Shown here: positions 1-64,000 of the stretch, piece by piece
Position numbering within the stretch: the stretch's first letter is position 1
How the letters are laid out: the number at the start of each line of letters is the position of its first letter
DNA from: Anaeramoeba ignava BMAN
Taxonomy: Eukaryota > Protista > Anaeramoebae
Assembly: GCA_028826165.1 (NCBI GenBank)
Contig: JAPDFW010000073.1
Span: 186,001-250,000, forward strand
Reading direction: 5' to 3'
Length of the DNA stretch: 64,000 nucleotides
Position numbers and translations under genes: made by a program
The notes under the pieces: model-generated
The model's input: only the letters and a program-made list of their open reading frames with translations
What the model was told of the DNA's origin: nothing
Database searches by the model: none

Positions 1-301
1 TTTTTAATTTCTTTTTCATCAAAAAAATAAAAAAATAAAAATAAAAAAAATAAAAATAAAAAGATAATTATTAAATTTGGGTATTATTTTTTTTAATCCA
101 AAAGATGAACCAAAAAAAAAATTGATTGTTTAGTGAAACTTTTTCCAACAGAATGAATAAATCTGAGAAAAGAACAAAGATAAAGACAAGAGAAAGTCAA
201 TATCTAAAATATGAAAGAAAAAGAAAAAAAAAAGGAAAAAAAAGGAAAAAACAAGAAAACAAAAAAAAAAATGGAAAAAAAAAATGGAAAAAAAAAACAA
301 C

Positions 302-880
302 TCAAAGAATAAAGCAGAGTTTCTTTTTGCGCGGACCCAACGGCAAACCGTCATTAGATTTAGGGTCTTTACCGCCGTTATACTTACGAATTTGCCTTAC
401 ACATTGAAAAAAGGCCTCCTCAACATTTTCTCTAGTTTTAGCAGAAGTTTCAATATAAGCGCATTGGAACAATTTTGCCAAATCCTTGAGTTCATCAAGA
501 GAAACTTGGCGGTTTTTAGTAAGATCTTTTTTATTGCCGACAATAACCATTGGAAAATGGTCAGCCTCTTTAGTCTTAAGAATATTGTCTTTATATAAAG
601 TAACTTCATCAAAAGAGCTGCGCATATTGATTGCATATACAATTACAAATCCATCCCCGCTTCTCACGTATGTGTCTCGCATAAGCGCATATTCTTCTTG
701 TCCTGCTGTGTCAATTATTTCTAACATACTCACTTGCCCGTCAATTTCTACTTGTTTTTGATAGAAATCTTCTATCGTTGGTTCGTATTCTTCTATGAAT
801 TGTGAGTGGATTAATTGTACCGTTAGTGCGGATTTTCCTACTCCTCCTCCTCCTACAACTACTATTTTATAACTCGGCAT
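302..880 (-). CDS. ras: Ras-family small GTPase, intronless, 192 aa
   Basis: G1 GGGGVGKS, effector loop YEPTIEDFY, G3 DTAGQEEY, G4 NKKD, G5 SAK, polybasic RKKK and CaaX CFIL. Confidence 0.96.
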   Translation of the reverse strand: MPSYKIVVVGGGGVGKSALTVQLIHSQFIEEYEPTIEDFYQKQVEIDGQVSMLEIIDTAGQEEYALMRDTYVRSGDGFVIVYAINMRSSFDEVTLYKDNILKTKEADHFPMVIVGNKKDLTKNRQVSLDELKDLAKLFQCAYIETSAKTRENVEEAFFQCVRQIRKYNGGKDPKSNDGLPLGPRKKKLCFIL

Positions 881-1159
881 TGTAAAATAGAAAAAAAAAG
901 CAAAAAAAAAATGAAAAAAAAATTGAAAAAAAAATTAAAAAAAAAATTTTTAATAAGAAATTTTGTTTATCTCTTTTTTTTAATCATTTAATTTTTTTTT
1001 CTCCTTTTGTTTTTTTTTTCTCCTTTTTTTTTCTTTATTTAAATTTCTTTTTCTTTTTTTTTCATTTTTTTTTTCATTTTTTTTTCTTTTATTAATTATT
1101 CCAAATTATTTAAAATTTTTAAAATTTAATTTTCTAAATAATTTTACTATTTATTTTTT

Positions 1160-4100
1160 ATGGGAAATTGTTCAAAAAATCCTGATTTTAAATCAAAAGA
1201 AATTGAAAGAAATAAACTTATCCAAAAATTAATTGATAAAGATTCAAATTCAATTCAAAAAGAGCAAGTACGAATTTTACTTTTAGGTAGATAAATATTT
1301 TGAAATGATTTTAATATTAAAAAATTTTTAAAAAGATTTTTATTTTATGAACATTTAATTGATCAAGTTTATAAAGAGCAAATAAAAAAAAATTTTCAAA
1401 TAAAAAAAAATTTATTTTTGATTTAGTATTCAATCGATGAATTATTTTAAAAGCAATTTAAAACATTTAAAAGCAAATTTAAAATAAGCAATTTTAAAAG
1501 CAATTTTCCAACAAATCAAAAAATTAATTTAAAACATCAATTTAAATTAATATATAAATTAATATTTAAATTAATATTTAAATTAATATTTTAAATTAAT
1601 ATTTAAATTAATATTTAAATCAATATTTAAATCAAATATTTAAATCTAATATTTAAATTAATATTTAAATCAAATATTTAAATTAATATTTAAATTAATA
1701 TTTAAATTAATATTTAAATTAATATTTTAAATTAATATTTAAATCAAATATTTAAACCAATAATTAAATTAATATTTAAATCAATAATTTAAATTAATAT
1801 TTAAATTAATATTTAAATTAATATTTAAATTAATATTTAAATTAATATTTAAATTAATATTTAAATTAATATTTTAAATTAATATATAAATTAATATTTA
1901 AAATCTAATATTTAAATTAATATTTAAATTAATATTTAAATTAATATTTAAAATTAATATCCAAATAAATATTTAAATTAATATTTTAATTAATATTTAA
2001 ATTAATATTTTAAATTAATATTTTAAATTAATATTTAAAATAATATTTTAAATTAATATTTAAATTAATATTTAAATTTATATATAAATTAATATATAAA
2101 TTAATATTTAAATTAATATTTAAATTAATATTTAAATTAATATTTAAATCAAATAATTTAAATTAATATTTAAATCAATATTTAAATTAATATTTAAATC
2201 AATATTTAAATTAATATTTAAATCAATATATAAATTAATATTTAAATTAATATTTAAATTAATATTTAAATCTAATATTTAAATTAATATTTAAATTAAT
2301 ATTTAAATTAATATTTAAATCTAATATTTAAAAATTAATATTTAAATTAATATTTAAAATTAATATTTAAATTAAATATTTAAAATTAATATTTAAATTA
2401 ATATTTAAATTAATATTTATAATTAATATTTAAAATTAATATTTAAATTAATATTTTAAATTAATATTTAAATTAATATTCAAATCAATATTTTAAATCA
2501 AATATTTAAATTAATATTTAAATTAATATTTAAATCAATATTTAAATTAATATTTAAATTAATATTTAAATAAATATTTATATTAATATTTATATTAATA
2601 TTTAATAATTAATATTTATATTAATATTTAAAATTAATATTTAAATTAATATTTATAATTAATATTTAAATTAATATTTAAATTAATATTTAAATTAATA
2701 TTTAAATTAATATTTAAATTAATATTTAAATTTAAATTAATATTTAAATTAATATTTAAAATTAATATTTAAATTAATATTTAAATTAATATTTAAATTA
2801 ATATTTAAATTAATATTTAAATTAATATTTAAATTAATATTTAAATTAATATTTAAATTGATATTTAAATTAATATATAAATTAATATTTAAATTAATAT
2901 TTAAATCAAATATTTAAATTAATATTATATAAATTAATATTTAAATTAATATTTAAATCAAATATTTAAATTAATATTTAAATCAAATATTTAAATTAAT
3001 ATTTAAATTAATATTTAAAATTAATATTTAAATTAATATTTAAATTAATATTTTAAATTAATATTATTATAAATTAATATTTAAATTAATATTTAAATTA
3101 ATATTTAAATTAATATTTAAATTAATATTTAAATTAATATTTAAATTAATATTTAAATTAATATTTAAATTAATATTTAAATTAATATTTAAATTAATAT
3201 TTAAATTAATATTTAAATTAATATTTAAATTAATATTTAAATTAATATTTAAATTAATATTTAAATTAATATTTAAATTAATATTTAAATTAATATTTAA
3301 ATTAATATTTAAATTAATATTTAAATTAATATTTAAATTAATATTTAAATTAATATTTAATAATTAATATTTAAAATCAATATTTAAATTAATATTTAAA
3401 TTAATTAGGAACTGGTGAATCAGGAAAAAGCACATTTTTTAAACAAATGAAACTGATTCAAAATAAAAACTTTGATGAAAAAACCCTTAATTCATTTAAA
3501 CCAACTATATTTTCAAATGCATTATCACAAATGAAAATTCTTTGTGTTATGGCTGATCAATTGGGAATTCCTGTTGAAAATGATGTAAAAATCATTTTTA
3601 AATCAAAATAAAACAATTTTTTTTTCATTTATTTTGATTTTTATTTGTAAATATTAGGAAGTTAGAATCAAGTTTTTGGATCTTAAGCGTTCTGATATGC
3701 AAATTACTCCTCAAATTGCTATGTGGATTAATACTCTTTGGAAAGATCCTGGAATTCAATCCACTTTTAAAATGAGAAAAAGGAAATTTCAAATTAATGA
3801 TTCTGCATCTTAGTATAAATTTTAAAATTAAAATTAAAATTAAAATTAAAATTAAAATTCATTTATAAAATTCATTTATAAAATTCATTAAAATTAAAAT
3901 TCATTTATAAAATTAAAATCAAAATTAAAATTCATTTATAAAATTCATTTATAAAATTAAAATTTGTTTCTTCTTTGATTTCAAGTTTCTTTGATAATAT
4001 TGAAAGAATTTCAAAACCAGATTATTTACCAACAAATGAAGATGTTATAAGAGCAAGATCAACTACAAGATCAATACAAGAAGCACAATTCGAAGTTTTT

Positions 4101-4733
4101 AATTTTAAATTTCGTCTTGTTGATGTTGGAGGTCAACAAAACGAAAGAAGAAAATGGTTTTTTAAATTAAATTAAATTAAATTAAATAATTTTTTGATTT
4201 TTATTTTTTTGATATTTTTTTGTAGGATTTCTTTATTTGATGATTCTTCTTCAATTATATTTTTTGTTTCATTAATTGATTATTGTCTTCAATTAAGAGA
4301 AGATCCAAGAAAAAATCGATTAGTTGTAAATAATTTTTAAAATGGAAAAATTTTTTCAATTTTAAAAAATTTAAATATTATTTAAAAAAAATTTTCAAAG
4401 GAAGCTTTAGATCTTTTTGCAGATATCGTTAACTCACCCTGGTTTGAAAAAACATCAATCATAATATTCTTTAATAAAATGGATCTTCTCAAAGAATCAT
4501 TAGAAGAAATTCCATTTTCAAGTGTATTTCCAGAATATGAAGGTCCAAATGATTTTGAAAATACAACTGAATTTATTAAAAAACAATTTCTTCAAACAAA
4601 AAAACATGAAGGAGAATCACAACAAATTTATCCTTTTCTTACTTGTGCAGTTGATACAGAAAATATTTCAAATGCTTTTAAAATTGCTATTGATAATATT
4701 TACACTCAAGCTTTAGATGATCTTGATTTTTAA
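1160..4733 (+). CDS. Heterotrimeric G-protein alpha subunit, 6 exons (1160-1286, 3409-3584, 3658-3812, 3986-4156, 4226-4325, 4401-4733), ~353 aa
   Basis: Spliced at GT-AG sites: MGNC N-terminus, RILLLGTGESGKST P-loop, DVGGQ, FNKMD, TCAVDT; exon lengths sum to 1062 nt in frame. Confidence 0.95.
1545..3405. repeat. 12-bp tandem array (TTTAAATTAATA)n filling G-alpha intron 1 (1287-3408)
   Basis: Direct reading; near-perfect copies at 3075-3360. Confidence 0.95.
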
Positions 4734-4959
4734 AAATTTAATTTAAAATTTAATTTTTAAAAATTGAAATTAAACAAAAAAAAAAATTGTTTTCTCAATC
4801 AAAATGAGTTTTTCATTGAAGAACCAAAATAAAAAAAAAATGAATGAATTTGATGAATTTTTCCAATAAAAAAAAAGTGTGAAAAATCAAAGAATTTTCT
4901 TGTCTTTTTTGGAATTAAAAAATTAAAAAAAAAAATCTTTTCTTTTTTAAGAAATTGGA

Positions 4960-6930
4960 TTATTTTCTTTGAGTAATTTGACCAAGTTCATCCAAAATTT
5001 CTTGAGGAACTAAAACTAAAGAAGAATTTGAAGATGAATTTAAAGCGTTTGTTAAAGCTCTTAAATATTGAACTGTCATTAAATAATCTGTTGCTTTAAT
5101 ATTTGATCCTTGAATTGCTTCTCTAATAGCAGTAACAGATCTTGCTTCAGCTTTTGAAATTAAAATTTTAGCTTCTGCAAGACCTTTTGCTTGTTGAATT
5201 TTAGAAGTTCTTGCTCCTTCAGCAAGCAAAACAATCTATAAAAAATTTTTTATATTTCATGTTGATTTAAATTTTTTGAAATAATGTTTTAAATTTCATG
5301 TTGATTTAAAATTTTTTATTGATTTAAATTTCATTTTTATTGAAATTGTTTACTTGTGCAGCTGTTCCTCTTGAACGAATAATCTCACTTTCTCTTTCTC
5401 CATCTGCTAATAAAATTGTTGCTCTTCTTTCTCTTTCTTCTCTGATTTGATATTCCATAGCACCCAAAATATCATCAGGAGGTGAAATATTAAATACTTC
5501 ACATCTATGAATAATAACTCCCCATCTATTGGCATCTCTTTCAATTTGTTGTTTTAATTCCGACTGAAATTTGTTTTATTTTGTTTTATTTTTGAATTTT
5601 AATTCGATTTAATTTGTTTTGTTTTTGAATTTTAATTAAATACATTAATTAATTCACGAGAAGAAAACGAATCATCAAGTGTAAGATTTGCCATAATGTT
5701 TCGTAAACTTGTTTGAGTAAGTAATTCAATTGCATCTGGTAAATTTTGAATTGAATAAACTGCCAATTTTGGATCAATAATTTGATAATACTTTTATAAT
5801 TTATATATATTTATATTTATATTTATATTTATATTTAATTTATTATTTTTTTTTTAAAATAAATTTACAACTAAAGCATCAATTTTAATTGCGACTGTAT
5901 CTCTACTGATAACAGGTTGACTTCCAAAAACGATAACATCTTTAAAAATTATTAAATTAAATTAAAATAAATTAAATTGATTTATTAAATTTAATTAAAT
6001 TAAATTGATTAATTAAATTTAATTAAATTAAATTGATTTATTAAATTTAATTAAATTAAATTGATTTATTAAATTTAATTAAATTAAATTAAATTGATTT
6101 ATTAAATTTAATTAAATTGAATTAAATTAAATTAAATTAAATTGATTTATTAAATTTAATTAAATTGAATTAAATTAAATTAAATTAAATTGAATAAATT
6201 TAATTAAATTAAATTGATTTATTAAATTAAAATTAAATTGATTTATTAAATTAAATTAAATTAAATTAAATTGATTTATTAAATTAAATTAAATTAAATT
6301 AAATTGATTTATTAAATTAAATTGAATTAAATTAAATTGATTTATTAAATTAAATTAAATTGATTTATTAAATTAAATTAAATTAAATTAAAATAAATTA
6401 AATTGATTTATTAAATTAAATTAAAATAAATTAAAATGATTTATTAAATTAAATTAAATTAAATTAAATTGATTTATTAAATTAAATTAAATTGATTTAT
6501 TAAATTAAATTGATTTATTAAAATAAATTAATAATTAAATTAAATTAAATTGATTTATTAAATTAAATTAAATTGAATTAAATTGATTTAAATTAAATTA
6601 AATTGATTTATTAAATTGAAAGAAAAACGCAAGAAAAAACTTACGTTCTCTCATATCAACTCTTTCAGTTTCTTCACGAATAATAACAGAAAAATTATTA
6701 GAAGTTTGTGGATATCTCCAATGAACTTTTCTTGGAGAATCAATAAAAGGAACAAGAACATGAACTCCAGGAAGTAAAGTTTTTTTATATTTTCCCCATC
6801 TTTCTAGAACCATTACTTCTGTGTGTCGCACAATTCGGCAACATTTTGCAATCAAAATCCATATGATTATCAAAACTATAAACAGTGCTACATATCCTCC
6901 AACCCATTGTCCTGTTGTAGATGAAGACAT
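4960..6930 (-). CDS. SPFH/band-7 (stomatin/paraslipin-like) membrane protein, 5 exons (6930-6645, 5939-5869, 5790-5644, 5563-5354, 5235-4960), ~329 aa
   Basis: N-terminal TM, VLERWGKY..L.PG.H.LVPFID, QPVISRDTV, LTQTSLRNIMA, SSRELIN, RWGV, ERERRATIL.A.G coiled coil. Confidence 0.93.
5945..6620. repeat. (TAAAT)n / TTGATTTATTAAA mixed array in SPFH intron 1 (5940-6644)
   Basis: Direct reading. Confidence 0.9.
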
Positions 6931-7149
6931 TTTATTCAGTTTTGCTTTTTTTTAAATTAAAAAAAAATTAAAAAAAAATTAAAAGAGAAATTAAAAGAAT
7001 AAAAAATAAAAAATAAGGAAAATAAAGTAAAAAAATGATTTATTGAATTTGTAAAAAAAAATTTTGTTTTTTATTTTTTCCTTAATTTACGTAATTTTTT
7101 TCATAAGTTGAATAATTTTTATGAATTTTTTAGTAATTTTTCTTTTTTA

Positions 7150-8620
7150 ATTTAATTAACAAAAAAAGTAGAACAGATCAATTTAACTAACAAAAAAAGT
7201 AGAACAAAACAAATTAATTCAATATTATTAATTCAAATCAATTTAATACAATATTATTAATTAAAATCAATTTAATACAATATTATTAATTAAAATCAAT
7301 TTAATACAATATTATTAATTAAAATCAATTTAATACAATATTATTAATTAAAATCAATTTAAATCAATATTATTAATTAACAAAAAAAGTAGAACAAATC
7401 AATTTAATTCAATATTATTAATTAAAATCAATTTAACTAACAAAAAAAGTAGAACAAATCAATTTAATTCAATATTATTAATTAAAAACAATTTAATTCA
7501 ATATTATTAATTAACAAAAAAAGTAGAACAAATCAATTTAATTCAATATTATTAATTAAAATTAATTTAATTCAATATTATTAATTAAAAACAATTCAAT
7601 TCAATATTATTAATTAACAAAAAAAGTGGAACAAATCAATTTAATTCAATATTATTAATTAAAATCAATTTAATACAATATTATTAATTAAAATCAATTT
7701 AATTCAATATTATTAATTAAAATCAATTTAATTCAATATTATTAATTAAAATCAATTTAATTCAATATTATTAATTAAAAACAAATTAATTCAATATTAT
7801 TAATTAACAAAAAAAGTGGAACAAATCAATTTAATTCAATATTATTAATTAAAATCAATTTAATATTAATTAAAATCAATTCAATTCAATATTATTAATT
7901 AAAAATCAATCCAATATTTTAATTTTTATTTTTCAATATTTATTAATTAACAAAAATTGGAATAATCAATTTAATTTAATATTATTAATTAAAATCAATT
8001 TAATTCAATATTATTAATTAAAAACAATTTAATTCAATATTATTAATTAACAAAAAAAGTGGAACAAATCAATTTAACTAACAAAAAAAGTAAAACAAAA
8101 CAAATTAATTAACAAAAAAAGTGGAACAAAACAATTTAACTAACAAAAAAAGTAGAACAAATCAATTTAACTCAATATTATTAATTAAAAACAATTTAAT
8201 TTAATATTATTAATTAAAAACAATTTAATTCAATATTATTAATTAAAAACAATTTAATTCAATATTATTAATTAAAATCAATCCAATTCAATATTATTAA
8301 TTCAAATCAATTTAATACAATATTATTAATTAACAAAAAAAGTGGAACAAATCAATTTAATTCAATATTATTAATTCAAATCAATTTAATACAATATTAT
8401 TAATTAAAATCAATCTAATTCAATATTATTAATTAAAATCAATTTAATTCAATATTATTAATTAAAAACAATTTAATTCAATATTATTAATTAACAAAAA
8501 AAGTAGAACAGATCAATTTAACTAACAAAAAAAGTGGAACAAATCAATTTAACTAACAAAAAAAGTAGAACAAAACAATTTAATTCAATATTATTAATTA
8601 AAAACAATTTAATTCAATTT
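7150..8620. repeat. Intergenic composite satellite of two modules: AATCAATTTAATTCAATATTATTAATTAA and CAAAAAAAGT(A/G)GAACAA
   Basis: Direct reading; the modules alternate in irregular order. Confidence 0.9.
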
Positions 8621-8734
8621 CAAATTTCATTTTGATTTCAAATTTCATTTTGACTTAAATTTTAATTTTGATTTTAATTCCTTTTTTTGAAAAAAAAAAA
8701 TCTTTTTCATTCATTCATTCATTCCCAATAAAAA

Positions 8735-11444
8735 TTAATCAATATAATTTTCAAAACAAGATTCAATCAAAGATTTCCCATTTATCATTTGAGTTGTACC
8801 AACAACAAAATCATATTTACTATCCTCCATTTGAGAAAGAAGACGAAGAGCAGAAATCTCAGAATAAGTAACACCACCAACAAAAAACACAAAACAAACC
8901 ATTTTCTTGTCAGATTGAACAACAACATTTTCAGAAGGAGCGTTTTGGCTCTTGGCATTTTGCTGAGCAATTTCACCATAAACACCATCAGTAAGCTGCT
9001 TCAAAACCTCTTCAATTTCTTTCCATCCATCACTTTTAATTGATTTTTGAATTAAACGTGCAGTGATTGGTGTGTATCCCGAATAAACAGAAGAAATCCC
9101 TTTGTTTTCATCAAAATTTGGATCGATCAAATTGAGGATTTTCTTCATCTGCACAAAATTCATCTTTCCTTTTCCTTTTGTTTGTCTTTTTTGAAACATC
9201 CCAAGTTTCGCCAATTTTTCAAGCGTAAAAATGTGCTTGAATCCATAATTCTGGATAATATCTTTTCGGAAATTATCGAAAACTTTTCCTTTAAAATCGT
9301 TATTAACCATTGATTGCAAACACAATAATCTCAAGACGTCCACAAGGGATTCGTCTGTATACATCATTTCCTCCACATATTCATTCACTGGATTGCCTTC
9401 AAAAACCAATCCGAGTTGGTTATTCACATATTTCTGGAATTTTTGTGTTTTCTGAGTTTTATTGAAAATATCCTCCAAAATATTCAAATGAATTGATAGT
9501 GAAAAATGCTCCTTTTGCAATCCAGGAAGTTTGTGCACAAAATTGCTGATGTCCCGAATCTCCTGCAGATTGTGGCGCTGGTCGTATTGCTCGGCAATAT
9601 ATCGTGCCTTTTGCTTTAAAAACTCGCCAACAAATCCGATGTTCAAGTCGCGAAGTTCCTCAAAAAGAACATCGTTTGAATTCAAAATATATTTTTCCTT
9701 CTTCGTTCCTTCTTTGCCAATGATTTTGGGTTCGAATTCAGCATAAGAATTCGTGATCTCATATAATTCATCAATAATTCCTTCATAAGTCAGTTGAATC
9801 ATCATTGGCGTAATCAAATCAATCATTCTGTCAACAACAACCAAGTTGTGAATTTTGGGTTGCACAGATGGATCAAGATGCGTATCTTTTCCCATTCGGA
9901 CCAACATGTCCGTTACAATTTTGGCATTTTTGCCGATATACTTCACTGTTGGAATCATCCCAAAAAATCCTTGCAATTTGTTGATTGCGCTGGATATAAA
10001 ATAAAGTGATGTTGTATCTCCTGATAAATAATCTTGAAATGAACTTTCCAAAAAAAGTGTGAAAACATCTTCGTCTAAATTTAATAAATCAAAATGGAAT
10101 TCGTTGATTGTCACAGCGCCTCTTACTCCTTGTTTTTCTAGGATTTTTTCACATAGAAATGATTTGTGAGGCACAAAGTAAATGTGGAATTCTTTTTTGG
10201 AAAATGTGTCGTTTGTTTCATTTAGTTTGATATAATTAGCAACTTTCTCAATAACTTCTTTTTTCGGTCGAATAAAAAAGAGTATATTTTTTTGTGTAAT
10301 TTTTGGATCTTGATCTTGGAAAACGAAAACCTTTCCTACTCCTAATTCCTTTTATATTTTTATAAATAATTTTATAAATAATTTTATAAATAATTTTATA
10401 AATAATTTTATAAATAATTTTATAAATAATTTTATAAATAATTTTATAAATAATTTTATAAATAATTTTATATTTAATTTTATAAATAATTTTATAAATA
10501 ATTTTATAATTAATTTTATAATTAATTTTATAAATAATTTTATAAACAATTTTATAAATAATTTTATAATTAATTTTATAAATAATTTTATAAATAATTT
10601 AATAATTAATTTTATATTTAATTTAATAAATAATTTTATAAATAATTTTATTATTAATTTTATAAATAATTTTATAAATAATTTAATAATTAATTTTATA
10701 TTTAATTTAATAATTAATTTTTATAAATAATTTTATAAATAATTTAATAAATAATTTTATAAATAATTTTTATAAATATTTTTATATATAATTTTATAAA
10801 TAATTTAATAAATAATTTTATAATTAATTTTATAAATAATTTTATTAATAATTTTATTATTAATTTTATATTTAATTTTATAAATAATTTTATATTTAAT
10901 TTTATATATAATTTTATAAATAATTTTTATAAATAATTTTATATTTAATTTTATAAATAATTTTATAAATAATTTTATATTTAATTTTTATAAATAATTT
11001 TATAATTAATTTTATAATTAATTTTATAAATAATTTTATAAATAATTTTATAAATAATTTTATAATAATTAATTTTATATTTAATTTTATAAATAATTTT
11101 ATAAATAATTTTATAATTAATTTTATAAATAATTTTATAAATAATTTAATAAACAATTTTATAAATAATTTTATATTTAATTTTATAAATAATTTTATAT
11201 TTAATTTTATATTTAATTTTATATTTAATTTTATAAATAATTTTATAAATAATTTTATATTTCAAACCTTTAATTCTGATTTATCAACTAAAAGTCCTAA
11301 TGGAAGCAAAAAATCATTATCTAAAATTAAACAAGTACCATTTTCAAAAGAAGTTAAAATTGAAAGTAATTCTTGTCTTGTATCTTCACGAATTGCTCCA
11401 ATATCTTTAATAATTTGAGCATTATCTAAATCCAAATAACTCAT
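8735..11444 (-). CDS. VPS33: Vps33-like Sec1/Munc18 protein, 2 exons (11444-11268, 10348-8735), ~596 aa
   Basis: VDRMIDLITPMMIQLTYEGIIDELY, LFEELRDLN, VLRLLCLQS, YSGYTPITARL, FFVGGVTYSEISALR, VGTTQMING. Confidence 0.93.
10352..11260. repeat. 12-bp tandem array (TTTTATAAATAA)n in Vps33 intron (10349-11267)
   Basis: Direct reading. Confidence 0.95.
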
Positions 11445-11547
11445 TTTAAAAGGAAAAAAAAATGGAAAAAAAAATGAAAAATGAAAAATGAAATTTTTTT
11501 ATTTAATTTTTTTGTTTTGAATTCTCTTAATTAATTAATTAATTAAT

Positions 11548-14500
11548 TCATTTATAATAAATTCGGAAAACTGGAACTGGAAAAATTACTGATTCTTCTT
11601 TTTCTTCATTTAAATCTGTAAAAATATTGGGAAATATTTTTCGGAAATATTGAGTATCAAAAACAGAAAAAAAATCAATTTTTGGAGGAGAAACCAATAA
11701 TACTTTCTGAGAATATTTTTTCTTCTGAAAAATACCTCGATAATTTTTGAGAAATAATTTCGAATTTTTAACAGTAATTCCTTTTGAATTTGAATTTACA
11801 ATTTGTTGAATAAGATGAATAACTTCTGGTTGATTTTGTGGTTTTTTTTCAATTTCCATTAAAGAATTCAAAACAACTTTTTCAATTGGATACAAATAAT
11901 TTCTTTTTTTGATAAATTCTTTTGCTGGATCTGTTTCCAAAAAGCAATTTGCGGTTAAAATATTGCATTGTAAATAGAAGGAAAAAACATTTGCTAGTTC
12001 AACTTTTTTTCGAGATTCTGTCATTTTAACAACAGTTGTATTGTTTCCAGGTTTTACTGACATATTTAATTCGAGAATAATCTCATCATACACTTTCTTC
12101 AGTTCTTCCTCTGAATAGAATCTATATTCAGGTGAATTTATAAAAGATAAACCAGTTTTTGTTGTTAAAATTGTAGCAAAATTCCATTTTGAACTTGGAT
12201 TTTTGATTTGTCCTAAGTGATAATTTTCTAAAACCATTCTTTTCATTTTTTGTAATTTTTCTTGATAAGATGGAGATTTATCTTTCAAGTGAGGAACAAG
12301 ATCTTTACAAATATTACCCAATATTTTGATTGTGATTCCATTTTGATTTTGAATTTGATTTTGATTTTGATTTTGATTTTCAATTTCAATTTGATTTTGA
12401 TTTTCATTTTGATTTTGATTTTGATTTTGATTTTGATTTTGATTTTGATTTTGATTTTGATTTTGATTTTGATTTTGATTTTGATTTTGATTTTGATTTT
12501 GATTTTGATTTTGATTTTGATTTTCATTTTGATTTTGATTTTTGATTTTCATTTTGATTTTGATTTTGATTTTGATTTTGATTTTGATTTTGATTTTGAT
12601 TTTGATTTTGATTTTGATTTTGATTTTGATTTTGATTTTGATTTTGATTTTGATTTTGATTTTGATTTTGATTTTGATTTTCATTTTGATTTTCAATTTC
12701 AATTTGATTTTCATTTTGATTTAATTTTCGAATTTGTTGTTCATTTGGAAGCATATCTTTCAACTGAATATGCCGATTTACAAAATCAATTAAATAGGTA
12801 TTCCATTGAAAAAGTAAGATAAAACACCATTCTTCATTAACAGAAAAACCTTTATAAGCCTTTAATACTTGGAAAATTGAATTAGATAAAATGGAATATT
12901 TCTTTCTGATATTTTGAATCATAATCTGCACATCCAAAATTGTTTTTCGGGTGTTTCTTAATTGATTAATATGAGGATCATATTCTTTTACTTTGCTGAC
13001 AAACATTTCGTTATTCTGAAAAATTTTGCTGAGTTGAATATCGAAAAAACACTTCATTTCATTTTCTCTAATAACTGGAATAATTAGATTGATAAGATAT
13101 GTACGGAATTCAGGAAGAAAAATTTCAGGGTTGTTCATTTTGGCTAATATTTCCTTATTTCCTTGAAGAAAATCGAAAACAGATGATTGAGATGATGAGG
13201 AAATTTTTGGATTGAGTTTAACTTTCAATGCTAAATATTCAAACAATCTTTTTTTCAAGAGAAATTGGATTATTTTTTGGATTTGATTTTCTAAAAACTC
13301 GACAGAATCACTTGTATTTTCAATTAATTTGGGGCAATCCAAAAATTCTTTCACTTTGGGTTGATTTTTAATATTAGAATAGACAACTTTTTTTGTAAGT
13401 ATGGAAATTATCAATTCATCCTTAATAACCTTTAGATTTTCTTCTATTATTTTCAGGAATTTGTCCATATCTTCTTCACTTGATATTTCAAAATTCTTTT
13501 TTTCATTTTGAGAATCACTACACAATGATTTCTCATGTTCAGCAGCTATACTTTTCCAAGATGAATCCTGCTTGTCTTCTTCGCTATAAAGTTTGTCTTC
13601 AGTTTCGGATGGTGAATAGAATGAAGGATGATATGATTTTTTGATTTGCGAATAAGTGGTCAAACCTTCTATAAATGCTCTATCAGTACTTGGGTCAATA
13701 TCCTTGTTAAAATCAACATCAAATGGATTTGGTTCTTTTTCTTCAGAAATTTCATATGGCGTAATAATGTTATTTGGAATTGATTTCTTTTTTTTCTTTG
13801 ATTTGTTTTTGTTTGATTTTTTGGATTTCTTTTTTTTGCTTTTTGTTTTTGCTTTTGATCTTTTTTTTTCTTTCTTGGCTTTTTTCTTTCTTTTTTTGGA
13901 TTTTTGTTTTTTTGGTTTTGATTTCGATTTTTTGTAATTTTCATCATCATCACTTTTATATTCATTTTCATCATCAGTTTTATATTCATTTTCATCATCA
14001 GTTTTGTATTCATTTTCATCATCAGTTTTATATTCATTTTCATTTTCATCATCAGTTTTATATTCATTTTCATTTTCATTTTCATTTCCATTTGCTAATA
14101 TTTTTTCTTTAAAATTCTTTATAAAATTATCAATTGTTTGAACCAATAAATTATCTCGATGTTCTTTAACTAAAAAACTCTCATTTTCAATTAAACAAAG
14201 TTTAGCAACCGCAGCAATATTTTCAAAATGATTCTTTGTTAGTTTTGGGAAAAACTGATGAAGCTCTTCAGGAATTTGAGTGTTGATCTCAGCAAGATTT
14301 AATTTTGATTTTTTGCTTTTTCTGGGCAATTGATTTAATTCTTGTTTGAATTTTTGGATTCCATGAATAATGAACAAAGAATATATTTTAGATGATTTTG
14401 CAAATTGATTTAAATCTTTTATAAGAGAACATTTGGATATAAAAAAATTCAATAATTTCTTTCTTAATAATCTTCTATAAAGTGTAACTGCATTTTTGAA

Positions 14501-17065
14501 ATGATTGCTCAAATTATCGTATTGTTGAAGTTTTAAATTTTCGAAGAAATTTTGCAAAAATTTTGTGAGGGATTTGTTATGAGAAAATCTTAAAGTCATG
14601 CTATTGAGTTCCTTTTTCCGAATTCTATTTATATCGTTAATAATCATTTGGGATAAAATTGGAACTGAAAAATTAACTTGTCCGCAAATCCATGAAAATG
14701 CGCGGTTTTTAATAGCATCAGAACAATTTACTTGTCGAGAGAATGGTAGATATGGATATCCTTGTTGAAGTAAATTCGAATGTAATTTAACAGATTTTGG
14801 AAAATATTTTGGGAGAGTAATTGATCCATAAACATCTTCCATTTTTGCAAGAAGATCTCCTATTGAAAATAGAGTCATAGGATTTAAAAAGGCGCCGTAT
14901 GGATTTGGTCTTGTGATTTTATCTATATCAGAAAGGTCTCCATCATCTTTTAAATTTTAATTTTATAAATGAATTTTAATTTTAATTTTATAAATGAATT
15001 TTAATTTTAATTTTATAAATGAATTTTAATTTTAATTTTAATTTTATAAATGAATTTTAATTTTAATTTTATAAATGAATTTTAATTTTAATTTTAATTT
15101 TATAAATGAATTTTAATTTTAATTTCATAAATGAATTTTAATTTTAATTTTAATTTTATAAATGAATTTTGATTTTAATTTTATAAATGAATTTTAATTT
15201 TAATTTTATAAATGAATTTTAATTTTATAAATGAATTTTAATTTTATAAATGAATTTTAATTTTATAAATGAATTTTAATTTTAATTTCATAAATGAATT
15301 TTAATTTTAATTTCATAAATGAATTTTAATTTTAATTTCATAAATGAATTTTAATTTTATAAATGAATTTTAATTTACAAAGTTGAAATCTTGATAAAGA
15401 CTCTGTTTTGGTTACTCTATTCTCTTCATCTAAAACATCTTCATAACATCTTCGACAAAGAAATCCACCAAAAGAAGAACGAAGAGTTCGAGAACTTTTA
15501 CAAAAATAACATTGATGTTTCTTTCTATATTCAAAAACTTTCCGATATGATCCAAATTTTTTGAATAGCCTTTCATTTGTAGCAATAGTGAATCTTGAAT
15601 TGCAAATTGATTTCCATAATAAATCATCATTTGCACATGATCTCCATTTTTGACAAGTTGCTGAACAATAAATTAATTTTCTTAAATCCAAATGTCGGAA
15701 AATAAGCACAAATATTTCTCCTGGAAAAATATCATCAGGAAAAGGTTGTGAAACATAATTTTGATATGCAATCACACGTTGCGCAAGTTCGCGCTTTGTT
15801 CCTATTAATGATTCCTTATGTTTCCAACACTGTTTGCGAATTTGTGATAAAGATTGTGTGTGAGTTGAAAGAATTTCACAAATTTCATTCTTGCGTAATG
15901 TTTGATATGGAAAATCGTAAAATTGGCAAATTGATTTGAGTTCTTTTACTGTGCTCTTCCCAATTTCTTTTGTTGTTAGAAATCGTGATCCAATTTGTGG
16001 AGAGTATTTGAAAGATTTTTTTTCAAAATATTCATATTCTTCATAACCTTGATTAGAAGTTTCAAAAAAATTTATTAGAAATCCTATCATTAATAATCTT
16101 TCAAAAATAGGAACTTCTTGATTTTGATTCCCTTTTCCTTTTCCTTTTCCTTTTCCTTTGCTTTTATTAGATTTTTCATTTGTATTTTCATTTGTATTTT
16201 CATTTGTATTTTCCTTTGTATTTTCCTTTTCTTCATCAACAAATAAATAATTATTTGAATAATCTAATGATAAAAACTTTAAACTTTCCAATTCCTTCTT
16301 GTTATTTGTTTTTCTCTTCTCTTCCTCTAATTGTTTGTAAATATCAATTTTATATCGTTGGCATATTTGCTTTAATTCCTCAGAATTCATTTTATTCATT
16401 TCATCAATTACTGCTTGAATCCAAATTTTTTCTTTTGAATCAATTCGAATCAATATGATAGATTTTTCACTTATAAATAAATCCAACAAACCAATTGCAT
16501 TTTGGGGTTTTAAAGGGTTTTTTGAATCAGTTTCTTCTTCATTTTTCTCACTCTGAACAATATTCAAAAAAATATCTTCTTGATTATCCTCTTGTTCTTT
16601 GTCTTCTAATGTAATTGAATTTTGTTGATTTTGATTTTTTGAATCACTTGAATCATTTGAATCATTTGAATCATTTGAATCATTTTGATTTTTTGAATCA
16701 TTTGAATCATTTTGATTTTTTGAATCATTTTGATTTTTTGAATAATTTTGATTTTTTGAATCATTTGAATCATTTGAATCATTTGAATCATTTGAATCAT
16801 TTGAATCATTTGAATCATTTGAATCACTTAAATCACTTAAATCGCTTGAATCACTTGATTCATCATAATGATGAAAACCATAACTATCAGAACTATCATC
16901 GCTATCAAAGAAACTGTGATATCTTCTATATCGAGAATACCGATGATATCTTGGAAATGCATCATATCTTCTTTCATCACTTTCTGAAGAATCTGAATCG
17001 CTTGAAGTTTTTGTTGAAGAATCTTCATCCATAAAAACATCTTTTTGTGTAACTGAAAAATTCAT
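11548..17065 (-). CDS. Large protein with SAP-like motifs, F-box, XPA-like C4 zinc finger and XPA_C-like domain, low-complexity tracts; exons 17065-15379 and 14946-11548, one extra base near 12540; ~1,690 aa if corrected
   Basis: F-box FPGEIFVLIFRHLDLRKLIYCSATCQKWRSCANDDLLWK; CYFC..CRRC; splicing intron 15378-14947 gives VTKTESLSRFQLYDGDLSDIDKITRPNPYGAFLNPMTLF..EDVYGS; total length minus 1 nt is divisible by 3. Confidence 0.75.
12340..12725. repeat. (AATCAA)n on the minus strand, coding a poly-NQ tract
   Basis: Direct reading; no GT donor at its start on the coding strand. Confidence 0.9.
14950..15375. repeat. AAAATT / AAAATTCATTTATA array in the F-box gene intron
   Basis: Direct reading. 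Confidence 0.9.
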
Positions 17066-17189
17066 TTGAAAAAAAATTAAAAAAAAATGAAAAAATGAAA
17101 AGAAAAAAAATGAAATTTTAAATTTGAAAAAAAAAATAAAATTAAAATTAAAAAAAAACTTTTTGGATTGATTTTTGTTCTCTTTTTCA

Positions 17190-17720
17190 AATAAATCTTC
17201 AAATAATTTTTTAAATAATTTTTCAAATAATTTTTAAATAATTTTTAAATAATTTTTAAATAATTTTTTAAATAATTTTTCAAATAATTTTTCAAATAAT
17301 TTTTTAAATAATTTCTTTAATAATTTTTCAAATAATTTTTTTAATAATTTCTCAAATAATTTTTCAAATAATTTTTTTAATAGATTTTTAAATAATTTTT
17401 CAAATAATTTTTTAAATAATTTTTCAAATAATTTTTAAATAATTTTTCAAATAATTTCTCAAATAATTTCTTTAATAATTTTTTTAATAGATTTTTAATA
17501 ATTTTTCAAATAATTTTTCAAATAATTTTTCAAATAATTTCTCAAATAATTTCTCAAATAATCTTCAAATAATTTTTTTAATAATTTTTTTAATAATTTT
17601 TCAAATAATTTTTTAAATAAATTTTTAAATAATTTTTTAAATAATTTTTAATAATTTTTCAAATAATTTTTTAAATAATTTTTAATAATTTTTCAAATAA
17701 TTTTTTAAATAAATTTTTCA
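17190..17720. repeat. Intergenic 12-13 bp array (AAATAATTTTTC)n
   Basis: Direct reading. Confidence 0.9.
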
Positions 17721-17757
17721 AATAAATCTTTTTTTTTGTTTGTTTTTTTGTTTGTTT

Positions 17758-20700
17758 TTAAATAGGAAGTATTTTAAAAGAAAGTTCCCACATTTCATCT
17801 TCAGTTGGAATTGGATCACGAACCAAAAAATTTTGAATAATATCAACTTTAACAAATTTATAACGAATTCCTTGAAATTCTTTAATTTTTTTAATAACAT
17901 TAAAAATTCTTCTTCTTTTAGCCCAATTAATTAAATTATTTTCAATACGACTAGGTAATTCTTCAATATTTGTAAGATCTGTAAGATACACACCAAGATA
18001 AGGAATTGCTGGAAGATTTGCATTTGCAAAAGCTTCTCTTAATTTTTTATATCCATTAATTGCATTTGTTAAATCATCAAGAATTTTGAATTGTTCAACA
18101 ACCTTTTTAGGAACAGCTTTCCATGTTTCTTCTAGTCTATCAACAGCTGAATTTTGCATTCCTGATACAAATGCCATTACATCATTGAAATTATTCATTT
18201 GATATAAACTTTCTGTTATTGAAACAAGTCGAATTATTTTTTTCACTCGCATTTTTTGTGATGTTTCTTTTAATATTTGAACAGAAACCCAATCTGCAAG
18301 ATCGTTAAATCTTGATATCATATTCATCACATTTGGACTTATTTCTCTTTTATTTCTTTTTGTCCATGAATTGTTGAGTAATTCTTTTGTGTGTATTCTC
18401 TGGAATAAATCATGTGTTGTTAAACATATTTGTCTTGCTAATTCAATATCTGATATTTGGAAAATATCCAAGTTTTGCAAGTCTTTTGATTTGGGCATTT
18501 TTGGTGATGGTATTATGTAATTTGGATTGAAAGTTACTCTTGTTTTCCCTCCGTTTTCTGCTCCATTTTTATTATTTTCTTTTGCTTTTTTTGATTTTTT
18601 AGGTGCACAACATCCTTGTGTTTCTGTATCTGTATCTATATATATTTCCAGTTCGGGTTCTATATTTGGTTTTGGTGTTTTTATTTGTGTTGGTGTTTCT
18701 TTTGGTTTGTTTTCGTTATCATCTTTTTTTGTTGTAATATCTTTGTTTTGTGGATTATTTTGTTGTGGTTCTGTTAGTTCTCCTCTCATTGCTTTTAATT
18801 CTTTTTGTATTGATTCAAAAGTCATCCAAACAGATCTTCTTCTGATTTGTTTTTTATCAGATAGCATATCAATTATTTCCTCTCCTTTTTTCTTGATTTG
18901 TGGATCTGAATGGATTACCAAACTATTTTGTGCAAAATTTTTGATCATTGATTTGATTTCTTGTGGAAGATGTTGTGGATTGAATTCAAGAATTCTGAAA
19001 ATCAAATCAACAACTGTAGTTTGTATTGTTTTTCTTTGTTCCAAATCAATTTCTGTTTTTGTAAATGGATGATGTGCTGGTACATTAAATCTAACCAGAA
19101 TTTTTTGCATAAATAAAACTTCATCTGTAATATTTGGAAGAAGTTCCAAAAATAAATCAATAAATGCTAATGAATATCCTTCTTGTGATGTTAATATTTC
19201 AATAGATTTATTCAAACTGGCTCCTCTTATTCTTTCATAAAGTAGTGCATTTTCAGCAACATTGTCATTGTTTTCCCAAACAATATTTGAAATTCCATAA
19301 GCAATTTCTTCCCACAAATCCATTGTATCACTAACTTTATCAATATTTTCTTGTCGAAAAACTGGATCCAATATATTTTGCATATCTTTATTATCTTTGG
19401 ATGATTCTCTTCTTGAATGCCGTCTAATTTCATTTGGTTTTTCAATATTTGTTTGTTGTGTATTTTGATCTTGTGTTTGATTTTCTAAATTTGTATTTTC
19501 ATTTGTATTTTCATTTATATTTGATTGAATATTTTCTATTTTATCATTTTCATTAATTTCAAGTTCAGATTCATCTTGAGCTTGATTTCCTTTATCAAAA
19601 TGAACTTCAACAGTTGGAATAATTTTTAAAACTGATCCTTTTTTAATTCCTTGGAAAGAAAACGCTAAATCTTCATCCAATTTAATTAAATCAGTGATTT
19701 GAGCATCTTTATGTTTTTTTTCATTTATATTTTCTTTTTGATTCAAATCAATTTCAAGATCTGATTCTTGATAAATAACATGATATAATACATAATTAAG
19801 ACCTTTTTTAAGTTGATAAATTCTTGAAAATTCATAAATGAAAACTTTCACATTAACAGTGAAATCGATAATAATTTCAACTTCTTCATCTGAAATTTTT
19901 TTATTAGTAATTTCATCATATCTTGGATAAATTAAATTAATTGTTGCAGGTCTTTGTTGGAATTTAATAAACATATATCCTGAAGTCTATTTAATTTTAT
20001 TTTAAATTTAATTTTAAATTTTATTATAAATTTTATTTTAAATTTTATTTTAAATTTAATTTTAAATTTTATTTTAAATTTTATTATAAATTTTATTATA
20101 AATTTTATTTTAAATTTTATTATAAATTTTATTATAAATTTTATTTTAAATTTTATTTTAAATTTTATTTTAAATTTTATTATAAATTTTATTTTAAATT
20201 TTATTTAAATTTTATTATAAATTTTATTTTAAATTTTATTTTAAATTTTATTTTAAATTTTATTTTAAATTTTATTATAAATTTTATTTTAAATTTTATT
20301 ATAAATTTTATTTTAAATTTAATTTTAAATTTTATTATAAATTTTATTATAAATTTAATTATAAATTTAATTTTAAATTTTATTATAAATTTTATTTTAA
20401 ATTTAATTATAAATTTTATTATAAATTTTATTATAAATTCTTACAAAATTTCGAGAAATATAAGCAGAAAGTTTTCTATTATTTCCTGGAATTACCCAAA
20501 TTCCAAATGCATTTTCACTATTTTTTGTTGGATATAACTTTCCAAAATGAAAATTATCATTAGTAGGAACAAAAGAAACTTGATGAGCTTCAACAGAAGA
20601 TTCAACTCCACTTGTTACTGTTGATTCAAGAAAATGTGAATTATCTCTTGGTAACTTAAGTAATAATCCATATTCTTCTTTTGGAACATTCAATTCAGCA

Positions 20701-23288
20701 CACAAATGCTTCAATACAGTTGAAATTAATGCATCTGTTGGTATTGTTCTCCATCTTGGTGTTAAATCCTTTGGATTTGGTGGGAGAATTACATCAATCT
20801 CATTTGGTGGTTTTTTAAGAATTTGAAGTTTTTTATTCTTATAATTTGATATTAATGAATTTTGAGAAATAAAATCTCCATCAAAATCTAAATAATTTTC
20901 TTGTTTATCTTCTACAGAAAAATCTAATTCATTTTGATTTTGATTTTGATTTTGATTTTGAATTTGAATTTGATTTTCGTTTTGATTTTGATTTTGATTT
21001 TGATTTTGATTTATTTGACTTCTTGGCCATTCTCCATCTTCAAAACTTGCAAAAATTCCATATTCATTTGGTTTTCCTTGATATTTTTCTGCACATGAAA
21101 TGATAATATCTTGAACTATTAAATCTTCTTTTAATTCAAATGATTCATAAATTCCATGAGGTAATTTTATCCAAATTAAATTTGTTGGAGGTTTATCATG
21201 AATTGGTGTATTTTGATTTTGTATTTCTTGATTAGTTTCATTATTTATTTTTTTTGGTTCTTCAATAATTGAATTCTATTTATTTTTAATTAATTAATTA
21301 ATTAAATAATAAATATTTTTTCTTTTCTTTTCTTTTTTAATTAATTAGAAATTACTTGATAACTTTTCTCAAATAAAGAAAAATTAAAATCATAATCTTC
21401 AAGATCATTTTTAATTTCTTCATTAAGTGATAAGAAATATTCATGGAAATCTTCAATTAAACTATGATCAACTTTAGGAATTTGTGGATGGGTTTGAATG
21501 CAATTAATAATTTGACCAAATAAAACTATTGAATTCAATAAAGTATCTTCAGGAATTTCTTTATTCTTTAATAAAAAGAGAATTAGTTTCAAATCAAAAG
21601 TATCTGATAATTCGGTTATTTGTAATTGTGGAGGATCATCATCATTATAATAAGAAACAAGAATATCAAATAAAAGAATTGGAATAATAATTGGGATAAT
21701 TATATTTTCAATATTAAGTGTAAGTAAAGCAGGATCAGATTGTGAAGCAAGTTCAGAAAAGAAAATGGAGTTTTTTGTTAAATTGATTAAAGTTTTTAAA
21801 ACTGAATGATGATAAATTTTCAAGTCTTTTTCTGTATCTTCAATTTCACTATTAAATTTAAATTAAAACATTTTAAATAATTTAACAAAATAATTAAAAT
21901 ATAAAATAATTTTTTTTTATACTCATTTGATGATTCTTGAATTATAAATGGTGATCTGGGAAGTGTTGATAAAACACTAAATAATAATGCAATTCCTTTG
22001 ATTCCAATTAATGTTTTAATATCTTTTAAAGTTTCTTGACTAAAAAATGATTCCATTTTTTGATTCATTCTCATCCAAATCATCACTTTATCACTTGAAA
22101 TTTCGGATTTTTCAGAAAGAATAGGTGAATCAAATGGATTTTGTTTTCTTGAATAAATTTCAACATCAGTTTGTAAAAATTGATTTTCATTTTCATTTTC
22201 GTTCCCATTTCCACTTAGAAAATAATTTGGTGAATTAAAACGATTTTGAGATAAATTGTCTCCAAAACTCGACATAGTTCTATCATTTGGATTAATTTGA
22301 TTGGGAAATCTTGAGAAAATTGTTCTTGTTTGATATCTTGGACTTAATAAGTAATTGGTTTGTGTTTTTTGATTTAAAGAAAGAGTAGAAAATCCATGAT
22401 CAGTATAATAATTAGCAGAATCATAATCATCATAATCCTCATTATCTTCATCTTTAGATTCATCTTTATATAATTGAATCATTTTCCATTTCTTTTCCAA
22501 ACTCATTTCATTAATTTTATCCCTTTTTTTTGGGTCAATTCTATTAAATAAATAAAATTTTTTTTTTCAGTTTTTTTTTTTAAAATAAAAAAAATTTTTA
22601 AAATTATAAATTACTTTTGTTCATCTAATATTTTAGATAATTCACTTTCAATTTGTTGTTGTGATAATTCATTTATTGATTGTTGATTAATTCTGTTTGA
22701 AGTTTTTAAAGAAAGAGAAGAGCGTTTATGTTTAGGATCAAGAATATTAGATAATTTGGGTTTATCTTTGTTTTTCTGTTTGATTTTTTGAGGTGTTTTT
22801 GGTTTTTGATATTCATCATAAGAAATTTTTCGAGTAAAATCTTCAAGTTTTGGGTTTTTAATTTCTGTTTCTTGAGGCGATTGAATTTTTAAAAAGTTTT
22901 TTCTTCTTTGTTGATAATGTTTTCTATTTGATTTCACTTCAAAATTTTTGCGAATTTCTAACATAACATTATTTAAATCTTGTTGTTTTAACTGTTTTTA
23001 AAGAAAAAAAAATTTTTTTTAATAATTAAATTTATAATTTATAATTTATAATTTATAATTTATAATAAGAAAAAATTTTTAATTTCGAAAATTTAACGAT
23101 CTAAATTATTGAAAATTCTTTTTTGTTTTTTTTCTCTTATATTTAAATTAATAATTTTTGATCATATTTTTTTTTGATTTAAAATAAACCTTTTGTGGTG
23201 ATATAAAAGAAGAATGATGTAATTTATCATAAGAAATTGAGAAAGAACGTTTAGGTTTTCTTCTTTGAATTTTAATTTGTTTACTCAT
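17758..23288 (-). CDS. Multidomain RasGEF: formin GBD-like N-terminus, three ubiquitin-like/FERM-F0-like units, REM, CDC25; exons 23288-23190, 22991-22615, 22540-21923, 21848-21356, 21275-20445, 19986-17758; ~1,548 aa
   Basis: CDC25 motifs ELARQICL, ISRFNDLADWV, MNNFNDVMAFVSGMQNSAVDRLEETW, PAIPYLGVYLTDL, INWAKRR; REM IRGASLNKSIE.LT; all junctions GT-AG, total 4647 nt in frame. Confidence 0.88.
19990..20440. repeat. 12-bp array (TTTTAAATTTTA / TTATAAATTTTA) in RasGEF intron 5 (19987-20444)
   Basis: Direct reading. Confidence 0.9.
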
Positions 23289-23693
23289 TTTTTTAATTTA
23301 ATTTAATTTAAAAAAGAATAAAAAAGAATAAAAAAAGAGAAAAGGGATTCTTTTTAGGAACGTTGAATAATTTTAAATTAAAATAATAATAAAGAGAAAA
23401 GATCAATATTTAAAAAAAAGAATAAAAAAGAATAAAAAAAAAGAAAAAATGAAAAAAAAAAATCAATTAAAAAAAAAATAAATAAAAAATAAATTATTCT
23501 CCTTTTTTAATTTAAAATTTTTTTTTTCTCCTTTTTTTTAAATTTAATTTTTTTACTTTATTTTTTTAATATAAATTTTAATTTTAAATTATAGAAAAAT
23601 AATAAAAATATATTTTAAATATTTTTTTAAAATGAACTTTAATTAAATTCTTTTTTAAAAAAACAATATAAAATAAATAATAAAAAATTTTTT

Positions 23694-23999
23694 TTAATCT
23701 TCTTTTGATTTTTTAAATGCTTTTAATTCTTCAAATTCCTGAATAAATTTTGATAATAATATTTGGAAAGTAATTTTATTGTTTTCATTTTCATTTTCTT
23801 TAATAATTGATTGAAGATTTGGAGAAGTATTTAAAATTTTTTGAATTGAATCTTTAATTAAATTATTTAATAAAATAACTTCATTAATTAATAGAATTTG
23901 TTCATTTTTCTTTTTTTTAAAAGTTTTTCTACAAATTTCTGAAAATTGAAGGAAAGTTTCTTTTAATTTAATTATTTGGTCTTCATTTATTTTTTCCAT
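23694..23999 (-). CDS. Hypothetical small helical protein, 101 aa
   Basis: ATG-started ORF with codon style like neighbouring genes, flanked by poly-A/T spacers; no recognised domain. Confidence 0.45.
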   Translation of the reverse strand: MEKINEDQIIKLKETFLQFSEICRKTFKKKKNEQILLINEVILLNNLIKDSIQKILNTSPNLQSIIKENENENNKITFQILLSKFIQEFEELKAFKKSKED

Positions 24000-24274
24000 T
24001 TATTTTTTAATTATAAAAAAAAGAATGAAAATTAAAATTCTTTTTTAATTGATCTTTTTTCTTTTTTCTTTTTTATTTTTTTTTTTTATTATTTTTATGT
24101 GGCAATTAATCCTTTTTGCCCACTTTAAAAAAAAATTAAATTAAAAAGAAAATTAAAAAGAAAAAAAAATTTTTATTTTTCATTTTTTTCATTCATTCAT
24201 TCATTTAAATTACTTTCTTTTTTAATCATTCATTGTTTTTTTTTTTTTAATTTTCTTTTCTTGTTTTTTTTTAT

Positions 24275-27200
24275 ATGAATTTCCTCAATTTTTTACCTTT
24301 ATTTTTGTTTCTTTTCTCCTTTTCTTTGAATTCAAGAACAACTGGAATCAATTATTTTTATACTTATCAACAACATAACCCTTTATTTGTTGATGTTCAA
24401 TTTTCAAATGGTTCAATTGATAGCATCGATTTGGGTAACACCAATAGTTGGTATTTTATTAGCGATTCAACAACTCATACTGGTATTTAATTATAAATTT
24501 AATTATAAATATAAATATAAATATAAATTTAATTATAAATATAAATATAAATTTAATTATAAATATAATTATAAATTTAATTATAAATTTAATTATAAAT
24601 ATAATTATAAATTTAATTATAAATTTAATTATAAATTTAAATATAAATATAATTATAAATTTAATTATAAATTTAATTATAAATTTAATTATAAATATAA
24701 TTATAAATTTAATTATAAATTTAATTATAAATTTAATTATAAAATTTAAATATAAATATAATTATAAATTTAAATATAAATTTAATTATAAAATATAATT
24801 ATAAATTTAATTATAAATTTAATTATAAATATAATTATAAATTTAATTATAAAATATAATTATAAATTTAATTATAAATTTAATTATAAATATAATTATA
24901 AATTTAATTATAAATTTAATTATAAATTTAATTATAAATTTAATTATAAATTTAATTATAAATTTCATTATAAATTTAATTATAAATTTAATTATAAATT
25001 TAATTATAAATATAATTATAAATTTAATTATAAATATAATTATAAATTTTATTATAAATTTTATTATAAATTTAATTATAAATTTAATTATAAATTTAAT
25101 TATAAATTTATTATAAATATAATTATAAATTTAATTATAAATTTAATTATAAATTTAATTATAAATTTAATTATAAATTTAATTATAAATTTAATTATAA
25201 ATTTAATTATAAATTTAATTATAAATTTAATTATAAATATAATTATAAATATATTATAAATAATTATATAATTATAAAATATAATTATAAATATAATTAT
25301 AAATTTAAATATAAATATAATTATAAATTTAATTATAAATTTAATTATAAATTTAATTATAAATTTAATTATAAATATAATTATAAATTTAATTATAAAA
25401 TATAATTATAAATTTAATTATAAATATAATTATATAAATTTAATTATAAATATAATTATAAATATAATTATAAAATTTAATTATAAATTTAATTATAAAA
25501 TTAATTATAAATTTAATTATAAATTTAATTATAAATTTAATTATAAATTTAATTATAAATTTAATTATAAATTTAATTATAAATTTAATTATAAATTTAA
25601 TTATAAATTTAATTATAAATTAATTATAAATTTAATTATAAATTTAATTATAAATTTAATTTAAATTTTATAAATATAATTATAAAATTTAATTATAAAT
25701 TTTAATTTATAAATTTAATTATAAATTTAAATATAAATATAATTATAAATTTAATTATAAATTTAATTATAAATATAAATTTAAATTATAAATTTAATTA
25801 TAAATTTAAATATAAATTTAAATATAAATTTAATTATAAATTTAATTATAAATTTTATTATAAATTTAATTATAAATTTAATTATAATTTAATTATAAAT
25901 ATAATTATAAATTTAATTATAAATTTAATTATAAATTTAATTATAAATATAATTATAAATATAATTATAAATTTAATTATAAATATAATTATAAATTTAA
26001 TTTATAAAATATAATTATAAATTTAATTATAAATATAATTATAAATTTAATTATAAATATAATTATAAATTTAATTATAAATATAATTATAAATTTAATT
26101 ATAAATTTAATTATAAATATAATTATAAATATAATTATAAATTTAATTATAAATATAATTATAAATTTAATTTAATTATAAATTTAATTATAAATTTATT
26201 ATAAATTTAATTATAAATTTAATTATAAATATAATTATAAATTTAATTATAAATTTAATTATAAATTTAATTATAAATTTAATTATAAATTTAATTATAA
26301 ATTTAATTATAAATTTAATTATAAATTTTAATTATAAATTTAATTATAAATTTAATTATAAATTTAATTATAAATTTAATTATAAATTTAATTATAAATT
26401 TAATTATAAATTTAATTATAAATTTAATTATAAATTTAAATATAAATATAATTATAAATTTAATTATAAATTTAATTATAAAATATAAATTTAATTATAA
26501 ATTTAATTATAAATTTTTATTATAGATTTAATTATAAATTTAATTATAAATATAATTATAAATTTAATTATAAATTTAATTATAAATATAATTATAAATT
26601 TAATTATAAATTTAATTATAAATTTAATTATAAATTTAATTATAAATTTAATTATAAATTTAATTATAAATTTAATTATAAATATAATTATAAATTTAAT
26701 TATAAATTTAATTATAAATTTTATTATAAATATAATTATAAATATAATTATAAATTTAATTATAAATTTAATTATAAATTTAATTATAAATATAATTATA
26801 AATTTAATTATAAATATAATTATAAATTTAATTATAAATATAATTATAAATTTAATTATAAATTTAATTATAAATTTAATTATAAATTTAATTATAAATT
26901 TAATTATAAATTTAATTATAAATTTAATTATAAATTTAATTATAAATTTAATTATAAATTTAATTATAAATATAATTATAAATTTAATTATAAATATAAT
27001 TATAAATTTAATTATAAATTTTATTATAAATTTAATTATAAATTTTATTATAAATTTTATTATAAATTTAATTATAAATATAATTATAAATTTAATTATA
27101 AATTTAATTATAAATTTTATTATAAATTTAATTATAAATTTTATTATAAATTTAATTATAAATTTAATTATAAATATAAATTTAATTTATTTAATAAAAT

Positions 27201-30200
27201 AAGGGGTTGACTGCACCACTAGACTTTCTGATACAATACCAGTAAATTTCTTCCTTGATTCTCCTGAATATACAACAGAAATGTGGTTTTCAAATCTTAG
27301 TGCTGGATCCAACTACATTTTAATGAACATGGTAGACACATATTCTAATAAACCGCTAATTATGGCGCTCAGTAATACAGAATTAAAAATAGTATGCTCA
27401 TCCGGTTCGGCTACTATTACTATTGATGGCTTGAATGGTAGTACTCCACTTCATTTACTTATAGTTTGGACCTCAGTAAATCAAGACATTTATGTGAATG
27501 GAGTTTATAATACATCAACAAGTTTGAATTGTGGAACACAGACTGCTATGATTGATCCTCTGCAAGAAATACATAAAGTGTATTTTATGGGTGTATATAA
27601 TAAAGCATTAAACCCAACCGAAATTGGTAATAATTTTGAAGTTGGATTGCCTTCATGGTATGACTCCTCAAATGATACTATTCAATTAAACGATAGTATG
27701 ACCTATGAAGTTAATTTTCTCGATTATCTTACACTCAATAATCTTACTTTCAACAACATGGAAATTTTGGGAGTTGATACAGACACACCAGGATCTAATT
27801 GCACACTTTACCAAATAAACCCACCTGAAAAGATGATTAATTTTCCATTTACTCTTGCTAATAGTATATCAAGCATTGAGATTCAAACACCAGTCAAACC
27901 TTCAGGTCCTGTTATGTGCAATATTTCTTACCGAATGAACTTTACTGATAATAATTTCGGATCAGTTTTCCAGTCGAATATTTCAGTTAATGTTAATGTA
28001 TCAATTACAACCATTGGGCCGTGGTTTGAGACATATATTACTTCTCAAATGTCGACAGTTGCATCTGCCGTTTTAACAATGGAATATGTGGATGATTTAG
28101 GCCAAACCGTTACAAATTTCACTGTGACAGGGTTGTCTTCGGGAACTTTGTATTACAACAACGTTACTATTTCAAATGGAGTTCCCGTAACGATTGTATC
28201 GCCAGCTCAGAATGGAACGCTTGAACTTGGATATAAAATGTCAACATCGAATAATGGCAATACAACTTCAATTGAGACATTCAATTTTGAATTGAATTCA
28301 ACAAGCGGATTATCGAATCAGGATACGGTTGATATAGCACTTAATAACACCAATCTTTACATGAACAAAACAACAAACAATTTGACTGAAGATAATTCTA
28401 CGAATGTTGATTTCTCATTTTTCGATTCAGTCGCAGGAACTGTTTCAAGTTCTTGGTCAGCATACTGGAGTGGACCATGCGATGGATCAACAATTATGGT
28501 GGGACAAAACACTGTCAGTTGTCCAGGTGTGTTGACAAGTCAAACTTCCGTTATGGAAGATTCGAATCCTCTTACCGTATCAATTAAACCTCCTCAATAT
28601 AAGAACGGACTTATGAATCTTACATTTAGTTTGACAAATGGACTTATATCTCGCACTGGGATCAATTTAGAATTCTATATCGAACCTGTTTTTAATCAGG
28701 CAACAATTTCCGCAACATGTTCGAATAATTGCAAAACTCAAGGAAACATGCTTCTTTACACGGCAACAAATTTCACGATTGATTTCACAATTTTCGATCC
28801 CGATGAATACAATTTGAAGTTGGACTTAAGTTTACTCAATTTCGAGATGGAGGCTGCCAATGTTTCAGGACAAATCGGGCAAATAATGGGGTCAAAATCC
28901 CAGATTATGACTCAATTATCGGGGTTCAAAATCATAACTACAGGATCAAGTGTAGTTGGGAATACGGATTTATTAACCTTGAACATCTCGAAGTTGGACA
29001 ATCCAGCAAATACTTATTCTATTAAATATCAGATTCAAGTTCCAACAGAAACATCATCCGACAACAGCAACAATACAATCCCAATTGCAGTTGGTGCTGG
29101 TGCAGGAGGGTTAATCTTAATAATAATTGTAATCATTCTGATTGTCAAACGAAAGCATCGCAGACCCAAGCCACCACCACCACCAGATTTCGCACCATAC
29201 ATCTACGGAAGCCTTCTTGAAATCTCTCTTTCGGATCAAAAGAAACAGATTGAGAAAATCAAAGATCTCAAACCACTTCTTGTTTCTGAGCAACTGACTC
29301 TTGTCAAGGCAATTTTCAACATCACAAACCCATCCGAAAGTGATTCTGTATGTCGCGCGCTTGTATATTTGTTCGAGAGAGACTCTCTTCTTATGAAACT
29401 CCTGAAGAAACGAATCAAGGACGAAATCCGCGAGACACAAGAAGAAGGAACACTTTTCCGTTCAAACAGCTTAGCAAGCAAGATGATGAAGACATACTCA
29501 CAACTTGTTGGATTACCGTATTTGTACGACACTTTGGTCATCGAAATTTTCGATATTTGCAAGTCTTTATTTCAGCACGATGTTGAGGTTGATCCCAACC
29601 GCATTGAGGAGGATCAAGAAAGTGATGTCGATATCAACAGGTGGTTCCTTCTCGCTTCAGCACAACAAATTTTCTCACGCATCATCAAATCCGGAAATGA
29701 AACTCCCGATCCGTTCAAGTTCATTTGCTTCTATCTTCGAAAGCATGTTGTCAAGAAATACCCAGATAGCAAGTATACTGCTATTGGTGGTTTTATTTTC
29801 TTGAGAGTTTTCTGTCCTGCTATTACAACTCCTGAGATTTTCGGTCTTGTTAAGGAACAACCTAGTGATTCTGCTAGAAGACATCTTGTTCTTGTTGCCA
29901 AATCTCTTCAAAATGTTGCTAATGGAACTAATTTTAAAGAAGGAACTATGGAAGAGTTATCTGTTTTTGTTAAATCCAATACACCAAAAGCTTATAAAGT
30001 AATTAAATTAAAATTAAAATTCATTTATAAAATTCATTTATAAAATTTATTTATAAAATTCATTTATAAAATTTATTTATAAAATTCATTTATAAAATTT
30101 ATTTATAAAATTCATTTATAAAATTTATTTATAAAATTCATTTATAAAATTTATTTATAAAATTCATTTATAAAATTTATTTATAAAATTCATTTATAAA

Positions 30201-30978
30201 ATTTATTTATAAAATTAAAATTAAAATTATTTATAAAATTAAAATTAAAATTATTTTAAATTAAAATTAAAATTAAAATTAAAATTAAAATTAAAATCAA
30301 AATTAAAATTAAAATCAAAATTAAATTTAAAATTTATTTATAAAATTAAAATTAAAATTATTTATAAAATTAAAATTTATTTTGAATTAAAATTGAAATT
30401 AAAATCAAAATTAAAATTAAAATTATTTATAAAATCAAAATTAAAATTAAAATTAAAATTAAAATTAAAATCAAAATTAAAATCAAAATTAAAATTAAAA
30501 TCAAAATTAAAATTAAAATCAAAATTAAAATCAAAATTAATTTATAAAATTAAAATTATTTATAAAATTAAAATTAAAATTAAAATTTATTTTGAATTAA
30601 AATTTATTTATAAAATTAAAATTAATTTATTTAAAATTAAAATTAAAATCAAATTTAAAATTAAAATCAAAATTATTTATAAAATTAAAATCAAAATTAA
30701 AATTTATTTTAAATTTATTTTAAATTTATTTATAAAATTAGTTCTTTGATGAAATTGCTGATAGAGGTGAAAAAGTTGATAATATCTCAAATATTGAAAT
30801 TCCTGACCATATTTGTGATGTTTCACTTGCAGTTCTTCACAGATTTATTGTTCAAAACAGAGAAAAACTTATCAATGAATTAAACAAAACAGAAGAAGGA
30901 AAAGAAATTTCAAAAAGACTTGAAGCAATGTTGGACCAAATTGGTGAACCAATTCCTAAAAAAGTTACTCACATTTAA
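24275..30978 (+). CDS. Single-pass transmembrane receptor-type RasGAP (signal peptide, LamG-like and Ig/cadherin-like ectodomain, TM, NF1-like GAP); exons 24275-24482, 27204-29998, 30742-30978; ~1,079 aa
   Basis: Signal peptide MNFLNFLPLFLFLFSFSLNS; many NxS/T sequons; TM IAVGAGAGGLILIIIVIILIV then KRKHRR; arginine finger TLFRSNSLASK; GGFIFLRVFCPAI; VAKSLQNVAN. Confidence 0.92.
24486..27190. repeat. 12-bp tandem array (AATTATAAATTT)n filling the 2.7-kb intron 24483-27203
   Basis: Direct reading. Confidence 0.95.
30002..30740. repeat. AAAATT(C/T)ATTTAT and AAAATT/AAAATC arrays in intron 29999-30741
   Basis: Direct reading. Confidence 0.9.
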
Positions 30979-31207
30979 TTTTTCAAACTTGATTTTTTTT
31001 ACTTTCTTTTTTACTTTTTTTTTCTTTGACTTTCCACAACAAAATTGTGTTTTTTTTTTCTTGAACTTTTTTTGAACTTTTTTTGAACTTTTTTTCTTTT
31101 GCTCTTTTTAGCTATTTTTCTATCCCAATTAAAAAGCAAATTTAAAAAATTCATTTTTTTCATTTTTTTCTTTTAAAAAATCAATTTAAAAAATTCAATT
31201 TAAAAAA

Positions 31208-33575
31208 ATGGAAAAATTTAAAGCTTCAATGCTTCTTGGTGGAGTTGGAGATTCAATGGGATATCATGATAAAGAATATGAATTTCAATATTGTGGAAAA
31301 TTAATTCATGAAGATGTTAATAAAATTACAAACGGAAAAGGCATTTCTGCACTTCATTTAAAAGGTTCAAGTTGGAAAGTTTCTGATGATACAGTTATGA
31401 TGATTGCAACTGCTGAATCTTTACTTGATTCTGTTGAAAAAGGTTTTTTAGTTGTTGATCCTCAAAATCCAAAAATTGATTTGCCTAAAGTCATGGGTAT
31501 TTTTGCAAGAAAGTATGTTGATTGCATGAATGATATGGATAATCGAATGCCTGGTAATAAAATAATATATATATATAAATATATAAATATAATTTTTAAT
31601 TTGTTTTTTTTCTTAGGTGCTTCTGTAACTGGTGCTCTTTTAAAAATAAAAGATAATCCAGAAGAAAAATGGAATTCAACTCCTTTTAGAACTTTAGGTG
31701 GTGGTTGTGGTGCTGCGTAAAAATCAAAATCAAAATCAAAATCAAAATCAAAATTAAAATTAAAATCAAAATCAAAATCAAAATCAAAATCAAAATCAAA
31801 ATTAAAAATCAAAATCAAAATCAAAATCAAAATCAAAATTAAAAATCAAAATCAAAATCAAAATCAAAATCAAAATTAAAATTAAATTTAAAATTAAAAT
31901 TAAAATCAAAATCAAAATCAAAAATCAAAATTAAAATCAAAATTAAAATTAAAATTAAAATTAAAATTAAAATTAAAATTAAAATTAAAATTAAAATAAA
32001 ATCAAAATTAAAATCAAAATCAAAAATCAAAATCAAAATCAAAATTAAAATCAAAATCAAAATCAAAATCAAAATTAAAATCAAAATTAAAATCAAAATT
32101 AAAAATCAAAATCAAAATTAAAATTAAAATTAAAATTAAAATCAAAATCAAAATTATTAAAATTAAAATTAAAATTAAAATCAAAATAAAAATTAAAATA
32201 AAAATTAAAATTAAAATTAAAATTAAAATTCAAAATTAAAATCAAAATTAAAATCAAAATTAAAATCAAAATTAAAATTAAAACCAAAATCAAAATTAAA
32301 ATCAAAATCAAAATTAAAATCAAAATCAAAATCAAAATTAAAATTAAAATCAAAATCAAAATTAAAATCAAAATTAAAATCAAAAATTAAAATTAAAAAT
32401 CAAAATCAAAATCAAAATCAAAATTAAAATTTAAATTAAAATTAAAATCAAAATCAAAATTAAAATCAAAATAAAAATCAAAATAAAAATCAAAATTAAA
32501 ATTAAAATTAAAATTAAAATTAAAATCAAAATTAAAATCAAAATTAAAATCAAAATTAAAATCAAAATTAAAATCAAAATTAAAATCAAAATCAAAATCA
32601 AAATTAAAATTAAAATTAAAATTAAAATTAAAATTAAAATTAAAATTAAAATCAAAATTAAAATTAAAATCAAAATTAAAATCAAAATCAAAATTTAAAA
32701 ATCAAAATCAAAATCAAAATTAAAATTAAAATCAAATTCAAAATTAAAATTAAAATTTAAAATCAAAATCAAAATCATTTTAGAATGAGATCAATGCCAA
32801 TTGGATTATTATTTCATGATTATGAAAATCCACAAATATTAGATCTATTAATAAGCGTATCTATTGAATCAGGAAGAATCACACATCATCATCCTGTTGG
32901 ATATTTAGGAGGTTTAGTTTCTGCATTATATATTTCATTTGCTTTACATAATTTACCTATTGTTGAATGGGGAAAAAAATTATTACAAATTATTAAAGAA
33001 AAAGTTCCAGATTATTTAGAAAAGGCTCAAAGATTTGCAAAAGAAAATATTGATGCTGTTAGTACTTTTATTGATCATTGGGAAAAATATTTAAAACTTC
33101 GGCAAATTTTTGGAACTGATCAAAATGTTCCAATTTTTCCTGATGTTTATGATATTCAAGAAAGAGATGATTTTTATAAGTCTATTTCCTTTAAAGGATG
33201 GGGTAATTTTTATTTTAAAATTAAAATTAAATTCATTTATAAAATCAAAATCAAAATCAAAATCCAAATTAAATTCATTTATAAAATTAAAATTAAAATT
33301 AAAAAGGTGGAAGTTCTGGTCATGATAGTGTTATAATTGCTTATGATGCTCTTTTAGGTTCAAAAGTAAATTGGGAAGAATTATGTCTTAGAGGTGTTTT
33401 ACATGGAGGAGATTCTGATTCAACTGGAGTAATTGCTTGTTCAACTTATGGAGCATTAAAAGGATTTAAAGAAGTTCCTGAATTAAATTATAAAGATTTA
33501 GAATATCATGACAGACTTATTGATTTAGGAGAAAAACTTTTTAAAATTTCAAATTACGAAGAAAAACAAAAATAA
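31208..33575 (+). CDS. ADPRH: ADP-ribosylarginine hydrolase (ARH1-type); exons 31208-31553, 31617-31716, 32784-33202, 33307-33575; ~377 aa
   Basis: [60 protein letters not shown]. Confidence 0.93.
31720..32778. repeat. (AAAATC/AAAATT)n hexamer array in ADPRH intron 2 (31717-32783)
   Basis: Direct reading. Confidence 0.95.
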
Positions 33576-33751
33576 ATTATTAAATCTTTTTCATTTCATT
33601 TCATGTTTTTGTTTTTAATTTTGATTTGAATTTTGATTTAAATTTTAATTTGAATTTTTGATTTGATTTTTGTTTTTGATTTGATTTTTTTTTATTGATT
33701 GGGAAAATTGTTTTGGAAATTGAAAAAGAAAAATTCAAATCAAAATTAAAC

Positions 33752-34845
33752 TTAGAAAAGAACCAAAAAAACGAACAAAGAAATCAAAAAAGAAGAAAAT
33801 GAAAGAAGATAAGGAGAAGCAGAAAGACCTGAATAAGGGATTTCAATAGAAACTTGACCATTTTCTGAATGATAATTAGTTGCACCAACACTACTTTCAA
33901 GATGATAAAAAAGAGTAATTGTAGTTTGTTGAGAACCTTTAACAGTAACAAGAATAGTATTAACAGGCAAAACAGATCCTCCAGAAATTTGATTATTATT
34001 AGTATCATAAAAAGTAGCTCCAGCTGCAGAACTAATTCCATTGATATGAACATAATAATCATCAGAAATTGATTGACTTGAACAATCGATTGAGAATGTT
34101 TTTGATTGACCAGGATATGCTATTACTGATTGTGAATTACTGACTTGGAGGAAGTTTTTGAGAATAATTGTTTGTGTGCAATCACTTGAATCAACAGCTC
34201 CATCATTTGTAACTTTGAAAGATAAAGTAGTTTGCACTTGTGATGTGTGATCCAGCATTGATCCATAAGAATAAATGACACTCCAAGTATTGGATGTTCT
34301 GTAATCAACTGTTGTATCATTTGCGTTAATTAATGAACCTTGAGCTCCGCTTGAAAGTATTTGATAAATTGATCCTGTTGATGGAATTATGTTGATTGTT
34401 GATGAACTAAGAAGTGAATCTGGATCATCACCAACTAATGCTACTTGGCAAACAGCATCAGTATCATAACAAGTTGTTGTTAATGATTGGCATGTTGGAT
34501 TTGCGGGTGTGTTTGTTGCAGTGATGTTTATTGAACTTGTTTGTGGATATGTATATAAGTTTCTGGTTGTATCAAATAGTGTAAATTCCCATGATGAGGC
34601 TGTGTATGATTGCAAATTGGGCACTCCTTCATAGTAGAATTCAGTTGTTAAGTTTACTGATAATTGTTGTCCAACATATAGCATATCTCCTTTTACTCCT
34701 CCGTTAGATGTGTATAATCTTCCATAAATTGGTTCAAATAATCCAGTAGTTGTTAATGTGAATTCATCATTTGTTGGATCTCTGTAAGCATTCAAAGTGA
34801 TAATATCTAAATTAAATTCAAACAAATTTATTATATTTTAAATAT

Positions 34846-34908
<63 letters not shown>

Positions 34909-34950
34909 TATTTTAAATATTTATATTTATTATATTTATATTTATTATAT

Positions 34951-34985
<35 letters not shown>

Positions 34986-35804
34986 TATTTATATTTATAT
35001 TTATATTTATATTTATATTTATTTATTTATTTTATTTTATTTATTTATTTATTTTTTATAGATGAATATTTATATTTACATTTATAGTTTATATTTTATT
35101 TTTATATTTATTTTTATATTTTATATTTATATTTACATTTATTTTTTATTTATTTATTTTATTTATTTATTTATGATTTATTTGTTTATTTTATTTTTAT
35201 TCCCAATTCCATTTTTTAGCATTTTGTTTTTCCATTTTTGTTATTTTATGTTTTATATTTATTTACACAAATTTGTTTATTTTTTTATTTATTTTCTGAT
35301 TTATTTATTTTTTTTATTTATTTGTTTTTATTTAATTTATTTATTTATTTATTTTATTTTATTTGTTTTTATTTTATTTATTTTATTTATTTTTATTTTA
35401 TTTTATTTTTTTTTTTTAAAAATATTTTTTGTTTATTTTATATTTTATATTTATGTTTTTTATTTTTTTTTATATATTATATTTTATATTTTATTTATAT
35501 TTAAAATTTATATTTTTTTTTTTTATATTTATTTATTTTTATTTAAATTATTTATATTTTGTTTATTTTTATATTTATATTTTTTTATTTATATTTATTT
35601 TTATTTAATTTTTTTTATTTATTTATTTTATTTATTTTTATTTATTTTTATTTATTTTATTTATTTGTTTAAAATTATTATTTGTTTTTTTTAATTTATT
35701 TATTTGTTTTTATTTATTTATTTTAATTTTTTATATTTTTTTTTATTTATTTTATTTATTTTATTTATTTATTTTTTATTTTTTTATTTATTTATTTTAT
35801 TAAT

Positions 35805-35840
<36 letters not shown>

Positions 35841-36847
35841 ATTTAATTTAATTTTATTTATTTATTTTTTATTTTTTATTTATTTTTATTTAAATTTAAT
35901 TTATTTATTTATTTATATATTTATATTTTATTTATATTTATTTATTTATATTTATTTATATTTATATTTTTATATTTATATTTATATTTATATTTATATT
36001 TATTTATTTATTTATTTTATATTTATTTATTTATTTATATTTTAAATATTTATTTTGTGTAAATTTTTATCAAAAATATACCACTCAAGTTAAATACTTG
36101 ATCAGTTCCACCAGACAATTGAGTAGGAACACAATTTGGACGAGCATATGGAATACTAGCATTAAAATGTTCTTCGATCTCAGTTGGAGAAAGCATAGAT
36201 GAATAAGTAGCAATATACATTACATTTGAATTAATCTTAAAAGCAGAATTTTGGTCACTACCGCTTCTCAAAGTGAAAAATTCAGAATATGAAACAGGTT
36301 CAGAATAAATGAAGGAACCGTTATAATAAAAAGAAACATTCTCTGATTTGTTATAAGTAATGACTAAATGATTAAGAGACCCAGTTGTTATAGGAAAATC
36401 AATTGATTGGGTATCAAAAGTATATGAATACAAATAAAGATTAAAAAAGGAAGAATTTATTTTGGAAATGAGGAAAAAAAACTCAGCAGTGCCAGATTTA
36501 AGCCCAAATATAGCATTTGTAGGTAAATCAGGCTCCATAAACCAGATCTCAACCGATGCTTCGGGTGTAAATTGTCCAGATGGAACTCCGCAATTTTGAG
36601 TCCAGTCACACAAATTGGAACCCACTATTCCAGTTGATTTTTGTGATGCTGTTGCGTTAACTCCAACTGTGTAATATGTCGGATAAAGCCATGTTCCTGT
36701 TAAACCCGTGAAATTAAATAGCATGTCTGTTGATGATGATATGTCTCCTGTTGCTTCTTGAAATTTAAACTCAAGATCTGGTGTTGTTTGCGTTATTATC
36801 TTTCCAATAACCAATAAAAACAAAAGTGTTTTTATTAATTGATTCAT
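33752..36847 (-). CDS. Secreted, probably GPI-anchored surface protein with LamG-like and Ig/cadherin-like domains; exons 36847-36082, 34806-33752; ~606 aa
   Basis: Signal peptide; SVEIWF..NHLVITY..FYYNG..IATYSSMLSPTEI LamG-like pattern; C-terminal SGLSAS followed by a hydrophobic tail ending at the stop. Confidence 0.85.
34830..36060. repeat. Degenerate (TTTA)n/(TTTATA)n low-complexity intron fill (intron 34807-36081)
   Basis: Direct reading. Confidence 0.85.
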
Positions 36848-37042
36848 TTTGTTTAATTAACTTGATTTGCTAAAAATGATTTTTAAAATAAACAAAAGTT
36901 TATTTATTTTTTTTTCTTATATTTTTTTGCTTTCTATTTGTACTTTATTTTTTTTAAAGTATATATATTTTATTATTTATATATTTTTTAATATACATTT
37001 TAAAAATTATTATTTTCTTTTTTCTTTATAAACAAATGGAGC

Positions 37043-38335
37043 TAAATTAATTTATTTAAATTTAATTAATAATTATCAAATATTTATCTATATATTTTAA
37101 TAAAATATTATTATAAATAAATTTATTTAAATTTAATTAATAATTATTTATCTATTTATTTATATATTTTAATAAAATATTATTATAAATTAATTTATTT
37201 AAATTTAATTAATAATTATTAAATATTTATTTATATATTTTAATAAAATATTAATATAAATTAATTTATTTAAATTTAATTAATAATTATTTATCTATTT
37301 ATTTATATATTTTAATAAAATATTATTATAAATTAATTTATTTAAATTTAATTAATAATTATTTATCTATTTATTTTATATTTTAATAAAATATTATTAT
37401 AAATTAATTTATTTAAATTTAATTAATAATTATCTATTTATTTATTTATATATTTTTAATAAAATATAAATATAAATTAATTTATTTAAATTTAATTAAT
37501 AATTATTTATCTATTTATTTATATATTTTAATAAAAATATAATTATAAATTAATTTATTTAAATTTAAATTAATAATTATTTATCTATTTATTTATATAT
37601 TTTAATAAAATATTATTATAAATTAATTTATTTAAATTTAATTAATAATTCTTTTATCTATTTATTTATATATTTTAATAAAATAATATTATAAATTAAT
37701 TTATTTAAATTTAATTAATAATTATTTATCTATTTATTTATATATTTTAATAAAATATTATTATAAATAAATTTATTTAAATTTAATTAATAAATATTAA
37801 ATATTTATTTATATATTTTAATAAAAATATTAATATAAATTAATTTATTTAAATTTTATTAATAATTATTTATCTATTTATTTATATATTTTAATAAAAT
37901 ATAAATATAAATAAATTTATTTAAATTTAATTAATAATTATTTATCTATTTATTTATATATTTTATTAAAAATATAATTATAAATAAATTTATTTAAATT
38001 TAATTAATAATTATTTATCTATTTATTTATATATTTTAATAAAATATTATTATAAATAAATTTATTTAAATTTAATTAATAATTCTTTATCTATTTATTT
38101 ATATATTTTAATAAAATATAATTATAAATTAATTTATTTAAATTTAATTAATAATTATCAAATATTTATTTATATATTTTAATAAAATATAAATATAAAT
38201 AAATTTATTTAAATTTAATTAATAATTCTTTATCTATTTATTTATATATTTTAATAAAATATTATTATAAATAAATTTATTTAAATTTAATTAATAATTA
38301 TTTATCTATTTATCTATATATTTTAATAAAATATT
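37043..38335. repeat. Intergenic ~71-72 bp tandem repeat, ~18 copies
   Basis: Anchor TTTATTTAAATTTAATTAAT recurs at 37051, 37122, 37194, 37265, 37337 and onward. Confidence 0.92.
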
Positions 38336-38674
38336 TAATTTATGAAAATATTTAATTTCCAAAAATATTTACTTTATAAAATATTTACTTTCCAAAAATA
38401 TTTAATTTATAAAAATATTTAATTTATAAAAATATTTACTTTCCAAAAATATATAATTTATGAAAATATTTACTTTATAAAAATATTTAATTTATAAAAA
38501 TATTTACTTTCCAAAAATATTTAATTTATAAAATATTTAATTTATAAAATATTTACTTTATAAAATATTTAATTTATAAAATATTTAATTTATAAAATAT
38601 TTAATTTAATTTAATTTAATTTAATTTAATTTAATTTAATTTAATTTAATTTAATTTAATTTAATTTAATTTAA
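38336..38674. repeat. AAAATATTTA(A/C)TTT.. short repeat followed by (TTAAT)n
   Basis: Direct reading. Confidence 0.85.
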
Positions 38675-38770
38675 CTTGCAAAAAACATTTTCCAAATTGT
38701 TCAAAAAGAAAAAAAAATATTTTTCTTTCAAAATTCAAAATCATTTTTTTTTTCAACAAAAGCAAAAGAA

Positions 38771-39511
38771 ATGGAAGCAAAAATTGAGATTGACGCACCT
38801 TTAGACACAGGAGATGTTAAAGAGAAATATCCAGATGCGAAAATTCTAGATGGAGAAAAAGACAAAGAACTAATAGAAGAATGCACAACAACAGTAAAAA
38901 AAGCGATGGTAGAATTACTTGAAGAATTAAAAGAAGAATCACTAAAAAACTACAAAAAAGTCGAAGAAAAAAACGGAATAACAAAATATGTGCGGATGAA
39001 CGAGGGAATCAAAGTAGTGCGGGGACACGGGAAGATCCGAGCGAAGCCTGAAGAAGTAATAACGACCTTAGCAGACATTAAACTGAAGAAAACTTGGGAC
39101 AAATCGGATGAATACGACGACGGAACCGTCCTTGCAAAAGTGACTGACTGGTGTTCCATTTCCCACGCGAAATACAAGGGAACTTTTTTCACCTCTGCTA
39201 GGGATTTTGTTATTGTTGGTGGCTATACAAAACTCCCTGATGGATCTTATATTCTTGCTTGCAGAAGTCTCGAATATAAAGATTTTCCTCCTGTCAAAAA
39301 ATCCGTTCGTGCTAAGCTTCTTAATGCTGATTGGCATCTTAAGGCTCGTGATGATGACCCTAATTCTTGTGATGCTATCTATATTTCTCAGTCAGATCTT
39401 ATGGGTAATATCCCTAAAACTTTCGCTAATAAGGTCGCTCTTGGTCAAGCTGATTTGATTCGTTTTTTGGATGATTATCTTAGCAAAGAAAAGGAAAAAA
39501 CTAAGAAATGA
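38771..39511 (+). CDS. START-domain lipid-binding protein, 246 aa, intronless
   Basis: KTWD, TSARDFV..G, YILACRSLE..DFPP.K..VRA, SDLMGNIP...AN. Confidence 0.9.
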   Translation: MEAKIEIDAPLDTGDVKEKYPDAKILDGEKDKELIEECTTTVKKAMVELLEELKEESLKNYKKVEEKNGITKYVRMNEGIKVVRGHGKIRAKPEEVITTLADIKLKKTWDKSDEYDDGTVLAKVTDWCSISHAKYKGTFFTSARDFVIVGGYTKLPDGSYILACRSLEYKDFPPVKKSVRAKLLNADWHLKARDDDPNSCDAIYISQSDLMGNIPKTFANKVALGQADLIRFLDDYLSKEKEKTKK

Positions 39512-39584
39512 TTTTTTTCTCTCTTTCTTTCTTTCTTTCTTTCTTTTTTTTTAATAACCGAAAAATTTACTTTTTTTTTTTGGA

Positions 39585-40705
39585 ATCAATTCAAAAATCA
39601 AAATCAAAATCAATCCATTTTTTATTTTTAAAAAATCAAATCAAAATCAAAATCAAATCAAAAATCAAATTAAAATCAATTTAAAAATCAAAATCAAAAA
39701 TCAATTCAAAAATCAATTTAAAAATCAAAAATCAAATCAAAAATCAATTTAAAAATCAATTTAAAAATCAATTCAAAATCAATTTAAAAATCAATTTAAA
39801 AATCAATTTAAAATCAATTTAAAAATCAATTTAAAAATCAATTTAAAAATCAATTCAAAAATCAATTTAAAAATCAATTTAAAAATCAATTTAAAAATCA
39901 ATTTAAAAATCAATTTAAAAATCAATTTAAAAATCAATTTAAAAATCAATTTAAAAATCAATTTAAAAATCAAAATCAAAATCAATTTAAAAATCAATTC
40001 AAAAATCAATTTAAAATTCAATTCAAAAATCAATTCAAAAATCAATTTAAAAATCAAAAATCAAATCAAAATCAATTTAAAAATCAAATCAAAAATCAAT
40101 TCAAAAATCAATTAAAAAATCAAAATCAATTCAAAAATCAAAATCAATTTAAAAATCAATTTAAAAATCAATTTAAAAATCAATTTAAAAATCAATTTAA
40201 AATCAATTTAAAAATCAATTTAAAAATCAATTTAAAAATCAATTTAAAAATCAATTTAAAAATCAAAATCAAAATCAAAATCAATTTAAAAATCAATTCC
40301 AAAATTAATTCAAAAATCAATTTAAAAAATCAATTTAAAAATCAATTTAAAATCAAAATCAAAATCAAAATCAATTCAAAAATCAAAATCAAATTAAAAA
40401 TCAAATTAAAAATCAATTTAAAAATCAATTCAAAAATTAATTTAAAAATCAATTTAAAAATCAAATTAAAAATCAATTAAAAAATCAATTTAAAAATCAA
40501 TTTAAAAATCAATTCAAAAATCAAAATCAAAAATCAAAATCAAAATCAAAATCAAAATCAATTTAAAAATCAATTCCAAAATCAATTCAAAAATCAATTC
40601 AAAAATCAAAATCAAAATCAAAATCAATTTAAAAATCAATTTCAAAATCAATTTAAAAATCAATTTAAAAATCAAATCAAAATTCAATTTAAAAATCAAT
40701 TCAAA
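39585..40705. repeat. 12-bp array (AAAAATCAATTT)n between convergent genes
   Basis: Direct reading. Confidence 0.93.
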
Positions 40706-40769
40706 TTTTCCTTTTATTAATTGGAAATAAAATTCAAATTCATTTTGAAAATTATCGTTGAAATAAATT

Positions 40770-43700
40770 TTAATTTGAATCCAAAAAACTTTTTGCTGAT
40801 TCAAGTAACTTGGAAAGTTCATAAGATTTGCTATTCTTTGATATCCAATTCTTCGCTTTTTTAGCAATTAATTTCCATTCATCCATTTTCTCTTTAAAAT
40901 AAATCTCAAAAATTTGAATAACAAGAGCAGTAACCCAAACTTTCAAAGTAACTGAAGAATCAGGAATAGAATTTTTGGCTTTAGAAGAATCAATTTTTAT
41001 AATAGAGAAAAGATTATCATTCGGTTCAAAAGATCCATCAGCAAGTTGAGTACTAATAATAGAATAAAGAGTTTTTGTTTCGAATTTTGGAGAAGAAATT
41101 CCTTCTTTTTTGATCTCGCCTTTTTCTGTACAACTGATTCTGTAACTGTAGGATGTGGAATATTTGCTTCTTGTAAAGAAAGTGCGATTGCTTTGTTAAT
41201 ATCCATTTCCATTTGAGGAGATTCAAATTCTGCATATCCTGTATCAAAACCTCCAAAAGTATTAAATTGTGGAGATTCATCAAAAAAGTTTTCATCTAGT
41301 CGTTCATTTTGTTCAAATTTCATGTCTTGTTCTTGTTCTTGTAAAAATTTTCTAGAATCATTATCTTCATCACTATCATCATCTCCAAATATATCTTCAT
41401 CTTCATCTTTATCTTCATATTTATCTTTATATTTATATTTACCATTAACTTTATCATTATCTTTGTCACTATCATCATCTCCAAATATATCTTCATCTTC
41501 ATCATTTAATGCATTTCCTTCAAATGGATTACCATCATCATCATCATCATCCATTGCAACTGATCTGCGTGCTGATAAAGATGATAATAATTGTGACATA
41601 TCTGCATTGCCTGATGTTGTTGATTGAGGATAAGCATAAGATGGTTGAACATAATTAGAAGTATATGAAAATGCATTAAAAGATTGAGGATTTGAAAATG
41701 CTTGGTATTGACCATATCCTTGATATTGATTATATCCTGAATAACTTTGTTGTGTTGGATATGAAAATCCTTGATACTGCTGAGATTCTTGAACCTTCAC
41801 TTTCCTCACTACCATTTCCCCAAGATCCTTTTCTAGATCATCTGGTCGTTCAAGATCTTTAACAACAGCAATAAAACTTGTTTTTGAGGACATAACCCCG
41901 AAATTTGTGGAAAGTTCAACAATTTTATCATCAAGTTTTTTCTGATTAAATTCACTCTTTATTTTCCCATCATTTGTATGGAACTGACTTGTTTTTTCCT
42001 CAATTTCACTGATCATTTTCCTTGCGGCTAACGCATGAATTGCGGATCCTTCAAAAGCATTTGATTTTGGATCCAAATCAAGTTTCCATTGAATTTTTTG
42101 ACCTGAAGAAATACCGTTAAGAACAGCTTGAACAGGATCATTTTTTTTGAACAAAGCATAAACAAGGAGTCTTGATTCAGCAAAAATAGAGGGTAATCTA
42201 AATGGAGAAACAACATCCGGTTTTGGACCGTTAACGAATTCAATAGAAACATTTGTGATAGCAGGTTGAAGTGCGCGGTTAAGTTGTCTCATAACAGAAG
42301 GACGAATATCCTCGTTGTTAACAATGAATTCGGCTTGGCCACCACCTGCTTCTGCGATTCCCTTGACGAGCGCGCGTGAGGCGGATGATCCAATTCCAAA
42401 TGTAAATACTCTTGTTGTTGATGATTGAAATCTCACTAGGTTTTTTAGTTCATCAACATTATACACTTCCCCGTCAGTTAGTAAGAAAACCTGTCGCGCA
42501 TATCCTTCCATAGGTTGATTTGAAAAGATGTATTGCAGCGGTCTTAATAACTCTGTGCCGCCGAGATTGGCCCTCATGTTTTTTGCATGTGATAATGCTT
42601 TTTCAAGTGATTCTTGTGAATATTTCACACTTGTTGGAAATAATGTCTCGTAATTTGATCCAAATCCTATGATGTTGAATGCGCAAGTATCGGGAATTGC
42701 GTGGAGAAAAATATCCAGTGTTTCTGATACAGAACGTATTGGTGTTCCACTCATACTCCCACTTCTGTCAATGAGGAACAGCAGCTCTGTTTGCACATCT
42801 TTATCCGCAATATCGGGATAAAATGACATCAATGCTGCGTATTCTCGCTCCTTATTCTCAGTGTCTTTGTACTGGATAATCGCCCGCGGTTCATGCGGTT
42901 CAGTTACTTGAATCAATATCTCAAAATCTTTTGAGAGTGATTCATCTGGTTCAGTTAGAAGTGTTATTGTCCCGAATTTTTTGTTGATTTCACTTTTGAT
43001 TTCATGTGATTGTGATTTGATTTCTGTGATTTCACTGGCCATTGATATGTTCATGTTTAGAGTGAAACCATATCCTACTTTGGGTGTGTATTCTGTCTCA
43101 AGGAGTGGTGCAATATCTTTGATTTCTTGGTGTTTTGGAACAAATAGTGGTGTTATTGTTGTTGGTATGAAAAATCTTAGTTCTTTGTCTTCGGTTGCTG
43201 TTAGTTCAGTTACATACCGGATTGTCACAATGCATTGTTTTTCTGGTGCAATATTTCCAACATTCATATTAAAAACTCCATCAACTTCTTTTTCCATTTT
43301 GATTCTAATTTCAATTTTAATTTTAATTTTTAATTTTTTAATTTTGATTTTATAAATGAATTTTGATTTTAATTTTAATTTTATAAATGAATTTTAATTT
43401 TAATTTTAATTTTATAAATGAATTTTAATTTTAATTTTAATTTTAATTTTAATTTTGATTTTGATTTTAATTTTAATTTGGATTTTAATTTTAGATTTTA
43501 ATTTGGATTTTAATTTTAATTTGGATTTGGATTTGGATTTTGATTTTGATTTTAATTTTAATTTTAATTTTGATTTTTTTTGATTTTAATTTTAATTTTA
43601 ATTTTAATTTTAGATTTTAATTTTGATTTGGATTTTAATTTGGATTTTAATTTTAATTTTAATTTTAATTTTAATTTTAATTTTAATTTTGATTTTGATT

Positions 43701-44113
43701 TTAATTTTAATTTTAATTTTAATTTTAATTTTAATTTTAATTTGGATTTGGATTTTATAAATGAATTTTAATTTTATAAATGAATTTTAATTTTAATTCT
43801 AATTTTAATTTTGAAATAAATACGCAGTATGTCCTTGAGCAATAGCATCTTCATATTTATCTCTTGCTTTTTGTTTTTCTTTTACTTTTCCAACAATATG
43901 TTTTCCTTCCATAAAAACTTCAAGTCCACAAATAGAAGAATCAGGATCTAAAGGAAAAACAAAAATTGCTTCAATAGGTTGTTTTTCTTGATTTTCATAT
44001 CTTTGATTAATTGTAACTTCTGCTGTAAAATCAACTATATTTGCTGTAATTGAAATTCCTTTTAATGGAACAAGATCATTTGTTTTTTTATTAACAAGTC
44101 CAGCTTTAACCAT
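40770..44113 (-). CDS. VIT-vWA protein (VWA5A-like); exons 44113-43824, 43304-40770, with a 1-nt frame break at ~41106-41111; ~941 aa if corrected
   Basis: VIT VPLK..EAIFVFPL..KEKQKARDKYEDAI; MIDAS DRSGSMSG, LGGTEL, LLTDGEV, FTFGIG; conserved tail STQLADGSF..VWVTAL..EWKLIAKKAKNWI in the shifted frame. Confidence 0.9.
43308..43812. repeat. AAAATT/AAAATC/AAATCC hexamer array in the VIT-vWA intron (43305-43823)
   Basis: Direct reading. Confidence 0.9.
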
Positions 44114-44414
44114 TTTATTTTTTGAAATTTAATTGAAAGAAAAAAGAAAAATGAAAAATAATTTCAATTCTTTTTTTTCCTTTTTTTTTTGCTTTTCAGT
44201 TCTCAATTTTAAAAAGAAAAAAAGAAAAGGAGAAAAAAATTAAAAGGAGAAAAAAAATTAAAAATAATTAAAAAAATAAATAAAAAAATTTTTTTTTCAT
44301 TTTCATTTTTTTCTTTTTCTTTTCTTAATATATTCCCTTTTTTTTTTTAAAGTAAATCGAAAATTTTATTTTTACAAATTAATTTTATAAATCTGTTTTA
44401 AATCTGTTTCAAAT

Positions 44415-46230
44415 ATTTTAAATCAATTTTATATCAATTTTTAATCAATTTTAAATCAATTTTAAATCAATTTTAAATCAATTTTTAATCAATTTTAAAT
44501 CAATTTTAAATCAATTTTATATCAATTTTATATCAATTTTATATCAATTTTAAATCAATTTTAAATCAATTTTAAATCAATTTTAAATCAATTTTAAATC
44601 AATTTTAAATCAATTTTAAATCAATTTTAAATCAATTTTAAATCAATTTTAAATTAATTTTAAATCAATTTTATATCTATTTTATATTAATTTTAAATCA
44701 ATTTTATATTAATTTTAAATCAATTTTATATTAATTTTATATCAATTTTAAATCAATTTTAAATTTATATTAATTTTAAATCAATTTTATATTAATTTTA
44801 AATCAATTTTATATCAATTTTAAATCAATTTTATATCAATTTTAAATCAATTTTAAATCAATTTTAAATCAATTTTAAATCAATTTTAAATCAATTTTAT
44901 ATTAATTTTAAATCAATTTCATATCAATTTTAAATCAATTTTAAATCAATTTTAAATCAATTTTATATCATTTTTATATCAATTTTAAATCAATTTTAAA
45001 TCAATTTTAAATCAATTTTAAATCAATTTTAAATCAATTATAAATCAATTTTAAATCAATTTTATATCAATTTTAAATCAATTTTAAATCAATTTTAAAT
45101 CAATTTTATATCAATTTTATATCAATTTTAAATCAATTTTAAATCAATTTTAAATCAATTTTAAATCAATTTTAAATCAATTTTAAATCAATTTTATATC
45201 ATTTTTATATCAATTATAAATCAATTTTTAATCAATTTTAAATCAATTTTATATCAATTTTAAATCAATTTTATATCAATTTTAAATCAATTATAAATCA
45301 ATTTTTAATCAATTTTATATCAATTTTAAATCAATTTTTAATCAATTTTAAATCAATTTTATATCAATTTTAAATCAATTTTATATTAATTTTAAATCAA
45401 TTTTTAATCAATTTTAAATCAATTTTATATCTATTTTAAATCAATTTTAAATCAATTTTAAATCAATTTCAAATCATTTTTATATCAATTTTAAATCAAT
45501 TTTAAATCAATTTTAAATTAATTTATATCAATTTTAAATCAATTTTAAATCAATTTTATATCAATTTTAAATCAATTTTAAATCAATTTTAAATCAATTT
45601 TAAATCAATTTTAAATCAATTTTATATCAATTTTATATCAATTTTATATCAATTTTATATCAATTTTATATTAATTTTAAATCAATTTTAAATCAATTTT
45701 ATATTAATTTTAAATCAATTTTAAATCAATTTTAAATCAATTTTATATCAATTTTATATCAATTTTAAATCAATTTTAAATCAATTTTAAATCAATTTTA
45801 TATCAATTTTAAATCAATTTTAAATCAATTTTATATCAATTTTAAATCAATTTTATATCAATTTTATATCAATTTTAAATCAATTTTAAATCAATTTTAA
45901 ATCAATTTTAAATCAATTTTATATTAATTTTAAATCAATTTTATATCAATTTTAAATCAATTTTAAATCAATTTTAAATCAATTTTAAATCAATTTTATA
46001 ATTTTAATTTTAAATCAATTTTATATCAATTTTAAATCAATTTTAAATCAATTTTAAATTAATTTTATATCAATTTTAAATTAATTTATATCAATTTTAA
46101 ATTAATTTTATATCAATTTTAAATTAATTTATATCAATTTTAAATCAATTTTATATCAATTTTAAATTTAAATTTAATTTTAAATCAATTTTAAATAAAT
46201 TTTATATTGATTTTATATCAATTTTAATTG
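44415..46230. repeat. 12-bp array (TTTTAAATCAAT)n upstream of the BTB gene
   Basis: Direct reading. Confidence 0.95.
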
Positions 46231-46251
46231 CTTCATTTTTTATAAAGAAAA

Positions 46252-49013
46252 ATGAAAAATAACTCAAACAAAAAAAAAACTAGCTCAGAAGGATCAACTA
46301 CAACTGAATACCCAACAAATTCAGAAACAACTTCAACTTCCACTTCATCAACTTCTGACTCTGAAATTAATATCGAACAAAATCAACATTTTTTCCCCGA
46401 ATTCAACACAAAATTAAATCTTCCCAAAAAAAAAAATCGCAAAAAACCAAAAAAAAGATACACAAAAAAACAAATCAACTTATACAATTTATCAAAAAAC
46501 ACAATCAAAGAATTATTAATTACAGATGTTGCAAATGATATTGAATCCATTTATGAAAACCAAAAAGAAAGCGCAGATTTAAAGATTTTTTGTGGAAATT
46601 TTGAAAATCCAATTCATTGTCATCGCCTCATTTTAATTTCTCGTTGCGCATTTTTTCATGCTCAATACAGAGAATCAAAATCTGAATGCAACATATATTT
46701 ACCTGATTTTGATGTTTCTGTTGTGGAACCAATTATCCGATTCATTTACTCTGGAAAAATTACAATTAATTTTCAAGAATTCGGGAAATTTTATAAATTA
46801 GCTAAATTTTTTTCACTTAAAAAACTCCAAATTCTCATTGAAAAAGAAATCGAACCCATAATCACTTACAGAAACGCAATATCGTTATATATGGAAAGTC
46901 GGGAAATTGAATCTTTTTATCTCATCAGAAAATGTGAAATCTTTATCATAAATAACATGTCAATTCTCATCAAAAAAAAGAAAACCGATAAATTATCCGA
47001 AAACCAGTTGCTTTCCTTAATAGAACTCATTGTATCCAAAAAAGACATCAATAACAAAACCTATCTCATTCCAGTCATACTTGACAACTGGATTGAAAAG
47101 AACACTTTATTAGTCGAAAAGCTTAATGAAAATACTAGCATCAATTATCGTGATCCGATAGAGTCTCAAAAACAGCATATCAAGGAATTCATTTTGCAAA
47201 TGCTTATCCAATCAAGAGATTTGCAAGAAATTCCTGATTCCAAAATTGCCCAAATTGAAAAAATCCAAAGAATTTCTTCTTTTCCGTTAAATTTTGTTTT
47301 CCAGATAATAAATCTTCAAATGAAATCTCTTAAAGAAAAAATCAGTCAGGAACATGAGCTTCAAAATCAAAAATTTCATATTATCGAAGAAAAGGAAAAG
47401 TATTTTGCAAAAAAAGAAGATGAATTCCGTGAAAAAGAAAGAGTTTTCCAAAGAAAAAAAGATAATTTAGAAGAATTAGCCAAAGAAATTGAAGCCAAAA
47501 TATCACCTAATCAATTGAAAGATGGATCAATTCAACAAACAGAGTCTCAAGTTTATGAAATTTTGCAAATTTTCAAAAAAAGTATTGAGAAGGAAATGAT
47601 TGGTAATTAATCAAAATCAAAATCAAAATCAAAATTATAATTAAAATTAAAATTAAAATATTTTTATTTATATTTTTAAATTCAGATCAAGTATCAATTG
47701 ATAGTGTTCTTAATTTCATGAAGAAATTCCCTTTAGCGAGCGATATTCAAGAAATTTCTTGTTTCATTTTAGAGAAAATTGCTGAAGAAGATGCTGGTAA
47801 GAATATTTAAATTCAAAATGATTCAAAATTTAAAAAATTTTTGGATTTTTCATATTTTAATTTAGATGATTTGATCAAAATTGTTGATTCAGATGGAATG
47901 GATTTGGTAATTGATTCTATGAATAACTTTCCAAATGATCCAAAAATACAAGAAGTAGCAATTGATGCAATCATCACTTTTCTAAGAAAACCTAAAAGAA
48001 AAAGTGAACATTTTATTTATCATATTTAATATTCATTTAAAATTAATTCAATATTTATTCTTTCAAAATGAATTAAATTAGAATATCAAAAGAAAATTAA
48101 AGAAATAAAAGGAATTGAAGCAATTATTAAAGCAATGAATAATTTCCCAACAAATAAAAAAATACAATGGAAAGGTTGTTGGGGATGTAGAAATATTGCA
48201 GTTGGAAATTTTGGTATCAATCAAATATTAAATATTATTTTTATTTATTATTTTTATTTATTATTTATTATAGATAATGTAGAAGAAATTAAAATTGTAA
48301 ACGGAATTCAATCAATCACAAAAGCAATGTCAAATTTCCCCAAAAGTAAAAAAGTTCAATGGAAAGCTTGTTGGGCTTTATGGGATATTGCCAATACAAA
48401 TGATGGTAGAAATATTTTCAATTTCAAATTCATTTCCAAATTCAAATTCAATTTAAAATTAAAATTAAAATTATAATAATAATTTATTAGAAAATCGAAT
48501 TGAGATTAAAAATGCAAATGGAATTGATTTGATTCTTAAAGCAATGGCTAATTTTTCTGATATTTCAATTGTTCAAAAACAAGCATGTGGATCTTTAATG
48601 AATATTGCTAAAAATGATGGTAAAATTCAAATTAAAAATTCTTTTTGGATTGTTTATTAATTTATCTAAAAAAAAAAGATAATAAAAAGCGAATTAGAGA
48701 ATTAAAAGGAATTGAATTGATTATTCAAGCAATGCAAAAATTTTCTGAAAGTCAAGCAATTCAATTTAGAGGTTTTTGGACTTTGTTAAATCTTTCTAAA
48801 AGAAATTTAGGTAAAAAATTTTCAAAAACAAAAAAAGAAATTAAAAAATCAAGAAATTAAATTTTTTTTCTTTTTCTTTTTAATAAAGAAAATCAACAAG
48901 AAATAAAAAAGTATGGAATATTAGAGTTAGCAAATCAAGCAAAAAAGAATTTTCCAAAAGATGAACAAATTAAAGCAAAAATTACAAAATTTTTAGGATT
49001 ATTACAAATTTAA
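46252..49013 (+). CDS. BTB/POZ, coiled-coil and ARM-repeat protein; 8 exons (46252-47602, 47686-47796, 47866-48003, 48082-48213, 48274-48405, 48491-48619, 48679-48810, 48889-49013); ~749 aa
   Basis: BTB ADLKIFC..HCHRLILISRCAFF..IIRFIYSG; repeats GIE.I.KAM.NFP....Q..GCW...NIA; total 2250 nt in frame. Confidence 0.9.
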
Positions 49014-49059
49014 ATGAAATTTTTTTTTAATAAAAAAAAAGAGAAAAATCTAAACAATA

Positions 49060-50200
49060 AATTAATCATAAACTAATTATATTTTTATTTAGAATAAAAT
49101 AGATATTATATATTTAATTTCTAAATTAATTAATTAATTATTTATATTTAATCTATTATTAATTTGAATTGAAAATATTTAATTAAAAAATTAAAAATTT
49201 AAATAATAAATTAATAATAATTTATTTATATTTTTATTTAAAATAAGAGAAAAAGCAAATATTTTAATAAATTTGCTTTTTAAATAATTTAATTAATTGT
49301 TAAGATTTGATCTATTATTAATTTGGAATTGAAAATATTTAATTAAAAAATATAAAAATTTAAATAATAATTTAACAATAATTTATTTATATTTTTATTT
49401 AAAATAAAATAGATATTAAATATCTTATTTTTAAATAAATTAATTATTTATTTAGATTTGATCTATTATTAATTTGAAATTGAAAATATTTAATTAAAAA
49501 TATAAAAATTTAAATAATAAATTTAACAATAATTTATTTATATTTTTATTTAGAATAAAATAAATATTAAATATCTTATTTTTAAATAAATTAATTAATT
49601 GTTTATATTTGATCTATTATTAATTTGAAATTGAAAATATTTAATTAAAAAAATATATAAAATTTAAATAATAATTTAATAATAATTTATTTATATTTTT
49701 ATTTAGAATAAAATAAATATTAAATATTTTATTAAATTTGCTTTTTAAATAATTTAATTATTTGTTTATATTTGATCTATTATTAATTTGGAATTGAAAA
49801 TATTTAATTAAAAAAATATATAAATTTAAATAATAAATTAATAATAATTTATTTATATTTTTATTTAAAATAAGAAAAAAGCAAATATTTTAATAAACTT
49901 GCTTTTTTAAATAATTTAATTATTTGTTTATATTTGATCTATTATTAATTTGGAATGTTAAATATTTAATTAAAAAAATATATAAATTTAAATAATAATT
50001 TAATAATAATTTAATTATATTTTTATTTAAAATAAAATAAATATTAAATATCTTATTTTTAAATAAATTAATTAATTGTTTAGATTTGATCTATTATTAA
50101 TTTAGAATTGAAAATATTTAATTAAAAAATATATAAATTTAAATAATAATTTAATAATAATTTATTTATATTTTTATTTAAAATAAAATAAATATTAAAT
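49060..50200. repeat. ~150-163 bp tandem repeat, ~7 copies
   Basis: Anchor GATCTATTATTAATTT at ~49150, 49309, 49460, 49611, 49774, 49936, 50088. Confidence 0.88.
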
Positions 50201-50323
50201 TCCTTTTTTAATTGAAAAGAAAACAAAGGGAAAAAAAATTTATTTTTTCAAATTCATTTTTTTTTTCTTTTAAAAAAATAAAAATAAAAAGAAAAAAAAG
50301 CAAAAAAATTTAATATAAAAATA

Positions 50324-53300
50324 ATGTTAAGAATTGCAACAGATGTTGGGGGTACATTCACAGACTTGGTTTCATTTGATGAAGAAACCAATAAAGTAAC
50401 TGTATCCAAAAGCAGTACAACACCAAAAAATTTCGCACTTGGAATTATGGACACAATAAATAAAGCAAAATTAGAAATCCAAAACACAAACTATTTTGTA
50501 CATGGATCAACCATTTTCATCAATGCTTTATGTGAAAGAAAAGGAGCCAAAACAGGACTTATAACAACAAAAGGTTTTCGAGATGTACTTGAAATTGGAC
50601 GAGCAAACAGACCTGATCTTTATAACATGTTCTACAAAAAACCAACTCCATTTGTATCAAGATTCTTGAGACTCGAAGTTACAGAAAGAGTGGATTTTCA
50701 AGGAAACCTTTTGGAAAAACTTGATGAAACTGAACTGGCAAAATCAATTGAAATTTTCCAAAAACATAACGTGCAGGCAGTTGCCGTTTGTTTTTTGAAC
50801 TCTTTTTTGAATCCAGAAAATGAGATTGTTTGCGGGAAATTACTCCGCGAAAAGTTGCAAAATGTCCCTATTACGTTGTCTCATGAACTAACCAACGAAT
50901 GGAGAGAATATGAAAGAACAAGCACAACAGTTCTCAACTCTTATGTATGTCCAATTGCCCATCATTACTTGCGATCTTTGGAAGAAGAGCTTCTGAAAAA
51001 GGGGATGCCAGATAAAGTTGCGCACATTATGCAATCCAACGGAGGAACTTGTTCTTTTGATCACGGAAAACAGAAGCCAATAAATTCAGTTGAATCTGGA
51101 CCAGTTGCAGGAGTAATTGCGAGTTCAATAATCGGTCAGTTAATCGGAGAGGAGAACGTGATGTCGCTCGATATCGGAGGAACAACCGTGAAATGCTCGT
51201 TGATTGAGAATGGAATCCCGAAGATAACGACTGATTATCGACTTAGAGGAGAAGAAGAAGTTTCTGCCGGATATCCAATAAAAGTTCCTACTATTGATAT
51301 TGTTGAGCTTGGTTCGGGAGGCGGTTCTATTGCATGGTTGGATCAGGCAAATGCGCTCCATGTTGGTCCTATTTCTGCAGGTGCTGAGCCTGGTCCTTCT
51401 TGTTATGGTCTTGGTGGTGATAAACCCACAGTTACAGATGCTAATGTTTTGACAGGCAGAATAAATCCAAAATATTTTTCAGGTGGGAATTTGCAAATTT
51501 TTCCCGAAAAGTCAAAAAAAGCAATTGAAACTTTAAAGACACGTTTTTCGGAAATGAGCGCAGATGAGATTGCAATGGGAATGATTAAAATCGCAGATTC
51601 AAACATGGTCAATGCAATCAAGCTTGTTTCTGTTCGAAGAGGATATGATCCGCGCAAATTTGTTGTTATTGCATTTGGCGGCGGAGGTCCAATGCATGCA
51701 GCAGCACTTGCACGCCAATTAAAAGTGAAGAAAATCATCATTCCAAACGATCCAGGAGTGTTCTCAGCATGGGGAATGATTATGACTGGTTCGAGACAAG
51801 ATTACATCCGAACTTGGGTCAGAAGAACGGATCAAGTAACGTTAGAAGAAGTGAACCAGCAAATGGATCAAATGGAAAAACAAGCGATAACGGAACTTCT
51901 TGATCAACAGAAACATCGTGAGAAAAAAGACGAGATCTTGATTCAACGTTGGGCTGACATGCGCTATCTTGGACAGGAACACACAGCAAAGGTCTCCATT
52001 CCGTTGGGAAAACTCGACCAAGAATCCATCAAGCTTATCAACACAAGATTTCATGCTGTTCATGAAAGTCTTTATTCATACAAACTTGACGAATCCAATC
52101 CGATCGAGTTTGTTAATTTGCATTTAACTGGATATGTCAAAAGAGTTCCCAAATTAAGCGAACTTGATAATAACGGAAAAAGTCTCGAAAAGGCATATAA
52201 AGGAGAACGTGAAGTCCGTTTTGATCCTGAAGGTGTTTTGAAAGCAAAAATCTATGAACGAGGCTTTTTACCTTCTCAAACAAAGATTGAAGGTCCAGCA
52301 GTGATTGAAGAACCTACTTCAACAACCGTTGTTTTTCCCAACCAAGAGCTTTTTGTCGACCGTTATGGGTTTCTTCACATCTCAGAAAAAGATATTGAGA
52401 AAGTCGAACAAAATTCCCAAATCCAATTGAAACTTTCCAAATCAGTCGATCCCTTTACTGCAGAGATTATCAAGGACAATTTGATTGCCATCTCAGACGA
52501 AATGTTCATCAACATGCAGCGTACAAGCATGAGTCCGATTATTTACGAGGTTCTGGATTTCGCGTGTGGTATTCTCGATCCAAGAGGAAGGATCATTTCT
52601 CAAGGAAACGGTGTGTCTGGATTTCTCGGCACGCTTACTGCAGCAGTTAAGACTGTGATTGATAAGTTTGGTCCTGAAAAACTTGATGAAGGCGATATCA
52701 TTATCACCAATGATCCGTACACAGGTGGAGGCACGCATCTCTCCGATGTTTGTTTAGTTTATCCCATTTTTTATCCCGATCCAGAAAATCCCGAACGCAA
52801 AAAAATCGTTGCTTTTTCCGCAAATAAAGCACATTGGACAGAGGTTGGAGGAGCAAATGCAGGAAGTTGGAGTACAGACACAACAGATATATACCAGGAA
52901 GGGCTCCAGTTCCCGTGTATCAAGATCTTCAAAAAGGGAGTTGTGATCGACTCTCTTGTGGATCTCATTTCCGCAAATGTCCGCACACCCAAAATGTCAA
53001 TTGCAGACATGTATTCCCAGATTGGCTCAATCAGAATGGCAGGTGTTCGTTTCTGTGAGATGTGTTCTAAGTTCAGTCTTGAAGCAGTGGAAACCGCCGT
53101 AGAAGGATTCATGAAATATGGTGAGAAAATGACAAAATTCGCACTGGCAAATCTTCCAAAAAAAACGTTTGAAGCAGTTGAATTTATTGATGATGATGGA
53201 ATAGATCCTGATCCTATAAAAGTGCAAGTGAAAGTGACTATCAAAGATGATGAGTTTATATGCGATTTCACAGGTTCAAGTTTACAAGTAAAAGGACCAG

Positions 53301-54226
53301 TGAATTGTTCATATACAGCATTAGAAGCAGGAGCACGACTGATACTGAAAGCAATAACAGATCCTCGTGTTCCTGCTAATGAGGGATGTTTTGCACCATT
53401 AAGAATCATTTGCCCTCGTAAAACAATTTTCACTTGTGAAAAACCTGCCCCCGTATCAACCTATTGGGAAACTATGATGTATGCTTCAGATCTTATTTGG
53501 AAAGCACTTGCCCCCGTGATTCCCGAAAGACTTCCTTCAGGACATTTTCTTTCTGTGTGTGGAATTGTTCTTGCAGGTTTGCATCCTGTCACCAACGAGC
53601 TTTCTCTTCTTGTCGAGCCTCAAGCTGGTGGTTGGGGAGGCGGACTTGGAAAAGATGGTGAAAGTGGAATGGTTTGCATTGGTGATGGCGAGACTTATGT
53701 GATTCCTGTTGAGATTGCCGAGAACCGCTACGGAATCCGTTTGGGACAACTTTCCCTCGATATTCGTGATACTGGAGAAGGTTGTGGTCAGTTTAGAGGT
53801 GGTCGTGGTGTTGTGAGAGAGTACATTATCACCTCCGAAGAGGTTTGGTTCACTTCCACTTTTGGTCGAAATAAATTCCCTCCTTGGTCTGTTAATGGGG
53901 GCAATAAAGGAAGTCCAAATTATGTTCGTATTTGCTATTCGGATGGCAAAACTGTTGAGATTGGAAAAACTGCAAGACTTCATCTCAAAAAAGGTGATAA
54001 GATCCAATTAATTACTGGAACTGGTGCCGCTTATGGTCATCCCTTCCTTAGAAGTGTTGAAAGTGTTGAAAAGGATGTTTTGAATGAGTATATCACTGTG
54101 AAATCTGCTGAAAGAGATTTTGGTATTAAAATTGATCCTGTTACTCTCAAAATGAGTGAGATTACACAAGAAAGAATCAAGTTTATTGAAGAAAACAAAT
54201 CAAATGATGAAAAAGAGAAGAAATGA
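50324..54226 (+). CDS. Fused hydantoinase/5-oxoprolinase A+B (N-methylhydantoinase-like), 1,300 aa, intronless
   Basis: TDVGGTFTD, HGST, TTKGFRDVLEI, ESGPVAG, DIGGTT, GSGGGSIA, AFGGGGPMHA; B half VDPFTAEII, NDPYTGGGTHLSD, HWTEVGG, QEGL, FRGGRG. Confidence 0.95.
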   Translation: MLRIATDVGGTFTDLVSFDEETNKVTVSKSSTTPKNFALGIMDTINKAKLEIQNTNYFVHGSTIFINALCERKGAKTGLITTKGFRDVLEIGRANRPDLYNMFYKKPTPFVSRFLRLEVTERVDFQGNLLEKLDETELAKSIEIFQKHNVQAVAVCFLNSFLNPENEIVCGKLLREKLQNVPITLSHELTNEWREYERTSTTVLNSYVCPIAHHYLRSLEEELLKKGMPDKVAHIMQSNGGTCSFDHGKQKPINSVESGPVAGVIASSIIGQLIGEENVMSLDIGGTTVKCSLIENGIPKITTDYRLRGEEEVSAGYPIKVPTIDIVELGSGGGSIAWLDQANALHVGPISAGAEPGPSCYGLGGDKPTVTDANVLTGRINPKYFSGGNLQIFPEKSKKAIETLKTRFSEMSADEIAMGMIKIADSNMVNAIKLVSVRRGYDPRKFVVIAFGGGGPMHAAALARQLKVKKIIIPNDPGVFSAWGMIMTGSRQDYIRTWVRRTDQVTLEEVNQQMDQMEKQAITELLDQQKHREKKDEILIQRWADMRYLGQEHTAKVSIPLGKLDQESIKLINTRFHAVHESLYSYKLDESNPIEFVNLHLTGYVKRVPKLSELDNNGKSLEKAYKGEREVRFDPEGVLKAKIYERGFLPSQTKIEGPAVIEEPTSTTVVFPNQELFVDRYGFLHISEKDIEKVEQNSQIQLKLSKSVDPFTAEIIKDNLIAISDEMFINMQRTSMSPIIYEVLDFACGILDPRGRIISQGNGVSGFLGTLTAAVKTVIDKFGPEKLDEGDIIITNDPYTGGGTHLSDVCLVYPIFYPDPENPERKKIVAFSANKAHWTEVGGANAGSWSTDTTDIYQEGLQFPCIKIFKKGVVIDSLVDLISANVRTPKMSIADMYSQIGSIRMAGVRFCEMCSKFSLEAVETAVEGFMKYGEKMTKFALANLPKKTFEAVEFIDDDGIDPDPIKVQVKVTIKDDEFICDFTGSSLQVKGPVNCSYTALEAGARLILKAITDPRVPANEGCFAPLRIICPRKTIFTCEKPAPVSTYWETMMYASDLIWKALAPVIPERLPSGHFLSVCGIVLAGLHPVTNELSLLVEPQAGGWGGGLGKDGESGMVCIGDGETYVIPVEIAENRYGIRLGQLSLDIRDTGEGCGQFRGGRGVVREYIITSEEVWFTSTFGRNKFPPWSVNGGNKGSPNYVRICYSDGKTVEIGKTARLHLKKGDKIQLITGTGAAYGHPFLRSVESVEKDVLNEYITVKSAERDFGIKIDPVTLKMSEITQERIKFIEENKSNDEKEKK

Positions 54227-54400
54227 TTTTATTTAAATCAAATGATAAAAAAGAGAAAGAAATGATTTTAAATCAAATAATGAAAAAGAAAAGAAATGAT
54301 TTTAAATCAAATGATAAAAAAGAGAAAGAAATGATTTTAAATCAAATAATGAAAAAGAGAAAGAAATGATTTTAAATCAAATAATGAAAAAGAAAAGATT
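54197..54400 (+). repeat. ~33-38 bp direct repeat (AAATCAAATGATAAAAAAGAGAAAGAAATGATTTT), ~6 copies, beginning in the last codons of the hydantoinase gene
   Basis: Direct reading. Confidence 0.88.
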
Positions 54401-54474
54401 CATTCCCTTTTTCCTTTTTTCTTTTTCTTTCAATTTTATTTTTTTTTTCAAACAAAAAAAAATAAACAAAATTT

Positions 54475-56685
54475 TCAATTCTTTAAATCATCAATTCCAA
54501 TTATTTCACAAATTGTTTCATTAATTTTTTTTTGTTCCCAAAATAATTCAATTAAATTTGTTGAATATTTTTTTTCTTTTATATTAAAAGAATTTTGCCA
54601 AAGTTTTTCCAATTCTTGAATTTGATTTTGTGATTTTTGTTGTTGAATATTGAATTTTTCAATTAAATTTGAGATGATTTTGTTTCGAGTAGAAATTTCA
54701 TTTTTGAAAATTTGATGAAGTTCATTGAGTTTTTTTATCAAAGAAATTTGAGATTCAAGATTTTGTGAAAAAGTTGCATCTGTTTTGATTTCACTGAGTT
54801 TATTTTCAAATAACATTTCATTATCCTCTTCAAAATCTAATGCCATAAGAAAATTTGGAGATTTTTCACCTGAAGAAGTTGTAGATTTTGATTCACTTTC
54901 TAAATTCAATCCAAGTGAATTTCTCCTTTCTTCTTCTTCTTTTGTTTGTGTGTCTTGACTTGTTTGTTGAACGAATTCTGGATCAATTCTGTACAGAGAA
55001 GGATCTACTTTAGGTGGATCTGATAAGCGATGTTTTAAAGGATTTGGAATTGGTTTTGCAACACATTGAACTGCTATTTTTCCTTTTAAATTGATTATTG
55101 TGAGATATCCATGAATCCAAACATCTTTTCCTTTTGTGTCTTTATGGAGCCAAAAGAGATCATGAGTTCCATCTGGACTTCTGTTATTATTTTAATTTTA
55201 ATTTTAATTTTAATTTTAATTTTAATTTTAATTTTAATTATGATTTTAATTATGATTTTAATTTTAATTTTAATTTTAAATCGAAATTTTGATCAAAAAT
55301 TAGTTGCGAATTTTGTTGTTAAATTGATTATGATTATTATTTAATTTAATTTAATTTAATTTAATTTGATTATGATTATGATTTGATTTACTTGCGAAAT
55401 TTGTTAAATTGATTATGATTATTATTTAATTTAATTTAATTTAATTTAATTTGATTTAATTTGATTTGATTATGATTTGATTTACTTGCGAAATTTGTTA
55501 AATTGATTATGATTATTATTTAATTTAATTTAATTTAATTTGATTATGATTATGATTTGATTATGATTTAATTGATTTTAATTTCGAATGACGAATTTTG
55601 CTTTTAAATTGATTTTAATTTAATTAAAATAGAATTAAATAGAATTGCGAATTTTGCTTTTAATTTTAATTTTAATTTTAATTTTAATTTGAATTTGAAT
55701 TTGAATTTGAATTTGAATTTTTAATTTTAAATCGAAATTTTGATCAAAAATTAGTTGCGAATTTTGTTGTTAAATTGATTATGATTATTATTTAATTTAA
55801 TTTGATTTAATTTGATTTGATTATGATTATGATTTGATTTACTTGCGAAATTTGTTAAATTGATTATGATTATTATTTAATTTAATTTATTTTAATTTGA
55901 TTTACTTTAATTTGATTTGATTTGATTATGATTTGATTATGATTTGATTTACTTGCGAAATTTGTTAAATTAATTATGATTATTATTTAATTTAATTTAA
56001 TTTAATTTAATTTTAATTTTAATTTGAATTTGAATTTGAATTGAAATAGAATTAAATAGAATTTAAATAGAATTAAATTAAATTAAAATAGAATTAAAAT
56101 AGAATTAAATAAAATTGCGAATTTTGCTTTTAAATTGATTTTAAATTAATTAAATTTTTTGCTTTTGAAAAGGGGATTTAATTTAATTATATTTTTAATT
56201 TATATTTGAAATAATATTTGAAATTGTATTTTATTATTGATTTTAATATTTATTGTAAATTTAATTTTAATTCTGATTTTAGTTATGATGACTTTTTAAA
56301 TTTAAAAATTATTAATTAAAAAATGCTTTTAAGATCAAACACAGATTTAACAAAAAAAAATATTATTAAAAAAAAAATTTTTTTTTTATTTATATTTTAA
56401 TTAATATTTTTACTGTAAAGTTTTTGCAATTACTTGTTGAGCAGCTTCTCTACTTGATTTATTAAATTGAGGTTGAAAATCAGGAGAAAAATTCGGATCC
56501 ATTTGTTTATTTAATAAATCAAGTCTACTTGTTAAACCTAACATTTTAGCAAAAAGATCATTTGCTTCAATACAAAAATCATTTTCATCAACAACAACTA
56601 TTGGTTCAGGTGCTTCTCGAATGGTTTGAAAATAATGTTTAATTTTACTTTTTTTTATTACTTTTTTTGATTTCGCATTTCCCAT
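54475..56685 (-). CDS. N-myristoylated PAS-domain protein with C-terminal coiled coil; exons 56685-56414, 55180-54475; ~325 aa
   Basis: MGNAKS; APEPIVVVDE..IEAN..FAKMLG; SPDFQP; after splicing LFWLHKDTKGKDVWIHGYLTII; total 978 nt in frame. Confidence 0.82.
55185..56150. repeat. Complex nested repeats in the PAS gene intron (TTACTTGCGAAATTTGTTAAATTGATTATG units; a block near 55275 duplicated near 55726)
   Basis: Direct reading. Confidence 0.85.
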
Positions 56686-57039
56686 TTTTGTTTTTTTTGA
56701 AAAAAGTCGATCTGAATAAAATTGGATTTAAAAATAATAGCAAATAAAATTAAAGTTTAAAAATAAAAAAATAAAAAAATAAAAAAATGATTTTTTAGAT
56801 GAAGTTGAAAAAAAAAAAAATTCAAAAAGCAAAAAAAAAAAGAAAGAAAAAAAAAGAAAAAAAATTTTGACTTTTTAACACTTCAAAACAAAAAAAAATT
56901 TTTCAATTAAATTAAAAAAAAGTCAAACAATAAAACTACCCCCAAAAAAAAAATTAAAAACAAATCAAAATTTAATATAATATTTTTATTGACTTATTTA
57001 ATTTTATTTTTTAATTAAAATTTTTTTGGATCGGAATTT

Positions 57040-59990
57040 TTGAATAAATTTTTTATTAATTATTTTAAATACTTTTGAATTAATATTTAATTATAAAATT
57101 TATTTATTTATTATTTATAATAATTTTATTAATTTATTTATATTTATTATTATTAATTTATTTAATTATTTTTTAATTAAAATATTTAATCAATTTTTTA
57201 TTAATTATTTTAAATAGGTTTGAATTAATATTTAATTATAAAATTTAATTATTTATTATTTATAATGATTTTATTAATTTATTTTATATTTATTATTATT
57301 ATTTTATTTTATTAAAAATTTTTATTAATATTTAATCAATTTCTTATTAAATAATTTGAATACTTTTTGAATTAATATTTAATTATAAAATTTATTTATT
57401 TATTATTTATAATAATTTTATTAATTTATTTATATTTATTATTATTAATTTATTTTTATTGATTTTTAATTAAAATATTTAATCAATTTTTATTAAATAT
57501 TTTAAATAAGTTTGAATTAATATTTAATTATAAAATTTATTTACTTATTATTTATAATAATTTTATTAATTTATTTATATTTATTATTATTAATTTATTT
57601 TATTAATTTTTAATTAAAATATTTAGTCAATTTTTATCAAATATTTTGAATATGTTTGAATTAATATTTAATTATAAAATTTAATTATTTATTATTTATA
57701 ATAATTTTATTAATTTATTTTATTTATTATTATTAATTTATTTTATTAAAAATTTGGATTAATATTTAGTCAATTTTTTATTAATTAATTTAAATAGGTT
57801 TGAATTAATATTTAATTATAAAATTTATTTATTTATTATTTATAATAATTTTATTAATTTATTTATATTTATTATTATTAATTTATTTTATTATTTTTAA
57901 TTAAAACATTTAATCAATTTTTATTAATTATTTTAAATACTTTTGAATTAATATTTAATTATAAATTTTATTTATTTATTATTTATAATAATTTTATTAA
58001 TTTATTTAAATTTATTATTATTAATTTTTATTAAAAATTTGTATTAATATTTAGTCAATTTTTATTAATTAATTTGAATAGGTTTGAATTAATATTTAAT
58101 TATAAAATTTATTTTTTTATTATTTATAATAATTTTATTAATTTATTTATATTTATTATTATTATTTTATTTTATTAAAAATTTGTATTAATATTTAGTC
58201 AATTTTTATTAATTATTTTAAATAGGTTTGAATTAATATTTAATTATAAAATTTAATTATTTATTATTTATAATAATTTTATTAATTTATTTATATTTAT
58301 TATTATTAATTTATTTTATTAAAAATTTGTATTAATATTTAGTCAATTTTTATTAAATATTTTGAATACTTTTGAATTAATATTTAATTATAAAATTTAA
58401 TTACTTATTATTTATAATAATTTTATTAATTTATTTATATTTATTATTATTAATTTTTTAATTATTTTTTAATTAAAATATTTAGTCAATTTTTATTAAT
58501 TAATTTAAATATGTTTGAATTAATATTTAATTATAAAATTTATTTATTTATTATTTATAATAATTTTATTAATTTATTTATATTTATTATTATTAATTTA
58601 TAAATTATTTTTAATTAAAATATTTAATCAATTTTTTATTAATTAATTTAAATAGGTTTGAATTAATATTTAATTATAAAATTTATTTATTTATTATTTA
58701 TAATAATTTTATTAATTTATTTATATTTATTATTATTAATTTATTTAATTATTTTTAATTAAAATATTTAATCAATTTTTATTAAATATTTTTGAATAAG
58801 TTTGAATTAATATTTAATTATAAAATTTAATTATTTATTATTTATAATAATTTTATTAATTTATTTATATTTATTATTATTAATTTATTTTATTAAAAAT
58901 TTGTATTAATATTTAGTCAATTTTTTATTAATTAATTTGAATAGGTTTGAATTAATATTTAATTATAAAATTTAATTATTTATTATTTATAATAATTTTA
59001 TTAATTTATTTATATTTATTATTATTAATTTATAAATTATTTTTAATTAAAATATTTAGTCAATTTTTATTAAATATTTTAAATAAGTTTGAATTAATAT
59101 TTAATTATAGAATTTAATTACTTATTATTTATAATAATTTTATTAATTTATTTATATTTATTATTATTATTTTATTTTATTAAAAATTTGTATTAATATT
59201 TAATCAATTTCTTATTAAATAATTTGAATACTTTTGAATTAATATTTAATTATAAAATTTATTTATTTATTATTTATAATAATTTTATTAATTTATTTAT
59301 ATTTATTATTATTAATTTATTTTATTAATTTTTAATTAAAATATTTAATCAATTTTTATCAAATATTTTAAATAAGTTTGAATTAATATTTAATTATAAA
59401 ATTTAATTATTTATTATTTATAATAATTTTATTAATTTATTTATATTTATTATTATTATTTTATTTTATTATTTTTAATTAAAATATTTAGTCAATTTTT
59501 ATCAAATATTTTGAATATGTTTGAATTAATATTTAATTATAAAATTTAATTATTTATTATTTATAATAATTTTATTAATTTATTTATATTTATTATTATT
59601 AATTTATTTTATTATTTTTAATTAAAATATTTAGTCAATTTTTATCAAATAATTTGAATAGGTTTGAATTAATATTTAATTATAAAATTTAATTACTTAT
59701 TATTTATAATAATTTTATTAATTTATTTATATTTATTATTATTAATTTATTTTATTATTTTTAATTAAAATATTTAGTCAATTTTTATTAATTAATTTGA
59801 ATAGGTTTGAATTAATATTTAATTATAAAATTTAATTACTTATTATTTATAATAATTTTATTAATTTATTTATATTTATTATTATTAATTTATTTTATTA
59901 AAAATTTGTATTAACATTTAATCAATTTTTTATTAAATATTTTAAATAAGTTTGAATTAATATTTAATTATAAAATTTATTTATTTATAT
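57040..59990. repeat. ~144-bp AT-rich satellite, ~21 copies
   Basis: Anchor TTTGAATTAATATTTAATTATAAAATTT at 57074, 57219, 57366, 57511, 57655 ... 59951. Confidence 0.95.
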
Positions 59991-60030
59991 TTAGTTATTA
60001 TTATTATTTTATAAATTAAAAATTACCGTT

Positions 60031-60172
60031 AAAAAAATTAATAAAAAAATTAATAAAAAAATTAATAAAAAAATTAATAAAAAAATTAATAAAAAAATTA
60101 ATAAAAAAATTAATAAAAAAATTAATAAAAAAATTAATAAAAAAATTAATAAAAAAATTAATAAAAAAATTA
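60031..60172. repeat. Perfect 12-bp repeat (AAAAAAATTAAT)n, ~12 copies
   Basis: Direct reading. Confidence 0.95.
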
Positions 60173-60215
60173 AATTTCATTTTTTTTTTTTCATTGTTTT
60201 TGTTTTGATTAAATA

Positions 60216-60404
60216 ATGGATCAATTTACTGAAGAAGAATTAAATTTAACCGTTGAAGAATTTTTAAAAAGAAAATGTGATTTAGAAATTCAAAAAGTTA
60301 AAAAACATACAGAAGAATTAATCCAAAAATTTAAACAACAAACAGAAGAATTTAAAAAACAATTATTTGAAAATCAACAACAACTTTGTTTAAATCAAGT
60401 TTAA
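60216..60404 (+). CDS. 62-aa helix-only protein resembling the Survivin/Bir1/BORI C-terminal CPC helix
   Basis: EEELNLTVEEFL..KC..EI.K.K.H.EELI.KF pattern, recalled as similar to fungal Bir1 MTVEEWI..A..AE.KL..ECER.V..FE. Confidence 0.65.
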   Translation: MDQFTEEELNLTVEEFLKRKCDLEIQKVKKHTEELIQKFKQQTEEFKKQLFENQQQLCLNQV

Positions 60405-60557
60405 AAATTGAAAATTAAAATTGAAAAATTTTGTTCTTCTTTTTTTTTTCTTTTTTTATTTTTTGTTTGATTTAGGGAAAAAATTTTTTAAATAATAATA
60501 ATAATAAAAAATAATTCCATTTTAAATAATTAAAAATCTTTTTTATCAATTTGATTT

Positions 60558-63500
60558 TCAAATACAAATATGAACTAATCCATCATCACAACCCAATAAT
60601 AATAATTTATGCAAATCTAAAACATTCACAGTTCTTAAAGTGGAAGATTTTTCTAATTGAATCAAACGAGTATCCAAAACTTCATTCATTTTGATTCTTT
60701 TCGAATCCAAATTTGTATCTAATAAATAATGACCAAAAACAGAAAATAAATGGTCTTCCACAATTGAAAAACAGGTGCTATTATCAAAAATTTTCATAAT
60801 AGACATTAAAAAAGGTTCTCTATAATAATAGTTGAAAAAATTTGTTGAGGAATGAACATTCCAAATGTTGATTTTCTTGTCATTTGCCGAAGAAATCAAA
60901 TATTCATCATGAAATTTCAATTGAGAAATAATTGAATCATGAGCTTTCCAAGAATTTAAAATCACGCCCGTTCTCATATCAAGCATATCGATATCGCCAT
61001 TAAGCAAACCGACTCCTATAAGATTTCGAGATTCATCAACATCGATTGATCTTATTAAACCGGAGCATGGATTCGACAATTTCCATGAGCATTCAAATTT
61101 CTTCGATCGAGGATCGATAATTTGAATTGATGAAGTATTTGTCTCTGCAATAATAGTTTTCTCCATTGGAGAGTAAGCAAATGTCAGTATTTTAAATGGG
61201 GAAGTAGTATTTTCTGTGCCGAATTTATGCAAGCATTTCTGTGTCTCGATATCCCATAAATGAACGCATTCACCCAAAGAGACAATTTTATTTCCATAAT
61301 TAAGAAATGAGACTTTTAACACAGACTGCTTATGTTCTTCATAAACACATGCCAGAGATGATTTGTTGATTCTGAGTATTTTTACACTTCCATCTCGACT
61401 TGCTGTTGCGATGTAATTTTGTTTTGAGTTTATATCAAGATCGTAAATTGTTGAATTGTGCATTTGATGAGATTGCACAATTTTGCCAAGAAAATTCAAT
61501 CCTCGGGTTTCTGTGTTGTAATATCCTTCAATCAAAAGTCGTGAAAGCCAATCGTATGCGTTCAACTTTTGTCCTACTTCATCAAAATCGAGTTTGTCGA
61601 TCAAAGTAAATTCGGAGATTTTGGATTGATCAAAATCAAGTAGTTGATCATTTTTATTATTATTTAGAGGCACTTTTTTAGCTTCGATATTAATAAGACT
61701 ATTCTTGATCAGTTTCCGTGAATTGATATTAAAGTTGTCGATGTAATTGTTCTGATAATTTCCACCAAATATCATTGATTTATTAGCAAAAATTTCTGTA
61801 TTTTTTAATTTGGAATTTTTTTCTTCAATTTGATTTTCCAATGTTTGCTGAACAAAATCATGGAAAAATTCGTTTTGATCAAGGAAAGAGTAAAGAAAAG
61901 AAAAGTGCGGAATTGAATGGATCATTTTCAAGTCAATGAAGAGACTCAAATGGGAAAGAATCATAAATGCAATTTCATGAGTGTATTGGTTTTTGTATTC
62001 TTGCAAATGCTCCGAAATATTGAAATCATGAAGATTAGTTGAGAACGAGATGCTGTGTTTGATGCCCAAGTCGTTATCCTTATTGTCAATCTCGATAACA
62101 TTCTCATTATTTTCTTGTTGATTTTCCCAAACCTGTTTGAATATATCAAGTAAATTTCCAATATGATCAAATATATAATATATTGTTGCTTCCTGCTCAA
62201 TTTTCACAGCGATTGCCAGTATTTGTGTTACCCATAACTTGACTGTGTTTTTGTTTGTGAATAAAATGGGCTTTTGAAATAATTCAAATATTGGATCAAA
62301 TTGTTTCTTTTTGAATTGATAAATGAAAAATTCTCTATTCAATTCCGAAATCAATCCATGCAACAATTCAAGCGAGTTTTCCAAAAGAATTTCTCCGCTT
62401 CTTAAATGCAGTTTGTTGTTTTGCGAGAGCAATTCCATCAATCTACCAACAACAACTTGCGAAATGTATTCTTTTTTCTTCTCTTGTTCATCCTTGGGTT
62501 TCATTTTAATTGAAACCAAATCAATAAGAAATTCAACTACAATTTTGCAGTTTTGTTTGTATAAAATTTTCAGTAGCGGATTGATCGCATATTTGAAACA
62601 AAGAGCATCGCTCATTATTTTGAAAACAGACAACAAACTTTCGCTCGCAATTTTCTCAATTGATTGGTCTTCTGATCGCAAAGTTTCAATTGCAAAAGGG
62701 ATGATTTCCTCAAGAAAACATTTCATACCAAATCTTGATTTCACTAATTTTAAGAATTTTGGATCAAGTAAATCTTGTGATAATTCTTTGCATCCTGAAA
62801 TTTGGAACAGTTTCTTCAACGGAACAATCAAATCTGTTATGGATTGGTTGTCTTCGATTTTTTTCAAAATTTGGAAAAATAAAGGGACTGATTTTTTTTG
62901 TGTTTGTGGATTGTCAAAAAATTGTGTCAAAACAGGTAATATCATCCATGTTGCTTCTTTTCGTAACTTGAAAATTTCGTTTGAATTCGAAAGTGTGAAA
63001 TTGAACTTATCAAGTGGCGTTTTCAAAGAATGGAATTTTGAGAGAAAATCATATAATGGTTCAAAATAATCAGGAAACACATTTGATTGTAAAATTTCAT
63101 CAGCTGTCAATTCTCTTCTTTTACTGGAAATTAAAATATTTGTGATCATTTGTTTGATTTCATTTGGAATTTTTTTGAATTGGTGATCCGTAATTCTGCC
63201 TATTTTTTGGAACTTTTGTATTTGAGAAAATGTTAAAAAGGGTCTGTTTGTGAATAATTCAAGAGAAATACAACCGATAGAAAACAAATCTTGATATTTA
63301 TTTTCATTTTCATTTTGATTTTCATTTTCATAAAAAATATTATTATAAACAACCATATTATCTGAAAATGTTGGTTGAAGAAAAGAACTAAACTCATTTC
63401 TTGCCAATTCAATAAAATTTTGATTTGAGATTTGTTGTTTTTGAAAAGATACAATTTGTGCATATTTTTTTAGTTCTGCGTTATTATTGTTATTATTGTT

Positions 63501-64000
63501 ATTATTGTTGTTATTTTCGGAAAAATATTTATAATATTCATCTTCATCATCTTCATCTTCATGAATTCTAAAAATTCCTCGAATTGGATGAGGACTTGTA
63601 AATAATTGAACAAATCCATGTGTTGCGAAATTTGGAAAGGATAATTCAGCAATATTTTTTGCTTCAAATCCAGCCATTCCTGAAAGTTTGTATCCAAACA
63701 TGATATCAATCCAATTATGTAAATTATCAGAAATAAACTCGCTCTCAAGAACTTCCATGCTTATATGAATAAGTTCTTGATAGGAAGAGCACCAAGATGG
63801 CAATTCAATGTTGGGCATGTCTTCATGAATTGATTGAAATATTGATGAATCTGTAAAAAATTCTGGGATTGATTCATCGGGTGTCCAATGATACAATCTC
63901 TCCATTGAAACTGGGAATTCTCTGGGATCGTAATTAGAACGAACAAATTTCTTCAGAATATCAATCGGGGTTTGTCGCGCTTTATATACAAAAAATGATA
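60558..64000 (-). CDS. WDR81: WDR81-like BEACH / kinase-like / HEAT / WD40 protein, 5' part outside the window
   Basis: The frame upstream of the listed ORF reads VYKARQTPIDILKKFVRSNYDPREFPVSMERLYHWTPDESIPEFFTD; LESEFISDNLHNWIDIMFGYKLSG; QLFTSPHP; DLFSIGC; C-terminal WD40 repeats. Confidence 0.88.
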   Translation of the reverse strand, partial: SFFVYKARQTPIDILKKFVRSNYDPREFPVSMERLYHWTPDESIPEFFTDSSIFQSIHEDMPNIELPSWCSSYQELIHISMEVLESEFISDNLHNWIDIMFGYKLSGMAGFEAKNIAELSFPNFATHGFVQLFTSPHPIRGIFRIHEDEDDEDEYYKYFSENNNNNNNNNNNNAELKKYAQIVSFQKQQISNQNFIELARNEFSSFLQPTFSDNMVVYNNIFYENENQNENENKYQDLFSIGCISLELFTNRPFLTFSQIQKFQKIGRITDHQFKKIPNEIKQMITNILISSKRRELTADEILQSNVFPDYFEPLYDFLSKFHSLKTPLDKFNFTLSNSNEIFKLRKEATWMILPVLTQFFDNPQTQKKSVPLFFQILKKIEDNQSITDLIVPLKKLFQISGCKELSQDLLDPKFLKLVKSRFGMKCFLEEIIPFAIETLRSEDQSIEKIASESLLSVFKIMSDALCFKYAINPLLKILYKQNCKIVVEFLIDLVSIKMKPKDEQEKKKEYISQVVVGRLMELLSQNNKLHLRSGEILLENSLELLHGLISELNREFFIYQFKKKQFDPIFELFQKPILFTNKNTVKLWVTQILAIAVKIEQEATIYYIFDHIGNLLDIFKQVWENQQENNENVIEIDNKDNDLGIKHSISFSTNLHDFNISEHLQEYKNQYTHEIAFMILSHLSLFIDLKMIHSIPHFSFLYSFLDQNEFFHDFVQQTLENQIEEKNSKLKNTEIFANKSMIFGGNYQNNYIDNFNINSRKLIKNSLINIEAKKVPLNNNKNDQLLDFDQSKISEFTLIDKLDFDEVGQKLNAYDWLSRLLIEGYYNTETRGLNFLGKIVQSHQMHNSTIYDLDINSKQNYIATASRDGSVKILRINKSSLACVYEEHKQSVLKVSFLNYGNKIVSLGECVHLWDIETQKCLHKFGTENTTSPFKILTFAYSPMEKTIIAETNTSSIQIIDPRSKKFECSWKLSNPCSGLIRSIDVDESRNLIGVGLLNGDIDMLDMRTGVILNSWKAHDSIISQLKFHDEYLISSANDKKINIWNVHSSTNFFNYYYREPFLMSIMKIFDNSTCFSIVEDHLFSVFGHYLLDTNLDSKRIKMNEVLDTRLIQLEKSSTLRTVNVLDLHKLLLLGCDDGLVHICI

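Follow-up and report, generated by a model that had tools for sequence, protein, structure and literature searches.

Two neighbouring genes of the amoeba Anaeramoeba ignava BMAN, one for a transmembrane receptor (R) and one for a surface protein with a GPI-type tail (N), raise the question of whether N is a paralog of the R ectodomain and whether the two proteins function as a pair. We analysed a stretch of 64,000 nucleotides (contig JAPDFW010000073.1, positions 186,001 to 250,000; hereafter the window), in which R and N are convergently oriented and separated by 2.8 kb.

Gene structures and domain architectures

R is encoded by three exons on the plus strand (24275-24482 / 27204-29998 / 30742-30978; 1079 residues) and N by two exons on the minus strand (36847-36082 / 34806-33752; 606 residues). 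Both are genuine genes that A. ignava splices and expresses; the gene models of R and N are identical to the database proteins P0002 and P0003, respectively, and both proteins were also found in transcriptome sets. The features of the locus are as follows.

24275..24482, plus strand: R exon 1, with the signal peptide and the first LamG strands including 'VDVQF' (P0002 residues 1-69)
24483..27203, plus strand: R intron 1, a 2.7 kb tandem repeat with a GC content of about 0%
27204..27665, plus strand: R exon 2, LamG portion, from 'EMWF' to 'GLPSW'; Laminin_G_3 match sub-threshold (22.2 bits)
27666..29077, plus strand: R exon 2, extracellular stalk rich in N/S/T, matching no Pfam family
29078..29146, plus strand: R transmembrane segment
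29147..29998, plus strand: R cytoplasmic RasGAP domain (PF00616, 109.6 bits)
30742..30978, plus strand: R exon 3, C-terminal end of the RasGAP region, followed by the stop codon
31208..33575 (end approximate), plus strand: ADP-ribosylglycohydrolase (ADPRH) gene with at least three exons, between R and N
33752..34806, minus strand: N exon 2, which encodes the stalk and, at the C-terminus, a hydrophobic tail of GPI type (about 33755-33820), ahead of the stop codon
34807..36081, minus strand: N intron, a 1.3 kb AT-only repeat
36082..36847, minus strand: N exon 1, with the signal peptide (36788-36847) and the Laminin_G_3 domain

As a type I membrane protein, R has an N-terminal LamG tip (a ConA-like jelly-roll), a long glycosylated stalk, a transmembrane segment and a RasGAP domain. 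R exon 1 terminates in phase 1 at a GT donor. The RasGAP domain scored above the PF00616 threshold, and its translation contained both the arginine-finger region ('TLFRSN') and the FLR..CPA motif ('FIFLRVFCPA'); judged by these motifs, it is plausibly catalytically competent. The Laminin_G_3 match of the window's R (E = 1.7e-4) was under the gathering cut-off of 27.6 bits, and the R paralogs scored 19.7-23.4 bits by hmmscan, with one copy on contig C101 reaching 28.0 bits in a genome scan. Laminin_G_3 was nonetheless the best Pfam family in hmmscan, at sub-threshold scores, for the tip of every R lineage.

N matched Laminin_G_3 (PF13385) with 36.3 and 35.8 bits, which is above the same cut-off. 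An AF2 model of the N LamG domain, built from a 37-sequence alignment, revealed a jelly-roll with a pTM of 0.70 and PDB matches at E = 4e-9; it superseded a poor model based on a 7-sequence alignment (pLDDT 50). A PDB sequence search using the N profile returned no match. The C-terminus of N contains 'SGLSAS' followed by a 20-residue hydrophobic end with no cytosolic residues, and both the C101 paralogs and A. flamelloides P0009 retain this tail. The genome encodes GPI machinery, namely PIG-T (227.8 bits), PIG-A (144.7 bits) and GAA1 (218.2 bits). Judged from its sequence, N is probably GPI-anchored at the surface, although its hydrophobic end may instead be a tail-anchor. The contrast drawn in the original prediction between a GPI-like end in N and a transmembrane segment plus GAP domain in R was borne out at the level of sequence features, as was the convergent arrangement with ADPRH as the sole intervening gene. 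Additionally, the N stalk showed a sub-threshold match to a SibA-like Ig domain.

Relationship between the LamG domains of N and R

The original prediction described N as a paralog of the R ectodomain, based on peptides aligned by eye, an N-terminal D(V/L)xF motif and T/S/N-rich continuations in both proteins. All of the aligned peptides were present in the frames assigned to them, and the motif was found as 'DLEFKF' in N and as 'VDVQF' in R, the latter in the upstream exon at 24275-24482 and thus outside the interval 27204-36847 originally considered. Pairwise similarity was weak, with BLASTP aligning 25 residues at E = 0.005, while hhalign of the N family against the R family aligned 73 columns with a probability of 74% (E = 2.8e-5). 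The N-family HMM scored each of the four R lineages at 21-25 bits and 20 other genomic LamG_3 domains at no more than 10.6 bits; conversely, the R-family HMM scored N at 27 bits and the other LamG_3 domains (20 tested) at no more than 10.7 bits. The N-R similarity anticipated by the prediction thus exceeded that to other LamG domains, and the LamG domains of N and R are reciprocal nearest relatives when compared with 20 of the at least 49 LamG_3 domains in the genome.

This relationship was confined to the tips. Alignment of the N stalk with the R ectodomain by hhalign gave a probability of 0.1%, and homology of the T/S/N-rich stalks was rejected on this basis. Because the stalks lack detectable homology, the part common to N and R is the LamG domain of approximately 200 residues rather than the full ectodomain. 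The predicted paralogy accordingly holds for LamG, as the family HMMs and hhalign indicate, but not for the remainder; the stalks are both T/S/N-rich, as described, but unrelated. N thus has a LamG tip that is sister to that of R, an unrelated stalk and a GPI-type signal as its end.

The N-family HMM yielded zero non-N matches at E up to 1 over the whole genome; the first-look filter of this search may hide weak matches, since local HMMs detected R. Word-indexed protein searches with N exon 2, the R ectodomain and the R-family alignment were insensitive, returning only the query's own protein and missing known paralogs. Beyond Anaeramoeba, only marginal matches to the N/R LamG subfamily were found among 1.84 billion representatives. 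N and R resemble the Laminin_G_3 / Concanavalin A-like lectin superfamily in that N scored above the threshold, the R lineages had this family as their best sub-threshold match and the AF2 model was a jelly-roll. In contrast to other members, they form a separate small Anaeramoeba subfamily with hypervariable segments.

Linkage and variation of the LamG tips

The N family was found at two loci only, the window and contig C101, and an R family member lay within 5 kb at both, in agreement with the linkage anticipated for other family members. C101 contained four head-to-tail N-R tandem pairs and two N-only units, and its gene order therefore differed from the convergent order in the window. ADPRH is probably outside the N-R system, because C101 has no ADPRH between N and R. 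A single fused N-R gene on C101 was considered and rejected, as every R copy had its own signal-peptide exon. On C101, the GAP domain was missing its second half in R copies 1, 2 and 4, and copy 3 was frameshifted. Elsewhere, contig C58 carried a GPI-tailed copy of the entire R ectodomain. No R-like gene lay within 10 kb of a distant N-like gene in A. flamelloides. C101 was sister to C56 in the R tree (support 99/97). Because of this grouping, the two N-linked R lineages (window and C101) span the deepest split, and the N-R linkage is therefore old.

Variation among the C101 R copies was concentrated in LamG, with 27 of 150 columns variable compared with 10 of 623 elsewhere (p = 5e-13). The pN/pS ratio was 1.5-1.7 in LamG and 0.23-0.30 in the stalk, as calculated from NG86 counts that are rough in this very AT-rich genome, and the rest of the copies was near-identical. 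The C101 N copies showed the same pattern, with patches of pN/pS above 1 confined to LamG and near-identity elsewhere. The window's N was present as three variants in A. ignava data, which differed in 57 of 226 LamG columns and in 4 of 361 columns elsewhere. The regions of N concerned are as follows.

36566..36778, minus strand: N LamG, N-terminal part (residues about 24-94), where variant P0004 differs at scattered positions
36356..36520, minus strand: N hypervariable segment (residues about 110-164) differing between the genome and transcriptome variants, and matching the most variable block in the C101 paralogs
36233..36295, minus strand: N hypervariable segment (residues about 185-205)

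The variable columns of the three variants of the window's N, the C101 N copies and the C101 R copies fell into the same LamG segments. For the window's R, no LamG variant was found in Logan contigs of two public runs, in which rare alleles are invisible; these contigs contained just four SNPs, at 28030, 28164, 28173 and 28262. Since all four are in the stalk, only N looks polymorphic at the window locus. N and R distances across the four C101 pairs gave r = -0.19 in six comparisons, a test without statistical power.

The adjacency could alternatively have been inherited through a tandem birth and one block duplication. According to such an explanation, which we regard as improbable, N and R have no functional link; they became neighbours by tandem duplication of a gene bearing the LamG exon and by later block copying, and the patchy variation reflects gene conversion among array copies together with relaxed constraint on exposed loops. 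One block duplication would indeed account for both linked loci, the C101 units share 87-97% DNA identity with non-coding DNA included, and several C101 R copies appear damaged. The mosaic pattern also provides a strong recombination signal, with 342 of 630 site pairs failing the four-gamete test. However, pN/pS values above 1 were restricted to LamG, purifying selection acted on the stalks of these very genes, the C101 R reading frames were intact across 773 codons, and the single-copy N of the window varied likewise without array partners of more than 41% identity.

Recognition models and comparison with known systems

Our main reading, to which we assign a probability of roughly 45%, is that N and R constitute a linked module of two genes for surface recognition, derived from one LamG-encoding ancestor. 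The variable LamG tip of N would engage that of R, acting in trans from one cell to another or in cis with N as a co-receptor. This engagement would cluster or release the RasGAP domain and thereby switch Ras-family signalling locally, and the switching may in turn control whether cells adhere, engulf or fuse. The tips would be kept variable by diversifying selection together with segmental exchange, and we propose that the module would therefore act as a barcode. Because the receptor has its own RasGAP, a recognition event would be wired straight to a small-GTPase switch, and the N-R pair would offer a compact and experimentally tractable link from surface recognition to cytoskeletal decisions. 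The original prediction of a two-component system reminiscent of paired allorecognition is partly supported, by the kinship of the LamG domains, their co-location, the LamG patches with pN/pS above 1 and the three N variants. It fits less well with the restriction of the paralogy to LamG, the invariant LamG of the window's R in the available contigs, the two N-only units, the three C101 R copies with a truncated GAP domain and the A. flamelloides N-like gene that lacks an R neighbour. A complex prediction for the two LamG domains scored 0.02 against a mark of 0.34 and is evidence for neither side.

The same tips may instead be directed at microbes, an explanation that we consider possible but doubtful. 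The tips of both N and R would recognise variable ligands outside the cell, for instance glycans on the surface of prey bacteria, of Desulfobacter-like symbionts or of pathogens. Instead of being the ligand of R, N would serve as a GPI-anchored co-receptor, an opsonin-like sensor or a decoy. Hypervariability and tandem amplification would then result from an arms race or from the breadth of ligands to be covered, much as in arrays of innate immune receptors. We know of no microbial ligand for N or R. The genome contains at least 49 Laminin_G_3 matches, the majority of them within giant surface-type ORFs, and over 100 RasGAP matches, which points to a general expansion of surface sensing. Six to seven N and four to five R distinct specificities in one genome would fit a repertoire, and the N-only units and the GPI-tailed or GAP-less copies of the R ectodomain (C58, C56) would fit decoys or soluble sensors. 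The invariance of LamG in the window's R beside a variable N points in the same direction, and A. ignava is a host of surface-connected symbionts (PMC11550330). On its own, however, a microbe-directed role leaves unexplained why N has remained beside R on both sides of the deepest split in the two families, in a different gene order, and also why the LamG domains are mutual closest relatives that vary in the same segments. If microbes are the ligands, a protist that harbours surface-connected bacterial symbionts would possess a repertoire of variable receptors resembling those of innate immunity. With either microbes or partner tips as ligands, the four hypervariable LamG segments are a testable candidate binding surface.

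Returning to the paired module, linked polymorphic receptor-partner pairs mediate self/non-self recognition in slime moulds, colonial animals, plants and fungi; to our knowledge, none has been described in the Anaeramoeba/metamonad branch. The TgrB1-TgrC1 pair of Dictyostelium is similar in that adjacent genes encode two related polymorphic surface proteins, a receptor and a ligand. Both Tgr proteins are transmembrane and contain IPT/TIG Ig-like domains. Neither is known to carry a fused GAP or a LamG domain, and both their function and their binding have been demonstrated, whereas in the N-R pair the GAP is located inside the receptor, the partner is of the GPI type, the window's R has no visible LamG polymorphism, and binding, signalling direction and biological role are what we infer. 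The TgrB1-TgrC1 locus duplicates and recombines, and its pathway is genetically connected to the small-GTPase GAP RapGAPB (PMC12142906, PMC12745789).

Plexins, like R, are receptors with a cytoplasmic Ras-family GAP domain (PMC3166162), and the semaphorin-plexin system comprises ligands and receptors with the same type of N-terminal domain, some of the ligands being GPI-anchored (PMC4181631). Neither N nor R gave a Pfam match to Sema, PSI or IPT at E up to 1. The domain common to N and R is a LamG jelly-roll, and their genes are linked and hypervariable, which those of semaphorins and plexins are not known to be; the likeness is therefore an analogy only and not family membership. In GFRalpha/RET and CD14/TLR4, an anchored, signalling-incompetent partner is combined with a transmembrane signalling receptor, as proposed for N-R. 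Unlike N, these partners are not known to be paralogous to the receptor tip, gene-linked or hypervariable.

A more specific form of the paired module, which we regard as rather unlikely, would be a counterpart of semaphorin-plexin built on LamG and serving at the same time as a self/non-self barcode. A hypervariable GPI-anchored ligand and a hypervariable receptor with a fused RasGAP would be co-inherited as a cassette, their four LamG segments would be shuffled, and kin or own membrane would be told apart from other cells before adhesion, fusion or engulfment. Paired allorecognition would then have been invented independently, outside Amoebozoa, animals, fungi and plants, in a metamonad-related amoeba.

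Gene models and predicted architecture of R and N

The region is extremely AT-rich, with exons of 30-40% GC compared with introns and spacers of 0-10% GC. The models of the LamG-tipped transmembrane RasGAP receptor (R) and of the secreted LamG protein with a GPI-type tail (N) were assembled by hand from open reading frames and GT..AG sites; homology searches were run per exon, and full-length comparisons used the database proteins. The models total 1079 codons for R and 606 for N and correspond to P0002 ('ras gtpase-activating protein') and P0003 (KAJ5073664.1, hypothetical protein), respectively. The EukProt transcriptome set contained P0002 itself and two close N variants, P0001 and P0004, which indicated that the two genes are transcribed and that their modelled splicing is correct. 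The convergence of R and N around an ADP-ribosylglycohydrolase gene, described in the original prediction, was observed.

Features of the R-N region (exons from open reading frames and GT..AG sites)
24275-24482, + strand, R exon 1
27204-29998, + strand, R exon 2
29078-29146, + strand, R transmembrane segment
30742-30978, + strand, R exon 3
31208 to about 33575, ADP-ribosylglycohydrolase gene between convergent R and N
36847-36082, - strand, N exon 1
34806-33752, - strand, N exon 2

The introns at 24483-27203, 29999-30741, 31800-32780 and 34807-36081 (0.7-2.7 kb) are nearly pure A/T tandem repeats of 0-10% GC that interrupt otherwise ordinary genes.

R consists of a signal peptide, a LamG-type domain divided between exons 1 and 2, a stalk of approximately 470 residues that is rich in N, S and T and in which no Pfam family was found, a transmembrane segment and a RasGAP domain (PF00616, 109.6 bits) with recognizable arginine-finger and FLR motifs. 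N begins with a signal peptide followed by a Laminin_G_3 domain (36.3 bits; cut-off 27.6), continues into a 350-residue stalk with a below-threshold match to a SibA-like Ig domain, and ends in a hydrophobic C-terminus of 20 residues preceded by small residues. GPI anchoring is feasible, as the A. ignava genome encodes PIG-T, PIG-A and GAA1. The AF2 model of the N LamG region, built from a 37-sequence alignment, revealed a jelly-roll (pTM 0.70, core pLDDT 70-95), and Foldseek matched it to the lectin-like jelly-roll subdomain found in the binding domains of clostridial neurotoxins (E ~4e-9, TMq 0.42-0.48); we read this solely as a match to the generic ConA-like fold.

Similarity between N and R and distribution of their relatives

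N had been proposed as a paralog of the R ectodomain on the basis of motifs aligned by eye, all of which were found in the sequence. BLASTP aligned only the final 25 residues of LamG (E 0.005), and hhalign of the two families aligned 73 columns (probability 74%, E 2.8e-5); the stalks are unrelated. The Laminin_G_3 family of this genome is large and scattered, with at least 49 matches, 20 of which served for comparison. In this comparison, the top non-family BLASTP matches of N were R members, and vice versa. The N-family HMM gave each of the four R lineages 21-25 bits compared with at most 10.6 bits for the 20 other domains, and the R-family HMM scored the window N at 27 bits compared with at most 10.7 bits. 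Laminin_G_3 was the best Pfam family of every R lineage, at 19.7-23.4 bits, below the 27.6 cut-off. The similarity thus exceeded the background of random LamG proteins by both BLASTP and family HMMs. N and R thus belong to one specific LamG subfamily, although in that domain alone: the pairwise similarity is weak, and the proposed paralogy does not extend to the stalk.

By sequence, the gene that truly fits a GPI-type paralog of the receptor ectodomain is not N but one on another contig (C58:292232-294034). It copies the whole R ectodomain with 35% identity over approximately 600 residues and ends in a hydrophobic GPI-type tail without the transmembrane segment and RasGAP domain, which makes it a candidate for a decoy version of this receptor. 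Two further GAP-less ectodomain copies, one of them broken, are present on C56.

An HMMER search of 1.84 billion representatives found N in A. ignava only, apart from a weak match (E 4e-4) to the 779-residue A. flamelloides protein P0009 (JAOAOG010000098.1:966743-969243). P0009 has the layout of N, with a signal peptide, an 'LCDW..C' motif, LamG, a stalk and a hydrophobic tail; its gene is single-copy within 22 kb, and no R-like gene was found within 10 kb.

Linkage and history of the N and R loci

The N family occupies two loci only, the window (contig C74) and C101, which carries six intact or near-intact copies and one decayed fragment. This fragment, at the array start (C101:3312-4456), is an N-type pseudogene with many stop codons. 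Members of the R-ectodomain family were found on C74, C101 (four), C120 (one copy at the contig end, almost identical to those of C101), C58 and C56 (two). On C101, four head-to-tail pairs, N then R, recur with a period of approximately 16.5 kb, each R with its own signal-peptide exon, followed by two shorter units in which the R segment is missing. Gene order differs from that of the window, and ADPRH does not lie between the genes. At both N loci, therefore, an R-type gene lies within 5 kb of N.

R copies on C101 and C120
C101:15348-17831, copy 1, truncated GAP
C101:31705-34215, copy 2, truncated GAP
C101:48272-51562, copy in unit 3, full GAP
C101:64458-66956, copy 4, truncated GAP
C120:167508-169372, copy at contig end

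Copies 1, 2 and 4 have lost the second half of RasGAP through a deletion of approximately 1.2 kb relative to unit 3, and these three of the four retain an intact 773-codon frame. Copy 3 retains a complete GAP yet carries an ectodomain frameshift, and the C120 copy is frameshifted at or near the transmembrane segment. These lesions may be genuine or may instead reflect errors in long reads.

A maximum-likelihood tree of R ectodomains placed C101 as sister to C56 (support 99/97), with C74 and C58 outside this pair, so the N-linked R lineages span the deepest split. Divergence between C74 and C101 was about equal for N and R (31-42% identity). The simplest history would begin with an ancestral N-R pair, probably from tandem duplication, that duplicated as a block; R-only partial copies (C58, C56) would have arisen later, followed by tandem amplification on C101. 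Under this history, the adjacency is old and recurrent, and it represents about one independent event rather than five. A purely historical adjacency, in which N and R have no functional link, seems unlikely to us.

LamG variability and proposed function

Outside the LamG domain, the C101 R copies are approximately 99% identical across 773 codons; variable columns numbered 27/150 in LamG and 10/623 elsewhere (p 5e-13), with NG86 pN/pS of 1.5-1.7 in LamG compared with 0.23-0.30 in the stalk. The six C101 N copies showed a LamG pN/pS of 1.6-1.7, with 58/210 variable columns in LamG compared with 27/350 in exon 2. When C101 N, C101 R and the window N forms were aligned jointly, their variable columns fell in the same four LamG segments, where synonymous divergence was also raised. 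The nearest-neighbour copy switched between segments, and 342 of 630 informative site pairs failed the four-gamete test. Together with the raised pN/pS, this pattern points to segmental exchange plus diversifying selection.

The window N exists in three forms (genome P0003, transcriptome P0001 and P0004), which differ at 57/226 columns in the LamG region and at 4/361 elsewhere (p 2e-21); they may be alleles or unassembled copies, and host ploidy is not settled in PMC11550330. For R exon 2, contigs of two public runs revealed four SNPs relative to the assembly, all in the stalk (one synonymous, three missense), and no LamG variant, although contigs can miss alleles.

R stalk SNPs (window position, change in P0002 numbering)
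28030, E345E
28164, V390A
28173, S393L
28262, T423P

These SNPs imply at least two R haplotypes in the A. ignava material, with identical LamG. At this locus, N alone looks polymorphic.

These findings are consistent with a linked recognition module whose LamG tips are variable. We favor, at a probability of roughly 0.45, a model in which N is the ligand or a co-receptor of R and contact between the two LamG domains would regulate the fused RasGAP of R. The main rival, a microbe-directed receptor repertoire with N as co-receptor or decoy, is somewhat less probable. The closest analogues are Dictyostelium TgrB1-TgrC1 and semaphorin-plexin, by analogy only and not by family membership. TgrB1 and TgrC1 are adjacent, related and polymorphic genes of a rapidly duplicating locus, and their pathway has a genetic tie to RapGAPB (PMC12142906, PMC12745789). 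In the semaphorin-plexin system, the receptor contains a GAP domain, ligand and receptor have a tip domain in common, and some of the ligands carry a GPI anchor (PMC3166162, PMC4181631).

Across the A. ignava genome, more than 100 RasGAP-domain matches were present, many within open frames of 1000-2400 residues. The domains nearest that of R (46-51% identity) lie in frames of 1000-1560 residues on C59, C8, C143, C81 and C13; no Laminin_G_3 match was found near these frames, which suggests that they encode receptor-RasGAPs with other ectodomains.
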